A stretch of 62,672 bases of DNA, filler included, from Asterionella formosa (taxonomy: Eukaryota), in the NCBI GenBank assembly GCA_002256025.1. It is 29 parts of 29 records of this genome, joined end to end, with 100 filler letters (N's around TTAATTAATTAA, not from the genome) between each part and the next. Parts side by side here need not be neighbours in the genome. Positions count along the whole stretch, not along the records: positions 56,302 to 58,358 come from NKIB01000526.1; positions 58,459 to 60,515 come from NKIB01000527.1; 27 more parts are not named here. The stretch is one strand, 5' to 3'. The notes beneath the pieces are model-generated. The model saw only the letters and a program-made list of their open reading frames with translations. It was not told the DNA's origin and did not search any database. The position numbers and the translations under genes were made by a program. This document shows, piece by piece, positions 1-62,672 of the stretch; within the stretch, counting starts at the first letter, position 1, and each line of letters opens with the position of its first letter.

Positions 1-228
1 GAAAGTTTAAGTTTGACAACTTCCTCGTTGCTATCAATTTCATCAACTGTATTCGATTAACACAGTACTAGGTTCAAGGCCTACGATACGGTCGAATACG
101 GTAGTTGTTACAACATTGTTTCGAGATAAAAATAAAAATAAATTAAAACAAAAGGAACAGCCATTCACATGGAAGGCTGGAGTTTCGACATTTCAACCGA
201 GGTTTTGAACACTTTATAGATTCGAGTA

Positions 229-2074
229 GTGCAGCTGAAGGCCGCAGCCACCAATCAAGGAACCAACGAACCCCATGAGCGCCACCCCAGACGCGATGAC
301 AAGCGGCAGCTTAGCGAGTGGACACGGCAGCACCGGTGGGAGAGGGCGAAGGGACAACCGTCCGCACGGGAGCCGTGGTGGCCGGGCAAGGACACAAGCG
401 ACAAGCAACAACCGTGGCATTTTAAGGGCAGCACAGAGGGCATGAACGGAAACGTATTTGAATGCTATGAAGAACAAAGTGACAGACGCCAGTACGCCAA
501 AACGTTAGAAGCTCTAGACGGATATGTGAGGAAAACACTGAAGTACTCTGAAGACCTTGCCCCTTTGTTTGCCGACACCATGGCGGTTCCCATGGTAGAC
601 ATGCCAGATGACCTAGATGACGATGCAGGACTGACCATGAAAATGATTTTCGCAGAAGAAGTAAAAACGTATGTCAAGCGCAATCATACCCTGAAGAGCA
701 ACCTAGCAACAGTGTATGCGGTGATTTGGGGCCAGTGTAGCGATGACATGAAGGCAAAGGTCAAAACACACGATGACTACAAGGACAAGACTGCCAACAA
801 CGATTGTTTTTGGCTTCTAAAACAGATCAAGTCGATTACTTTACAGTTCGATCAGAGCAGGAATGGTTTCATTGCACTTTTGGACGCCCAGACCAGTTTC
901 CTCAATTGTCGTCAGTTACAAGGACAGTCCGCAGAAGACTACGTCGAGTGTTTGCGAGGATGGGTTGAGACCATCGAGTACCATGGCGGCACTGTGGCAG
1001 CAAATTACAAACTGGTACCCTTCCAGGATCAGGACGGGAATGGGCGTAGCACTGAAGAGCGAAAGGAGATCGCATGTGAACGCACCCTTGCAATCGCTCT
1101 GATTCGAAGTGCTGACCCCACCAGGTCTGGCACCCTCATCACTGACCTGTCAAACCAGTATGCAATGGGAATTGACCAGTACCCCACCAATTTGTTGTCA
1201 GCCCAAAGCCTTCTCGTCAACTACAGAACTCCAACGAACACCAGCGTCAGGACAGATACACCACGCCCCCAGCCGACTAGAAGCCCTGAGGCCAGTGCAA
1301 TGACGTTTACACAACGTGGCGAAATCGCAGGCAATAATGGAGTGTTACATGATGGCATCATCTGTTACAACTGCCAAAGCCAAGGACACTACGCGGGAGA
1401 CTGCCCTGACAGGCAGGAATCGACGACCTCAGGCACTACATTGACGCAGTATGCATACATGCTTGCACAGACCGGCGACCCTGGGATTGATCCTAAGTGG
1501 ATCCTTCTCGACTCGCAGTCGACAATCTCCGTGTTCAAGAACGCCGACATGCTCAGCAACATCCGGCGTAGCTCTTACGTACTCAGGGCGCTCACAAATG
1601 GAGGCTACCAGGACTCCAACATGGTAGGAGATTTTCCCAACTTGGGTAAGGTTTGGTACAACCGTGAATCAATTGCCAACATCCTCTCCCTTGCTGAGGT
1701 GCGCAAGGTATGCCGCGTCACCATGGACTCTGCGGACGAGCCCGCGATGCTTGTCCATAGACTCGATGGAACTGTGATGAAATTTCTTGAGCACCCCTCA
1801 GGACTGTATGTGTTTAGTTGTAACAACGATACTAACGACAGTGTTACAGGTTATACCATGCTATCCACAGTAGCAGAACAGAAGAAACTATTCTCACGAT
1901 GTGAAATTCAATCAGCCAATGCAGCCAGAGATTTGTATAGAAAGATTGGGCGGCCTGCCGAGGCGGAATTCCAATCCATCCTACGGAACAACTTGATTAG
2001 AAATTGCCCAGTGACGCCAGACGACGCCAAGCGCGCCCTCATTATTTACGGTCCAGACATCGCTGCCATAAAAG
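229..2074 (+). mobile_element. Ty1/copia (CoDi-like) gag-protease-pre-integrase polyprotein, 3' truncated by contig end
   Basis: Long open ORF with CCHC knuckle CYNCQSQGHYAGDC, aspartic-protease-like WILLDSQST and GAG-pre-integrase-like ARDLYRKIGRP...LIRNCPVT. Confidence 0.9.
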
Positions 2075-2174
2075 NNNNNNNNNNNNNNNNNNNNNNNNNN
2101 NNNNNNNNNNNNNNNNNNTTAATTAATTAANNNNNNNNNNNNNNNNNNNNNNNNNNNNNNNNNNNNNNNNNNNN
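2075..2174. other. Artificial contig linker (44 N + TTAATTAATTAA + 44 N); 28 such linkers recur every ~2.16 kb through 60516..60615
   Basis: Identical 100-bp spacer with stop codons in all six frames; contig lengths fall almost monotonically from 2074 to 2057 bp, as expected for a size-sorted concatenation. Confidence 0.99.
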
Positions 2175-3139
2175 TTCTAATCAGAATCATTCTATAACTA
2201 TAGCTATGTGGACAGTAGTCTGTTACGCACATTTTCGTATCTCCTTCTATGCTGAATCGAAATAGTAGATGTAGTATCATGTGAGAATTGAAAATGTCAA
2301 CAAGAACAAGTAGAATGTGTTGGTTTACGGGTTGATTGGCGAGATTGTCATGCTGAAGTGGACGAAACGGATATACTTTGTGCGCTGTGTGCGGAAACAT
2401 TACGAGTTCGAATGGTTTCTTCTCTCCGGTAAACTCTTAATTGAATGATTATGAACAAAGGTTCACTGCACACGACGATTACTCGAAGATATAAAGATCA
2501 CTTGACCAACAAATTGAAGACATTATCGCAAACATTCATTCCCCTTGTCATCGCTAGTATTTCGTTGTTGTTGCAAAAATCGGAGTGATGACGGATGGAA
2601 ATCACGAGCAAAATTACATTGCTTGAACTGGTACATTATCCTACCAAGAAATTCGAATACAGGAATCAAATAGAAACAATACATATAATAATTAAATATA
2701 TGTAGTCAAAAGGGTTACTATTTAAACTACAAAGGCATTTATCAAAATTATTAGATGATATAACGAAAAATTATGATCAGATGATCAGATGATCACAATC
2801 CTATGATGCATCATGGAAATATGATAGTTTTTATTTGCAGACGACAGTCAGCCGCCTTGTGGCCATACTTGCCACACTTACGACAGTCACCTTTGAACTT
2901 CCCTTTTGTGTAGAAGGCCTGTTCACTCTTTGTTCTTGCTAGTCGTTTTGACGTCATCCCGGACATATAGATAGTAGTAGTCCCGGATGTCTGTCTTAAT
3001 CTCTTCGACTGTTAGCATGTTGTGCGCCAGGCCGAACCTTCCTACTACCAAACTCTTGTAGCTTTCCGGTAGGTTGTTGATCATGTCTGCCATATAGGCA
3101 CCATCCGAAACGGCGGAGCTCGTATTGCCCGCTGTCGGG

Positions 3140-3586
3140 GTTCTCGTTTTCTCCTAGAGTGCAATTCGTCCATTGGTGGGAGAAGGCAATGACATTCGCC
3201 ATATTGCCTGACTCATACGTTGAAATGAGCTTGTCCCATGCTTCTTTAGCATTGCTGTTAGGAAACTTGGCACTTCTTGCATTATTTACGTGTCAAAATG
3301 GCCCACTCTGGCATGCCATTATCAGACTTGCTTAAACAACTGTGTTGCTCCTTCGGATGCGTCTCTCGTCAGCATCCGAAAACACGATCGTATCGCCCTT
3401 TAGGTCTTTCTCTCCTCTTGGTAGTTCATCACTGTTAAGTATTTCTTGAAAGTTCTTGTAGCACGCGTATGCGAGAAACTTCGCTTTCCACATGTGCCAT
3501 TTAGCATCTTGCCCATCGAACATTGGCAACCTCACTGACGTGTCTTCGTCACTTCCCATTGTTCCTGAGTAGCCTGTGGCCTTCAA
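3140..3586 (-). pseudogene. Degenerate copia gag N-terminus
   Basis: VRLPMFDGQDAKWHMWKAKFLAY resembles copia gag N-termini; the frame breaks at 3332 and gag-like remnants (NAKEAWDKLISTYE) continue downstream. Confidence 0.6.
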
Positions 3587-4346
3587 AGGTGCGCTTTAAA
3601 GCGTGTTAAAAGGTCTTGTACTCCTTCCCGTCTGACGGGTTCCTCTTACATAGGACTTACCTGTTATACCACTAGTGTTGTTATCTTCTTTCTGCTGCTA
3701 GCCTTCGTGCTAGCTTTCGCTATTGACCTTACTCTGTCAATTCTCACTGCTTCTTAATTTTAAGCTTAAACTAAAACTAAGTTTCAATCCCATTCATTAC
3801 ACTTCGTGAACCTGTTCTTCGTGTTCCATTTTCGTTGATGTGAACCTTCTTCTGATTGATCTAAGACATCAATCTCGTTAGCAAGCTTCTTGACATGGGA
3901 GCGCACCATTTGACTTATTGGACTATAATCGAGTCCACAGTCCTTGTGACTCACTATAGCCATTGATGCTATATTCTTGACATTCTCATACCGGTAGTTA
4001 TGTTTACTAATCAAGTGCCAGTAATACAAATTGCATGACACTAAATGAACGTAATGATGAATTCTTAAATATATATATACAGGCATATGATTGATTTGAG
4101 CGACAACAAGGAATTTTGCACTGTACATAGAGATGCATACCGGTACTGCAAATGCATGCAAATGAATAATTGTATAATAGGCATTTGGGTACCAGCTATA
4201 AACTGAGAGTACCAGTTAGTCAACGTTAAGAACTCCTTCTTCCGACNNNNNNNNNNNNNNNNNNNNNNNNNNNNNNNNNNNNNNNNNNNNTTAATTAATT
4301 AANNNNNNNNNNNNNNNNNNNNNNNNNNNNNNNNNNNNNNNNNNNN

Positions 4347-5259
4347 TTATGACGTCTATCTTTTGTGCTACTTGATTCTTCGAAATGAATTTCTTGGGAA
4401 CTACTCTCCTATTCAGCTCTTCTTCTTCCATATGCTCAATGTCTATCAATGTATTGATCCGGTTAAGCAATATCGCCCTCACAAAAGGAAATAGTATATT
4501 TTTAATCTCCGGTTCATCGGCGGGAACAACGTACATCCTTTTGGAGGGCAGCACAGTTATTGTCCTAACGGCAATTCGTGAGATGTTTTCAGTGGATTCT
4601 TTCATCGCCTTGGTTTGATCTTCTTTGGCGATTATATTCTTCAGTCGCTCTGTAACATCTTGTATATATTGGCGATGGAATGTGAGCTGAATTTCGTTCC
4701 GAATTGGCAATTGTTGTGTGTTACCTGAAGTCCTTGTTTCTTTCCCATTACTTGACCCAGTCAGCATATTTTCTTTGGTTCGGTAACCAAATCGAAAGGT
4801 ACGATCCAAGTGCAAGTCAAATGGCCGATAGAGGTGCTTTCCCCACGCGAGAGTCATATGATCGCGATACGTCCCCCCGCAGATCAGGCATGTGTGCTTG
4901 GAACGTGGACAATGTGGATGCAAAAGCTGTAGAAGGCTTCCTGGTCGAATATAAATGAATTTTCGACCACCCTTGCCTTCATATGTGCAGTCTTTCTGTA
5001 GAAAATGGCAAATGCTGTGCAATGCAGCGGATGGAGCGTTCCAAATATAGAATGAACAGGCCTTTCCCGATGGCGAATGGAAAGGATTATTTGTGGTCGT
5101 TGTGGAGTTCGCTTGCTTGCCTATTTTCCTCAAGGAGGTTTTGACACTGCTGCTGTGCCTGATACCATTGGATGCAAATGTTCGATCGAATATTGCAAAT
5201 ATAAGAAGGATTGAACGGAACCACGCCCTTGCTGTCACCATGCCGGCGGGATTGATCAA
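4347..5259 (-). CDS. Hypothetical protein with N-terminal hydrophobic segment, 3' truncated
   Basis: About 300 open codons; AWFRSILLIFAIFDRTFA could be a signal peptide; no family recognised. Confidence 0.45.
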
Positions 5260-6516
5260 GAAAGTATGATGGGTCTACATAGTGATCCTTCTTACTTTTG
5301 ATGTATGATGGATGAGGTACCGGTAGGTCTGTTATATTCTGGTACGACTAGAATGCATAAACCAAGAACAGGCAGAGCCAGTAAGTAGTAAGGAATATGC
5401 AGTTGATCGCATTCGTCTTGTTAAATGTCAGTCAGGTGGTACTCCTACCGTATAGTAACTGCTACTGCTTCCCACCACGGGCGGGTATCTCCGCAGTAAG
5501 TACGTACTCTGAGTAGAACTTTCCTGTGTTGTAGTAATAAATTTTACGACCTGGGGAGTTGCGATAAAGACGGTTTTTACTATCAAAGGAAATTTCTCAT
5601 AAACCGCAACTTGCAGGTACTGCTACAACAACATGATGATGAAGTTTTCTCCAGCTGCATGCAACTCTCCTCTGTATCTGCCATACATTTGGAGTTTCAG
5701 TTCCATATGATTACATTATGCTGGAGAATATGGAAGTTTAGTTCAATGATAGATTGCGACTACAAGCAAAGTGTAGACTCAGCTGGTCATTCGTGTTAAA
5801 GTGCGCTCATCTACATAGTTATGACTCGGAGTCAAACGAGTCGAATGATTCGAATGAGTCAACTTTGATGTACCAAGCTCTCATCAACCACACATTATAC
5901 CTTGTTACTCCGCCTGTAATGAGCCGGACAATATAAGCTATTTCGGAAGAGCGATAGTTTGAAAATGAATGATCATGGTTAAAAACCTATGATCAGTAAG
6001 TATGAGATAGACATGGGTCTATCTATGATTGTATGTTTCTAGAAATGCAAACAGCATTTGGAGAATAGTTCATTTGTTTGTTCAAACAGAACAAGCTAAA
6101 GCTAGATTAGTAAACTCACAATAAGAATATAGATACAGAAAGAGAACAAACGTCTCTATCTATAGTCTTCTTTGTCTAACGATATAGATCTACTATCAAA
6201 AGGGAATGCTTTAACAAATTTGGAGATTCGTATTCTGCTGAGGTCGCATAAAACACCATTTTACAACCACAGCAGCCCCCAAGGGTGCATTCTTGAGGAA
6301 ATTTGTTAATACATGGAAGTCTAAATTTGGTAAGGTTGGTCAAGTAGCTGGTTGAATTTTGAAACATGGGTCAAGCATTTCAATACACTCTTTTTGGTGA
6401 GTGGTCCCATCATGATNNNNNNNNNNNNNNNNNNNNNNNNNNNNNNNNNNNNNNNNNNNNTTAATTAATTAANNNNNNNNNNNNNNNNNNNNNNNNNNNN
6501 NNNNNNNNNNNNNNNN

Positions 6517-7500
6517 ATGAGTGTGGGTAGATGATATTTGTGGTGGAAGTAGCAATTTTACTAGGATTCCTTCCATATTCAGATCGATTCTTTTGTGAAA
6601 GTCCAGTGTAGATTTCTGTACAATAAACGAGTAAATCATCAGTCCATTGATCAGTAAGACCATTTGAAACTGAACTTTCTTCCCTCACACTTTTTTGATA
6701 AGTGGTTTCCCCCCAATGTCGACAAAATCAGTAGAATGACAAATATCGTTCTCTGAAATTTCATGTGTAGTATCTGGATTGAAACCCAAATATTTTTGTT
6801 GCACTCGGAATTTTCCTTTCAGCACCAAGAAGCAAAATGCGTCTGTACTGGCATTGATCAGCGAACCAACAAAACTTGATTGCAATTCACACTGTGCCCG
6901 AAGATCTAGTTGAAATTTGGTCACACCAGATTTGTCTCTTTTTAAAAATGGTTCTCCACAGCTTGTCCTGCCTATAAAATACACTGGAGCAAGAACATCA
7001 CGCCAGAATTGGTATCCATGGCTTCCCCTGTCAATGTCCTCTGACTGCGCAAAACGATAGATCGTGAACGCCCACCTAATAAAGTCATCAATATCCATAG
7101 TCTGGAAGTTATATACTGTTAGACCAGCTGGTGTGTCATGAATTATGTTAGCATTTTCAAGTTGAAACATATTTGATAAGAATATAATCACCGACTCAAA
7201 ACATCATGCTTTCAGAGCATCTCCTGCCCTGCAAGAACTTACCTAAGATTCCTTTAAATTGATTATTCAATATGCACATTCTGACATTCTCTCGACATTT
7301 TAATGCGCATGCCACCATATGTTGATTTGATGTAATCTAAACGTGCCTTGTTGGTACGTCCAATGGTCTGATTAATCGGAAGTAATGCATCAGAACCATT
7401 CCATATGAAATCGGCAAGCTCTGGGTCACTCTCCACTTCTTTGCCTAACTCCGGTTTCACTGTGAATAGCCGAGTTAGGCAACATTGGGCAAACGAATCC
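6517..7500 (-). pseudogene. Fragmented unknown coding sequence
   Basis: Consecutive protein-like minus-strand ORFs (7263..7460, 6685..7191, 6461..6688) in different frames; no family recognised. Confidence 0.3.
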
Positions 7501-7954
7501 TGGCTGTTTGTGATTGGAAATGCCTTTCATACTACTTGGACCAGATAGGGCGGGATGTTTGATTCTCTTTTGGGACCAGAAAAAAGCACATTAGATTTAT
7601 ATTCTGTTTTACAGTACCTGCAATTCGCGAACTATAACCTCAAACTTACATGTTCATAGCAAAACTTCTTGGTCTTGAAAATAAAATTCACAACCTTTGT
7701 TACAATTTATGGATCGGATCAATTTTAGCTAAGTGGGAACGACGTTCTGATAAGGTTGCTGAAATTGAAGATTCTTGATAACCTCGTATGGACAAGCGAG
7801 TTTTGAACCGAATTACGACCTTTGTAGTCTTTGAGTTGCCCAATCGATAATATCCTTTGGCAAGTGCAAACATGTTTTTCCCTCAGTTTGTCATCTACTT
7901 GTTGGTCCGTGCCATTAGAAAATTTATGGTATCATATAATAAATTAACAGATGG

Positions 7955-8586
7955 CATTCTGTTGCTCGCTTACTACTCCGACTACCCTCTTTCAGTTTTA
8001 CAATCATATGATCCTGAACTAGGATGATTTACTGTCCCCCTGCAGTAGCAACAGTCATGAGCATATGGTGTTCTGTTGCTCGCTTACTACACCGACTATT
8101 TTTTTCAATTTTACGATCATGCAATCCTAAAAATATGATGATTTAATGTCCCGCTGCTGTAGCAGCAGTCGTGAACATATGGTGCTCTGTTGCTCGCTTA
8201 CTACTCCGACTATCCTTTTTCAATTTTATGATCATACGGTCCTAAAACTATGATGATTTACTATGGTCCCACTGCAGTAGCAACAGTCATGAACATATGG
8301 TGTTCTGTTGCTCGTTTACTACCTGGTACTGTGACTACCTGGTACCCCCAGTATATCACTTCCTTCCTGCTACTAGTACTCTGTATATATATGATAAAAT
8401 GTTATTGTCGTATGGTGTACTGGTACACATGAAGAACTCCCGCCCAAAAAAGGGGCTTAAACAATTTGCTACCAAAATCCTTGCATATAAATAATGATAC
8501 AAATGGGTTATGACTTAGTACACCAATTGAATGGTCTAAATAATTAGTTCCAACGGAGGTAGAAAATATTGATGCAAACATATTTC
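7955..8586 (+). repeat. Dispersed repeat family R1, copy 1: about 3-4 tandem ~115-bp subunits followed by a unique body
   Basis: TTCTGTTGCTCGCTTACTAC recurs at about 7957, 8070, 8186 and 8302; the body (CCCGCCCAAAAAAGGGGCTTAAACAATTTGCTACC) also occurs at 46320 and, reverse-complemented, near 20600-20640. Confidence 0.9.
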
Positions 8587-8688
8587 NNNNNNNNNNNNNN
8601 NNNNNNNNNNNNNNNNNNNNNNNNNNNNNNTTAATTAATTAANNNNNNNNNNNNNNNNNNNNNNNNNNNNNNNNNNNNNNNNNNNNCA

Positions 8689-9766
8689 TCAATCGCTTGC
8701 AATGTAACCAACCGCATTCCAAGTGTTCAAAATTGTTGATTGTGACACCCTCAGCCAAGCTGTCCAAACCCACTGAGCGACATCCTGCCGCTTCACCTTT
8801 GTACCATGAGGATTGGCGACCATCCAGTCCTCATAGGCATTCCTAACAAAACCCTTAAAGGGCTTGTTTACTCCAACGTCCAAAACTTGAAGTTTTGATG
8901 TGTAGCCACCACAAATGAAGTCCACAGCAGTGCCACAATCCTTAATTGCATTGAGGCTCGTCGCCATCAAATGCACCTGGAACTCGTCCATCAGGAGGTA
9001 GCTTGGTTGAGAATCATGGCTGATTGTCCATGGTTTCCAGACTTCCCGAATCCAAAGCGCAAACACCGCCTCATCGCCCCACGCCTTTGCCTGACAACAA
9101 TAAACCATCTGTGGGGGATAAGCAAACTGTTGATTGTTGAATTCTCGCTGGATCCTGGCATCAGGTACTCCTTTGAAAACAACAAGAGGAGCAAGCTTCT
9201 CTCCAGACATCGTAACACCCAACAACACTGTGCAACGCATGCTGCTGCCATTGGTGCTTTCATCGAACAAGCGCGATCATCACCACGAAGCTGATCATAC
9301 AAGAGACGAATCGCCGCAAATTCAGTTGCACTATTGCTACGCGACTTGCCTAAATGAAAAGTTTGTTTTTTCAGAAGGAGACGCCCCTCATCCGACAATA
9401 AACCTTCTACATCAGAATAACGATTGTCGAAATCATGAAAGTTAGCTTTCCAGCGCCGAATATTGCTGGCGCCGATGCCATACTTACGTGCAACAGCCTT
9501 GATGATGCCGGGGAGTTCCCATGCTTCATCCACGATGTCGCGCTTTTCTTGCAAGGTGAAGAACTTTCTCATTTTTCACTTTTCGGAAACAGTGATCATA
9601 TTAATAAATATTAGAAAAATGCGCGCCATCCTGTAGAACTAATAAAATTAACTTAGGACTAGTATAAGGGAAATCTCTTCATTGTCCTGGACCCCCCTTA
9701 AGTAAAATCAGTCAAATTCAGTCACGGCAGTGTACATTGGGGGGTCCAGGACAATGAAGTATACGG
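8689..9766 (-). mobile_element. pogo/Tigger-like DDE transposon, internally deleted and frameshifted, with left terminus at 9766 flanked by TA
   Basis: N-terminal HTH (FTLQEKRDIV...VARKYGIGASNIRRW) at 9572, then DDE_1 motifs CTVLLGVTMSGEKLAPLVVFKG, LLMDEFQVH, GGYTSKLQVLDVGVNKPFK; the terminus reads TA|CCGTATACTTCATTGTCCTGGACCCCCC on the minus strand. Confidence 0.85.
9677..9759. repeat. Perfect 21-bp inverted repeat at the pogo element end
   Basis: CTTCATTGTCCTGGACCCCCC (9677-9697) / GGGGGGTCCAGGACAATGAAG (9739-9759). Confidence 0.95.
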
Positions 9767-10856
9767 TATACTGTATGGTACCACCAGGTACTCCTGGCTG
9801 GTAGGTACTTGGTACCAGGTCATTGTTACAAGTGTGAGACTGTAGGTTTGCCCTACCAGTATTTCCATCTTTCCCTTCTTGTTACAATAGGAATTATTTC
9901 GTTTGTACTGAGAAACTGTACTCATTTCTAGGTTCATACTGTGGAACTGTAGGTTTGCACTACCAGCATTGCTTTTCCGTATTCCCCTTATTACAATAGA
10001 ATATGGCGTTCGTACTGTGAATATATTAAGAGTACCCACTGGCTGTGTACTCTCCTTCTTGTCATACCGATATTTTTTTAAGGTCACACTTGTAGCATCA
10101 AAATTTTTCCCAACGAAGTAAGACTGCGCAAGGTTTTTTCATGTAGATAGTAGGTTCTGTTGGTACAAAGATGAAGTCATGGCCGCGCCAGGATTTTTGA
10201 CCCTCTGAATTCATAAAGACAACATTTAACCACCACTGTGCACAATATATGTTTTCAACATGGGGACGACCCTTAAAAGCAGCATCCCCTTCTAGCTTTT
10301 CAGCGCCTCACCATTAACAAATACTACATCAGCCAGCCACCAAGAACTCACATATTGTTTGTTGAAACAATAGAAGGTGGAATGACACAACATTGAGATC
10401 GTAAGCAATCGATGCTTTTAAGCAAGGGAAGATTTATTTGCTTGCTATTTTTGCTATTATATCACCAAGCAAGGGATAACTAATGATATGTCATGCTTTT
10501 GTTTTCAACATTCATTTGACATTTGAACAGGCCTTTTCAGAAAAGCAGTGTTCTTTGGAAAGTAGGAGTGATAGCAGATGAAATGACACAATATGGAGAC
10601 CCGCAATGGAGGCCTTCAAGGTGAGCTTAATCTTCAGTTTTCATAATTGTAACAGCAAAGCGAGCGAGAAATCACATGGTTCTGTTATTGTTCTCTACAT
10701 TTATTTTACATTTTAGCCGTTCATTTCATAACAGGAGCATCTTTTTTAATGCATCANNNNNNNNNNNNNNNNNNNNNNNNNNNNNNNNNNNNNNNNNNNN
10801 TTAATTAATTAANNNNNNNNNNNNNNNNNNNNNNNNNNNNNNNNNNNNNNNNNNNN

Positions 10857-11295
10857 TTGGAATTTCGGTTGAGGTCAACATGCAAAGTGCTCCTTCACCT
10901 TTTGCTTGCACATTGGCATTGGATGAGTGATTTCGCATAGCAGACTCAATTGTGTCAATCGCCTCCTTTTTGTTGTCATTATCCTCAGCCAACTTCCCAA
11001 GTGCTTGACAATCATACTCTTGCACATTAGCAGTGGATGAATGAGTCTTCATAGCAGACAGAATCGAAGTGATACCTCCTTCTTCAGCAATCATCACCTT
11101 GTTGTTGTCATTACTGTCAGCCAAGTAAGCAAGTGCTGCACAACCATTCTTTTGCACATTAGCATTGGATGGATGAGTCTTCATTGCAGACAGAATCGCA
11201 GTGATACCTCCTGCAGCAGTGATTGCCATACTGAGGCAGTCATTCATAGCCAACTTCCAAAGTGTTCCACAACCATATCCCTGGACATTATCATT
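10857..11295 (-). CDS. Armadillo (ARM) repeat protein fragment
   Basis: Repeated AGGITAILSAMKTHxSNANVQxxGCxAL units; closely related at DNA level to 53063..53440. Confidence 0.85.
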
Positions 11296-11569
11296 CTATG
11301 TTAATTTCAAAACTTCGACCCAAATCCTGAGCATGTAGTACGCTTTAAGGCCATTAGATATAAGTTTATAGCAAATGGTTTCTCCTAAAATATTGGTTGT
11401 AAAGTGTAATCGATTAAAATATTGCCAGAACACGGATTACACCAAGTTTTAAGGACTTATTGTTTTATGACATGCTTAGTAGCTATATATACAAAAATAT
11501 CGCATTTGATTTATTTGGTTGGCGATTTAAGAGTAAAATATTGTGACAAGTAAAATATTGTGACACAAA

Positions 11570-11920
11570 CAAAAATTGATGCAAATTCTTTGATATATCT
11601 ATACTGCCCTCCACTCATTTGGTCCCCTCAAAAGGTATGTAACATTGATCTGTTCTCGTCATTCATGTTTGTTGATTTTGCTGCTTGCTTCTTGTTTGCT
11701 TCGTTGCTCTGTTGTTCTCTATATTAGATCATTGACATAAATTGCCTTGCAGAAAGTTGTGTCAAAGAAATCGAGAGCACAGCGGTGTCTTTCGAATTGT
11801 TTGACAAGCTTCTCAATGCTGATGGGGTCCGCTTCATGTGTTGTTGTGTCAACTTTGGCGTCCATCCAGTCATGTTGTTGTTCATCCAGATCTTTCCAAA
11901 TCTTGAAGTATGCACGTAAT
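11570..11920 (-). mobile_element. Degenerate DNA-transposase C-terminus and 3' flank; also present at about 24810-25020
   Basis: Minus frame reads ...ISIEKLVKQFERHRCALDFFDTTFC; the nucleotide match to 24810-25020 is visible; assignment to an IS630/Tc1-like family is from memory only. Confidence 0.45.
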
Positions 11921-12055
11921 TTTCACCTTTAAAATAGAAATGTATAACGCTCAACGGAGCTTTCACCATTAGAAACCCTTTCCATATGCTTAAATACTGT
12001 CTTCGGACAAAGTAGGGGTGTAGGTCCACTCTATATATCGTCAGGATATAGTAGG

Positions 12056-12331
12056 ATCTGGCGAGAAACTGCAGAAAGGAACTTCGGCCTTTTTACTATT
12101 TGTTGATCTGAGCACACTACCACCAGTAGAGTAGCTATATGTACATTCAGTGATGAAGAATCTATATACGTATATTTAGGGAATATGAGAAGAAATCTAT
12201 GTATGCACGCGCTAATTTCCACTCATTTTAATATTTCAAATGGGAATCATCGAAATTTCCAGAGAATTTCAGCAGCCCTAAGAAGCAATATTTTGATTTT
12301 TTTCCTAGGGGTTCAAATGCAGGAACCTTAA
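12056..12331. mobile_element. Non-autonomous repeat element R2 (short copy) ending at TTAA
   Basis: Shares GATCTGGCGAGAAACTGCAGAAAGGAACTTCGG with 34685 and CCTAGGGGTTCAAATGCAGGAACC|TTAA with 35639-35666; flanks diverge after TTAA. Confidence 0.7.
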
Positions 12332-12589
12332 TCAAAGCAAGGTGTTAGCAGGTTGTGGATCTGTCGATATTTTCATTGAAGGTCAAGGTGCTGAGATACG
12401 AACCTTTTTATGTGGACATAATTTGCCAGTTATGGGTCACAGCTGTGCTTGAATTTTTATCTATAATTGTATATAATTTTATATACCATGCCGATCAAAG
12501 ATTATCCCATTTGGTTTTCTCAATATTATTTTTTTGAATTTTCGCATCAAGATATAACATGAGTACTGGTATTGTTGAAAAATAAGTGG

Positions 12590-12775
12590 CACTTACTCTA
12601 GCGCACTCGCTCCAGTACTGCCCTGGAATGACTGGTCCAGATCTTTCTTGCGCTGCTCGTCTGCAGATTATCTGCTATATAAATCCTGTCTATTTCTGTT
12701 TAGACATTCCTCAGACTACATCTAGTCTTCAGACACCTGTCAACATCAACAGCCTAACAGACACACTCTGACATG
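12590..12775 (-). repeat. Dispersed repeat R3; copies at about 50720-50905 and 51150-51330
   Basis: CTCCAGTACTGCCCTGGAATGAC...GACATTCCTCAGACTACA...ACACCTGTCAACATCAACAGCCTAACAGACAC matches both copies as reverse complement. Confidence 0.85.
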
Positions 12776-13184
12776 GTATACTAAATGATGATCTGTTCTA
12801 TAGCCCATTCCTACTTCCTTCTTTCAAGGCAAGTACTCATTGTGCGGCCTGCCGACAAGACCTGTGCTTCCCTAGTTTTGTTTGTGTAAGTGATTCCCCA
12901 ACAACCTTTCATGAAAGGTGATTGTNNNNNNNNNNNNNNNNNNNNNNNNNNNNNNNNNNNNNNNNNNNNTTAATTAATTAANNNNNNNNNNNNNNNNNNN
13001 NNNNNNNNNNNNNNNNNNNNNNNNNATCAGGTACAAATCAGGATAGAATAAGAATAAAAGTGCCAAGCAAATGTCGTTAACTAAAGTCCTCCCCTCTTTG
13101 CAATACCCGTTCAAATCATCTTGTATGTAAAGGCCCGTCCCATTTCCGCCTAGTTGCAAAGCTTTATCGGAATACAAGCCTCCA

Positions 13185-15032
13185 TTAACTTATTCTCTTG
13201 AGCCTTGCTAGAAAGAAACCATCACACCCCGCCAACACTCCACCTAATGCTCCAGGAAGCACTCGCATCCAGCCGTTTGCGTCAATGGCATCGTCGAATC
13301 CAATGATTTCACCTTTTTCAAAAGGCACTGTTTCGAGCTGCCCTGCAAATTTTTGCAATAGTTTATGTACTTGCTCTTCACTCTCTTGCTTCAACGTCGA
13401 GCAAGTTGCGTAAACCATTACTCCTCCAGGTTTCAACAAGTTTTCAGCACAATGATTGGCAAGTTTCTCTTGAACCTGTATCAAATCGCTTATATCTTCA
13501 TCACGGTGCAGCACATCAGGTCGCTTGCTCCCAGTTCCTGTAGCACTACATGGGACATCCAGAATAACACCATGAATAGTATCCGACCCAGGATCTGGTA
13601 GCCATTCTGTACCATCCTGGACATGGACCGTACATTTGTCATGCATCTGTAGCCGATCCAAGTTTTCGATCAATCGACGACTACGTCTAGGACTCAATTC
13701 AATTGCTGATACGTGGTGAAACCCAAGGGATACAAGCTGAGCACTCTTTCCGCCTGGAGCAGCACAAAGATCCACAACATGCATGTCACCCACAGCAGTT
13801 TGTCCTACTTGTTTGGACAAGGCGCTGTGGAGTGCAATAGCTGGCAGCGATGCTGCCGCATCTTGTACCCACCATACACCTTCGTGGTACAATGGCCATT
13901 CTGATACAGCTCCAGATAGTTCGTGGTCGACACGGATGGACCCATGTGGTAGTACTTGGGTATTACCACCAAAGGCATTGCAAATTTCCATAAGTGTGTT
14001 CTGTCGATCGTTATCTGAGCTTTGGGGTGGGTATTTTACAGAAAGAAAAACTGGTGGTTGTGTCATAGAGGCTTCTGCAATGATTTGAGCCCTGTCGTCT
14101 CCCCAATCGTTTTTCCATGCTGACAACAGCCATGGCGTAATATTATCCGTAACAGAGGAATGTTCTTTAAGCAAGGCTTGACCCTCTCGATCTATTTTTC
14201 GAAGTATGGCGTTGACAAACTTGATCTTGGGTTCACTGCGAAAAGTAAATTAGTAGGATAAAGTAGCTGAAACGATCGACAATAGCAACCCGATGCGAGC
14301 AACTTACGAGACTTTGATAAAAGGAATCATACGGAGGACCTCCACTGTCTCCTTCACAGCAGCATAAGAAGGGACCTTTGCAAATAAAATTTGACATGCC
14401 CCAAGTCGTAGACATGCCTCTACCAAAGCATCGGATTTTTGTTTCCTCTAGAAAAAACGCGACCGGTGATTTTCACAAATCCCAATGAGCAGTGAGAGAC
14501 CTGTTATTGTCATGCCATGCATGCAGGCAAAGCCAGTTAATTTATGTTATGCACTCACCTTAATGCTATTGGGGTTACGTGGAAATACCTGTAATACTTT
14601 ATCAATTTGTCCCATTCGACGTTCCGTCTCAGCCACTAAAAATCTAGCAAATGATCGATTGCGTTGGTCTAGCTTCAAATACAATGGGTTGCTTTCCAAA
14701 CGTTGCAAAGGAAATGTAGATCGACTTTGTTTATCATCAAGAATAGACATGACTGCGACAGATCGACTTGAAAATGGTTCACTCCTTGTCGGCGACGGCG
14801 ATGTTTCACTGGAATCCACGGAAGATGAATCTAGTTTAGAGGATGAGTGCATTACTAGGGAAAACCCAAGGAGCCTTTGTCTTGATTCCAAGCATTTGAT
14901 TCTTCTTCTTGTTGAAGTACAAGAAGGTTCATGATGCTTATTGATGCGGCGTTCAATCAAGAAGCCATGTGAAAGAGAAATACTCAATGACAGTGCCACT
15001 AACAAAGTATGAAAATGGATTATCGTTACCAT
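13185..15032 (-). CDS. rsmB: RsmB/Sun (NusB domain + NOL1/NOP2 SAM domain) rRNA cytosine-C5 methyltransferase, probably plastid-targeted; exons 15032-14559, 14447-14308, 14235-13185 (~554 aa)
   Basis: Motifs VQDAAA, DLCAAPGGKS, ILDVPCSATG, VYATCS, DGFFLARL; two GT-AG introns (GTGAGT..CTAG, GTAAGT..GCAG) restore the NusB domain (LRLGACQILF..YAAVKETV..KFVNAILR) in frame; signal peptide ends SHG|F. Confidence 0.9.
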
Positions 15033-15407
15033 TTTTCTTGAGACGAACCACTTGCAGCTTTGATTCTGGCAAGAGAAGAAGTGCTGTCCTCGGTNNNNNN
15101 NNNNNNNNNNNNNNNNNNNNNNNNNNNNNNNNNNNNNNTTAATTAATTAANNNNNNNNNNNNNNNNNNNNNNNNNNNNNNNNNNNNNNNNNNNNACTCTG
15201 ATCCCACTGAAGTTCTTACACATATCTCTTCCTCTCTACCGCACTCCTCCACTTCCTCATCCACCACTGGTCTGGAATTTGCTGCAAACCTCCACGAAGG
15301 TGAAACTTTGATGCATGTGGAAACTGGAGCAAATGGGAATGTCACTTGCATGAGCAACGAATTACACAATGTTGTGAGCTCCACTGTTCTATGCCAGACT
15401 GCTTAAC

Positions 15408-17262
15408 TTGGTGACGCCAATAAAAGTTGGATACATGGGCACACTTTATCCATGTTTCATTTCATCAGATAGAACTGTTGAACTGGAGGTATCACTTCCC
15501 AACACAGAGGAAATGCCACACTATCGGCGGCGCTCCCTCAGTATTCATGCTCTCAAACGCCTAGGCTATGAGGCTGATCATCGACTTCGTCGCACAGGTA
15601 ACCTGTTATGGTTAAAACTTCCCAACGGGAAAGAATATTCTTTCAAGTTATTGACCTTTGATGATGCAGACTACATCATTGTCCGTTTACATAAACCGTC
15701 TTTAGGGATTACCACCTCTGCTATTGACCTTATCAAAACCATGAAACCATCAGGACTTTATCATCTCATTCATCTTCAAATGGGCTGCCCAGGCCGGCGT
15801 GCTATGGAATTATTGCTCAATGGAACAAGCGTTATGGGTCTCCCTTTGAATGTCCCTATACCAGACACACTCTCCTGTCCAATCTGTCTCAAAGAAAAAC
15901 TTCCCTCCTTATCCAGAGGTCCTACTGTTGGATCTCCTTTCAAGGTTCTTGGAAGTCTTATCCATATGGATTTTGGATTCTATGGTAAACAATCCTGCCA
16001 TGGATTCAAATGCTTTTTAGTAGTCACAGAGGCAATCTCTAATCATCGTTGGACATTCTGTCGTCAATCACGCACTACACCAGTAAAACTCATCCTTTGG
16101 ATCATCCAACACTTGCAGATCCGGACTGGCAACCGTGTGTGCCGTATCCGTATGGATGGGGAATTATTTGCTAACCACACGCTCAAGACCGAGTTGTCTC
16201 TGCTGCACATCTCGGTGGAGCCCACTGGCGCGTACTCATCCTCGCAAAACGGAAAAGCTGAGGTCTCCATTAAACTTATTGGACTCACGGCTCAATGTCT
16301 CTTATATGGACCCGCTTCTCGAGAATGGGGAGAACATGTTGATAAAGTGCTCTGTGGAAAACTGGGCCTAATCAAAAATCGCGCAGATCAATGCATCTAC
16401 GAAGGTACAATTAATCAATGTCATGTCATCTTAGCCAGAGCCACTGATGATATTTTGGTCGGAACTTCGTCACTGGATACATACAACCATATTGTTACTA
16501 CTCTTGAATCTCACTGGAAGATACACAATATGGGGGTTATTTTGGTCGGAACTTCGTCACTGGATACATACAACCATATTGTTACTACTCTTGAATCTCC
16601 TATATTGTTACTACTCTTGAATCTCACTGGAAGATACACAATATGGGGCAAGTCTCTCATTTTTTTGGTCTCAGATTCCTGTTTAGTTCCAATTGTATGA
16701 CAATTGACCAAACTCATATGGTTCATGACGTTCTTCAATATGTTTATGGTTAGTCCTGGGATAAACAAATTATCTCGAGAACCAACATGATTCCTATGCT
16801 CAGTGGCGTACAACATGAAGAAGCACTTGCTAGTTCTTGTATACCATATTCTCCAAGTGAACTTCATAAAGCGATTCAACTTTATGGCTTTGAATATAGG
16901 ATGTTGTTGGGACAATTTCAACACCTATGCCAATGGACTAGGCTTGATATACAAACAGCAGTACAAAGGCTGGCTCAATATCAAAATGCTCCTGGATCAT
17001 TACATTTTGATGCGTTACTACAAATTGCGAAATACCTCCGTCAATATCCGGATATTCCACTTGCATTCAACAGAAAAGTATCTAGGGGTTCCACGGTTTC
17101 GGTTTCACATATCAGTCAAGCTGCTCCGTGGCTGGGTGAACCTACTGTCATCAGCGTTGAAGCTCACCAATTTGACAAAGATCAAACTTTCTGGCATATG
17201 CCCCGTATTATGACTAGTCTGATCTCCACTTCATCAGTATCTACCTCATTATCATCCACGCT
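15408..17262 (+). mobile_element. Degenerate Ty1/copia pol (pre-integrase, integrase, RT) with internal deletion and a tandem duplication at about 16450-16650
   Basis: HLQMGCP...CPIC, IHMDFG, RIRMDGE and YSSSQNGKAE (integrase) joined directly to ASREWGEH, DQCIY, ATDDILV and WTRLDIQTAVQRLAQYQNAP (RT); frameshifts present. Confidence 0.85.
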
Positions 17263-17362
17263 NNNNNNNNNNNNNNNNNNNNNNNNNNNNNNNNNNNNNN
17301 NNNNNNTTAATTAATTAANNNNNNNNNNNNNNNNNNNNNNNNNNNNNNNNNNNNNNNNNNNN

Positions 17363-18930
17363 ATGGGCACTTTGGCATTTGAAACTGGAAACAATGGTGT
17401 GCTTACCTGGGGAAGTTTGGAGGCAAATACAAACATAACGAAAACAAACAAGGAGGACATGAGTAATACAACTGTTGGTGGACGGCCCAAAGGTGCCACC
17501 ATTGCTGCCACCATTAGCAACAAATCCCAGATGCAAAAAGCATTGAGTGAAGCAACAGATGAGTACATGAATAAAATGCTAGACAGCAAAAATAACAACA
17601 AACGTACCTCCAAAGGAACAATTTCTTTGATCATTGATGCTGCCAAGGAAAGGAATGGAATACCTGCTAATGTGAAGGTTAGTTTTGAAACAGTCAGAAG
17701 CAGAGCAGCAATCAAAATAAAGAAGAGCGGTGAGGTTCAGAATGGTCAGCATCATATTAGCAAACATGGACATCAATCACCAATGAACGAGATTGAACCT
17801 TACCTTGTTGGACTCATTCAACAACTTGCAAAAATGAGGTTCCCAATCTCTGTTTCTGAAGGACTGATGCTTGCCAACTCTTTGATTGCTGGTACTGAAA
17901 CTATGGCAAAGGTGAACAATTGGAGAGAAACAAGTTGCATTCCATTCCAAATCAACAAAAAGCCTGAACTTGGGAAATCCTATTGGAAAGGATTTATGAA
18001 AAGAAATGCACAGTTAGTTACAGCAAAGAAGGGAGTAAAGTTTGAGAGCAAACGTGCAGATTGGTGTACGTACCAGTCCTTCTTGTCAATGTATAAAGAC
18101 GTCTAAAAAGAAATGGTGGCTGGAGGAGTTGCAAGACGAAACCCAAGCAAACAATGGTACTCAAAAGAAGGGTTAGTAGTTGAGGAGCAGGAAGCGTTTG
18201 GGTTAGCAAGTGAATATGAGCTAATCAGACCTGACCGTCTCCTCTTTGTGGACGAAGTTGGTTCCAATACATCCCAAACAAAAGATGGCAACGTTGTTGG
18301 CGAAAAATTTCTTTGCATTGCAGGTGGCCGTCCTCAAATCCGGGCCTCGACCAAAGATGCACACTTTACTGTCCTAGGATTCACTGCAGCCAATGGTCGA
18401 CCAATCATGTGCGCAATTATTTTTGCCGCAAAAGCCCTGGAAGACGAATGGGTGCTTGGCCTAGATCCGTTTGCTGCTTGGGAAGGAGAAGATGAAAACA
18501 TACATGGCAACAGCGGAAAGGGAAAACGATATCCACAAGGACCAGTCTGTGATGTGGAAGGGAAACAGTTGCCTACATTCTGCTGTGTGTCGGAAAACGG
18601 CTCAATCACTGCAGAGCTTCTGGTTGGCATGCTAAAACACATGGATGACTCTGGCATCTTTCCTCGAAACAACGGGCCCCCACCATTCCTAATACTTATG
18701 GACATGGGTCTTGACTGGCCTCTGCACAAACCTTTGCTCTTGGGCCAAAAATTCTTGCTGCTATACTGGAACGCAAGCGAATTTCAGACATTGTCATTAG
18801 TACAAAAGAAACAAAAAGGCAACAAGAATTCAATACACTTCGCGGAAAAGTACTTACATTGAAGGAACAGAACAAAACAAAAGAACAGATGTCTGTGCCA
18901 GAATTAAAATTAATGGTGTGTTGGTACAAA
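17363..18930 (+). mobile_element. Degenerate pogo/Tc1-like DDE transposase
   Basis: CENP-B-like IEPYLVGLIQQLAKMRFPISVSEGLMLANSLI...SYWKGFMKRN; DDE-type LLFVDEVGSNT, HFTVLGFTAANG, GSITAELL, PFLILMD; in-frame stop at 18104-18106. Confidence 0.75.
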
Positions 18931-19530
18931 TGATCAGGTGATTTGCCGGTTCCACAAACAAGGCAAGCTCTGATTACAAGATTCGACGACACCAATCACC
19001 GTGGTGACCAACAGCCGCCATTCCCTCTCCATACACCTCCTATTGCTGTGGTTGTTGTTACTGCACCTCCTCCTGTTGCTATTCCCTCTCCTTCTACAAC
19101 TGCTACTGCCGAGGATCCACCATTCCGTGATGAAGTTTGAGACTCCGCCAGCCAGTAATTGGATGCAAAGAAGCTCGAGATTACGAATGTAATGCATCAG
19201 AAGAATTCTCCGACGATGATGCTGCCCTGCAAAAGTGTAAAACGTAAAGTAATAAGAAATAATTTTTGTAGTATTAACGGAGTAAAAATAAACACGGTTT
19301 GGCGGGAAAATATATACATGTACACATAGAAAAATATGCACTGTAAGCCACCGCTATTCAATAATATTAGTGACTTTGGAAAAATTATTTCTTCATGGCT
19401 AGATACACAGAATCAAAACTGATAACTTAANNNNNNNNNNNNNNNNNNNNNNNNNNNNNNNNNNNNNNNNNNNNTTAATTAATTAANNNNNNNNNNNNNN
19501 NNNNNNNNNNNNNNNNNNNNNNNNNNNNNN

Positions 19531-21150
19531 TCCGGACCTCATTGTCCCTGCCTGTTGTCAACAACAATGCGTGAGCTGACAAGCCATACTAGCATTTAGG
19601 TACACAACAAGAACACACTCACCATTCAACTGTATTGCAGAGTTCTTTCATTTGAGTCGAGGATTCAATTGACATTGCAGCAACCTATGCAGTTACAGAA
19701 ACAATGAGAAGAAATGATTTGTTAGCAAGTAGTCATGTTACATTGAAACAACGACACGCAATTCCATCGTATCCTCTTGCTTCACTTACCACAAATCAAT
19801 GCAACTGATGCATAAGTCTGTAATAGTAACTTGTCAGTAAATTCTTGAATAAGTAAGTTTCGAGTATCCAATGTTGTTGAATAAAACTTACCGGTACATT
19901 TTTGTCATCTTAGCTAACTTTGAGAGAAGGTAAACGTTTTGTCAGCTTTGTTCCAACAGAAGTGAATAGGTCCAACAAGCGACAAGAGCACTTACGCAAT
20001 TTTGTTTTGTTTAACATTGGTGATCCCCAACAAGCGAAACGAGCTGTTTAATCAACTGAGAAAAAAGGAAATGTGGCTGCGTTTAGTTAACAATTTTTTG
20101 TTGTCCTGCCTCCCAACGATTGTCATCCAAGTAGCTACCACATTGATGGCTTCATTATCTTAAACATTCTCCATCCTTCGAATGCGCAATGTGTCGAAGT
20201 CACAATGTTTTTCGTTATGTATTGCGAAAATTTTCTTTTCTTTTAATGTGCTTTACTACGACGTATCTTTTCATGAAGCAGCAGGCATTGTTTGTTAACA
20301 TGACAGAACGATTTCAAAAATATATATGCCATACATATAGAAATAAAATTTGTAAATATATATATATATATATTAAGTGTTATACATTTATAAAATTCAA
20401 ACGCGCTCTCGATATGGAACATCTGATATGGTTTTGATGATCATACTTGCATATACATAATTCGAAAATACTCAATGCACTATATGTCCATTGTTTTCCA
20501 CGACTACATGTACCGGAATTGTTTCTGAAATTTGTTTGCATCGATATTTTCTACGTCCGTTGAAACTAATTATTTAGACCGTTAAATAGCTGCCAGGGTT
20601 TTGGTAGCAAATTGTTTAAGCCCCTTTTTTGGTCGGGAGCTCTTCATGTGTACAGGTACATCATATGACAGTAACGATATATCATATATATACAGAGTAC
20701 TAGTAGCAGGTAGTAAGTGATATACTGGGGGTAGTCGGAGTAGTAAACTAGCAACAGAACACCATATGTTCAGGACTGTTGCTACTGCAGTGGGACAGTA
20801 AATCATCATAGTTTTAGGATCGTATGATCATAAAACAAAAAACAAAAAGAACACCATATGTTCATGACTGTTGCAATTACATTGGGACAGTAAATCATCA
20901 TAGTTTTAGGATTGTATGATCGAATAACTATAATTCAATAGAACACCATATGTACAGGACTGTTGCTACTGCATTCGAACAGTAAATCATCAAAGTTTTA
21001 GGATTGCATGATCGTGAAACTGAAAAGTGGTACCGGTAGTCGGAGTAATAAGCAAGCAATAGAACACCATAGTAAATCATCATAGTTTTAGGATTGTTTA
21101 AATAGAACACCATATGTCTATGACTGCTGCTACTACAGCGGGACAGTACT
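19531..21150 (-). repeat. Repeat family R1, copy 2 (reverse orientation)
   Basis: Colinear reverse complement of about 45880-47393, including the tandem subunits at 20740-21150. Confidence 0.92.
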
Positions 21151-21169
21151 GGTAAATGAATTTAAGATC

Positions 21170-21561
21170 ATCGAACTTTAAGGAAGACAACGACAACAGC
21201 TGGTCGTGTGGCCGTTGCTGGTCCACTTTTAATGGCCGAAGAAGGAAGCGACGAAAAGATCACCATTACGAGCGGAACGAGAGAAATCGCTTACGACGCC
21301 AAGTCTGGACGATTCTTTGAGAATAAAATGCAGGAAGAAGAATGCATTCCTGACGAGGAATACTGTGTCGTCGATCCGGAAAGTGGGGAACTCATTTGTC
21401 TCACAGTAGCCGAAAAGGAGCGTATCTTTCTGGACGCGCTTCAGTCCTACTATGCCACTGGAAGGCAAATGCTCAAGGATGACGAGTTTGACCTATTGAA
21501 GGAAGATTTGCAATGGAACGGATCTGACATGGTTGTCATGAATGTTTCTTCCTGTTTGTGA
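21170..21561 (+). pseudogene. PGRL1: PGR5-like 1 (PGRL1) N-terminal fragment
   Basis: EYCVVD...LTVAEKERIFLDALQSYY...MLKDDEFDLLKEDLQWNGSDMVVMN resembles the PGRL1 conserved region; no signal peptide upstream (R1 abuts it) and homology stops abruptly. Confidence 0.7.
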
Positions 21562-22387
21562 TCAATATCCCATCGATCCATTCGTTCTTGCAAATGTNNN
21601 NNNNNNNNNNNNNNNNNNNNNNNNNNNNNNNNNNNNNNNNNTTAATTAATTAANNNNNNNNNNNNNNNNNNNNNNNNNNNNNNNNNNNNNNNNNNNNAAT
21701 TTCTCTCGCAGCTGTTGAAATTGATTTTCAATGTCATCAAGACTGGATTGAATTCATCTCCGTCCCCATGGGAAGAATTGATACAAAAAATCTTGTCGTT
21801 GAAAGTCGGGAATAAGTTGGGCGTGCTGTCAATCGCTCTTGCCTTTGATGAAATTGATTATTAATCTCATCGAAAACTTGATTGATTTCACCTCCATCGC
21901 TATGGGGACTGATATGAACTTGTCGTTGAAAAGCGGGAATGGGTTAGGCTCAGTCCATAGCATGGGCAAACAAACGATGCATGTTCCTCTGACTGTCTTT
22001 GTTTAGGAGTGAAAAGTCGCTCTTGGAGAGCAATACCTTGTTGAGAAAGTTCTGTTGGCCTGATTCGACGAACAAAGGCTTGCTTCTTGAGAAAAGCTGA
22101 AATTTCTATGTCTCTGTCTCTTTTTTTAAGTTCACTCATGGCATCATCCTTGTCATCAGGAGATGAGGAGAGGTAAGCCGACATGCTGGTCAGTGACTGA
22201 TACTGGTGAAATTAAGGAACTCATGTGGATAATGAACAAGAGGCCGCATAACACGCAAGAGGATGCATCGCTATGAAAATATAACTGTTATAAATTAAAG
22301 TTAAATTTCTATAAAATGTCAGATGACTAATCTAAAATATCTTGATTATCAGAGCGTGACGACGTTATTATGTATCAAATCGCCAAA

Positions 22388-22450
22388 ATAATTTGTGTTA
22401 TAATACACAAATGATATAATAATTTTTTATTATCAGAGCGCGCCCAGTAT
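22388..22450. repeat. Dispersed repeat end R4; reverse complement at about 33163-33221
   Basis: ATTTGTGTTATAATACAC...TCAGAGCGCGCCCAGTA shared by both loci. Confidence 0.8.
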
Positions 22451-22639
22451 ATGTACTCGTGGTGACTCTATATTAAGTACCAGGTACTCTAAATCTCTAA
22501 ATACATAAAATGGTCTATTTCCGCATACACGTACCCTGGTACGGTACCTGGTACCCTGGTAACCAGTCGATAGGAGCAAATGGGCGCCGGTACCAGGTAC
22601 TAGGTACCTGGTATTGGCAGCTGGTACCAGAACTGGTAT

Positions 22640-22884
22640 TGTTATAAATCGCAAGTCTGTCCTTCTGATCTATCTTTTTGTCTGACGCAAGAAGTATTGT
22701 GTACTCGTGTGACTCGTTATTCTAGTCCGGTTAAACTAATCTAATCACTCTTTTAATATACCCCCTTCCAAACTCTCTTTGAGCTTGTCAGGTTCGTTAA
22801 CCGACTCACACAACTCTCCTCCTCCTCGTTCGTCCTCGTCGTCCTTCTCCATCGTTCCCTCTTTCACTACAGGTTATGAGCCCA
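22640..22884 (+). mobile_element. Probable copia 5' LTR (TG..CA, ~232 bp) followed by a primer-binding site
   Basis: TGTTATAAA at 22640 ... CTACA at 22871, then GGTTATGAGCCCA, resembling the copia half-tRNA-iMet PBS (GGTTATGGGCCCA). Confidence 0.65.
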
Positions 22885-23413
22885 AGCTGTTTCCTTGAAA
22901 GAAACGAAATTGTTGATTGTTGATTCGATCTCACAATCGGCGCCGACCACAAACTCTCATTCGCATTCGATTGTTTTCACATCGTTCATTTGTCTTCTAC
23001 ATCTGTCTAGCTGTATAATACACTACACAGTAGCAGTAGTCAATTATATTGAGTAATCTCTATCAAAAGGGTGTTATTTGGCATTCAAAAAGTACCTTCT
23101 TCCGCTCATTCGCCGCATCGGCAATTTTTTTTCGTTTCGTCGTGAAGTTTTGTTTTTCCCGACCATTACACTATTTTGGCTACGGAAGTAATCCACAGTA
23201 AACGATCAGTGCACACATTTATTTTCTTCACGTACCACAATACTACTACCGGTACTGGTACCAGTACCGGTAGTTCGTTCTCGTCAGTGGAAGTTCTGAT
23301 TCACTGAGTGACGGCTCGTCATCAGTTCTCGGAAACCTACGCACTACGCACTACCGTTTTGCACTGTTGATCTAGTATATACAGTGAATCAATAGTACCT
23401 GGTACAATACTTG

Positions 23414-23518
23414 CTTAAGTGCTCTGTTCTCCGATTAGATACCAGGTACCAGGTACATACATACTCTATAGCTCTGTACTTGCGATCGTCTCGTCCACAG
23501 CCTACCGGTACACATATA
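23414..23518 (+). repeat. Dispersed repeat R5, essentially identical to 35662-35766
   Basis: CTTAAGTGCTCTGTTCTCCGATTAGATACCAGGTACCAGG...CCTACCGGTACACATATA in both. Confidence 0.92.
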
Positions 23519-26048
23519 ATAGTCCCGAAATTCTACCAAGGTAGTATTTTCTCGTTGGCCTTGGTAGTAATACCTCCAAGGTATTGGCAAATATTTACGT
23601 GGTCAGTATGAGGTATGTAACAGGTCAAAATTCTACAATGTAGAATTTTTGGTAGAATTTGTTATCTCGTTTTGGTAGTATATTCTACCAATCATAATAA
23701 CGAGGTTAGGGTTAACAGTGATATTTTCAAGAAAATTCTACCTGCAAGGAAAAGGAGAGCAATANNNNNNNNNNNNNNNNNNNNNNNNNNNNNNNNNNNN
23801 NNNNNNNNTTAATTAATTAANNNNNNNNNNNNNNNNNNNNNNNNNNNNNNNNNNNNNNNNNNNNATACAAATATTACGACGACGCAGCACAAGTGTTTGT
23901 TCAGACGACCCTGCTTGCTTCTTCACTTTCGTCACTCTCCTGCTCATCCTTACCAGTATGGTGCAAATCTATTGATAATATAACGGTATGTTGGAGTGCG
24001 ACCAGGTACGACCAGCGTTGCTCCAGTAGAGGGGCCGCATATCTGATACTCCACCATTTGCTTACCAGTTCACACTCGGAGTACCGGTACCATCATTACC
24101 GGTAGTTACTGTCAGACAACTTGTAATGCGTACCATGTGATTTGAAAAGTTGTAAGCATACCGGTACTACCCCGGCACCGGTCTACTAAGATTTACCGGT
24201 ATTTCATTGGACGGTATTCGTAGCTATCGTTGGCGAGCCGCCGGCATGATCGGCAGGCGGCCGACCTTGAAATGTCCGACAAGGGGGTCTGGTAATCGAG
24301 CCTACCGGTATGCTGTACAGCAGCAGGCCCCACAGCCATCGCCATACTGAACGATCACACAATATATAGTGTACCGTAATTGCTAAATTTAAACCCAAGT
24401 TGTCTTTTCCTGTAGGCCTCTGATATGTGTCTACTTGGTCATTGGCATGGTATTGATCTGAAAATACAAGTGGAAGGACCGTGTTGCAACAGTACCCGTA
24501 TGTAGATATTGAAAAATTAAACCCGGTTTCACTGCGGGTTAAATTCTTTGGCTATACGCACGATCTTCGTATCTTAGGAATATACACTCTACAGTACGAG
24601 TACACATTAGCTATCACGGTCGTACGCAAAAATTAAACCCCATCCTCATTCATGTACCATTGGTACCTGGTACCAGTACCAGGTGCTCGGTCTGCAGCAG
24701 TGGTACACCATGGCTGGTTGCAACCTGAAGATCAATATAGTAGGATACGTAAGCCTTGGTATAGATTTTCTTTTGCATTTAATAATAAAGAGTAAAAATT
24801 TAGACGTATACAAAAATTGATGCAAATTTTCTTTGATATATTTATATTGCCGTCTGCTCATTTCCCCTCAAAAGGTAATTTGATTTTGCTGCTTGCTTCT
24901 TGTTTGCTTCATTGCTCTGCTGTTCGCTATGTTAGATCGTTGACATAGGCTGCCTTGCATAAAGTTGTGTCGAAATTGAGGGCACAGCAGTGTGTTTTGA
25001 ATTGTTTGACAAGTGTCTCAAGATTTAAATCTCGAAATACCAAGATCGATGTTAAAATTGAACAATCGATAAGACGAAATAGAAAATAAATGATTAAAAA
25101 AAGAAAGAGTGCATAAAATAAGAATTATAAAGTAAAATTAATGACAATCCTGTTTATCAGTATTTGTTAGTTTCCATTGGGTCATATATATTTATAAATA
25201 TATATATGAATGAATACATATTTTAGGTGCAGAGGGGCATAGTCATGGCATTGCACATATTGGCCTGTGATATCGCTAATCAAGGAAAAAACAGTCCCCT
25301 CAAGGTAATGCTCAATAAGAAGCATAACCTTTGTCTGTAAATAAAAACTATCATGAATATAGGATCAAGGGTATCGTACGCTAGCTAAGTGACACAGGAT
25401 TTTTACATATATGATAGTTTTTCGATCAAAAATATGATCAATGTATCATATAATTATGATCATACAGTAAACTTTTACCAAGCTTGAAGTATGATGATAC
25501 TATCATAGGTATAATACCATTGCATCATATAATTAGTTAAACATGGTCATATGAGCGATGTGTATACTTTTGTCATACATCTATCTTAGCATGATCGTAA
25601 TTCTCATTGATATCACTGTCTAAAATAGGATGAAATTGATCGAAATTTAGAACTATATTTAGCTAAGAATGGTTTTATGTTTCTATATCTTGAGTGGCTA
25701 GTACAGAATGTTCTACAATGCTCTCATTGCAATGATTGGTGCTTCAGCTTTCACTTCCACTTCCACTTCCACCTTCCCCCCAATCCAATTCTGAAGGTTG
25801 TTGTACTGGTTGCCTTGCCGTTGTTGGCCTGCGTTGTTCCATTTACTCCTGACAGATCTGAGATTGCATTCACGCATTTTCCCATTACTATTGAATCTGT
25901 TTCGTTGTTCCAATCAGCCATACTAACAAANNNNNNNNNNNNNNNNNNNNNNNNNNNNNNNNNNNNNNNNNNNNTTAATTAATTAANNNNNNNNNNNNNN
26001 NNNNNNNNNNNNNNNNNNNNNNNNNNNNNNGTTGTGATTGTTTACACA

Positions 26049-27704
26049 TTACACCGCATTCTCTTTTGTTTCTTTTACCTTTTTTACAAAGGTTGCCATT
26101 CGAAGCATCAAGTCATCAACTCCGTCTTTTTCCTTTGCACTCATCCACATGAGCCGAGAATGCGGCATGGTATCTATCATGAGTTTCTCCAAAGCTTCCT
26201 GGTCAAACCTCGTTTTCAAGCCTTCCTCCCAAGCTTCGTTCCCCAAACCTTCAAAAGCATCAATCTTGTTGATGACAACGACTTGAGGCATCTTGGCAAG
26301 TTGACCAGTCCCGTACTTGGTAAGCTCGCGATTCAACATTTCAAAGTCGGCGATCGGATCGTTCGACGTCGCGTCAACTAAGTGCAGAATCACATGACAA
26401 CGCTCCACATGTCTAAGAAAAGCATGACCAAGGCCTACACCATTGGCAGCTCCTGCCACCAGCCCAGGAACATCGCAAAGGACTAACCCAGCGGATCCAG
26501 CGCCGTCCATTGTTTTATGACCGTTCCCAGCAAATCCAGCAGTGGAAAAATCTGCTTCCGGTGGGATCCATACTCCAAGATTAGGAATGACAGTTGTGAA
26601 TGGATAATTGGCGATCTTTGGCTTGGCTCTAGTGACAGCTGCCAAAAAGGTGGATTTGCCGGCATTCGGGACTCCCACCAATGCGACATCTGCGACAATC
26701 TTTAATGTCAACTTGAGTTTTTTGCGTTCTCCTCCCTGAGGTGGCAGTCTCGTGCGTCGAACACCACGACCCGCAATCTTACCACTCACTCCTGAACCTT
26801 CTCCTCCATCACCACCCCGAGCTACCACTAAATCGGGTTCAGTCAATGTGATGGTTCCCAAATCTTGTAGATACGTGGATAATTCCCCATCTAAATTTGT
26901 ATATTCCACCTCTTCTTGCACCACTGTCCCCGGCGGTACTCGAATCATAACTTCCTTTCCATACTTTCCATTGCAGAACTGCCGATCCCCGTCTGAGCCA
27001 GTAAATGCCTTGAATGACATGGGTCGGGCCTCTTCGTTTGCATTTTTGTAGGCTCCACCGGAACCGCCGAACGAATTCGGTCTCCACGCTTGAGTCAAAC
27101 CCGCTAGTGTATTGAGCGAATCATCCAGCTTCATGACCACATCACCCCCTCGACCGCCGTTTCCTCCATCAGGAATTCCATCTTGGCCGCCCTTACCCTT
27201 TTGGAACGTGGACGATCCCTGTCCGCCAGAGCCGGCTCGGACGTAAATGACAGCCTCATCGAAAAATGAATATTCGTTAATAGCTGAGTTGCTTGGATCA
27301 GGATTTGTGGATGAGTCGTAATTGTCGAGATCGTAGCGATATCTAGATTGGTCGAGTGCGACGTTGGGGGAAAAGTACGTTTCTTCTGGTTCGTCGGGGT
27401 AGGAGACGACTGGAGCATCCATATCACTGCTTTCGTCATAGCTCATCAGTAACATAAAAGGAGTTCTTTCTACTGAATCGGCGCAGATGTGCCAAGGTAT
27501 TCTTGAACACGATGGTGAGCTGAATCCATCAATACGTACAACGGCGACAAGGGCCAGCGTTGAAAACTTGAGTGCACATCCTCTCGGTTTTTCCATTCTC
27601 TTCATTATTTCGTTAAGATCGATTCCTTTCGAGGTATTTATAGGAAACTTTATTCCGCTGTCCGCTGGATTGTGAGAGATGTCACTAGTATGTAAGGTGC
27701 ACAA
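26049..27704 (-). CDS. obgE: Obg/CgtA GTPase, probably plastid-targeted (true start probably the downstream ATG near 27605)
   Basis: FFDEAVIYVRAGSGG, PDGGNGGRGG, G1 VGVPNAGKST, PKIANYPFTT, DVPGLV, GLGHAFLRHVERC, NKID, SAK; signal-like STLALVAVVRIDG|F. Confidence 0.95.
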   Translation of the reverse strand: MCTLHTSDISHNPADSGIKFPINTSKGIDLNEIMKRMEKPRGCALKFSTLALVAVVRIDGFSSPSCSRIPWHICADSVERTPFMLLMSYDESSDMDAPVVSYPDEPEETYFSPNVALDQSRYRYDLDNYDSSTNPDPSNSAINEYSFFDEAVIYVRAGSGGQGSSTFQKGKGGQDGIPDGGNGGRGGDVVMKLDDSLNTLAGLTQAWRPNSFGGSGGAYKNANEEARPMSFKAFTGSDGDRQFCNGKYGKEVMIRVPPGTVVQEEVEYTNLDGELSTYLQDLGTITLTEPDLVVARGGDGGEGSGVSGKIAGRGVRRTRLPPQGGERKKLKLTLKIVADVALVGVPNAGKSTFLAAVTRAKPKIANYPFTTVIPNLGVWIPPEADFSTAGFAGNGHKTMDGAGSAGLVLCDVPGLVAGAANGVGLGHAFLRHVERCHVILHLVDATSNDPIADFEMLNRELTKYGTGQLAKMPQVVVINKIDAFEGLGNEAWEEGLKTRFDQEALEKLMIDTMPHSRLMWMSAKEKDGVDDLMLRMATFVKKVKETKENAV

Positions 27705-28196
27705 TGGTAGCTAGCAACTGATGGGAACAATCGAACAAAAAACAGAGGCGGCAATCATACTATTATTCATTTTCATCACATCATGCCAGAAAAAAGGCCT
27801 GTCAACAAGCGTTCTTTGCTCGGCGTCCTTTTGAGGTTGATGGCTGCGTAATAATTACTACTATATACTGGCTGAGTGAAGGTAAGACCATCTTTTCCCG
27901 CAACTCCCTATAAAAAAGAGCCCCGGAATGTACCGAAACACCTTTTTGTCGTATCTTTAACCTATATTTTTCAAGACAACCCGGTATGCATGTAGAACAA
28001 AATTCTTTTTTATGTTATGGTTCTTGATATGCGAGGAATGGCTACGAATCAATTTCCATCCAACCTGACGATGACAGGCACGAATAATTTTGCTACNNNN
28101 NNNNNNNNNNNNNNNNNNNNNNNNNNNNNNNNNNNNNNNNTTAATTAATTAANNNNNNNNNNNNNNNNNNNNNNNNNNNNNNNNNNNNNNNNNNNN

Positions 28197-30262
28197 GTGC
28201 TCAAATCTTTGCAAATGAAGCGTATTTCGTAAAAGCGTACCCGATGGAGAAGAAGTCTGGCGCGGGTTTGGCGCTCCGACAATTCATTCGTGATTACGGA
28301 GCACCTGAGTACCTCACGTCTGACAGGGTGTCCGAACAGACTGGACCGAAAACGGAATTCATTAAGGAAGTATGGGATTGAACATCACGTGAGCGAAACT
28401 AAACAGCATCGACAGAATCGAGCGGAGTCAGTTATTCGTGAAGTGAAAAAGCGATGGTTTCGACAAATGATGAAGCGTCGGGTTCCGAAGCGTTTGTGGG
28501 ATTACGGAATCGTGTGGGTGTGTGAAACAATGTCTCTCACTGCTAACTCATCATTTGCGCTGGAAGGTCGGACTCCTATAGAACAAATCACAGGCGAGAC
28601 ACCCGACATATCCGAATACTTGGATTTCGTGTTCTACGATTGGGTGTGGTACAAGGATAATGCAGGGGTTGGCGAAAACATGTTCGGGCGCTGGCTTGGG
28701 GTGTCTCACCGAGTCGGTAACCTAATGTCATATTGGATTCTAACCATTGCTTGTCGCGTTATCTCACGCACTACAGTGCAGCGTATCACTCACCTTGAAC
28801 TGACAACTAGCGAGGTCAATGACAGATGCAAGGAATACAATGAGAGGATAAAGGAAATAATACGTGACTACAACCACCAAAATGCAGGCGACGAGGAGGA
28901 GCAACAATTGCAGGATTGGGATGAATACTCGGATCTGCAGGACGACTCAGTAATGGCGAAGAGATAAACAATGTTGTGAGCGATCACCAAATACCAAATG
29001 CCGATGACACTTTCACGCCCGTTTTTTTCGAGGATACATACCTCAACAAAGAGATAGCGATAGCGAGGGGCGCTGGAGATGACAACGACGGTGTTCAGTT
29101 TGGCAGAGTCACCAAGAGATTGCGCGACGCTGATGGTAGACCTATCGGCAAGGCTCACGAAAATCCTTTGCTTGACACCAGAGAGTATGAGGTCGAGTTC
29201 TTTGACGGACACACAGAGGCATTGTCTTCTAACCTTATTGCTCAGAATTTGTTTTCACAGATAGACGAGGAGGGCGAACGACACGTACTTCTCAACGACA
29301 TTATCGATTATAGGCGGAATGCGACGGCACTCGACAAAGAGGACGCGTTCATCACAATGTCTAACGGTGTCAAGCGGCGGAGACAGACGACTCGAGGGTG
29401 GCAACTCCTGTGCCAATGGAGGGACGGGAGTACCACTTGGGTCGCACTTAAGGATGTGAAGCAATCGTACCCCATACAGGTGGTGGAGTACTCAATTGCT
29501 AATCGTATTGATGAAGAGGCAGCGTTCGCGTGGTGGGTGCCGACTCTTCTAAAGAAACGGGACCGAGTCCTAGAAAAGGTAAAGTCTAAGTATTGGCAGC
29601 GAACTCATAAATACGGTATACGGATACCGAAGTCCGTCGAAGAGGCGTTAACGATTGATAAAGCCAATGGCAACACATTATGGTGGGACGCCATCTGCAA
29701 GGAAACGAAAAACGTGCGACCGGCATTTGAAAAGTGGGAAAAGCGAGAGGGAGACCTTCCGCCAGGGTACCAAAAGATAAGGTGTCATTTCGTGTTCGAC
29801 ATCAAAATGGGCGAAAACTTTCGGCGTAAGGCGAGACTAGTTGCTGACGGCAGCCGGACGGAAACGCCCGCAGCCCTGACGTATTCGTCAGTTGTGTCGA
29901 GGGACTCAGTGCGCATTGCCTTATTGGTTGCTTCATTGAACGACTTACAACTTCTTGCTTGCGATATTCAAAACGCTTATCTAACCGCAGATTGCAGATA
30001 GAAAATTTACATAATTGCAGGGCCGGAATTTGGGTCGGAAGCGGGAGCTACCATGGTGGTGAAGAAAGCGCTGTATGGGCTCAAATCTAGCGGTGCGGCA
30101 TTCAGAGCGCATCTCGCAGAAACCCTCCATGATTTGGGTTACTTGCCCACGAAAGGGGACCCTGATGTATGAATTCGACCGGCAGTAAAACCGGATGGGT
30201 TTGAGTATTACGAAATGATTCTTGTATATGTTGATGACATTCTTTGCATTTCAGCGCAGCCT
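28197..30262 (+). mobile_element. CoDi-type Ty1/copia pol fragment (integrase C-terminus, chromodomain-like segment, RT), inactivated
   Basis: QNRAESVIREVKKRW, VPKRLWDY, GRWLGVSHRVG, FDIKMGENFRRKARLVA, TYSSVVSRDSVR, CDIQNAYL, KALYGLKSSG, VYVDD; premature stops at 28965, 29999 and about 30169. Confidence 0.93.
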
Positions 30263-30362
30263 NNNNNNNNNNNNNNNNNNNNNNNNNNNNNNNNNNNNNN
30301 NNNNNNTTAATTAATTAANNNNNNNNNNNNNNNNNNNNNNNNNNNNNNNNNNNNNNNNNNNN

Positions 30363-32431
30363 AGGCTGCGCTGAAATGCAAAGAATGTCATCAACATATA
30401 CAAGAATCATTTCGTAATACTCAAACCCATCCGGTTTTACTGCCGGTCGAATTCATACATCAGGGTCCCCTTTCGTGGGCTAGTAACCCAAATCATGGAG
30501 GGTTTCTGCAAGATGCGCTCTGAATGCCGCACCGCTAGATTTGAGCCCATACAGCGCTTTCTTTACCACAATGGTGGCTCCCGCTTCCGACCCAAATTCC
30601 GGCCCTGCAATGATGTAAATTTTCTATCTGCAATCTGCGGTTGTTAGATAAGCATTTTGAATATCGCAAGCAAGAAGTTGTAAGTCGTTAAATGAAGCAA
30701 CCAATAAGGCCATGTGCACTGAGTCCCTTGACACAACTGACGAATATGTCAGGGCTCCGGGCGTTTCCGTCTGGCTGCCGTCAGCAACTAGTCTCGTCTT
30801 ACGCCGAAAGTTTTCGCCCATTTTGATGTCGAACACGAAATGACACCTTATCTTTTGGTACCCTGGCGGAAGGTCTCCCTCTCGCTTTTCCCACTTTTCA
30901 AATGCCGGTCGCACGTTTTTCGTTTCCTTGCAGATGGCGTCCCGCCATAATGTGTTGCCATTGGCTTTATCAATCGTTAACGCCTCTTTGACGGACTTCG
31001 GTATCCGTATACCGTATTTATGAGTTCGCTGCCAATACTTAGACTTTACCTTTTCTAGGACTTGGTCCCGTTTCTTTAGAAGAGTCGGCACCCACCACGC
31101 GAACGCTGCCTCATCATCAATACGATTAGCAATTGAGTACTCCACCACCTGTATGGGGTACGATTGCTTCACATCCTTAAGTGCGACCCAAGTGGTACTC
31201 CCGTCCCTCCATTGGCACAGGAGTTGCCACCCTTGAGTCGTCTGTCTCTGCCGCTTGACACCGTTAGACATTGTGATGAACGCGTCCTCTTTGTCGAGTG
31301 CCGTCGCATTCCGCCTATAATCGATAATGTCGTCGAGAAGTACGTGTCGTTCGCCCTCCTCGTCTATCTGTGAAAACAAATTCTGAGCAATAAGGTTAGA
31401 AGACAATGCCTCTGTGTGTCCGTCAAAGAACTCGACCTCATACTCTCTGGTGTCAAGCAAAGGATTTTCGTGAGCCTTGCCGATAGGTCTACCATCAGCG
31501 TCGCGCAATCTCTTGGTGACTCTGCCAAACTGAACACCGTCGTTGTCATCTCCAGCGCCCCTCGCTATCGCTATCTCTTTGTTGAGGTATGTATCCTCGA
31601 AAAAAACGGGCGTGAAAGTGTCATCGGCATTTGGTATTTGGTGATCGCTCACAACATTGTTTATCTCTTCGCCATTACTGAGTCGTCCTGCAGATCCGAG
31701 TATTCATCCCAATCCTGCAATTGTTGCTCCTCCTCGTCGCCTGCATTTTGGTGGTTGTAGTCACGTATTATTTCCTTTATCCTCTCATTGTATTCCTTGC
31801 ATCTGTCATTGACCTCGCTAGTTGTCAGTTCAAGGTGAGTGATACGCTGCACTGTAGTGCGTGAGATAACGCGACAAGCAATGGTTAGAATCCAATATGA
31901 CATTAGGTTACCGACTCGGTGAGACACCCCAAGCCAGCGCCCGAACATGTTTTCGCCAACCCCTGCATTATCCTTGTACCACACCCAATCGTAGAACCCG
32001 AAATCCAAGTATTCGGATATGTCGGGTGTCTCGCCTGTGATTTGTTCTATAGGAGTCCGACCTTCCAGCGCAAATGATGAGTTAGCAGTGAGAGACATTG
32101 TTTCACACACCCACACGATTCCGTAATCCCACAAACGCTTCGGAACCCGACGCTTCATCATTTGTCGAAACCATCGCTTTTTCACTTCACGAATAACTGA
32201 CTCCGCTCGATTCTGTCGATGCTGTTTAGTTTCGCTCACGTGATGTTCAATCCCATACTTCCTTAATGAATTCCGTTTTCGGTCCAGTCTGTTCGGACAC
32301 CCTGTCAGACGTGAGGTACTCAGGTGCTCCGTAATCACGAATGAATTGTCGGAGCGCCAAACCCGCGCCAGACTTCTTCTCCATCGGGTACGCTTTTACG
32401 AAATACGCTTCATTTGCAAAGATTTGAGCAC
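30363..32431 (-). mobile_element. Second near-identical copy of the CoDi pol fragment (reverse complement of 28197-30262)
   Basis: Same ORFs, same inactivating stops and same end points; differs by a 3-bp insertion and scattered SNPs. Confidence 0.93.
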
Positions 32432-32531
32432 NNNNNNNNNNNNNNNNNNNNNNNNNNNNNNNNNNNNNNNNNNNNTTAATTAATTAANNNNNNNNNNNNN
32501 NNNNNNNNNNNNNNNNNNNNNNNNNNNNNNN

Positions 32532-32886
32532 TGAGTGCGTGGAAAAAGAAAACATACGATTGCCAGTCTTGAAACAACGAGCATCCCGTCGAAAAGATGA
32601 GGTGATATTCTTGTTCGTGATCGTCTGTACCAGGCTTGATTGTCGAGGTAATTCGTTGCTTTGAGGCATTCGGAATGGAATGATCTCCATCAAATGTTTC
32701 CTTCTTCGCTCTTTCGTTTCTTTGGTTGGTTGAATGTATAATTATCAGTAAAAAGACCGCCATGGCCGACACAGAGAGAGCCACCATTGGAGCCAATGAC
32801 TTCCCGAAACCCTTTCGCCTGTGGAACCGGCTTGGAAGCGATAAATCGCCCTTTCTTCTTTCGTTGGCTCTATGCCGTCGTTGCAT
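32532..32886 (-). CDS. Type II membrane glycosyltransferase N-terminus (SERGT1/HPAT-like), truncated
   Basis: TM anchor MVALSVSAMAVFLLIII followed by YHLIFSTGCSLFQDWQSYVFF, resembling peptidyl-serine galactosyltransferase / Hyp-arabinosyltransferase starts. Confidence 0.7.
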
Positions 32887-33239
32887 TGCAATAATGTCCC
32901 CCTTACTATGGTAAACAAAACTCTGTATCCGATGAAGTACTTATTATTAGTGGAACCAATTTTGGGGATGTTGATCACCCGTACGGTACCAGGTACCAGG
33001 TACTCCGGAAAGTATCTTAATTTGTTGATCAACTTCCATACCGTCATATTCCTCATGATCATGCTGAGTTGATTATGTTATTTATAGTACAGCATACAAT
33101 AAAGTGACTACATTTGACTACGACTAAAAATGTGACACATCAAGAAAGTATACCAATAATAATTACTGGGCGCGCTCTGATTAATAAAAAATTATTATAT
33201 CATGTGTATTATAACACAAATCGTTGTACCCATAACCCC

Positions 33240-33306
33240 AAAATTTGTGTTTGTGTTTGGGTGCCTACCAGGTTTACCAAATTTGGTCAACACAAACACA
33301 AATTTT
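33240..33306. repeat. 18-bp inverted repeat upstream of the Myb-like ORF
   Basis: AAAATTTGTGTTTGTGTT / AACACAAACACAAATTTT. Confidence 0.85.
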
Positions 33307-33513
33307 TTACAGTTATAAATAACAGTGCATTATATAAAAAGATGTTTAGACATGAATGACTATATAGAATTTCCCGGAATATTTCAAGACTTGCTTGCTC
33401 ATACTCAAAATGGCTTGCTCTTGCCAAAATAGGTATGCATATACATATGCATATCGTTACATATCAATCAACCTCCTCAATAAATCGATCGTCATCGCTT
33501 TTAGATTTCGGCC

Positions 33514-34584
33514 ATGTCTTCATCTTCTTCTGTTCAAAGGAGAGCATCCACCAGGGAGGGCTTCCCTTCCTCTCCAAGGCTGCTTGAACATCGCCGTCAC
33601 CAGCAACAAGAACAACAACAGACTCAACCAGAAGAAGAGGAGGAGGACGACGACAAGAATGAAGATGACACTGGTGCTTATGAGTTTGCCAGTGACGATG
33701 AGGACAGTAGGATAGGTGTCCCAGGTGTTTCTCAGATTGGTGTTTCTTGGGTTACTCCGTCCCCATCAAGGAACAACAACGATTTTTCACGTGCTCCTCC
33801 TACTAGTTCAGTTTCAAGAACGGCAACTGCCAGGCGAGCACCAACGTTTCCAAGAGCTCGCCGAAGCATGCAGAGTCGGGGTCAACAGTTCAGGATCAAT
33901 GAGATTCTCTCATTGCTGGAAGCCATTTCTACTCACCTGCCAATTGGGTCCCATGAATGGGAAGTTGTTGCATCACAGTACAACGAGAATTTCCCAGACA
34001 AAGAACGGACAGGACCTTCACTTCGCCGAAAGTTTTCACAGCTGCACAAAGTTAAGAAACCAACTGGGGACCCAACATGCCCTGCTGAGGTGAGATATGC
34101 CAAACAAATTTTTCGAAGAATCGAGCAACGAGCAGATGCAAGTGCTGAGATTGAATCCACTGATCTTGGAATAGAGAGAGAGCCCAATATTGATGAGCCA
34201 AATGTTGATAATGATTTTATAGCGATTTCTGGGGAGAGTGAAGACAATGGTGGAGCAACATCTGCTGCTAATGCTAATTTTTCTGGTTCAAGATTTCCTC
34301 GACCTATGGTGTCCCCTCGATTTAGAGATAAGGCAGTGTCAAACAATACTGGGCCTGTTGAGAAAGTGCTTTCTCTTCTTTCGACACAGTTGCTTCACAA
34401 GGCTACTCGAACTGATACTGATAACCTGCAGCAGCAACAACTGCAGCAACAGAACATGATGAACATGATGATGATGTCAATCATAGCATCATTGTTGAAT
34501 CATGGGGTATCTCAAACAACCACCTCCACTGACAGTGCCAATCCCACTCAGGCAATTATGAATTCAATTATTGCTTCAAACATG
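33514..34584 (+). CDS. Myb/SANT-like (DUF6818-type) protein, possibly a Harbinger accessory ORF, 3' truncated
   Basis: RGQQFRINEILSLLEAI..HLPIGSHEWEVVASQYN..RTGPSLRRKFSQL..KPTGDPTCPAEVRYAK; low-complexity Q/M tail. Confidence 0.65.
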
Positions 34585-34684
34585 NNNNNNNNNNNNNNNN
34601 NNNNNNNNNNNNNNNNNNNNNNNNNNNNTTAATTAATTAANNNNNNNNNNNNNNNNNNNNNNNNNNNNNNNNNNNNNNNNNNNN

Positions 34685-35666
34685 GATCTGGCGAGAAACT
34701 GCAGAAAGGAACTTCGGTTTTTTAACTATGCTGAAAATAGTGGATTTTACCGGGCTAACTCGTTTATTTGGCCTAGTAAAAAAACCGAAGTTCCTTTCTG
34801 CAGTTTCTCGCCGAAAGTTAACTTCTGGGGCTATATGAAGATTACCTATGTACTTAACTCTTCTTCAAACCCTGCCAACGTTGAACTATCGTCGTCCAAA
34901 AATTCGACAATATCGGCCTTTTCAACGGTCACCCAAACGTCGGAATCAGAATCACTAATCGCCGAAACGTCATCATCGGAATGGTAGTCTTGTGCTAAAA
35001 TTTGTAGTCGTAAAATCTCGTGTACAAAAAGTTCCAATGTAATTGCCCGCTGTAATAATCATATTCTGATTGGTTATCCTTACATCCGTTCGATTGGCAC
35101 GGTTTGCGAGGTCGTGCAATCCCACGCCGGCCACACTGGATACACATGAAGCATTTTCTTGGGTGTTGGCCGATCCTACCCGTATACCGGTATCCGTACG
35201 GAGTGGGAATATCGAGTACCGGGTAGGTTTACCCGTATACCGGAATCCGTACGGAGTAGGAATATCGAGAACCGGGTAGACCTACCGGTTCCAGGTAACT
35301 GATCGTCATTCGTCATAGTAAATGGTAGTGCACGCTAACCAGTACCTTAGTACCGATAGTTTGCACATTCAAATATATTTTGCAGCCGCCGGGTCGTGCA
35401 TGTGAAACATATTTATGATACGAGTAGGTATGCTATCGGTAGAGTAGCAATATAAAACATTCAGCGATGGAGAATCTATCTTTACATATTTTATGCATTT
35501 GAAATGGAATCTATATACGTACGCGCAAATTTCCACTCATTTGAATTTTTCAAACGTAATCATTGATATTCAAATTAGCACATAAAAGTTCTTAGTTCCA
35601 GGGAATTTCGGCAACCCTAAGCAATATTTTAATTTTTGCCTAGGGGTTCAAATGCAGGAACCTTAA
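34685..35666. mobile_element. Repeat element R2 (long copy) with a perfect 34-bp inverted repeat (34690-34723/34779-34812), a ~54-bp tandem duplication (about 35180-35280) and a TTAA right junction
   Basis: GGCGAGAAACTGCAGAAAGGAACTTCGGTTTTTT and its reverse complement; homology to 12056-12331. Confidence 0.7.
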
Positions 35667-35996
35667 GTGCTCTGTTCTCCGATTAGATACCAGGTACCAG
35701 GTACATACATACTCTATAGCTCTGTACTTGCGATCGTCTCGTCCACAGCCTACCGGTACACATATAGTATAAGCACACCAACCTTCTGAGGTATACCAAG
35801 AACAGACTTCCTCCGTACCTGGTACCAATTGCTGGTACGGCCTGCTAGTATACTCTACTGGCAAACCTGCTGGTAATACTATACTACAAATACAGACGCT
35901 ACCTGATACAACTTCTATTTAGTTTTGGTATTGATCTAAAGCAGGGACACTGGGCCTACAACTGCCAGTGCTTTATATTGGTCTTGCTTTACCATC

Positions 35997-36749
35997 ATGT
36001 CCAGACAATATATCTACACTCAAATGGACAACAATCATGATCGCAAGCAACGCAGTCGCCGCACGCCAGCAATTCCTAGACGTTCTACCCGGCTTCAATC
36101 TGATAGTTCTAAACACATCATGGTCCCTCCTACCGGTCCAATGCCCCACTTATTTCGTGGATCTCCTGCTCAACTTAATGATCTCTGTGCTGAATTGGGG
36201 TCCCCTCATCATGTACCTCTCCCAGACTCTCCTCAGGAGGGATCATATCCAACCAACCTCTCCATCAACTCTGATCCTGGACATCTCACTGCTGTTCACC
36301 CTGCTTTCCGTCACATTACTACCCGCCCTGGTCGCCGCAGTTATCATCGACAATCTCTTCAAGACCGATTCCTACCTATCTCAATGGTTCCTTCTGCTCC
36401 AGGCCAATCATCCATCTATTACACTGGTGCTATCTCTCATACCTCCTTTGTTGATGAAAGTCCCTCCATCCACAGTGCCCCTGCTATGGGGCATGCACAC
36501 TTTCCTCATGGTAAAGGTTTAAGTCATAGAACAACTCTTCCTTCAGGTACTCAGGGCCTCAGTCAAACTGAACTTGATTCCCTTCCTTGGGAAGCTATTG
36601 CTGACGATTACCTTCGACGGCAAAACAAGCGAAATCACAAAGTCCTGCGTCCTGTCCCTGCTCCGGATCAAGACCCTGATGATGATGATTCTTCCAACAG
36701 CGATGAAGAATCACAGCATATTCCTACTGCTCCCTCCGCTTCCTATAAC
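35997..36749 (+). CDS. Pro/Ser/His-rich ORF, 3' truncated; possibly a retroelement gag N-terminus
   Basis: About 250 open codons, low complexity, lies in a repeat context; no diagnostic motif. Confidence 0.35.
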
Positions 36750-37233
36750 NNNNNNNNNNNNNNNNNNNNNNNNNNNNNNNNNNNNNNNNNNNNTTAATTA
36801 ATTAANNNNNNNNNNNNNNNNNNNNNNNNNNNNNNNNNNNNNNNNNNNNAAATGGCATGGTTTGTGCACCGAACCACACATGGCAGAATTGATCACAAAA
36901 GTTTGGACATGAGGGCTGAATTTCGCCCTTGGTTTTGACCAACAACAGTTGGTGTGGCTCCTCGGAGGGAGTCATGCAAAATGCAAGGAGGCAGTCGAAC
37001 CAGCATAATTTTTGACTCTTTTTACATGGCTGATCTGATTTTTTTTCATACAAATACTGGTGGCTGTAAGTTATTGATAGATAGATACAATACACTGTTA
37101 GCAAGCATTGTAGGGAGTACCTGGTACTGTACGAGTATGTAATATAATATGATGCAGTCAACTGGATTTGTAAACCCCAAAACTCCACCCAGGACACGTA
37201 CAGCAGTTTAGTACCACTGCCACATTTCAGTCA

Positions 37234-38469
37234 ATGAAAGCACTAACTTTTGTTTCGTCGCTTCTTTATATCCCGATAATGAAATCTCTTGCCCTTGCGC
37301 TCAGCTCAGTCTTTGTACTTCAATCTCTCGAAACAGGACTAGCGTTCGCTCCGAAAAATCCACGCCAACGAACATGCTCGCAACAAAAACGCCTTCAGGC
37401 CCAGCGAGGAAATCCAGAAGATATTTTCGCGGCGGTCCATCGCAAGGAGTACGAAATGAAGCAAGTTAAGGCGCAGCATACGAGCATTTCGGACCCCGTG
37501 AGAGTGGCCATGTCGTATGGTCAAGAAAGTGTGGGAGCCATGACTCTTGCCAAGGCACTGCGACGAGTTTATGACGACGAATTCAATCCAGCGAATCCAA
37601 ATGCCAAGGAAGTGGACCCAGAGACGGAACAGCGAGCGACCAAATTGAAAGATTTGGGTATGGCGGAAATGGGAATGCGCCGGGGGTCGTTCATTGTGGA
37701 CATTAAGCGCAAGTCCCTGAGTCGCACAGGTGAACCGAAATTTTGCAATTTCGATGATGCTGGATTGGTTGCGGAAGCCATGGTTCGATTAGGAGCCGAT
37801 GCAGTCTTTGTCAATGTTGATTATGCGGGATATGGAGGCGACTTTTCAGAATTAAAGTCTGCAATTCGAGCGGTTAGAAAGGTATCGAAGACGGCAGCTG
37901 TAGTTATGAAGGACATTGTTGTGGACGAAATACAGTTGGGGTTGGCCAAGGAGGCTGGTGCGGATGGGATCCTTTTGATAGCATCTGTGTTAGGACCTGC
38001 ACTCGATAATTTTTTGAATCTCGCAACGACTATCGGTCTGGAAACTATTGTTGAATGTCACACCTATAACGAGGTGCAAAGGGCACTGGAAGCGTGCGCT
38101 CAGATTATTCTCGTTAGCAACTACGACAGAGTCAACAATGTGTATCATCCAAATCAAGCGATTCAACTTGCCGGTCTCTTTCCTGGATCTGGAGGACCAA
38201 TAATCACGCTTGCATGTGGTGGTATTGATGATACGGAAGTTATGAAACGGCACTTGGCAGTGGGATACGACGGGGTGATAGTCGGAAAAGCAGTAATGGG
38301 TAGTCCGAGAGCTCCAGAATTCATCCGGGCGGTGAGAGATAGGACGTTGTTACCGGCGGAGTTCTCACAGTGGGGTCTAGAAGACGTGGAGTTTGATATG
38401 AATGGCCAGGTAATGGCAGGAACAAAAAAAGGAATTCCGAGCCTAGGCGACGACGACGTGTATATGTAA
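37234..38469 (+). CDS. trpC: Indole-3-glycerol-phosphate synthase-like protein, plastid-targeted, divergent active site
   Basis: IVDIKRKSLS, MKDIVVDEIQL..AKEAGADGILLIASVL, GLETIVECH, GYDGVIVGKAVM follow the IGPS TIM barrel; presequence ...ETGLA|FAP (ASAFAP-like). Confidence 0.8.
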   Translation: MKALTFVSSLLYIPIMKSLALALSSVFVLQSLETGLAFAPKNPRQRTCSQQKRLQAQRGNPEDIFAAVHRKEYEMKQVKAQHTSISDPVRVAMSYGQESVGAMTLAKALRRVYDDEFNPANPNAKEVDPETEQRATKLKDLGMAEMGMRRGSFIVDIKRKSLSRTGEPKFCNFDDAGLVAEAMVRLGADAVFVNVDYAGYGGDFSELKSAIRAVRKVSKTAAVVMKDIVVDEIQLGLAKEAGADGILLIASVLGPALDNFLNLATTIGLETIVECHTYNEVQRALEACAQIILVSNYDRVNNVYHPNQAIQLAGLFPGSGGPIITLACGGIDDTEVMKRHLAVGYDGVIVGKAVMGSPRAPEFIRAVRDRTLLPAEFSQWGLEDVEFDMNGQVMAGTKKGIPSLGDDDVYM

Positions 38470-38527
38470 ATTCTTCACATGAATCCTAGATAAGCATTTC
38501 TATTCAGACTACCACCCAGCAAAAGAC

Positions 38528-38913
38528 CTAATTCTTTTTAGATTCGTTTCTTGTTGCTCGTTTTGCCGTCGCTTGCCGTCTGCCTCGCGACCTTCTACCG
38601 ACCATGGACAAGTACTTTTCTTCATCGATGGCTCGATTGCGTTCTTCCATCTCCTGCCGAGGAGTCATAGACTTTTTTCCTTCAATTAAGTTGGTCACCC
38701 CTTCCGTCGCTGTCTCAATTATACCCTTTACCGTTGGTGCTCCGGGTACTGGCTTGGGGAGGTCCCAAATACCCAAAACCTTTCGCGCAGCTGCGTTTTT
38801 GAATAAGAGGGTTTGCACCAACGTGATAGTATTGTTTGTAACCCAATAACAAAGAAGACCGGCTGAAAAGAAGGAAGTGGAAGGAATCATAACAAGACCG
38901 AGTGCGCGAAAGA
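38528..38913 (-). CDS. OXA1: Oxa1/YidC membrane insertase C-terminus (5' truncated)
   Basis: FSAGLLCYWVTNNTITLVQTLLFKNAAARKVLGIWDLPKP followed by a basic tail. Confidence 0.75.
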
Positions 38914-39013
38914 NNNNNNNNNNNNNNNNNNNNNNNNNNNNNNNNNNNNNNNNNNNNTTAATTAATTAANNNNNNNNNNNNNNNNNNNNNNNNNNNNNNN
39001 NNNNNNNNNNNNN

Positions 39014-41076
39014 CAGAAAAAGCTGGCGCAGTCTATGCTTAGTCAGTATTGATCAAATTCGTCATCAGGATGCGTAAAATTTTCGGTGCTTGCTGTGGAC
39101 TGATGACCAGTGCTGTAGCAACCTAAATTCCAATTCATTTCTTTCTCAACCAATTTGATGCCGATTTCTATCTAATATTTTATTTGATGTACCCGAAATC
39201 AAAGGCTTCTTGTCGAATGTCGATATGCTCAGAACGAACGTATATTGTCCAAAGGAGGCATCAGGACGTGTAAATTTCAGGACCACTGCTTTAACAACCA
39301 AACTTCCAATTCATCTTTCTCTACCAATTCATTGTCAATTTCTATCTAGCATAGTATTCGATTTATACGAGATATCAATGCCGATATTTCGAATGTCGAT
39401 ATGCTCGCTCAGAACGAACATACATTGATCAAATTGCTCATCAGGATGGTGTGTAAATTTTCGGTACTTGTGGCTTGATCATTAGTGCAGTAGCAACAAA
39501 AATTCCAAACAACCCTTCTCAACCAATTTAAGGCAGATTTCTATCAAGCATAGTATTTGATGTACACAAAATCAATGCAGTTGTGTCGAATGTTCATATG
39601 CTCAGACCGAACGTATATTGATCAAAGGAGGCCTCCGGATGTGTAAATTTTCGGATGCTTGTGGACTGATCATCAGTGCTGTGGCAACAAAAATTACAAA
39701 CCATCTTTCTCCACCAATTTAATTCTAATTTTTATCAATCATAGTATTCGATGAACACGACATCAATGGCTTCATAATGAATGTCGATATACTAAGAACG
39801 AACATATTTTGATCAAATTGTTCATCAGGATGTGAAATAAAATTTTCGGTGCTTGTGGACTGGTGATTGTAATTGCTGTGGCAACAAAAATTCATAACCA
39901 TCTTGCTCCACCATTTTAAGGCTGATTTCTATCTAGAAAAGTATTCGATGTACACGAGGTCAATGCCGACATATATTGATCAAATTGGTCATCATGATGT
40001 GTATAATTTCGGTTCTTGTGGACTGCTGCATGACCATTATTCCAAGCAAACCATCTTTCTCCACCAATTTAAGACCGATTTCTATCAAGCAAAGTATTCG
40101 ATGTAAAGGCCAATTTAAGACCGATTTCAATCAAGCAAAGTATTCGATGTAAAGGAGATCAAAGTTGTCATGGACAATGTCGATATTCTCAGAACGACTA
40201 TATATTGATCAATGGAGGCATCAGGATGAGTAAAATTTTCGGATGCTTGTGGACTGATCATCAGTGCTGTGGCAACAAGAATTCCAAACCTCCTTTCTCC
40301 AAGCAATTTAAAGCCGATTTTTATCAAACATAGTATTCGATGTACAAGAGATCAATGCTGTCATTTCGAATGTCGATATTCTCAGAACGGACATAAATTG
40401 ATCAAAGGAGACATCAGGATGTGTAAATTTACTGTGCTTGTGGACTGATCATTAGCCAGTGCAGTAGAAACAAAAACTCCAAACCATCTGTCTCCACCAA
40501 TTGAAGGCCGATTTCTATCCAGCATAGTATTAAATGTACACGAAATCAATGCAGTCGTGTCGAATGTTCATATGCTCAGAACGAACATATATAAATCGAA
40601 TTGGTCATCAGCCAAGAAGGTGTGTAAAAGTTCGGTGCTTGCTGTGCACTGATCATAAGTGGCTGCTGTGGCAACAAAAATCCCAAACCACCTTTCTCCA
40701 CCAATTTAAGACCGATTTCTATCCAGCATAGTATTCGATGTCCACGAGTGCAATGCCGTCATGTCGAATGTCGATATTCTCAGAATTAACATATATTGAT
40801 CAAATTGGTCATCGGGCAGGTTTGTAAAATCTCGGTGCTTGCTGTGGACTGAACATCAGTGCTGTCATTACAAACATTCAAAACCATCTTTCTCCACCAA
40901 TATAAGGCTGATTTATATCCAGCATAGTATTCGATGTACACGAGATCATTGCCGTCATTTCGAATATCGATATTCTCAAAACGAACATATATTGATCAAA
41001 TTGGTCCTCAGGATGTGTATAATTTCGGTTCTTGTGGACTGCTGCATGACCAGTATTCCAAACCATCTTGCTCAAC
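39014..41076. repeat. Diverged tandem satellite, unit about 190-200 bp, roughly 10-11 copies filling the contig
   Basis: Recurring blocks TAGTATTCGATGTACACG, GAATGTCGATATTCTCAGAACGAACATATATTGATCAAATTGG, CATCAGGATGTGTAAATTTTCGG, CTTTCTCCACCAATTTAAG. Confidence 0.95.
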
Positions 41077-42199
41077 NNNNNNNNNNNNNNNNNNNNNNNN
41101 NNNNNNNNNNNNNNNNNNNNTTAATTAATTAANNNNNNNNNNNNNNNNNNNNNNNNNNNNNNNNNNNNNNNNNNNNTTAGGGCATGACCGAACTTTTCAT
41201 AGCAATGGAAGCATGTTGTTTTGAACTGAATATCTGCGTCTTCCTGCAAATGATCACAAAGAGCATGAATGCTATACCCACTTCCAGGGCATTTATGTGC
41301 AGTGCTGAACCTGCAAAGAATAAATAGGGTTGCACAGCATGCTTGTCAGAACCTAATTGCTTGTTTTACCATGCCATTGATTCAGGTCAAGTTGACCCAC
41401 CACAGACTCAACAAGAAGGCTATTCCAAATATGGCCCTGTTGCATTGACACAGCTCATCAATGAGTTCAAGACACATTGATGTGCCTTTGACTTTGACAA
41501 CAAGTACATTTGGAGTGAGATGAATTATGGTTGATGGTGTTGAGTTTCCTGTTGCATCAATCCTTTTACATACTAGATGTATCAAAGTTATAGGATAAAC
41601 AAATCTAAATTTTTTTTGATTAAAGGTCATAGTTTATACCGGAGTAGTTGCTCATGCATGCAACCCCTTCCTCCCTCTGTATACAGTACAGAAGTGATAA
41701 CCCCCAAGCTACCAAATTTTTATGTTTTGTAAGAATTATCGCAGCATGCATGCATACATGACTCCTACTGGTATATACAATGCGGAAATGATGACCACCA
41801 GACTACCAATCCTATAGGTCCTGTAGAATTATCGCAACATGGCTGCATATCTAATGAAAGGGCGGGAGGAGTCATCCATGCACCTGCATAGTATGAAATA
41901 TGGAAATGATCAAATATAGCTAGTCTACACAAGGAGCAGTGCATCATATATGCCCTGTTATTTTAATTCCTATGAAATCTCGCTCTTGATCTGTTCTGCG
42001 CTTTTTCGCCACCACAATTGTTTTCATTGGCTGTTTCACTGGACAGCATTCGAATTGATTGTGCTTTGAACGAAGCAATGATCAAAGTCCACCACCCCAT
42101 TGGAGAATGGTGAGTCTCACAACTAATTATCAGCCAGTCATGGACTGTCGTTTGTGCACCCTCGCTCGTTGTGTTTGTACTTGACTTGGCAGCTGTCAG

Positions 42200-42800
42200 C
42201 CAAGAGCAGCCATGGCAGCATGTCACCATTTATTGTCTATACAAGAAGTTTCGAATGCGTTCAGCTATGATATCTTTTGCTCCCCCCTCCTAAACACTAT
42301 CTCACCACCCTTGTCGTAGATTTTTCTTTATCCTTCGGCTTCACAGGCCCAGGTTACTCAATGCCTTCATCTGCAAGGAGTTCAGCCAAGCAGGTCCACG
42401 TTGGCGTCAAGAAAACCTCAACCCCGATTTTCCTCACATGCTCCACCCATTGACTTCTTCATTGATGAAGTCGAGGTAGCTATACTGACGACATCAGGTG
42501 GCGCAGGCTTGTGTATAGATTGATGATGCTGAATGCATTGCTTCCTTTTCCCGTAGGTACCTATTTGTCAACATTGTTTGGGTCGATCTATTCTTGTTCC
42601 CGCAAGGAGACCAGAAGCAATTATCCCTTTACTTCTCCTCCCAAGAACCTTCATTTCTCTTTCACAATTGTCCTGATGATGTTTGCAGAGCACCATTTTT
42701 AGTTCCCTTGTTTTGATTTTTCCACTGGTTTCGATCCCTTTTGCATTCAAGCAACTCATTGAGATTTCTGGAGGTCTCGGTCAGTGGCACCATAAAGCAA
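42200..42800 (-). pseudogene. Highly degenerate DNA transposase relic, probably the same family as 11570-11920
   Basis: Broken minus frames give IDPNNVDK, TSLRHLMS, DFINEE, KIGVEVFLTP..AELLADEGIE, ERIRNF. Confidence 0.45.
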
Positions 42801-44169
42801 CAATCAACAGATCATGGCGGCTGTTCTACATTTTCTGTAGCAAGTGATATTCAAGAAGGGACTGGGATCATTGGGAAGAAAAATTAGCAGGATTCTCTGT
42901 GTTTGCCCCCGCCCGCTTGGCAGCCATTCTACCATTGCTTCCTCTCAATCAATACTAGTATAGCTAATGAAAACTGTAATTGGATGAAATGTGACTTCCG
43001 GTTTCTAATATTTTACATTGTTGCACTAGTAGTACTGAAACTTGAATCCATAAATGGGCATTCAACTTGTGCTTGCTTCTTGCATTTTTGCAGTATAGAC
43101 TGGCTGGTGGGCGATAGCTAGGCCAAGCAAAGTGTCTCGCTTTTCATGAACATCTACAAGGTACTAGTGCTTTTGTCGAGGTTTGTGTCTAAATCCAACT
43201 GCTGCCATCCATTGAAATATTCCAGATACATCAAAGAATAGCTACGCTNNNNNNNNNNNNNNNNNNNNNNNNNNNNNNNNNNNNNNNNNNNNTTAATTAA
43301 TTAANNNNNNNNNNNNNNNNNNNNNNNNNNNNNNNNNNNNNNNNNNNNTACATACTTTATATATGAATATTTGATAAGCATGTTTATACTTATAATATTT
43401 GATCATATTGTTCTAATATTGATCCATATTGACTCATAATGGTAACCACAAAGTAATCATACAAATACAGTAAATGAGTAACAACAACTCAAGTCGAAAT
43501 CACTGCTTCTCTTTGAATTTAAATCGCTCTTCTCATGACCATGAATTACTAATTGTACTTACAAGACCATCATCGATTTACCTCAGCTACATCCCCTATT
43601 GTGTATTTGTTCATCTTATAGCCATATTATTACCATCGTATCTCTATGAAGTATTTGTCCAAAATATGTGGAAACGGATTGTAATTTAACTACTTAATTT
43701 AGAATTGTTTCAATCTATCTATAGAAACAGTTATCTCACACCGTCTCACTCCTGTTCATTCTCTTGTCTGCTTCTTCCCGCCTGCTACCCCATTTCTGAC
43801 ACAACTGTAACCGCCCACTTCGTCTTTTCCCTTGTACTTGTCTGATTCCGAAGGATGAACTGCTGTCGCTGATAGCGGCGGGTTGCCTCTCCTCATTCCC
43901 TTCTTCTCCGTATCAGAGCTTTCCTTCATTATTAGCATTCATGTTAATGTTGTAACAACAACTGCGAAGCAAATACATGTTAGTCATATTATTTTTATGC
44001 AACAACATGCAGTTCCATTCTATTTTCACCTACCATGAAAAGATGTATACCGTAAAATTGCAACGAGAAATGAGGAAATTGGATGGATGGACACAGATCC
44101 CCATGATAAATGCTAGAAGGGAACTAATGATGGCGTCACCACCACCAAAACAACACGACGAGGTTCTTA

Positions 44170-45409
44170 CAACAACGGTCAGTGAAATTGACAGAGTCGT
44201 TGAAATACATTGGATATATTCAACATCATTAGCATCTGATCCTGGAGAACCAAAAGGGTACAAACAAGCAATGACTGATCCTGAACGTGATAAGTGGATC
44301 GAGGCAATGAAAGTGGAAATTAACAATTTCTACAAACGCAAAGTGTGGGAGAAATTTCCAAGGAAAATGCTCAATGAACGCAAGATGCTAGGCAGTCGAT
44401 GGGTGTTTAAGAAGAAGTCTGAACAAGACTTATCCATCCGCTATAAAGAACGAATTGTTGTGAAGGGATATGTACAAATCCCTGGCGTCGACTTCACGGA
44501 GTCATAAGCCCCAGTTGCAACAGATACAACAACAAGAACAGTTTTTGCAATCACACTCTATAATCACAGCAAGGATGTTAACGAACGATGGATTTGATGT
44601 GGAAGCGGCATTCCTAGAAGGTGATATGGACGAAGCAATCTATGATGGCTGGCCAGAAGGAATAGAAGAGCTTGGCTATGAAACAAAAGCCGACACCGAA
44701 AATTATTGCATCTTGCTCAAAAAAGCGATGCATGGGACAGTTTAGGGAGCTTTGCAGTTTTTTAAGAAACTGGTTGAAATTTTGAAATTAGTTGGTCTGA
44801 CTTAATGTCAAGTGGACCCATGTATTTTCTATTTGAAACAGAATGGGAAATTAGTCTTACTAATTGCCTCACACGTTGACGACTGCGCAGTGGCCGGAAA
44901 GCCTAGTGATGTAGAGTGGTTCAAGAAGGAGATAAAGAAATATTTCACAATTAAAGAACTTGGACAATTGAAGAAACACCTGGGCGTGTGGTACAAATGG
45001 GGAGAGGATTCTACAGGACGCTACTTAGAGAGTAGTATGGAAAGTTTTGTCCAAGGTATGAAAGACGATTTCAAAGATATCTTTGGACATTTTCCAAAAG
45101 ATGCATTAACTCCGGCTTTCCCCAGTACTACGTTGAGAAAGTCAACTGGGAATCCAGTGAAGCATAAAGAGTACCGATCTATGGTAGGCAAGCTACTATA
45201 CTACGTTAAAAAGATTGTTCTTGTTTGTTCCAATGCATGCCAAGAATTGTCACAACATTTGGATAATCCAGGTGATGAGCATTGGAACGCAGTAGAAAGA
45301 CTACTTGGGTATATTTGTGCTAAACCTGAAAATCGAAGATTGAAGTTGAGACCACCAAAGGAACTACGTGTACAAGATGTCGTTGACAGCTCTTTCGGCG
45401 ATAATCCTG
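44170..45409 (+). mobile_element. Degenerate Ty1/copia reverse transcriptase
   Basis: EPKGYKQAM..ERDKWIEAM, GSRWVFKKK, YKERIVVKGYVQIPGVDFTES, DVEAAFLEG, SHVDD, YRSMVGKLLY; several stops. Confidence 0.92.
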
Positions 45410-45876
45410 NNNNNNNNNNNNNNNNNNNNNNNNNNNNNNNNNNNNNNNNNNNNTTAATTAATTAANNNNNNNNNNNNNNNNNNNNNNNNNNNNNNNNNNN
45501 NNNNNNNNNTCCCATTCATGATCCTTGGGACTTCGTCATGTTGTGGCGTTCTACCCCCTGCTCCATAACCACAGCCACCCTGTCGCGGGCCGTTGCAACG
45601 CACGATAATGGGTGATGTACCAAATTTTTCCGGTATTCCGGTAATAGAGGGGGGGCGGGGGGCAGCGCTTTGACCTTCACAGCCTCTCTACAGAGCTGCT
45701 ACAGAAAATAATAGGGAAAAACATAGTACCACCATAACCGTAGGTGCTACTTAAAGGTGCTGATAAAAGATATAGACGTACTACCTGGTACCGGTAGTAA
45801 CTCGTCAGCCTGGCTAATTATCGCGCCAGTTAAATTCATAAAAGCAATATTATGATAACTACCGGGTAGGTATGCC

Positions 45877-47569
45877 AGAACATATGGTGTTCTGTTGCTC
45901 GCTTATTACTCCGACTATTGGTTTTTAGTTTTACGATCATACAATCCTAGAGCTATGATGATTTACTGTCCCACGGTAGTAGCAACAGTCCTGAATATAT
46001 GGTGTTCTATTGGTTTTTAGTTTTACGATCATACGATCCTAAAATTATGATGATTTACTGTCCCGCTGCAATAGCAGCAGTCATAGACATTTCGTGTTCT
46101 ATTGGTTTTTAGTTTTACGATCATACAATCCTAAAACTATGATGATTTACTGTCCCACTGCAGTAGCAACAGTCCTGAACATATGGTGTTCTGTTGCTAG
46201 TTTACCGGCACTACTCCGACTACCCCCAGTATATCACTTACTACCTGCTACTGGTACCCTGTATATATATATGATACGTTGCTATTGTCATATGATGTAC
46301 CGGTACACATGAAGAGCTCCCGCCCAAAAAAGGGGCTTAAACAATTTGCTACCAAAACCCTTGCGGCATTTGAACGGTCTAAATAATTAGTTTCAACGGA
46401 CGTAAAAAATATCGATGCAAACAAATTTCAGAGATAATACCGGTACACGTACCGGTAGTCGTGGAAAACAATGGACATATAGTGCATTGAGTATTTTCGA
46501 ATTATGTATATGTGAGTATGATCATCTCAACCATATCAGATGTTCCATATCGAGAGCGCCTTTGAATTTTATAAAATGTATAACGCTATATATATATATA
46601 TATATATTTACAAATTTTATTACTATATTCATGGCCAATATATTTTTCAAATCGTTCTGTCATGTTAACAAACAATGCCTGCTGCTTCATGATAAGATAC
46701 GTCGTAGTAAAGCACATGACAAGAAAAGAAAATTTTTGCAATACATGACGAAAAACATTGTGACTTCGACACATTGCGCCTTCGAAGGATGGAGAATGTT
46801 TAAGGTAATATAATGAAGCCATCAATGTGGTAGCTACTTGGATGATAATCCTTGGGAGACAGGCAGCACAACAACAAATTGTTAACTAAATGCAGCCACA
46901 TTTCCTTTTTTCTCAGTTGATTCAACAGCTCGTTTCGCTTGTTGGGGAGCACCAATGTAAAACAAAACCAAATTGCGTAAGTGCTCTTGTCACTCCACTC
47001 GTTGGACCTATTCACTTCTGTTGGTATAAAGCTGACAAAACGTTTACCTTCTCTCAAAGTTAAGATGACAAAAATGAACCGGTAAGTTTTATTCGACAAC
47101 ATTGGATACCCGAAACTTACTTATTCAAGAATTTGGCTTACTGACAAGTTACTATAACAGACTTATGCATCAGTTGCATTGATTTGTGGTAAGTGAAGCA
47201 AGAGGATACGATGGAATTGCGTGTCGTTGTTTCAATGTAACATGACTACTAGCTAACAAATCATTCCTTCTCATTGTTTCTGTAACTGCATAGGACCATA
47301 AAACCAAACAACGGAATAGTCGGCGAAAAATGCTAGTATGGCTTGTCAGCTCACGCATTGTTGTTGACAACAGGCAGGGACAATGAGGTCCGGAATGGAA
47401 GTTGTTCTGGTAAGATTACTGCGCTATTTTGACGGCTATATGAGCAACGCTACTGATAACTCACACTGATCTTCCTCTACATTCAATTGACATTGCAGCA
47501 AACCCTTTCAGTGCAGGAGCATTCGCATGCCGTTCCGAATGAGCAGGCTTTATTTCATTAATGAAACTC
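45877..47569 (+). repeat. Repeat family R1, copy 3 (tandem subunits + ~1.3-kb body containing splice-like signals)
   Basis: Matches 7955-8586 and the reverse complement of 19531-21150; the stretch beyond about 47393 has no counterpart in this window. Confidence 0.88.
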
Positions 47570-47669
47570 NNNNNNNNNNNNNNNNNNNNNNNNNNNNNNN
47601 NNNNNNNNNNNNNTTAATTAATTAANNNNNNNNNNNNNNNNNNNNNNNNNNNNNNNNNNNNNNNNNNNN

Positions 47670-48310
47670 GCAAGAGTAGTTCATCTACGATGCAAAATCC
47701 ATACGGCGTTGGAACCTGCAGCGAATCACGGCAATCCACAGCAACACGGAATCCATACACATCACGGCCTACAAAAGTGCCAACAGAGCGTCCGTCCAAG
47801 GCCACCGCTGCACTTTTAGCGACTGAACCTACACGCCGACGACGTGACCCATCCATGGCTGGTGCCGTGCAGGCCACTTCTGGGTTATGGTATCGTCACG
47901 GTGCTCCACAGCTAGATATTCACGCCATACCCCTTCCATCCAATTGGAGACCGAGGAATGATTTGTTCGGTGGATCTGGAGTGGGCACTGGAAATTATCA
48001 GTTGGAACAAGCAAGCCTAGTGCAACCTCCGGTGAAGAAAGCTGCTCGCAAGACTAGGAAAACAAGCACAACCACCAAGAAGACGAGCACCTTCGCCAAA
48101 CGCAAATATGTAAAGAAGAAAGGCGGAGGCAAAAGAAATTTCAAGAAGAAGGGTACCGGTGCTTCTCGAAGTGGCGGCGAAAAATCGAGAGCGGCACCCA
48201 CAATAAATGATGCTTGGTCGTCTGGCTATCAGCATCGAACCTCTGCCGCACCAGTCTCGAGAACCGATGCAACATTAAATCATGTCGGTGGCGCAAGTAT
48301 TACATTCTAA
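47670..48310 (+). CDS. C-terminal part of an unknown protein with a Lys-rich, NLS-like tail
   Basis: Frame open from the contig start; ends VGGASITF*, convergent with the P4H gene. Confidence 0.55.
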
Positions 48311-48638
48311 ATCTACTGTCACATAATTGGCGTTACATCACAACATGACATGCTGTTGATAGGCACACATTTACATAGTAATCTAATAAGCGTTATTCTG
48401 GTGATGCTATTTCAATTGAAGTTTAACTCAATGTATTGCCCGACGCTCACTCTCTTTTACCAATAGAATATATTCCATCTCAAGGTAGAAGTTCAGCACT
48501 TGAAAGATCTGCCTTGCCACTGTCCATCCACGTTTGAACCCCTTGGAATAAACCAAATGGGGGAGGGAGGGCATATTATTAAAAAAAGCTGCACACGAAA
48601 CTGTATAACTATCAGTTTGTAAAATTCCGTGGTCAAAG

Positions 48639-49729
48639 TCAATGAATCGGAGTTACACCGTTCATGTCATGCGATTGTTCAAAAGGTTCACCCAGAGTTT
48701 GCAAAAGACGCTTACTGGGATATCCAGTGTATTCTCCCTGTCGAATCCAAACTTGGCTTACATACTTAGTATCAATCGCTGGCAATGCCGCATGCAAGGC
48801 CATCTTGTCCAAAAACCCATCTACAGTAGCTGGGAAAAAGACAAGAGCAGTTCCCTGCCGGGGTTGAACACTTAACCCCAAGGCCGGAAACGCCGTGGAA
48901 CCTCCTTGTATAACATCATTGAGATACACTAGCACAGTAACAGTGCGCTGTCCGCCATTGGCAGCGAACCGCCTTCCGTCTTCATTGGACAAGTCAAATG
49001 CATCAAAATGCTGCAAATATTGTTGCGTGGGAAAGTAGCGTCCGACTTGCGGAAGTTCGCAGTGCTCTACAGGTTTGCCAGTCAAGATCGACACCTTCCT
49101 CATGTAATCCGGAAGATCTTCCCTTGCCAAATAACACGTCGAAGAAGTTCGTGACGGAGACACTTCTCCAGCTCCCTTGCCCACCACAGGAGCTGGCCCA
49201 AAAGCATCGTTGGCGGCATTGACCAAAAACATGCATTCAAAAGGAGTCAAAAAGTTGTCAACCGCAAAAATCGGAGGATTAGCATATAGTAGACGAAGTC
49301 CTGGATAGTTCGGATTGACGCCATTGTACACTGGGGGCACAAGCGGGCGGTCTTGGACAGTGAACGGGATCCCACCAATAACAGGCGAGATGATTAACGC
49401 GGATGGATGTCCTGGAGTGCCGTTCAAGGACGCCGCAGTGGCGGCCTCTTGCAAGTGCGATGGTATAAGGTTATGAGTGAGACTGGCACCATCAAGGTAG
49501 GGAATAACGTTGGGAGCAAGCATGGGATTGACTGACAGGACTTGCTGCTGCGCCGCCATGTTGCGGTGAATGGCGCGATGCTCATCTCCGCGGAGGGGAT
49601 TTTCTTCCTTGGCGGGTGCTAGTGCTGCATTGAATGATCCGGATGGATTGCTTGGAGCAGCCCCGGCGACTTGCCCAAGCGCTGGATGCATGCCGATGAT
49701 ACCTCCCCCTGTTTGGAACTCCTTTGTCT
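48639..49729 (-). CDS. Prolyl 4-hydroxylase-like 2OG-Fe(II) dioxygenase (5' truncated)
   Basis: DNFLTPFEC, SRTSST, ELPQVGRY, HFD, GGQRTVTVLVYLNDV..GGSTAFP, LHAALP, KYVSQVWIR. Confidence 0.92.
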
Positions 49730-50719
49730 NNNNNNNNNNNNNNNNNNNNNNNNNNNNNNNNNNNNNNNNNNNNTTAATTAATTAANNNNNNNNNNNNNNN
49801 NNNNNNNNNNNNNNNNNNNNNNNNNNNNNTCCCAATCAATGGCAAAGGCACCAGGTAGAGAGCGAGAACCACGAGACTTACTCGTCGTGATGCTGCAATA
49901 GGAAATGTCGTCGTCGGATCTCATGTGTTTGATCTGTCGTGTAGTTCCTTTTCCACACTATCTCTCTTTCCAAATTGTTTCCTTTCTTGATGGGAGTGAA
50001 TGGTGAATGATTGTCTCATGAGTATGTATTTTACATCGACTTTTTCCATTTGCCAATAAAAACCCGCCACAAAAATGATGTCGTGCGGTATTTTCTCCGA
50101 AAGATAAACCGTGTTAGTTTTTATATGTCTATCCTACATCATGCTGTATATTGACTATAACTATTGGGCCAATGATTCCCGAACCAGTCATACACGGGCA
50201 CCTAAATAGAATCACGGTATTCATATTTCATACAGTACATCTGTTAATACTACCGGAATAATAACTCCAACGCCTGTATATGTTCGTTATAGAAACCGTG
50301 ATTATTTAGTGTGTACTGTACCAAGTGAATAAAATTGTCGGCCAAGTCCCGGTCATATGCCCGTACCGAATCAAAATGGTCACGTGTTATAAAAATGCAT
50401 ATCGATTTAATATTCCAACAACCAAGGACGAAGAAGTTGTATGTGCGCATACATGTGTTACACGAGTACAATAGATATGCAGTTGAATGATGAGTCATTA
50501 TATCATTCGTGACTGGGTCATTTCATTTCTAATTTGAGGCATTGTGAGGTCACAATGCCTTAAAGCCACAATGCCACCAATACTCTGTATTGGTTGGAAC
50601 CAATCTATTTCTCTACGGCAAATCACGTATGATTCCGATGATTGGGTGGCAGCACTTCACGCCTGCTTACATAGAGTTACGTGCGTAGACATTCTAATGA
50701 ATACCGGTACATAGGAAAA

Positions 50720-51330
50720 TGTCAGAGTATGTGTCTGTTAGGCTGTTGATGTCAACAGGTGTCCGAAGACTAAATGTTGTCTGAGGAATGACCACCGGTG
50801 AACGGAAATAGAAAGGATTTATAAGGCAAAATTATATTGTTACGAGCGGCGCGAGAAAGATCTTGACGGGTCATTCCAGGGCAGTGCTGGAGTGCCCTAG
50901 AGTAGGCGCCAAATATTTTAACATGGTACCGGGCTCGATAGTACAAGTCGTACGAGGAAATACGTGAAAACCTGAGCTCGACAGATCGAGTCCTCAGCAA
51001 GAACAGAAAGAAAAACATGACGAGAAAAAGAAAGAGACGAAGAAAACGAGAGGGCAATATGAAAGTTCCTGTAGGATAGGATATGTCGAGGATACACAGT
51101 ACCGTAGGATGATGTTGTATGTCGAGCATCAACAGGGGAGGGTGTCTGAGTGGGTGTCTGTTAGGCTGTTAATGTCGACAGGTGTCCGAAGACTAAATGT
51201 AGTCTGAGGAATGTCTAAACGGAATTGACAGGATTTATATAGCAAAATAATATGCAGACGAGCGGCGTGAGAAAGATTTTGACTGGTCATTCCAGGGCAG
51301 TACTGGAGTGCCCTAGAGTTGGCGCCATAT
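50720..51330 (+). repeat. Two direct copies (~180 bp) of repeat R3
   Basis: GTGTCTGTTAGGCTGTT..ACAGGTGTCCGAAGACTAAATGT..GTCATTCCAGGGCAGT.CTGGAGTGCCCTAGAGT at about 50731 and 51154. Confidence 0.9.
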
Positions 51331-53059
51331 ACTATTTCAACAGGAAAATACCTACTACTGTGGCTAGGATCGACAACAACAAGGTGAAAACAATATTGGT
51401 ATTTACCACAAAAATGTTGGCATTGTACTTGCTAGCATTGTTGTTTTGGCTGGATTCAAGCTCAGAGTACACACTAGGTATCAGGAAAGCCCACATGTGA
51501 ACTGGAATGTAATTATTGTTTGGCTGGGAAAATGCGATTCTTTTATTAATAGAAAATACTTGAGTGTACCAGCAGTTGTTGCTGTGTCTGTGACTGAAAC
51601 ATCTTTCATCACATCATGGATCTCAGCCTTGACCATGACGAAAATATAGCAAGTATGTCCTCAAACATTGAGAATAAAGCTTTCCTTTTTCCTGACATAT
51701 ATAAAGAAGCACAACATAGAGAGAACAATCATAAAAGAACTATTCTAATAACGCTAATAATGACAAAGAAAATTGAAGTCAATGATGGCACATTTTTTTC
51801 ATGTTACGTACATACTACAGTATGATGCACAATTTTGAAAATGATGATGTACAAGTAGATTTGTTAACTTCACAGTAGCTGCTGAAANNNNNNNNNNNNN
51901 NNNNNNNNNNNNNNNNNNNNNNNNNNNNNNNTTAATTAATTAANNNNNNNNNNNNNNNNNNNNNNNNNNNNNNNNNNNNNNNNNNNNCGGCGTCTCCCCT
52001 GCCGTTCCTCCTCCAGCCACATTGCATCATCCGCTGTGCTTACAAGAGCAACGACAGGACATAAGTGCAAATAACAATCAACAGTTACAACAATGATGAT
52101 GGTCTTGCCGAAGTTATGATATCATGATTTTGGACAACTTACCATTTCCTCAATTGTATACTTTCTTCGATAATGAGCCAGAGACTTCATCCCTGAAATC
52201 GCTTCCGATGCCAGAAATTCTATGCTTTGACGAAGTTACATTTTCATCAAAAAAGCTAATATATTGCAAACTTACGTCATGAATCGAAATATGGGCCATA
52301 GTATTTTGCTGTGTAAATAGTAAAAACGTGATCACTATAACTTTCTCCTAATATGACATATTATGTAGTGGAGGGAAAATGGGCTGGCTAACCTTCTTAA
52401 CCAGAAACCGTCTTAAACAGTGACGATATTCTCAGTGGCAATACCGGATAAAAAAGGTTAAAATGTAAAACGTAAACTAAAATTATGATATAAACTGTGA
52501 AAAATGGAAATGATCTCCAATGGTCAATCCATTCCTCTCTTCCTGTAGGGTGATTCTGATTCCATACGTAAATAGTGCATACGTAATCCTTTTTCTCAAA
52601 TTCTCAGGATCGGAACATATCCAGCTGTTCTGATCCTCCTCTATATATAATAAACCCCTAATACTGTAGACCAAGACGACGGGGATACGACAGGTACATG
52701 GTACCAGTACATGGTACTCACTCATCACTTTCTCCGACGAATCATGTCTGATTTGTTGCTGTTGCGAATACATTTTATATATGGACTTGTTTCAATATGG
52801 TGACGGTGTGCTATTCATCTCCATGTCCATGTCCATGTTGATGGATCCTTCTGTATGCAAAATGAACGAGTTTACAAAACAAGCATCGCTCACCATGTAT
52901 GTATCATCATCAGAGAAACATCCATAAAGATGAGTGTAAAAGTAAATTTCAACAAACAGTTTAACAAAAACATACCCTACTTATTGATAATCAAAACATA
53001 ACAGTTCCGTAATTACAATAATATAAACTAAATGATCCTCCTAAATATTACCATGATGA

Positions 53060-54044
53060 TCATTTCCCACAATGGGTCAAATTGCAAAGTGCTGCTTTAC
53101 CTTTTTCTTGAACACCAGCATTGGATGTGTAATTTCGCATAGCAGACTCAATTAGGGCTTTTCCACCAGCATTGGATATCTTCACTCTGTTTTTGTCATT
53201 ATTCGAAGCCAAGTTCTGAAGTGCTGCACAACCGTACTCTTGCACCGTAGCATTTGAGGAATGAGTCTTCATTGCAGACAGAATCGTAGTGATACCTCCC
53301 GCTTCAGAAATCGTCACCTTGTTGTTTTCATTCACAGCCAAGTTCTGTAGTGCTCCACAACCTTTTTCTTGCACAGTAGCATTGGAGGAATGAGTCTTCA
53401 TTGCAGACAGAATCGTAGTGATACCTCCTGCTGCAGCTATTTGCTGGTCGTAGCTTGACATCCCAATGCTACTAGTACTTAAGGGAGCAGAAGACGTGAT
53501 GTTACTAGGTGCTGGTGGCGCGTCAAATTGATTTGAGATTGAAGGGCTGATTTCTATCTTGGCTTTTTTCAGATCAGGCTGGAGATCAGGTGAAGCACCA
53601 GAGCTCGATAGCAGAATAGTAGGGTCATCCGTCATATCGGACATGGCAGCAAAGGGGTCCACACCTGAAGACTGAAATGATGTACCGCCATTTTGACCGT
53701 CGCGACTTGACTCCTTTTCTTGGCTTTTTCGAATTGTTTCTCGAACGGGACCACATGCTGGACAGCGTGCATCTTTACATCGCCGATAATGACTAAGTAC
53801 ATATCGACTGCTCATGCAATAGTCAACAGTGCATTGTTCATCTTTACAGTGTGCAATGTGCTCCCATAGCGTTTTCATACTAGCACAGTGTGGAGTGACT
53901 GGACACTTTCCGGCTTTATATTGGCACTTCGAGGCATGACGCAACAACAGCAACCGCTGTTGTTTGTGTCTAATCTTCTGCAATTCAGTATCGATATTTC
54001 TACCCCCACTTACACTGCTACCCTGCAGACCGGTTTTCGTCACC
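53060..54044 (-). CDS. TAZ zinc finger (CBP/p300-type) fused to three ARM repeats, 5' truncated
   Basis: KQQRLLLLRHASKC..CPVTPHCASMKTLWEHIAHC..C..CMSSRYVLSHYRRCKDARCPACGPVR, a Ser-rich linker, then AGGITTILSAMKTHSSNATVQEKGCGAL repeats in one frame. Confidence 0.85.
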
Positions 54045-54299
54045 NNNNNNNNNNNNNNNNNNNNNNNNNNNNNNNNNNNNNNNNNNNNTTAATTAATTAA
54101 NNNNNNNNNNNNNNNNNNNNNNNNNNNNNNNNNNNNNNNNNNNNACAGCTCATGGCATGATTGTTACGTGATTCCGATATCATGCAACATTTTGTATGTC
54201 ACCCACAAGTGAAACTTACAACTTGTGGAGAAAGCATATATAAAGAAGTAACTTCCGCGACTCGCAACTTGGTTTGAAAATGCATTCAACAATTCTCCT

Positions 54300-55850
54300 G
54301 CATCAGAAAATGGAGTGTTGAAGGCAAGACAGGGTGTTTATTTGTTGCCCTAGCAGTTTTCAGTGATGGTTCACCTATTGATAAACAAATGAAAAATTCC
54401 GAGCATCCGTTTTTGTTGACAATATTAAACTTAACGTTAGAAGGAAGGAAAAAATTGATGGATGGCAATTGGTATCTTTTTTGCCAGAACCCCACATTGA
54501 AGTCAGTGATCTGGAGAAACAAATGAATAATAAGTTATCTGGTGACGACTTGTCCTTATGTCGACCCAAATTATACCATCCTCTTACAGGATTTCTATTG
54601 TCGCCTTTCGAAGAGCGATCCAAACAAGTCATACGATATTTTGGTTCATGGTCTTCGTATGACAAAAGTTTATTTCCAGATTGGAATGATCATTGGTGAT
54701 ACAGAATTACAGAATTGCACAACAAAATTTGTGGTGTCAGGGGTGGTAATGGATTATATCGACGATATGTTTGTCGTGATTGCCTGGTTTCAACTGAAGA
54801 TGCTGATAATCCTGATATTGGATGTGAACGTCGTAAAGTGTCAGATGTTAAAAAAATTTTAAACCAATTTCTTGTCAAAAATGCATATCCAGATGGAAAA
54901 TTACCATGTATCCCATCTGAAGATGCAGATAATCTCGATATTGGATGTGAACGTCGTAAAGTGTCAGATGCTAAAAAGTTTTTAAACAAATTTCTTGACA
55001 AAAATGCATATCCCGATGGAAATTCTTCATCAATTACTACTTGGAATATTTAAGTTCATTTTGGAATCATTGTACAATTATCGGACTATCCCTGAAGAAC
55101 GGACATGTTTTTTTAAGAAAGAAAGTCTCCAGATATTCCAGAGAACATCTCTGAATATCACTGAAACAACAGACACTGCTTTTCTTGATCAAGAGGACCC
55201 GAAGAAACGGGCAAAGACCAAAAAGGACACACGCAACAGTTACAAAAAATATCTACACTGGCAAAAATCAAGACCCAACACTTGTACCAACACCAGAAAT
55301 GTATGTATTTTCGAAACTATACTATACTTCGAACAAAGTGGCTGCTAGATATATCAATAGTCATTTGGAAAGGCAAAGCGATCGTGATATTCCAAAATTG
55401 TCAAACAGATCTGGGATGACAGCTTTGTCAAAAATGTCAGGGCAAGAAATTCCCGGATTATGTCTGCCTGTTAACTATTTTTTCAATGGATGGAATGATG
55501 GGCGGGCTCAGAGAACATGCACCTAGAAAAGGATTTCACATTGCTGTTATGGTTATTTATATCTATCAATGACACTTTATTCATACCGCAGTATACATCA
55601 ACATGTATTGATATTTTCGAGGAAAGGGTTAATAGATTTATGTCAGTTACTAAGATTATGATTTGTTCCCTACAGGAAATGATATCTCAAATTGGCTTAC
55701 AAATGTTAAAATTTCATGGAATGAAATATTACCCTCAACTGATTAGGAGGTTCGCTCGGATCTCCTCTTAATTTCTTTGGTGGATATTTGGAGTCTTTTT
55801 TGAAAGACAAATTGAAACGAGCGACCCACCAGTAAGCGTGTCAATGGACA
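54300..55850 (+). mobile_element. Degenerate Plavaka/CACTA-like transposase with an in-frame 123-bp tandem duplication (54794/54917)
   Basis: Fragments IIGDTEL.HNKICG..CRDC, EILHQLLLG, RQSDRDIP..GMTALSKMSGQE..G, LKFHGM.YYPQLIRRF across frameshifts. Confidence 0.6.
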
Positions 55851-56321
55851 CTTACATTGATGAAAGCATGACATTTTACCAAGGTCATATGAAACAAGGC
55901 AGTTTTCCTTGGCACGAAAAATTGTTATTGCAAGTGATATTTGATACATTACATACAGAAAACAAACAAAAGAAGATGAGTAAAGAAGTACATATGAATG
56001 TAACTGAGGGTATTTCAACAGAAATTGATTTCAAAGGAATGATTCCGGATACAAGGATGTTGCCTGGTGCGTCGCCTGATAATTTGGGAATATTGCCTAC
56101 CAAGATCCATTCACCATCCCTTCCTGTTAAAGTTCAGTTCTCTGCTTCATCATCAAATGGTCTATAACAGAAAAATCAAGTGTTCAATCTCTATTTGACA
56201 GNNNNNNNNNNNNNNNNNNNNNNNNNNNNNNNNNNNNNNNNNNNNTTAATTAATTAANNNNNNNNNNNNNNNNNNNNNNNNNNNNNNNNNNNNNNNNNNN
56301 NCCACCATCAGTTAGAAAACA

Positions 56322-58358
56322 ATGAAGGTTTGGTTCCAGTTGTTTCTTGGAAACGCAGGACTATTGCCAGTTTATGTCACGTTGACGGAGAATGATGTCA
56401 TTGCTGACTTGATGGAAGCTGTGAAGATTAAATGTGAAAATAGTCTGAGTGCCATAGATTCAGCGCAGCTCCGTGTGTACCCACCTGGAACTCAAGTGCC
56501 GGTTCCTGAGGGAGCTGATGATCCAACCATGGATCCTGGAGGTCTGGTTGTTCATCTGAATTGGGGAACTAGCAGCAAGCATGCGTTCGTGATCGTGGTC
56601 ATCCAACCTGATATTGGTACGTGTTTTGATCTCATGGAATACCCTCTATTGTATTGTAGGTCACAGCTCCTAATACTTACGTATCATTTCGTATCATTTA
56701 TCCCCTACAAATACTCGCTACTGTTGAAAAGACCAAGGAACGACGAAACGCCAGAAACCAAATGATGAGCAGGATGAAGCCTCGTCCTTAATATTGCTTA
56801 TAAAGGAGAAGCTCAACGTTCATTTCAAGCGCTTGGAGGCGGATCAGCAAGACCGAAGAATTCCAAAGACAATGCATATCTACATGATTGATCCGAAAAA
56901 AATTCCTTCTATTCCTACTTTACCTCCTTCTGACCCTACCTTACCTCTTTCTGATCCTACTTTACCCGCTTTTTCCCCAACTGATAGTTACTGGATTGAA
57001 AATGTCCAACAGGTGCGGTTCGACGACAGTGTTAGTAGGGGAATCTTATATCGCCCTAAAATTGTGAATGAAATGATGAAAGTTGTTGAAGATGCCTTCA
57101 AGAAAGAGCGTCGGACTGGAATCATGATCAAAGGACCGCATGGAATTGGCAAGTCGCACTCACTTGTCAACTTGGTTCGTAACCTGCAATATAACAGCAG
57201 CTGCAAGTACCTCGTAACTTTCATTCCAGACTGTCAAGAATGGAATGATGTTAACGAGTTGTACACTGCAATCTGTAGATCATTTGGTACTTCCTTACCG
57301 GCTCTCAAGTGGAAGATCTGTTCAAAAGATATCGAAAATTCAAGAGATCTGCAAACTTTTGTCAATGCCATTGACTTGATTCTTCAAGATATGAACAAGA
57401 AATGGGTCCTAGTCTTCGATCAGATCAACAGATTGTTTGCTCGACCAGAGCTAAACAAATCTGTTGATCTGGGCACTCTTCCCTTTTCTTTTCGTCTCAT
57501 CAACAGCATAATGAAGGGAGACCGCATTGTCTCCATCATTTCAGCTTCCGCAAACAACGAGATAGCCTACAGGGAAAGTCATCGAGGGTTTGTGGAGTAT
57601 GATCACCCTTGCCAAATGAATTTGGCAGAAATAGAGCTTGCTTTTAATGAAGTGGCTATACGGAATAACGGCAAAGAAATATTAAAGGTGACTGGTGGGG
57701 TGCCCTTACAGGTGAGGAATCTGATTTCCTTCAACTTTTCAATTGCCAATTATGAAAAGGGTGAATTGTGCTCAATTCTATTTTCTCTTGGAAAATTGCA
57801 TGACACGAAAACGGAATTGGAGTATAAGGGTATCACAGCATCAGCAGTTGGTTGCATTTTGTCAAATACAGGCCATGCCATGTATTATGACAGAAAGTAT
57901 TCAATTCCTGGCAAGAGGGAGGAGTTCACTCACTACGAGCCATTGTATCCTTTGGTGTTGGTAGCAGATCAAACCTTCTTTTGGGAGGACATACTGGAAT
58001 ATGTCGAAACACACGAGGCATCACTTTTGTTAGTCTGTGCCAATCTTAGTACAACAAATGACACTCGTGGTCGGATTTTTGAATTTCTTGTGATCAAGCA
58101 CTGTTCAACCAATGCAAATGTTACTTTTTTGAAAGGATTTTCGGCATTGAAGAAATGCAATCTCATTGAAACTTTTCCCCCAAAGAGTACCTTTCCCTCC
58201 AATGTGTTGCCAGAAATCATGAACGAAAATGGAATGTATGTTCCCCGAAACTCCAATTTTCCTGCAATTGATCTCATCTGGAAGTGTGGCGATAGTGTGT
58301 GTGGTGTCCAGGTACATGTTTCCAAACATCACAATGTACTGAAAAAGTTTACAGAAAT
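56322..58358 (+). CDS. Crinkler/CR-type effector, copy A: ubiquitin-like header + P-loop NTPase + REase-fold nuclease; join(56322..56616,56732..>58358)
   Basis: Header VWFQL..VIADLMEAVKIK..LSAIDSAQLRVY; a 115-nt GTACGT..AAAG intron joins the two ORFs in frame; Walker A GPHGIGKS, Walker B WVLVFDQIN; REase motifs RGRIFEFLV, NFPAIDLI, GVQVHVSKH. Confidence 0.8.
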
Positions 58359-58478
58359 NNNNNNNNNNNNNNNNNNNNNNNNNNNNNNNNNNNNNNNNNN
58401 NNTTAATTAATTAANNNNNNNNNNNNNNNNNNNNNNNNNNNNNNNNNNNNNNNNNNNNCCACCATCAGTTAGAAAACA

Positions 58479-60515
58479 ATGAAGGTTTGGTTCCAGTTGT
58501 TTCTTGGAAACGCAGGACTATTGCCAGTTTATGTCACGTTGAAGAAGAATGATGTCATCGCTGACTTGATGGAAGCTGTGAAGATTAAATGTGGTGACGA
58601 TCTTCAAGGTGTTTCCTCAGCGCGGCTCCGTGTGAACCCACCTGGAACTCAAGTGCCGGTTCCTGAGGGAGCTGATGATCTAATCCTGAGATCTGGAGGT
58701 CCGGTTGTTCATCTGAATTGGGGGACTAGCGACGACACTGCGTTTGTGATCGTGGTCATCAAACCTGATATTGGTACGTGTTTTGATCTCATGGAATACC
58801 CTCTATTGTATTGTAGGTCACAGCTCCTAATACTTACGTATCATTTCGTATCATTTATCCCCTACAAATACTCGCTACTGTTGAAAAGACCAAGGAACGA
58901 CGAAACGCCAGAAACCAAATGATGAGCAGGATGAAGCCTCGTCCTTAATATTGCTTATAAAGGAGAAGCTCAACGTTCATTTCAAGCGCTTGGAGGCGGA
59001 TCAGCAAGACCGAAGAATTCCAAAGACAATGCATATCTACATGATTGATCCGAAAAAAATTCCTTCTATTCCTACTTTACCTCCTTCTGACCCTACCTTA
59101 CCTCTTTCTGATCCTACTTTACCCGCTTTTTCCCCAACTGATAGTTACTGGATTGAAAATGTCCAACAGGTGCGGTTCGACGACAGTGTTAGTAGGGGAA
59201 TCTTATATCGCCCTAAAATTGTGAATGAAATGATGAAAGTTGTTGAAGATGCCTTCAAGAAAGAGCGTCGGACTGGAATCATGATCAAAGGACCGCATGG
59301 AATTGGCAAGTCGCACTCACTTGTCAACTTGGTTCGTAACCTGCAATATAACAGCAGCTGCAAGTACCTCGTAACTTTCATTCCAGACTGTCAAGAATGG
59401 AATGATGTTAACGAGTTGTACACTGCAATCTGTAGATCATTTGGTACTTCCTTACCGGCTCTCAAGTGGAAGATCTGTTCAAATGATATCGAAAATTCAA
59501 GAGATCTGCAAACTTTTGTCAATGCCATTGACTTGATTCTTCAAGATATGAACAAGAAATGGGTCCTAGTCTTCGATCAGATCAACAGATTGTTTGCTCG
59601 ACCAGAGCTAAACAAATCTGTTGATCTGGGCACTCTTCCCTTTTCTTTTCGTCTCATCAACAGCATAATGAAGGGAGACCGCATTGTCTCCATCATTTCA
59701 GCTTCCGCAAACAACGAGATAGCCTACAGGGAAAGTCATCGAGGGTTTGTGGAGTATGATCACCCTTGCCAAATGAATTTGGCAGAAATAGAGCTTGCTT
59801 TTAATGAAGTGGCTATACGGAATAACGGCAAAGAAATATTAAAGGTGACTGGTGGGGTGCCCTTACAGGTGAGGAATCTGATTTCCTTCAACTTTTCAAT
59901 TGCCAATTATGAAAAGGGTGAATTGTGCTCAATTCTATTTTCTCTTGGAAAATTGCATGACACGAAAACGGAATTGGAGTATAAGGGTATCACAGCATCA
60001 GCAGTTGGTTGCATTTTGTCAAATACAGGCCATGCCATGTATTATGACAGAAAGTATTCAATTCCTGGCAAGAGGGAGGAGTTCACTCACTACGAGCCAT
60101 TGTATCCTTTGGTGTTGGTAGCAGATCAAACCTTCTTTTGGGAGGACATACTGGAATATGTCGAAACACACGAGGCATCACTTTTGTTAGTCTGTGCCAA
60201 TCTTAGTACAACAAATGACACTCGTGGTCGGATTTTTGAATTTCTTGTGATCAAGCACTGTTCAACCAATGCAAATGTTACTTTTTTGAAAGGATTTTCG
60301 GCATTGAAGAAATGCAATCTCATTGAAACTTTTCCCCCAAAGAGTACCTTTCCCTCCAATGTGTTGCCAGAAATCATGAACGAAAATGGAATGTATGTTC
60401 CCCGAAACTCCAATTTTCCTGCAATTGATCTCATCTGGAAGTGTGGCGATAGTGTGTGTGGTGTCCAGGTACATGTTTCCAAACATCACAATGTACTGAA
60501 AAAGTTTACAGAAAT
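58479..60515 (+). CDS. Crinkler/CR-type effector, copy B; join(58479..58773,58889..>60515)
   Basis: Same architecture and intron as copy A; differs mainly in exon 1. Confidence 0.8.
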
Positions 60516-60615
60516 NNNNNNNNNNNNNNNNNNNNNNNNNNNNNNNNNNNNNNNNNNNNTTAATTAATTAANNNNNNNNNNNNNNNNNNNNNNNNNNNNN
60601 NNNNNNNNNNNNNNN

Positions 60616-61713
60616 GCCACCCCTGAATGCGCGGAAGTTTGCGTTGCCTATATTTCGTTCGTCACGATTACGTGTGTTTGAGGATGAGGCAGCAGCAGGC
60701 TTTGACTGGTTCCAGAGGTCCTTCATTTTGATTACTGCAGCTTGGAGGTCTGCTTTTGTTTTCTCGTTGTCCATAATTAGGAATTTAAGTCCTTGCATGC
60801 TCTGGTGTTTGATACCATCCAGAAATTTACGAACTTGTGTAAAACCATCACGTTGGACATTTAATTCTTCCATTTCAATGTTGGAAGTTATATGGACTGC
60901 GCAATATTGTTCGAATGTGAATTGAGATCTGTCTTCTCTGTAGAATGCATTATCAATTCTCGCATCTGCATCCTTAATCCTAGCATTGCGTGAATCTTGA
61001 CCGTCCATCATCGTTATAATCATCTGCCATGCTGATCTTCCATCCTGGGTGGAACGGTAACGGTCAACAAGTGCTTCCATCGTGCCACCACTTGTCCAGC
61101 TAATTAACACTTGGAAGAATTCATAGTTGTCTGCTTGATAGACACTTCCGTGATGTGGTGTATCCCTGATGATCACACTCATGTCATTGTCATCAGTTTC
61201 AATATATCCTTGTTCTTCTCTTATGAGGTAAAGAAAAGGGACATTGTTGCAATTGCGGCGTTTAGCCATATAAGCAATGAGCTCTCGTTTTCGCTTACGC
61301 CAATCTTGTGGTTTGCCAAGCCATGGTTCAGGTTCTTTAATATCACGGACATTGTTTCTTTGTGATGCGTCAATGGTGCGTTTTTGGCCATTTCCAACCT
61401 GTTCAAGCATTTTTGTTAGTTCTTCATTTGTAAAATAGTTTGAAGAAACATTTCCGAAACCTTCATTTGCCTGTTGTTCTCTGATCCACATCTTAAATGC
61501 CATCAGTCGCATTTTCTTTCCAGCTGTAGGACGATTATTAGCTTGGAAACATAACATAAGAGTCTCGTCATCAACATATGAGAGCTCGGATGACATTGAA
61601 ATGTCTTGCATGATCAAACGATCTGCTTGTGCTTCATTTAATTGCACCACGTGGATCACTGCATTTTTAAAATGTTCTCTTTCGCCTGGGCGATCGTCGT
61701 TTTGTTCGGCCAT
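60616..61713 (-). mobile_element. CoDi-type copia gag, 3' truncated; PBS-like motif upstream at 62018-62031
   Basis: KEPEPW..W..LIAYMA..NNVPFLYLIRE, GSVYQADN, QDGRSAW, FTFEQY, VRKFLDGIK; the minus strand reads CA|GTTTATCAGACCCA upstream. Confidence 0.75.
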
Positions 61714-62672
61714 GCCGACTTTATATATGTTCTTTGATGAGTGGAATCTATCCAACAACACCAGCACACAATCCCTCTTCCAGTGGGATTTTATGTCACA
61801 ATGACAAAATGTGTGAACGATGACACCCTGTGTCTTACGGTCCCTTTGACCTGTCACTCCAAAATTGGATGATCTGCTGTTTAGACAGTGAGATACTGTG
61901 ACTGTTTGTTGTGCTTGTCACCGGCGCAACTTCCGGCACTTGTTGCTCACAATGGCGCAATCGCAGTTGCTATCGTCCGATTCTTCTCAAACCTCTTCTT
62001 CCCTCTTTCGAGTGCGATGGGTCTGATAAACTGTTCCGATCTCAACAAACACACTAACGATTGAAGAGGCTCATGAGGAATACAAAGAGTATGAAGCGAC
62101 GATCAAAGAAGGAGAAAACACAAACTAAAATTATAAAGTGTTATAAACCATGCAATATTTAGTTCCGAGGAAAATCGGGAAGAAGAATTCTGTCGAGGTG
62201 ACCACGTCAGAATTTCGGCCGGTCTGATCAACATACCTGTATATTTATGTATGAAGAGATTAACATACGGCAATTCACCTTTCACCATGCCAATTGTCGT
62301 CCATCATGACCGGTTTGAAGAGAAATCAGTTCCGCGATGACGCCAGTAGCGATTCTTTGCCTAGCGGATGCGGTTGATTGTTGGATTGCTTGTCTTCTCG
62401 AGGTATTCATGTAGTCGCATCGTCCATATTTCGTCGGACGCACGATGATATCGATACATCTGATGTTGGTGGCAAGTTTTTGCTCCGGTCATGTACCGGT
62501 ATGTAATGATGCTTAACGGATATTCTACCGGTACCGGCAGTCATCTAGTCTACATACGTACGTGGTACTAAAAACAACCATGCATGCTTTAACGCTTACT
62601 TTGAACACGTTATAATATTACCTCTGTAGACTCAGTATTATTTCTACGAGACCTGAAATGTTGAATTATATC

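Follow-up and report, generated by a model that had tools for sequence, protein, structure and literature searches.

The contig at positions 56302-58358 probably carries a 3′-truncated copy, shortened by the assembly, of a diatom gene that is transcribed and spliced and that is part of a large family, diversifying rapidly, with the build of the Crinkler-RHS (CR) proteins. Its domain order is a ubiquitin-like (Ubl) header on an exon of its own, a charged and proline-rich linker, an ORC/Cdc6-like NTPase and a restriction-endonuclease (REase)-fold domain. The product is probably a divergent new member of the CR kind in a photosynthetic host, with a function, conflict nuclease or selfish element, that we infer. 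A preliminary description of this DNA had equated the combination of Ubl header, NTPase and REase with the CR architecture, which is consistent with Zhang et al. 2016 as summarised in PMC5289972.

Gene structure and expression

The window, that is, the whole stretch of 62,672 nt that was analysed, consists of 29 contigs of 2053-2074 nt, ordered approximately by decreasing length and joined by N44-TTAATTAATTAA-N44 linkers; it is not a single locus. The gene occupies the whole of one 2057-nt contig. Because the window is made of joined short contigs, position 58358 is the end of a contig and not of the gene. There is no stop codon before 58358, where the coding frame is still open and about 63 codons are missing; 63 further codons are present in a metagenome contig (L001, 96.9% identical) and in the database protein P0004 (97% identical). 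The features of the gene and of a second copy on the next contig are as follows.

56302-56321, plus strand: 5′ untranslated stub from the contig start; the same sequence lies ahead of the ATG in L001
56322-56616, plus strand: exon 1, a predicted ubiquitin-like (beta-grasp) Crinkler-type header of 98 residues ending in FVIVVIQPDI (weak PF20147 match, Atlas features, structural model)
56617-56731, plus strand: intron of 115 nt, GT-AG, phase 1 (joint in three RNA runs; junction in P0103 and P0104)
56732-58358, plus strand: exon 2, open at the contig end, extended by 63 codons in L001 and P0004
56734-56913, plus strand: charged linker with a KRQK patch and the conserved helix LIKEKLNVHFKRLE (sequence, family alignment)
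56914-56982, plus strand: three PTLPxSD-like proline-rich repeats of 7 residues (translation), variable in length among copies
57031-57633, plus strand: predicted ORC/Cdc6-like P-loop NTPase (AAA_22, TIGR02928, mS29, invariant residues)
57133-57156, plus strand: Walker A motif of the NTPase, GPHGIGKS
57403-57423, plus strand: Walker B motif of the NTPase, WVLVFDQ, with DQ instead of DE
57634-58056, plus strand: helical/beta region between NTPase and nuclease core; its last part is modelled as helices and a beta-hairpin (model residues 1-77)
58057-58358, plus strand: predicted core of restriction-endonuclease fold, truncated where the contig stops (conserved residues; fold via P0004)
58066-58083, 58255-58272 and 58303-58323, plus strand: C-terminal motifs RGRIFE, NFPAID and GVQVHVS (translation)
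58081-58083, 58270-58272, 58309-58311, 58315-58317 and 58327-58329, plus strand: conserved residues E450, D513, Q526, H528 and H532
58459-60515, plus strand: second copy, with exon 1 at 58479-58773, an intron at 58774-58888 and exon 2 from 58889

Minus-strand open reading frames of 78-118 aa over the gene lie inside the conserved coding frame and were taken as chance frames.

Two open reading frames had been proposed to join in frame through the intron, and both the joint and its use are borne out. The GT stands at 56617, the AG at 56730-56731, and exon 2 is in frame from 56732. Three RNA runs (X3, X2 and X4, from two studies) each have a single contig with a joint that skips exactly these 115 nt, and no contig of the DNA run X1 has it; the shorter sides of these joints measure 27, 19 and 19 letters, where the tool advises 30-31. 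Summed RNA depth drops sharply inside the intron, whereas DNA depth does not, and the same exon-exon junction occurs in the database proteins P0103 and P0104. Expression was seen in polyA and metatranscriptome runs from two studies. Among the matches listed, 20 of 24 runs, 10 of them RNA, contain at least half of the sampled words; they span 14 studies and are mostly from lakes or other freshwater. The intron was also considered as a hidden RNA gene and rejected, with no match in Rfam and folding no better than that of shuffled sequences (z 0.46). In RNA runs X2 and X4 there are, in addition, joints that go back 42 and 54 nt over the proline-rich repeats.

Domains of the predicted protein and known relatives

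Exon 1 runs from the ATG at 56322 for 98 codons plus 1 nt, which matches the header of about 98 residues first described. Its AlphaFold model is a beta-grasp, in the order beta-beta-alpha-beta-(alpha)-beta, with fold matches of the ubiquitin type, at low confidence (pLDDT 59.1). All rows printed by Foldseek belong to the ubiquitin, Ubl, RA, PB1 or FERM-F1 class (best E 9.6e-3), as do all 50 beta-grasp rows printed by VIA-align (Z 7.3-6.1), none of these matches being strong. The sole Pfam family to match was PF20147 (Crinkler), at 14.5-16.9 bits against a curated cut-off of 24.6. It matched four of the six header-bearing sequences tested (E 0.011-0.063), each time in the same register, with residues 7-55 on profile positions 6-52, and was absent from the other two (P0003 and P0103). 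When language-model features of the header were compared with the Atlas, 30 of 30 matches were clusters carrying PF20147; the top scores of 0.94, 0.93 and 0.93 (211, 205 and 199 of 256 features in common) count, according to the tool, as a lead and not as an alignment. The assignment of the header to a ubiquitin-like, Crinkler-type module survives testing, with a modelled fold of low confidence.

The header lacks LxLFLAK (or LxLYLAR/K), so that the earlier remark on a missing LFLAK motif is literally correct. In Crinklers, LxLFLAK or LxLYLAR lies on strand 3, within residues 40-65 (PMC3790786). The diatom header has QLRVYPP at the corresponding place (residues 49-55, on a predicted strand 3 at 50-53), with only the pattern L-x-V-Y in common with LxLFLAK. 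Its end is similar in kind to the Crinkler one: FVIVVIQP at residues 89-96 (FVIVAPD in other variants) forms a hydrophobic xVxVVxxP-like run that may correspond to HVLVxxP, and the intron follows directly after. The HVLVVVP-type header end is the swap-point motif of Crinklers (PMC5289972).

Between header and NTPase, the charged linker with its KRQK patch may have a nuclear-targeting role. The PTLPPSD-repeat linker that had been reported is there as the three PTLPxSD-like units, and the P-loop motifs GPHGIGKS and WVLVFDQ likewise stand where they had been placed. For the middle domain, Pfam AAA_22 scored 27.9 bits against a cut-off of 27. TIGR02928 (Orc1/Cdc6) matched seven of eight members over the P-loop half only, at 17.2-37.9 bits against a cut-off of 181.3. 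Searched against the PDB, a family profile matched mS29 and comparable P-loop stretches and nothing else (best E 1.7e-4), and a sequence search there with the single protein gave no match. NACHT remained below threshold, at no more than 20.7 bits against a cut-off of 26.7. Residues G134, G139, S141 and D229 are invariant in the family alignment. From these sequence comparisons, the prediction of an ORC/Cdc6-like P-loop NTPase survives testing. A winged helix would be expected at 57634-58056 from the architecture of the family.

At the C-terminus, the motifs RGRIFE, NFPAID and GVQVHVS were all found where the preliminary description put them, and the endonuclease fold it proposed is returned with confidence by modelling. 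The model, built on the complete homologue P0004 (97% identical), has a pLDDT of 87.8, a pTM of 0.87 and a restriction-endonuclease fold in the order alpha-beta-beta-beta-alpha-beta, with E91, D154, Q167 and H169 (model numbering) on the expected elements. VIA-align gave Card1 at Z 7.0 (rmsd 3.3, 128 residues aligned) and R.BspD6I2 at Z 6.8 (rmsd 4.0, 127 aligned); going by their titles, nucleases fill 19 of the top 20 rows, and about 40 of 50 rows are restriction or related nucleases. The top rows of Foldseek were Can2, BspD6I, Ecl18kI and EcoO109I. All of these fold matches lie below Z 8 and none reaches a Foldseek E of 1e-3, and according to the tool middling Z values are common. No Pfam family was found on the domain. 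Among 66 sequences, at least 90% retain E450, D513, Q526, H528 and H532. E450 and D513 are placed as in a PD-(D/E)xK core, whereas strand 3 carries Q526-x-H528 and not (D/E)xK. The domain is thus modelled, with a confident fold, as a restriction-endonuclease-fold core with a conserved E...D...QxH site. Since histidine stands in for the canonical lysine, and glutamine for the acid, nuclease activity is no more than predicted, and the domain could act by binding DNA alone.

The closest known systems are the CRN/CR proteins of oomycetes, chytrids and Rhizophagus (Ubl, NTPase, HTH and REase), of which NTPase plus REase is the commonest C-terminus (PMC5289972). The diatom gene resembles them in its Ubl-NTPase-REase-fold order, in having a motif at residues 49-55 on strand 3 and perhaps in the header end described above, in a hydrophobic first header strand that resembles a signal peptide, and in belonging to a family with header and body swapping, expansion and pseudogenes. 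It differs in its photosynthetic host, in a sub-threshold PF20147 match and the absence of a literal LFLAK, in an intron at the header-body boundary, in a D...QxH site where CR proteins have D...(D/E)xK, and in a header that is also found on a HECT ligase. Trypanosomatid RHS proteins belong to the same CR class and are likewise multicopy with many pseudogenes (PMC5289972); unlike them, the diatom proteins had no Pfam RHSP match in our scans, and the copies examined carry no retroelement insertion. Prokaryotic ORC/Cdc6-like or ATPase_2 NTPases fused to Hjc or REase nucleases have the same two-enzyme core and are the proposed ancestors of CR C-termini (PMC5289972), but they lack the Ubl header, the intron and the eukaryotic expansion. 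Card1, Can1/Can2, McrC, R.BspD6I and the FokI cleavage domain are the best structural matches (Z 7.0-5.7, 111-131 residues aligned), with only 7-12% identity, other partner domains and the canonical lysine in place of the diatom histidine. AACRNL, an animal Crinkler-like protein of the ART type, is another Crinkler-type gene in non-parasitic eukaryotes and has been read as a selfish element (PMC12957317), but its hosts are animals, its body is an ADP-ribosyltransferase and its Ubl is degenerate. The text of that paper contains neither "diatom" nor "NTPase", and "REase" occurs once, in a general list of CRN C-terminal domains.

For the CR field, the new elements would be a lineage with an intron at the header-body swap point, a header common to a HECT ligase, and a nuclease site in which histidine replaces the canonical lysine. 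For diatom biology, this points to an unstudied, abundant and fast-varying nuclease-like family that may bear on conflicts of diatoms with chytrids, oomycetes or viruses, or on genome instability. Crinkler-type proteins are usually seen as parasite weapons, and a freshwater metatranscriptome paper from 2025 (PMC11800578) describes Crinklers, in one passage, as "known solely from parasites", proposing that they could indicate parasitism. Since a photosynthetic diatom transcribes a large family of this type, such a marker would mislabel diatom transcripts; and since a freshwater diatom expresses a spliced family gene, Crinkler-type proteins are not confined to parasites. Among the 15 matches listed, of 52 papers containing both words, in a literature search for Crinklers and diatoms, none described genes of this type from the genome of a diatom; stramenopile algae may already appear in Zhang et al. 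2016 or its supplementary lists, which lay outside that search.

Family size, modularity and header variation

The second copy (58459-60515), which the preliminary description had missed, shows 40 nucleotide differences from the first, of which 39 lie in the header exon. At the protein level the two headers differ at 21 of 98 residues and the bodies at 1 of 541. The dN/dS between the two copies is 1.04 (Sd 9, Nd 30); being only about 1.0, it does not support positive selection on the header. In a control pair of duplicate contigs in the window (28197-30262 and 30363-32431, 98.7% identical), the differences were also clustered, at far lower density, so clustering alone is nothing special.

A profile search of 1.84 billion representatives returned 826, 490 and 247 family representatives at E of at most 1e-3, 1e-10 and 1e-30, respectively, the best 150 of the 826 matches all being close family. 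The 90%-identity cluster of P0004 has 38 members, and 5864 contig pieces of one DNA run align onto the 2-kb gene stretch. A metagenome scan yielded three loci, with genomic context from one 4.9-kb contig. L001 carries, in tandem, a headerless pseudogene with frameshifts and a deletion of about 250 nt, and the other two loci (L002 and L003) also require frame changes. A search of L001 for terminal inverted repeats gave none, and the gene there has no transposase, integrase or reverse transcriptase as a neighbour.

Header and body also occur apart. The same header is found on a HECT ubiquitin ligase (P0108 and P0295; HECT E 5.6e-88), and the same body stands behind two SAM domains (P0126), another Ubl-like N-terminus (P0130) or a coiled coil. 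In the Atlas, the body matched unnamed Mucoromycota clusters at 0.97 and, at 0.92, two clusters of 725 aa in which 88% of members carry PF20147; an archaeal cluster with ATPase_2, Hjc and AAA_22 scored 0.90. The link of the body to Crinkler/RHS is one of language-model features, a lead and not an alignment. PADLOC gave weak, scattered matches only (best E 0.0016), and none for four of eight proteins. These matches were PDC-S20 and mad8 on P0002, BrxF on P0286 and mad8 on P0012; P0130 matched Csn2 and, at E 0.0038, an Argonaute-associated REase model.

Variation is concentrated in the header. Divided into 8 segments that each occur in 3 to 19 forms, 42 full-length headers give 39 different combinations; variable positions fall mainly in predicted loops, and the intron is more conserved than the header exon. 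In RNA contigs from two studies, position 56783 is joined back to 56304; the DNA run lacks this joint. Over 56302-56784 the summed DNA depth is raised 2-6 times, and it falls at 56785; by the tool's own warning, depth is not copy number, and short-read assemblies can create chimeras. There is a small chance that the header exon is a cassette-shuffled recognition module, with more header units than bodies, in which recombination or gene conversion would generate combinatorial ubiquitin-like surfaces, joined by splicing to two or more enzymes, among them the NTPase-nuclease and the HECT ligase. Each unit would run from the 5′ leader through exon 1 and the intron to ~50 nt into exon 2 (about 496 nt), and some units would lie in tandem. 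The header combinations, the loop positions, the conserved intron, the back-joint in RNA and the depth step speak for this reading; the lack of the joint in the DNA run, the two cautions on depth and assembly, and the dN/dS of only about 1.0 speak against it. If true, a conflict protein would owe its diversity to a germline system whose logic resembles that of antigenic-variation cassettes or polymorphic toxins.

Role and origin

In the mechanism we propose, the NTPase would act as a nucleotide-dependent switch or DNA clamp, with a turnover that may be slow because its Walker B motif is DQ. It would license the nuclease-fold domain to bind or cut DNA, and the header, as an exchangeable, surface-variable module, would set where or with whom the enzyme acts. 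The protein may be a diatom conflict protein, directed against parasites, viruses or other strains, or, almost as likely, a selfish element in many copies with the host as no more than its carrier; other roles make up the remainder.

A stronger form of the selfish reading is that the gene is purely selfish, the coding part of a transposon-like or self-amplifying unit whose NTPase-nuclease serves its own spread and does nothing for the diatom. The many copies and variants, the decayed tandem copy on L001 and the frame changes in L002 and L003 would fit, as would the occurrence of copies on short unplaced contigs with identical break points. There is precedent as well: prokaryotic NTPase+REase pairs have been linked to transposable elements (PMC5289972, on Zhang et al.), and a 2026 paper treats a Crinkler-like gene as a selfish element in free-living animals (PMC12957317). 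However, neither inverted repeats on L001 nor an adjoining transposase, integrase or reverse transcriptase was found, and among 66 diverse members conservation is strong, both in the active-site-like residues and over the body as a whole. The family is also expressed in polyA and metatranscriptome runs of two studies, and its elaborately variable header has no obvious use in transposition. We regard a purely selfish gene as somewhat unlikely.

An immune receptor of the NLR or STAND kind, whose NTPase would oligomerise on sensing an invader and whose nuclease would be a suicide or defence effector, is considerably less probable. Weak Pfam matches to NACHT, nSTAND_NTPase5 and AAA_16 point that way, together with the variable header and the defence nucleases among the fold neighbours (Card1, Can1, Can2, McrC, Cap4 and the Avs3 nuclease domain). 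Yet no LRR, TPR or WD40 repeat sensor was found after the NTPase, whose best similarity is to Orc1/Cdc6 and mS29 and not to STAND families, and the PADLOC matches are too weak and scattered to favour such a receptor.

That the contig comes from a culture parasite or contaminant (a chytrid, an oomycete or another fungus) and not from the diatom is very improbable. Crinklers are known best from parasites, the gene sits on an unplaced 2-kb contig, and the likely source sample is labelled algae metagenome. The nearest Atlas clusters are all from Mucoromycota, but the Atlas includes only clusters of at least 50 members, so its taxa are not the range of the family. The named relatives in a full protein search, Amphora coffeaeformis and Attheya sp., are both diatoms, and other relatives lie on contigs of 1.1-1.8 Mb. 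Moreover, the GC3 of the gene (0.43-0.45) is within the range of other genes in the window (0.37-0.58). These include a plastid-targeted IGPS on another contig of the same assembly, in which a signal peptide is followed by GLAFAP, which we take to be a heterokont plastid-import motif. The recurrence of the sequence in lake and freshwater runs of 14 studies also argues for the diatom.

Finally, a housekeeping role in replication or repair, with the protein as a fusion of an ORC/Cdc6-like loader and a repair nuclease, has next to no chance: the Orc1/Cdc6 similarity in seven of the eight members tested and the presence of NucS, Hjc and VRR-NUC repair nucleases among the fold matches would suit it, but the Orc1/Cdc6 scores are far under curated cut-offs (at most 37.9 against 181.3 bits), and hundreds of divergent copies, pseudogenes and swappable N-termini make a single essential gene a poor fit.

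Gene structure, splicing and expression

The window (1-62672) consists of 29 unplaced contigs, each 2053-2074 nt long and ordered roughly by decreasing length, and is not one locus. The contigs are joined by spacers (N44-TTAATTAATTAA-N44), and any feature that apparently crosses a spacer is an artefact. The gene studied occupies the whole of one 2057-nt contig (56302-58358) and is laid out as follows.

Exon 1: ATG at 56322, end at 56616, + strand; 98 codons plus one base
Intron, 115 nt: GT at 56617, AG at 56730-56731, + strand; GT-AG borders
Exon 2: in frame from 56732 to the contig end, no stop codon, + strand; open reading frame

The contig end truncates the gene. Both a 4945-nt metagenome contig (L001, 96.9% identity across the entire window contig) and a complete database protein (P0004, 97% identical) run 63 codons further to a stop; after splicing, a full product of about 703 residues is predicted.

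All motifs quoted in the preliminary description were found in the sequence, and its in-frame joining of two ORFs through a 115-nt GT-AG intron (56617-56731) was confirmed there and in RNA contigs. For the splice check, we mapped to the window contig the contigs of four runs, three of RNA (two studies) and one of DNA. A joint skipping exactly 115 nt (GT..AG) was carried by one contig in each of the three RNA runs and by none in the DNA run. The shorter sides of these joints measured 27, 19, and 19 letters against an advised minimum of 30-31, so each joint alone is weak; however, the three runs concur at the predicted site, and the combined evidence is therefore not weak. Summed RNA depth was 50.7 within the intron versus about 4500 alongside in run X3, 4374 versus 98601 in X2, and 342 versus 26248 in X4, whereas DNA depth was maximal within the intron. 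Two database proteins (P0103 and P0104) contain the identical exon-exon junction. This is a real, expressed gene.

In the L001 copy, the unspliced intron is in frame, and the resulting ORF (L001:498-2723) encodes 741 residues, including a hydrophobic insert. In the window copy a retained intron runs into a stop at 56763-56765, so the open frame in L001 is probably due to chance. Unit number also differs among copies in a proline-rich PTLPxSD repeat (window 56913-56966), where joints in X2 and X4 step back 42 and 54 nt.

Header, NTPase and nuclease-fold domains

The preliminary description had read the protein as having Crinkler-RHS (CR) architecture, and this reading holds, with a ubiquitin-like header, a P-loop NTPase, and a restriction-endonuclease fold. 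The only Pfam family on the header was the Crinkler N-terminal domain PF20147, in constant register (residues 7-55 on profile positions 6-52); it matched four of six header-bearing sequences at 14.5-16.9 bits, against a cut-off of 24.6, and gave no match in the other two. When the header was used in Atlas, a language-model feature search of protein clusters, all 30 of 30 matches were clusters carrying PF20147, the best (0.94, 0.93, and 0.93) coming from Mucoromycota. An AlphaFold model built from 32 header variants was of low confidence (pLDDT 59.1, pTM 0.46), with elements in the order beta, beta, alpha, beta, (alpha), beta. The best Foldseek match of this model had E 9.6e-3, short of 1e-3, and the rows among the matches listed were all ubiquitin, Ubl, RA domain, or FERM F1 lobe; in VIA-align, the best 50 rows (Z 7.3-6.1) were every one beta-grasp. 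The ubiquitin-like header proposed earlier is thus supported as a predicted beta-grasp fold, and kinship to Crinklers is likely but not proven. As had been noted, the literal LxLFLAK motif is absent. That motif is placed on strand 3 of Crinkler headers in PMC5289972 and at positions 40-65 in PMC3790786; where it lies in Crinklers, our header has QLRVYPP (residues 49-55), on predicted strand 3. The header ends in FVIVVIQP, directly followed by the intron, and this resembles the HVLVVVP end motif given in PMC5289972.

In the body (the part after the header), AAA_22 matched residues 126-243 of the exon-2 product at 27.9 bits, just over the Pfam cut-off of 27, with weaker matches to the AAA_16, ATPase_2, NACHT, and nSTAND families. 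The nearest NCBIfam family in seven of eight members was Orc1/Cdc6 TIGR02928 (E 9.3e-10 to 1.8e-3, far below cut-off), and the sole PDB match of the family profile was the P-loop part of mitoribosomal mS29 (E 1.7e-4). Walker A reads GPHGIGKS and Walker B VFDQ, in which D229 is invariant and Q230 nearly so in the family alignment.

No Pfam family covered the C-terminal third. A fold model of the last 245 residues of P0004 with 65 relatives reached pLDDT 87.8 and pTM 0.87. Its order of elements (helix 83-100; strands 141-143, 155-159, and 162-168; helix 177-187; strand 195-202) is, as modelled, that of a restriction-endonuclease core. In alignment and model, E450 belongs to the first helix, D513 opens strand 2, and strand 3 holds both Q526 and H528; these nearly invariant residues coincide with the active-site positions of the fold. 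The lowest Foldseek E was 1.7e-2, again short of 1e-3, and the top rows were Can2, R.BspD6I and Nt.BspD6I, Ecl18kI, EcoO109I, McrC, BamHI, and BglII. VIA-align against 48161 chains gave Card1 (Z 7.0, rmsd 3.3, 128 aligned), R.BspD6I2 (6.8), LlaBIII (6.3), McrC (6.2), and FokI (5.7); 20 chains had Z of at least 5, none attained 8, and judged by title, the best 50 rows included about 40 restriction enzymes or related nucleases and about 6 unrelated proteins. The enzymes named here are known to share the PD-(D/E)xK fold. The restriction-endonuclease fold claimed in the preliminary description is well supported by the agreement of these results and not by any one score. The site reads D...QxH in place of D...(D/E)xK, and nuclease activity is therefore putative.

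Family members, header variation and copies

A word-indexed protein search found 99 relatives among 6441 candidates. Two of the 99 are named, from the diatoms Amphora coffeaeformis and Attheya sp., and some of the 99 sit on contigs of 1.1-1.8 Mb. A 66-member profile matched 826 representatives at E <= 1e-3, 490 at 1e-10, and 247 at 1e-30; the best 150 of the 826 were all close family. The majority of database proteins begin immediately past the header-body junction, which we read as an upstream exon missed by gene callers. Alternative N-termini on the body include a SAM-domain pair (P0126), a Ubl-like start of another kind (P0130), and a coiled coil (P0029). The header in turn, at 64% identity, also starts a 911-residue protein (P0295 / P0108), where low-complexity and repeated segments come next and a HECT E3 ubiquitin-ligase domain (E 5.6e-88) closes the chain. 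P0260 is a hybrid, with the HECT-type form of the header and the intron of the NTPase type. Body neighbours in Atlas scored 0.97 for Mucoromycota clusters without a name, 0.92 for a pair of 725-residue clusters in which 88% of members carry PF20147, and 0.90 for an archaeal cluster with ATPase_2 and Hjc; as a lead, not an alignment, they agree with the CR picture in PMC5289972. One member, P0087, bears the label of a MAG protein from a Gaiellaceae bacterium and lies on a 1124-nt contig that is probably eukaryotic and mis-binned. Another protein, P0101, combines NusA-type domains with a short stretch 82% identical to the gene studied and probably derives from a chimeric contig.

Of 46 candidates in a short-protein search, 45 were header clusters (60-93% identity to the header studied), most being exon 1 continuing into the same, itself well-conserved, intron. 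Eight segments vary among 42 aligned full-length headers, each in 3 to 19 forms, and 39 combinations of them occur; adjacent segments were partly linked and far-apart ones shuffled. In the model, the variation falls mostly in predicted loops and the strands are conserved. Assembly chimeras could lie behind part of this mosaic. The adjoining contig (58459-60515) has the same length and ends as 56302-58358. Of its 40 differences, 39 lie inside exon 1 (contig positions 85-303), and the other approximately 1750 nt hold a single one. The intron is identical, and 21 of 98 header residues differ against 1 of 541 body residues. For this header pair dN/dS was 1.04 (Sd 9, Nd 30), a value that does not demonstrate positive selection. 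In a comparison pair of duplicate contigs from the window, differences were also clustered, but at much lower density, with 26 in 2069 nt.

RNA contigs of X3 and X4 link 56783 back to 56304 with 16 nt in between, and 9 of the last 10 of these agree with L001 sequence upstream of the header (L001:460-500). This back-joint was not seen in the DNA run, where summed depth over 56302-56784 was 2-6 times that downstream. Header units some 496 nt long may exist, either as orphans or in tandem. In P0241, P0246, P0251, and P0263 the ORF starts MVPTTIMSTT(I/M)KVWF and continues in frame out of the upstream leader and into the header, and such copies could be translated through a tandem header unit. L001 itself carries two copies.

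L001:478-2723: intact copy
L001:3122-4452: degenerate headerless second copy in tandem, about 400 nt after the intact copy; 75-86% identity

The second copy is broken by three frame changes and has lost about 250 nt across the Walker B region, and its first segment is nearer to a paralogue, P0005. No inverted repeats were found on L001 (4945 nt). Copies at two further metagenome loci (L002 and L003) likewise require frame changes.

Possible roles and host

The gene studied is likely a divergent Crinkler-RHS gene, carried by a photosynthetic host. Its nuclease site is unusual and its header strikingly mosaic; its function is what we infer. Building on the architecture, splicing, folds, and family size and decay documented here, we propose that the NTPase would serve as a nucleotide-dependent switch or clamp, the DQ Walker B arguing for slow turnover, that it would control a DNA-directed nuclease-fold domain, and that the header may be an exchangeable targeting module with a variable surface. 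That the family acts for the diatom in conflicts has, in our view, just under an even chance. That it is a selfish multicopy element is a serious possibility, if rather below even; PMC12957317 reports that a Crinkler-like gene of the ART type acts as a selfish element in animals that are free-living, and its text nowhere mentions diatoms. In bioRxiv 10.1101/2025.10.10.681168, the Crinklers belong to an oomycete parasite, not the diatom. Among the matches listed for Crinkler and diatom literature there was no account of such diatom genes; Zhang et al. 2016, which could include stramenopile algae, lay outside this coverage.

A parasite origin of our gene is unlikely, given three lines of evidence. 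At least half of the sampled words of the sequence occurred in 20 of 24 runs among the matches listed (10 RNA; 14 studies), mostly lake or freshwater. GC3 was 0.43-0.45, inside the 0.37-0.58 of other window genes. Finally, at the N-terminus of an indole-3-glycerol-phosphate synthase in the window (37276-38469, +), a signal peptide precedes GLAFAP, a motif of plastid import in heterokonts, and this N-terminus looks like a heterokont plastid-targeting presequence.

Elsewhere in the window, contigs 19531-21597, 45510-47569, and 6517-8586 have common stretches at 79-90% identity and therefore contain a dispersed repeat. Contigs 28197-30262 and 30363-32431, 98.7% identical in opposite orientation and with no Pfam match for their long ORFs, are probably alleles or a recent duplicate. 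A 618-residue open frame with a CCHC zinc knuckle (220-2074, +) may encode a retroelement Gag-like protein.

Follow-up and report, generated by a model that had tools for sequence, protein, structure and literature searches.

A candidate case of header-piece exchange among Crinkler-like genes assembled from Asterionella formosa

Two nearly identical contigs, A and B, each carrying one Crinkler-like gene, were found to differ almost exclusively within a 219-base patch of their first exon, a difference most likely explained by the swapping of header pieces through recombination within a large gene family, a process already known for Crinklers. We consider it probable that both genes belong to a large, expressed and tandemly clustered family of the Crinkler/RHS type, and that the patch was imported piecewise from other header cassettes. 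The window, i.e. the whole stretch of 62,672 nucleotides that was analysed, is made up of 29 unplaced contigs, each 2053-2074 bases long, ordered by size and joined end to end by artificial linkers. A and B are separate contigs of exactly 2057 bases with their first and last bases in common; they stand side by side because they are equal in size, not as neighbouring genes, and adjacency within the window, as a product of contig concatenation, calls for caution. The open frames of both continue past the contig end and, judged by the relative L004, lack about 66 codons at their 3' ends. As part of the overall explanation that we favour, A and B are probably two assembled representatives of this family, either alleles or very recent paralogs.

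The patch of differences between contigs A and B

Aligned without gaps, the two 2057-base contigs show 40 base differences, 39 of which fall inside the patch (Table 1), a degree of clustering reached by none of 200000 random placements. Within exon 1, 21 of 98 residues differ, in blocks as given by the preliminary description, and 25 codons differ, four of them synonymously only. The same description had judged leader and intron to be alike in the two copies and had noted a single K/N replacement in the ~540 residues after the intron; these observations were reproduced, with complete identity of the leader (20/20 bases) and intron (115/115) and one difference among 541 chassis codons. Exon 1 contains 9.0 synonymous differences over 69.5 sites (dS 0.142, dN 0.147, dN/dS 1.04), as against none over 348 chassis synonymous sites and 115 intron sites (9/70 vs 0/463; Fisher p = 7e-9). 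This excess of synonymous differences in exon 1, with none in chassis and intron, indicates a different ancestry of the patch and not selection on its residues. The block of residues 39-46 differs between A and B at 17 of 23 bases, and identical runs within the patch reach 45 and 34 bases.

Table 1. Positions of features on contigs A and B along the window.
Feature	Position	Strand	Remarks
Artificial linker N44-TTAATTAATTAA-N44	56202..56301	.	Upstream of contig A; marks contig boundary, non-genomic
Contig A, 2057 bases, one Crinkler-like gene	56302..58358	+	Gene 3' end cut off at contig end
Leader, 'first-unit' type	56302..56321	+	In-frame TAG ahead of ATG; same in A and B
Exon 1 of A, ubiquitin-like (predicted) Crinkler-type header, 98 codons + 1 base	56322..56616	+	Ends FVIVVIQPDI, resembling the HVLVxxP junction motif
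Variable patch, copy A, 219 bases	56386..56604	+	Contig positions 85-303; 39/40 A/B differences; longest identical run inside 45 bases
Phase-1 intron, 115 bases, GTACGT...AAAAG	56617..56731	+	Spliced in RNA; most conserved part of the repeat unit family-wide
Exon 2 of A: linker, proline-rich repeat, P-loop NTPase, C-terminal region (REase per literature)	56732..58358	+	Open to contig end
Walker A GPHGIGKS	57133..57156	+	G, P, G, K, S invariant in 19 relatives
Sole chassis difference, contig position 1026	57327	+	A in copy A (Lys), T in copy B (Asn)
Walker B-like strand WVLVFDQ	57403..57423	+	W, F, D invariant in 19 relatives
C-terminal motifs FPAID ... GVQVH, putative nuclease core	58258..58329	+	D nearly invariant, H invariant
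Artificial linker separating contigs A and B	58359..58458	.	
Contig B, 2057 bases, ends as in A	58459..60515	+	Exon 1 58479-58773, intron 58774-58888, exon 2 58889-60515
Variable patch, copy B	58543..58761	+	

In the explanation that we favour, each gene comprises a header exon of predicted ubiquitin-like fold, the conserved 115-base phase-1 intron placed right behind the HVLVxxP-like end, a P-loop NTPase chassis and a conserved C-terminal module. The patch would not have accumulated in place through point mutations under selection; it was probably brought in piecewise, by gene conversion or unequal crossing-over, from other header cassettes of the family. Candidate donors would be the first exons of many copies, together with the two or three in-frame tandem header exons of some genes, each flanked by the same intron and linker. 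Conserved flanks and the stretches between blocks may serve as homology anchors, a role that the intron could share. Highly divergent blocks, each existing in two or three old forms, would be passed on as units and so yield mosaic headers on near-identical genes, provided that the assembly has joined the headers of A and B to the right chassis.

A diversity-generating retroelement was also considered and rejected, as the 39 patch differences involve adenine in copy A at 15 positions, adenine in copy B at 11 and adenine in neither copy at 13. The contigs contained no detectable reverse transcriptase.

Header fold, junction intron and tandem header units

An AlphaFold2 model of the header, built from a 44-sequence alignment (A3), reached a pLDDT of 84.8 and a pTM of 0.77; it took the place of a low-quality model (pLDDT 50.8) based on the shallower alignment A1. 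Foldseek comparison with the PDB matched the retained model to ubiquitin, SUMO, NEDD8, ISG15 and other Ubl domains in all 19 matches at E <= 0.001, with target-normalised TM scores of up to 0.77, and the ubiquitin-like fold suggested by the preliminary description is thereby borne out at the level of predicted structure. The header motifs WFQLFLGN (residues 4-11) and FVIVVIQP (residues 89-96; FVIVAP in relatives) resemble LxLFLAK and HVLVxxP in character and position, the match being inexact. Passages of PMC5289972 place these Crinkler motifs in the first strands and at the close of the header, respectively. The Pfam model of the Crinkler N-terminal domain (PF20147) matched header A at 14.4 bits, below its cut-off of 24.6, and did not match header B. 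At E <= 1 it matched 31 of 47 close relatives (best 1.3e-4), and among 33 remoter proteins retrieved by the header profile, 16 matched at E <= 0.01 and six exceeded the cut-off, led by P0227 with 47.6 bits. The link of the header to PF20147 is therefore transitive only. One further header-profile match, P0231, is a bacterial PKD-repeat protein and was taken as spurious.

A 115-base GT..AG skip corresponding to the intron was present in RNA runs X3 and X2 and absent from DNA runs X1 and X20, and the splice junction joining PDI to DQG also occurs in proteins P0222 and P0302. That the intron is more conserved than exon 1, as first noticed between A and B, holds across the family (pi 0.032 vs 0.118). 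Folding z-scores of 0.46 and 0.31 for the two strands lend no support to the intron as a structured RNA, and Rfam searches found no match on contig A at E <= 1 or, at gathering score, anywhere in the window. In DNA run X1 the summed depth of the intron bin (925979) was 3-12x that of chassis bins, these sums not being copy numbers; run X20 differs in this respect.

Examination of relatives also identified header units repeated in tandem. With introns removed, L002 holds three headers in one open frame, L003 holds two, and L007 reads as header-header-chassis; the units are in frame and the same conserved intron follows each. The linker stub after each tandem header continues in frame into the next header, and the stub-to-next-header junction was found in RNA contigs. 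The internal tandem junction is distinct in sequence, occurs at several loci, and was detected in RNA run X3 as well as in DNA run X20. Remoter relatives carry 2, 3 and 8 headers in tandem, and L004, L006, L008, L011 and L012 contain head-to-tail arrangements of whole genes and 5'-truncated copies. Where headers are internal to a tandem array, their hydrophobic N-terminus cannot act as a signal peptide. An arrangement of mutually exclusive first exons on a shared constant acceptor, of the protocadherin/UGT1A type, was rejected because each header unit has its own acceptor, although some skipping of header exons may occur.

It is conceivable, but quite unlikely in our estimation, that the tandem intron-bounded headers form a working cassette archive, in which repeated conversion or unequal crossing-over between archive units and the header ahead of the chassis, possibly along with skipping of the symmetric phase-1 exons, would generate combinatorial ubiquitin-like surfaces on one NTPase-(nuclease) engine of a free-living alga. 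If true, such an archive would represent a eukaryotic counterpart of polymorphic-toxin and antigenic-variation cassettes, used against competitors, parasites or invading DNA, and the conserved intron would act as a built-in recombination joint explaining the modularity of Crinklers.

Mosaic headers, selection and the chassis

Among 45 relatives, each block that differs between A and B occurs in two or three discrete forms, which are found in many combinations. Over 47 headers, the positions that distinguish A from B are the variable positions of the family (entropy 1.16 vs 0.40, p = 7e-9), and variable positions take two to three states, such that the term 'hypervariable' applied to the header by the preliminary description was overstated. 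For the block of residues 39-46, the forms ENSLSAID, GDDLQGVS and GDNLQGVS were each found 14 times; the three blocks together give 24 combinations in 41 complete sequences, and their forms are near-equal in frequency (14/14/14, 22/11/8 and 21/13/5). Several header forms recur as clusters of 8-13 member sequences each. Exact copies of header A or B were not found elsewhere among the sequences compared, the best matches covering 91 and 94 of 98 residues, respectively. In DNA run X1, 6223 contigs match the 2057 bases, indicating a large family of variants.

Recombination tests, run on 11 of 20 header units, were strongly positive: 836 of 1653 informative site pairs failed the four-gamete test, with a minimum of 11 events, and the PHI statistic was 0.276 as compared with 0.506 in permutations, none of 5000 being equally low. 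Contig A and L004 share 98.4-99.8% identity in the chassis vs 87% in exon 1, A and L010 share 81-92% in the chassis vs 92.6% in exon 1, and B matches an internal tandem unit of L002 at 94.6% in exon 1, where the chassis is not comparable; header identity is thus uncoupled from chassis identity. The spliced-type proteins P0302 and P0222 show 19 differences or gaps, confined to residues 26-96; over the next 171 residues the two proteins are identical. The header type also fronts a HECT-ligase gene, on which L006 and L008 display the same block swap. Together with the synonymous excess and the discrete block forms in their many combinations, the recombination tests make patchwork gene conversion or the swapping of exon pieces, one of the alternatives raised by the preliminary description, the best reading of the patch.

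All compared sequences are short-read assemblies, on which header-to-chassis phasing rests, and an assembler given thousands of variants can attach several headers to a single consensus chassis or join blocks that were never adjacent. The header reads of a multi-copy family might therefore be real while their attachment to the chassis, and perhaps the combinations of blocks, stem from short-read graph assembly, A and B being two paths through one tangled region and not two molecules. We regard this as unlikely, with evidence on both sides. The equal size and common ends of A and B are in line with it, as are the common ends of the window's other near-identical pair, contigs 14 and 15; the two long identical runs in the patch also exceed a 31-base word, and none of those listed among the 6223 variant contigs spans the whole stretch. 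At position 57327, T accounts for nearly all depth in run X1, and the base of copy A is almost missing (35/101296 depth units). However, uniformly 13%-diverged paralogs have no long words in common and cannot collapse into 1754 identical bases, and so the contrast between patch and chassis does not result from such a collapse. Independent assemblies of other origin (L004 vs A/B, P0302 vs P0222) show the same contrast, and assembly would also have to account for the recurrence of header forms in clusters and for a tandem junction with its own sequence at several loci, in RNA and DNA alike.

Whether recombination is accompanied by selection for diversity was weighed on the same data. Here the header would be a specificity surface; balancing or positive selection would maintain its block forms or push them apart, and recombination would do no more than shuffle them. 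The block forms appear old, given the 17 differences over 23 bases noted above, and their near-equal frequencies, which are not predicted by plain homogenising conversion, could be maintained by selection. Third-position diversity in exon 1 (0.127) was taken as no higher than that at first plus second positions (0.115), some pairs reach dN/dS values of 1.4-1.55, and 15 of the 21 differing residues lie outside the predicted strands and helices of the model. This enrichment in loops is nevertheless non-significant (15/55 vs 6/43, p = 0.14), and the dN/dS of 1.04 between A and B lies within a range of 0.43-1.55 over other pairs and next to chassis values of 0.71-0.82, against which the header is not outstanding; among recombining mosaics, dN/dS is moreover unreliable in either direction. 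The diversifying selection on the header proposed in the preliminary description is thus not supported by these data. We regard selection for diversity as an unlikely principal cause of the mosaics, and found nothing in the analysis that speaks for the immune-receptor-like variable sensor of that description.

The chassis was characterised further. A P-loop NTPase is supported by Pfam AAA_22 at 27.9 bits (cut-off 27). The C-terminal part gave no Pfam family match, and a profile search of PDB sequences matched the P-loop region only (best E 0.0032) and nothing in the C-terminal part, leaving the nuclease activity that had been ascribed to the chassis unconfirmed by either search. Its conserved pattern, FPAID ... 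[Q/E/K]xH, differs from the classical D...(D/E)xK. The nearest named chassis relatives are from diatoms (34-36% identity). In a language-model search, usable as a lead only, the C-terminal 206 residues adjoin clusters from Oomycota and Euglenozoa, in one of which 14% of members carry Pfam RHSP. Nor is the chassis invariant, as it had been called: approximately 500 variable places were found over the 2057 bases in four sequencing runs, and relatives range over 70-99% identity in the chassis vs 82-93% in the header, the chassis being family-wide the more variable of the two. In so large a family, two short-read contigs are no safe basis for calling a chassis invariant.

The size of the family also bears on a reading that we hold to be very unlikely, namely that most copies are non-functional, selfish or transposon-derived repeats evolving near-neutrally, with mosaicism a by-product of ectopic recombination and of no functional meaning. 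Signs of decay include dN/dS values of 0.7-1.0 across the whole gene, a 1-base header deletion in L009 and L010, an internal chassis deletion in L009 and 5'-truncated copies in L004 and L012; an NTPase-REase module is, moreover, tied to transposons in prokaryotes according to Zhang et al. 2016, as cited in a passage of the review PMC5289972. Conversely, A, B and L004 retain long open frames, the Walker A/B residues and C-terminal motifs are invariant in relatives as remote as 30% identity, and the gene occurs, spliced, in poly-A RNA. Transposases and terminal repeats were not found on the contigs, and two frames upstream in L005 matched no transposase family.

Comparison with known systems

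Crinkler-type proteins are known chiefly from pathogens of plants and animals, in which they act as effectors. Titles and abstract openings yielded no report of Crinkler genes belonging to a diatom or alga itself, though supplements may hold more. In the diatom literature, the mention of Crinklers found in the available passages concerns an oomycete parasite only.

The retrotransposon hot spot (RHS) proteins of trypanosomatids, which Zhang et al. 2016 unite with Crinklers in the 'CR' class, likewise form a large multigene family that recombines and has an NTPase in its C-terminal module. The present family differs from them in header type and organism and gave no RHSP match by Pfam. A second parallel is provided by polyubiquitin and tandem ubiquitin-like genes, in which head-to-tail, in-frame beta-grasp repeats can evolve in concert. 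In-frame tandem repeats with a predicted beta-grasp fold, as suggested by the Foldseek matches, are found here too, but each repeat is an exon of its own with a conserved intron and a 30-residue linker, an evident C-terminal Gly-Gly processing site is lacking, and the repeats are diverged and mosaic instead of homogenised, the array closing in an NTPase chassis. In Plasmodium MSP1 dimorphism, var genes and pilin/VSG cassette conversion, a few old, divergent block forms are reshuffled between conserved stretches. The headers described here would be analogous in their few, apparently old and very divergent block forms and in segmental reshuffling, whereas we saw no sign of an expression site, silent archive, switching or immune pressure.

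The closest comparison is with the CRN effectors of oomycetes. The preliminary description took a variable N-terminus on a constant C-terminus to be the reverse of the known Crinkler pattern; passages of Shen et al. 2013 (PMC3726527), however, already report different N-termini on nearly identical C-termini for 35% of CRN genes in Phytophthora sojae, with fragment exchanges of 40-303 bp. For P. sojae and P. infestans, passages of PMC3726527 and PMC5289972 further describe dN/dS around 1 and recombination at the junction of header and C-terminus. As far as these passages go, the likeness extends to a ubiquitin-like header ending in a hydrophobic strand and proline ahead of a P-loop NTPase-type C-terminus, and to an expanded family with head-to-tail copies and junction recombination. 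Unlike the oomycete genes, those studied here come from a freshwater microbe that is no known pathogen, their nearest named chassis relatives are diatoms, and header A matches the Pfam Crinkler model below cut-off only. They also possess a conserved intron exactly at the junction, and some carry several headers as in-frame tandem repeats. Recombination of Crinkler modules has so far been inferred from sequence patterns; here, the junction of header and C-terminus is itself a highly conserved intron, and the repeated header exon-intron units, if confirmed by long reads, would offer a physical substrate for the shuffling of modules and sub-modules, in a tractable and apparently non-pathogenic organism for studying the role of ubiquitin-like headers.

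Clustered differences between the two gene copies

Rather than a single genomic stretch, the window comprises 29 unplaced contigs (2053-2074 bases, approximately in order of decreasing length), the separators being 56 blocks of 44 N and 28 copies of TTAATTAATTAA. Apparent neighbours or tandem arrays that span a linker are artificial. The two Crinkler-like gene copies, A and B, are adjacent only because they are equal in size, and no further contig among the 29 compared is similar to them, the rest of the window including ordinary eukaryotic genes (OBG GTPase, IGPS, RsmB/F methyltransferase and a TAZ/armadillo protein). Both open frames run past the contig ends, with ~66 codons missing as judged from a related metagenome locus, L004.

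Coordinates of features in the window and in related metagenome loci
Feature	Location	Detail
Linker between contigs	whole window, 1-62672	N44-TTAATTAATTAA-N44; artificial
Copy A	contig 27, 56302-58358	2057 bases exactly
Copy B	contig 28, 58459-60515	2057 bases exactly; first and last bases same as copy A
Intron	56617-56731	donor G/GTACGT after 56616, acceptor AAAAG/ before 56732; phase 1, joins two frames
~60-base upstream element	L001:150-330, L003:150-260, L004:170-230, L005:1760-1960	
HECT-gene header	L006:1123-1500, L008:2560-3040, L011:1904-2138	

Ungapped comparison of A and B identified 40 differences: 39 fall between contig positions 85 and 303, and the remaining one at 1026. As in the preliminary description, 21 of 98 residues of exon 1 (the header, 56322-56616) differ, in exactly the blocks named there, the leader (20 bases) and intron (115 bases) are identical, and the exon 2 chassis carries one change among 541 codons (K/N at 57327). 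None of 200000 random placements was as clustered as 39 of 40 differences within this 219-base patch, whereas the other near-identical pair in the window, contigs 14 and 15, has 26 differences scattered from 434 to 1951. These two contigs (28197-30262 and 30363-32431) are reverse complements of each other at 98.7% identity and have the same ends; they probably represent two haplotypes of a single locus, suggesting that the assembly retains both alleles. Also found in the window was a repeat family common to contigs 4, 10 and 22 (6517-8586, 19531-21597 and 45510-47569; 72-90% identity), with internally repeated segments.

Diversifying selection on the header, one of two explanations previously offered, was not supported. 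Nei-Gojobori counts for exon 1 of A and B were 9.0 synonymous and 30.0 non-synonymous differences (dS 0.142, dN 0.147, ratio 1.04), and dN/dS among 12 header units (65 pairs) ranged from 0.43 to 1.55; with chassis ratios of 0.71 (A versus L010) and 0.82 (A versus L004), the header is not set apart by its ratio. Silent differences outside exon 1 were absent from 348 chassis sites and 115 intron sites (exon 1 9/70 versus chassis plus intron 0/463, p = 7e-9). Synonymous sites of exon 1 have diverged, which selection on residues cannot bring about, and the history of the patch thus differs from that of its flanks. Together with the mosaic blocks and recombination tests described below, this makes the other explanation, conversion or exon shuffling, the best reading, with the patch as imported sequence rather than the product of selected point mutation. 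Assembly collapse of two uniformly diverged paralogs cannot account for 1754 identical bases. All compared sequences are nonetheless short-read assemblies of a very large variant family, the patch contains identical runs longer than 31 bases, and among the run contigs listed none spans header and chassis; the header-chassis phasing of A and B, and some block combinations, may thus be wrong.

Mosaic headers, variable chassis and the intervening intron

A search with header A identified 45 proteins at 60-93% identity, most of them products of prokaryote-style gene calling that continued from exon 1 into the intron. In an alignment with A and B, their variable positions are those that differ between the two copies (entropy 1.16 versus 0.40, p = 7e-9), each with only two or three states. 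The blocks act as discrete forms of similar frequency (ENSLSAID 14, GDDLQGVS 14, GDNLQGVS 14; KK 22, NQ 11, TE 8; DDT 21, SKN 13, SKH 5), and 24 combinations of three blocks occur in 41 complete sequences. At the DNA level, 11 of 20 header units from A, B and 13 metagenome loci were analysed, excluding eight partial units and one duplicate: 836 of 1653 informative-site pairs failed the four-gamete test, a minimum of 11 recombination events was required, and PHI was 0.276 where permutations gave 0.506 (none of 5000 reached so low a value). The A/B pattern is seen again in database proteins P0302 and P0222, whose 19 differences or gaps all lie in residues 26-96, the following 171 residues being identical. 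No exact copy of header A or B was found elsewhere, the best matches being 91/98 and 94/98 residues.

Header and chassis identities are also uncoupled across loci. Relative to A, L004 is 87% identical in exon 1 and 98.4-99.8% in the chassis, L010 is 92.6% and 81-92%, respectively, and the sequence closest to the B header is an internal tandem unit of L002 (94.6%). The chassis had been considered invariant, a claim not supported in view of ~500 variable places within the 2057 bases in four sequencing runs (40 + 458; 6223 contigs of DNA run X1 alone cover the stretch) and of relatives such as L008, with an 88% identical intron and a chassis only ~70% identical. The chassis is itself mosaic, the first third being 80.8% identical between A and L010 and the remainder 91.7%. 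L009:2981-4140 and L010:1-460 have a common 1-base deletion in the header exon, and the L009 chassis lacks the part equivalent to A positions 551-1270; both copies are likely pseudogenes.

Splicing of the intron is evident from contigs of RNA runs X3 (poly-A) and X2 (metatranscriptome), which skip exactly 115 bases with GT..AG ends, a skip absent from contigs of DNA runs X1 and X20. RNA depth across the intron is ~1-4% of its flanks (X3 intron bin 50.7, versus thousands on both sides), and P0222 and P0302 also carry the spliced junction PDI/DQG. Runs matching the stretch derive from freshwater, lake, estuary and "algae" samples; together with the diatom relatives of the chassis described below, this makes a freshwater alga the probable source. 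The greater conservation of the intron noted between A and B holds for the family too: across eight complete units, the intron had a nucleotide diversity of 0.032, compared with 0.118 for exon 1 and 0.089 for the 60 bases that open exon 2; values were 0.04-0.05 in conserved stretches between blocks and 0.017-0.037 at the intron centre. Folding revealed no excess RNA structure in the intron, and Rfam gave no matches; it may act as a homogenised recombination anchor. The exon-1 frame is open across the whole intron to a first stop at 56765 (window 56617-56765; copy B 58774-58922), so that a transcript retaining the intron would encode 147 residues, the header alone followed by a hydrophobic tail. 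At L004:787-905 (a relative 96.7% identical) the intron AG is lost and 2 bases are gained, so that the unspliced sequence stays open for 743 residues (492-2720) in a single frame; another AG close by would likewise preserve frame, and this state could be exonisation or a homopolymer error. In a proline-rich PTLPPSDPTLPLSDPTLP stretch (window 56904-56983), DNA and RNA contigs show joints that go back 42, 54 or 63 bases or skip 85, this short coding repeat differing in copy number among family members.

Domain identity and tandem headers

Pfam Crinkler (PF20147) matched header A weakly (14.4 bits, cut-off 24.6) and header B not at all, and 31 of 47 close relatives matched at E <= 1. A profile built from ten headers found 82 representatives; among the 33 scanned, 16 matched Crinkler at E <= 0.01 and six scored above cut-off. 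The ubiquitin-like fold supposed earlier was borne out in the predicted model (deep alignment, pLDDT 84.8), with all 19 PDB structure matches at E <= 0.001 being ubiquitin-family domains. In the chassis, Pfam AAA_22 scored above cut-off with Walker residues invariant in relatives, and named relatives came from two diatoms only (34-36% identity). Conserved FPAID...[Q/E/K]xH motifs occur in its C-terminal part, which had no match in Pfam or PDB-sequence searches; in a language-model search its neighbours, as a lead only, were clusters from oomycetes and euglenozoans, one of them with partial RHSP annotation.

A and B are single-header genes, with an in-frame stop in the leader and exon 2 running on into the chassis. 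Head-to-tail repeats of a unit equal to A positions 1-491 occur in L002, L003 and L007; removal of the introns leaves a single 311-residue open frame with three headers in L002, two headers in L003 and header-header-chassis in L007. The inter-unit junction has its own sequence, encoding ...SLMVPTTIMSTT. Both RNA run X3 and DNA run X20 show it as a joint going back 480 bases, and it also occurs in N-terminal extensions of several database proteins. Distant relatives also carry tandem headers (two in P0227, three followed by a P-loop in P0263, eight in P0225). Upstream of first-type headers lies a repeated ~60-base element (…ACAATCGTACGCCAC…GAATGCTGGCTCGCAAGAC…), then a CT-rich microsatellite; the A and B contigs start just past this region.

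L004, L006, L008, L011 and L012 carry whole genes and 5'-truncated copies in head-to-tail succession. At L004:3010-3558 and L012:1108-1884, chassis copies truncated at the 5' end and lacking both header and intron are situated some hundreds of bases downstream of copies that are complete or themselves partial. In L006, L008 and L011, a HECT-type header gene lies ~500 bases downstream of a Crinkler-like chassis. Database protein P0306, HECT-domain ubiquitin-ligase-like (Pfam HECT, 296 bits), has as its N-terminus a header from this family (64-66% identical), and the L006 and L008 HECT-gene headers differ by the ENSLSAID/GDDLQGVS swap seen between A and B.

Comparison with known Crinklers

A limited check of the Crinkler literature, supplements aside, found no description of a junction-positioned intron, in-frame tandem header exons, a small set of old block forms common to several genes, or Crinkler-type genes in what is probably a free-living alga. 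An immune-receptor-like role for header and chassis, as formerly proposed, found no support. A review (PMC5289972) credits Zhang et al. 2016 with "header + NTPase + REase" as the commonest Crinkler/RHS-type arrangement, which the A/B gene, with its putative nuclease, fits; recombination is presumed there to have its hot spot at the HVLVxxP motif. The header's occurrence on a HECT protein as well as on the NTPase chassis agrees with the classical pattern of one header and different C-termini. According to Shen et al. 2013 (PMC3726527), Phytophthora sojae Crinklers have similar N-termini on unrelated C-termini in 32% and nearly identical C-termini with different N-termini in 35%, with exchanged fragments of 40-303 bp, tandem duplicates and dN/dS of ~1. 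Rather than reversing the textbook Crinkler pattern, as had been suggested, A and B therefore display, on that account, a known Crinkler behaviour.
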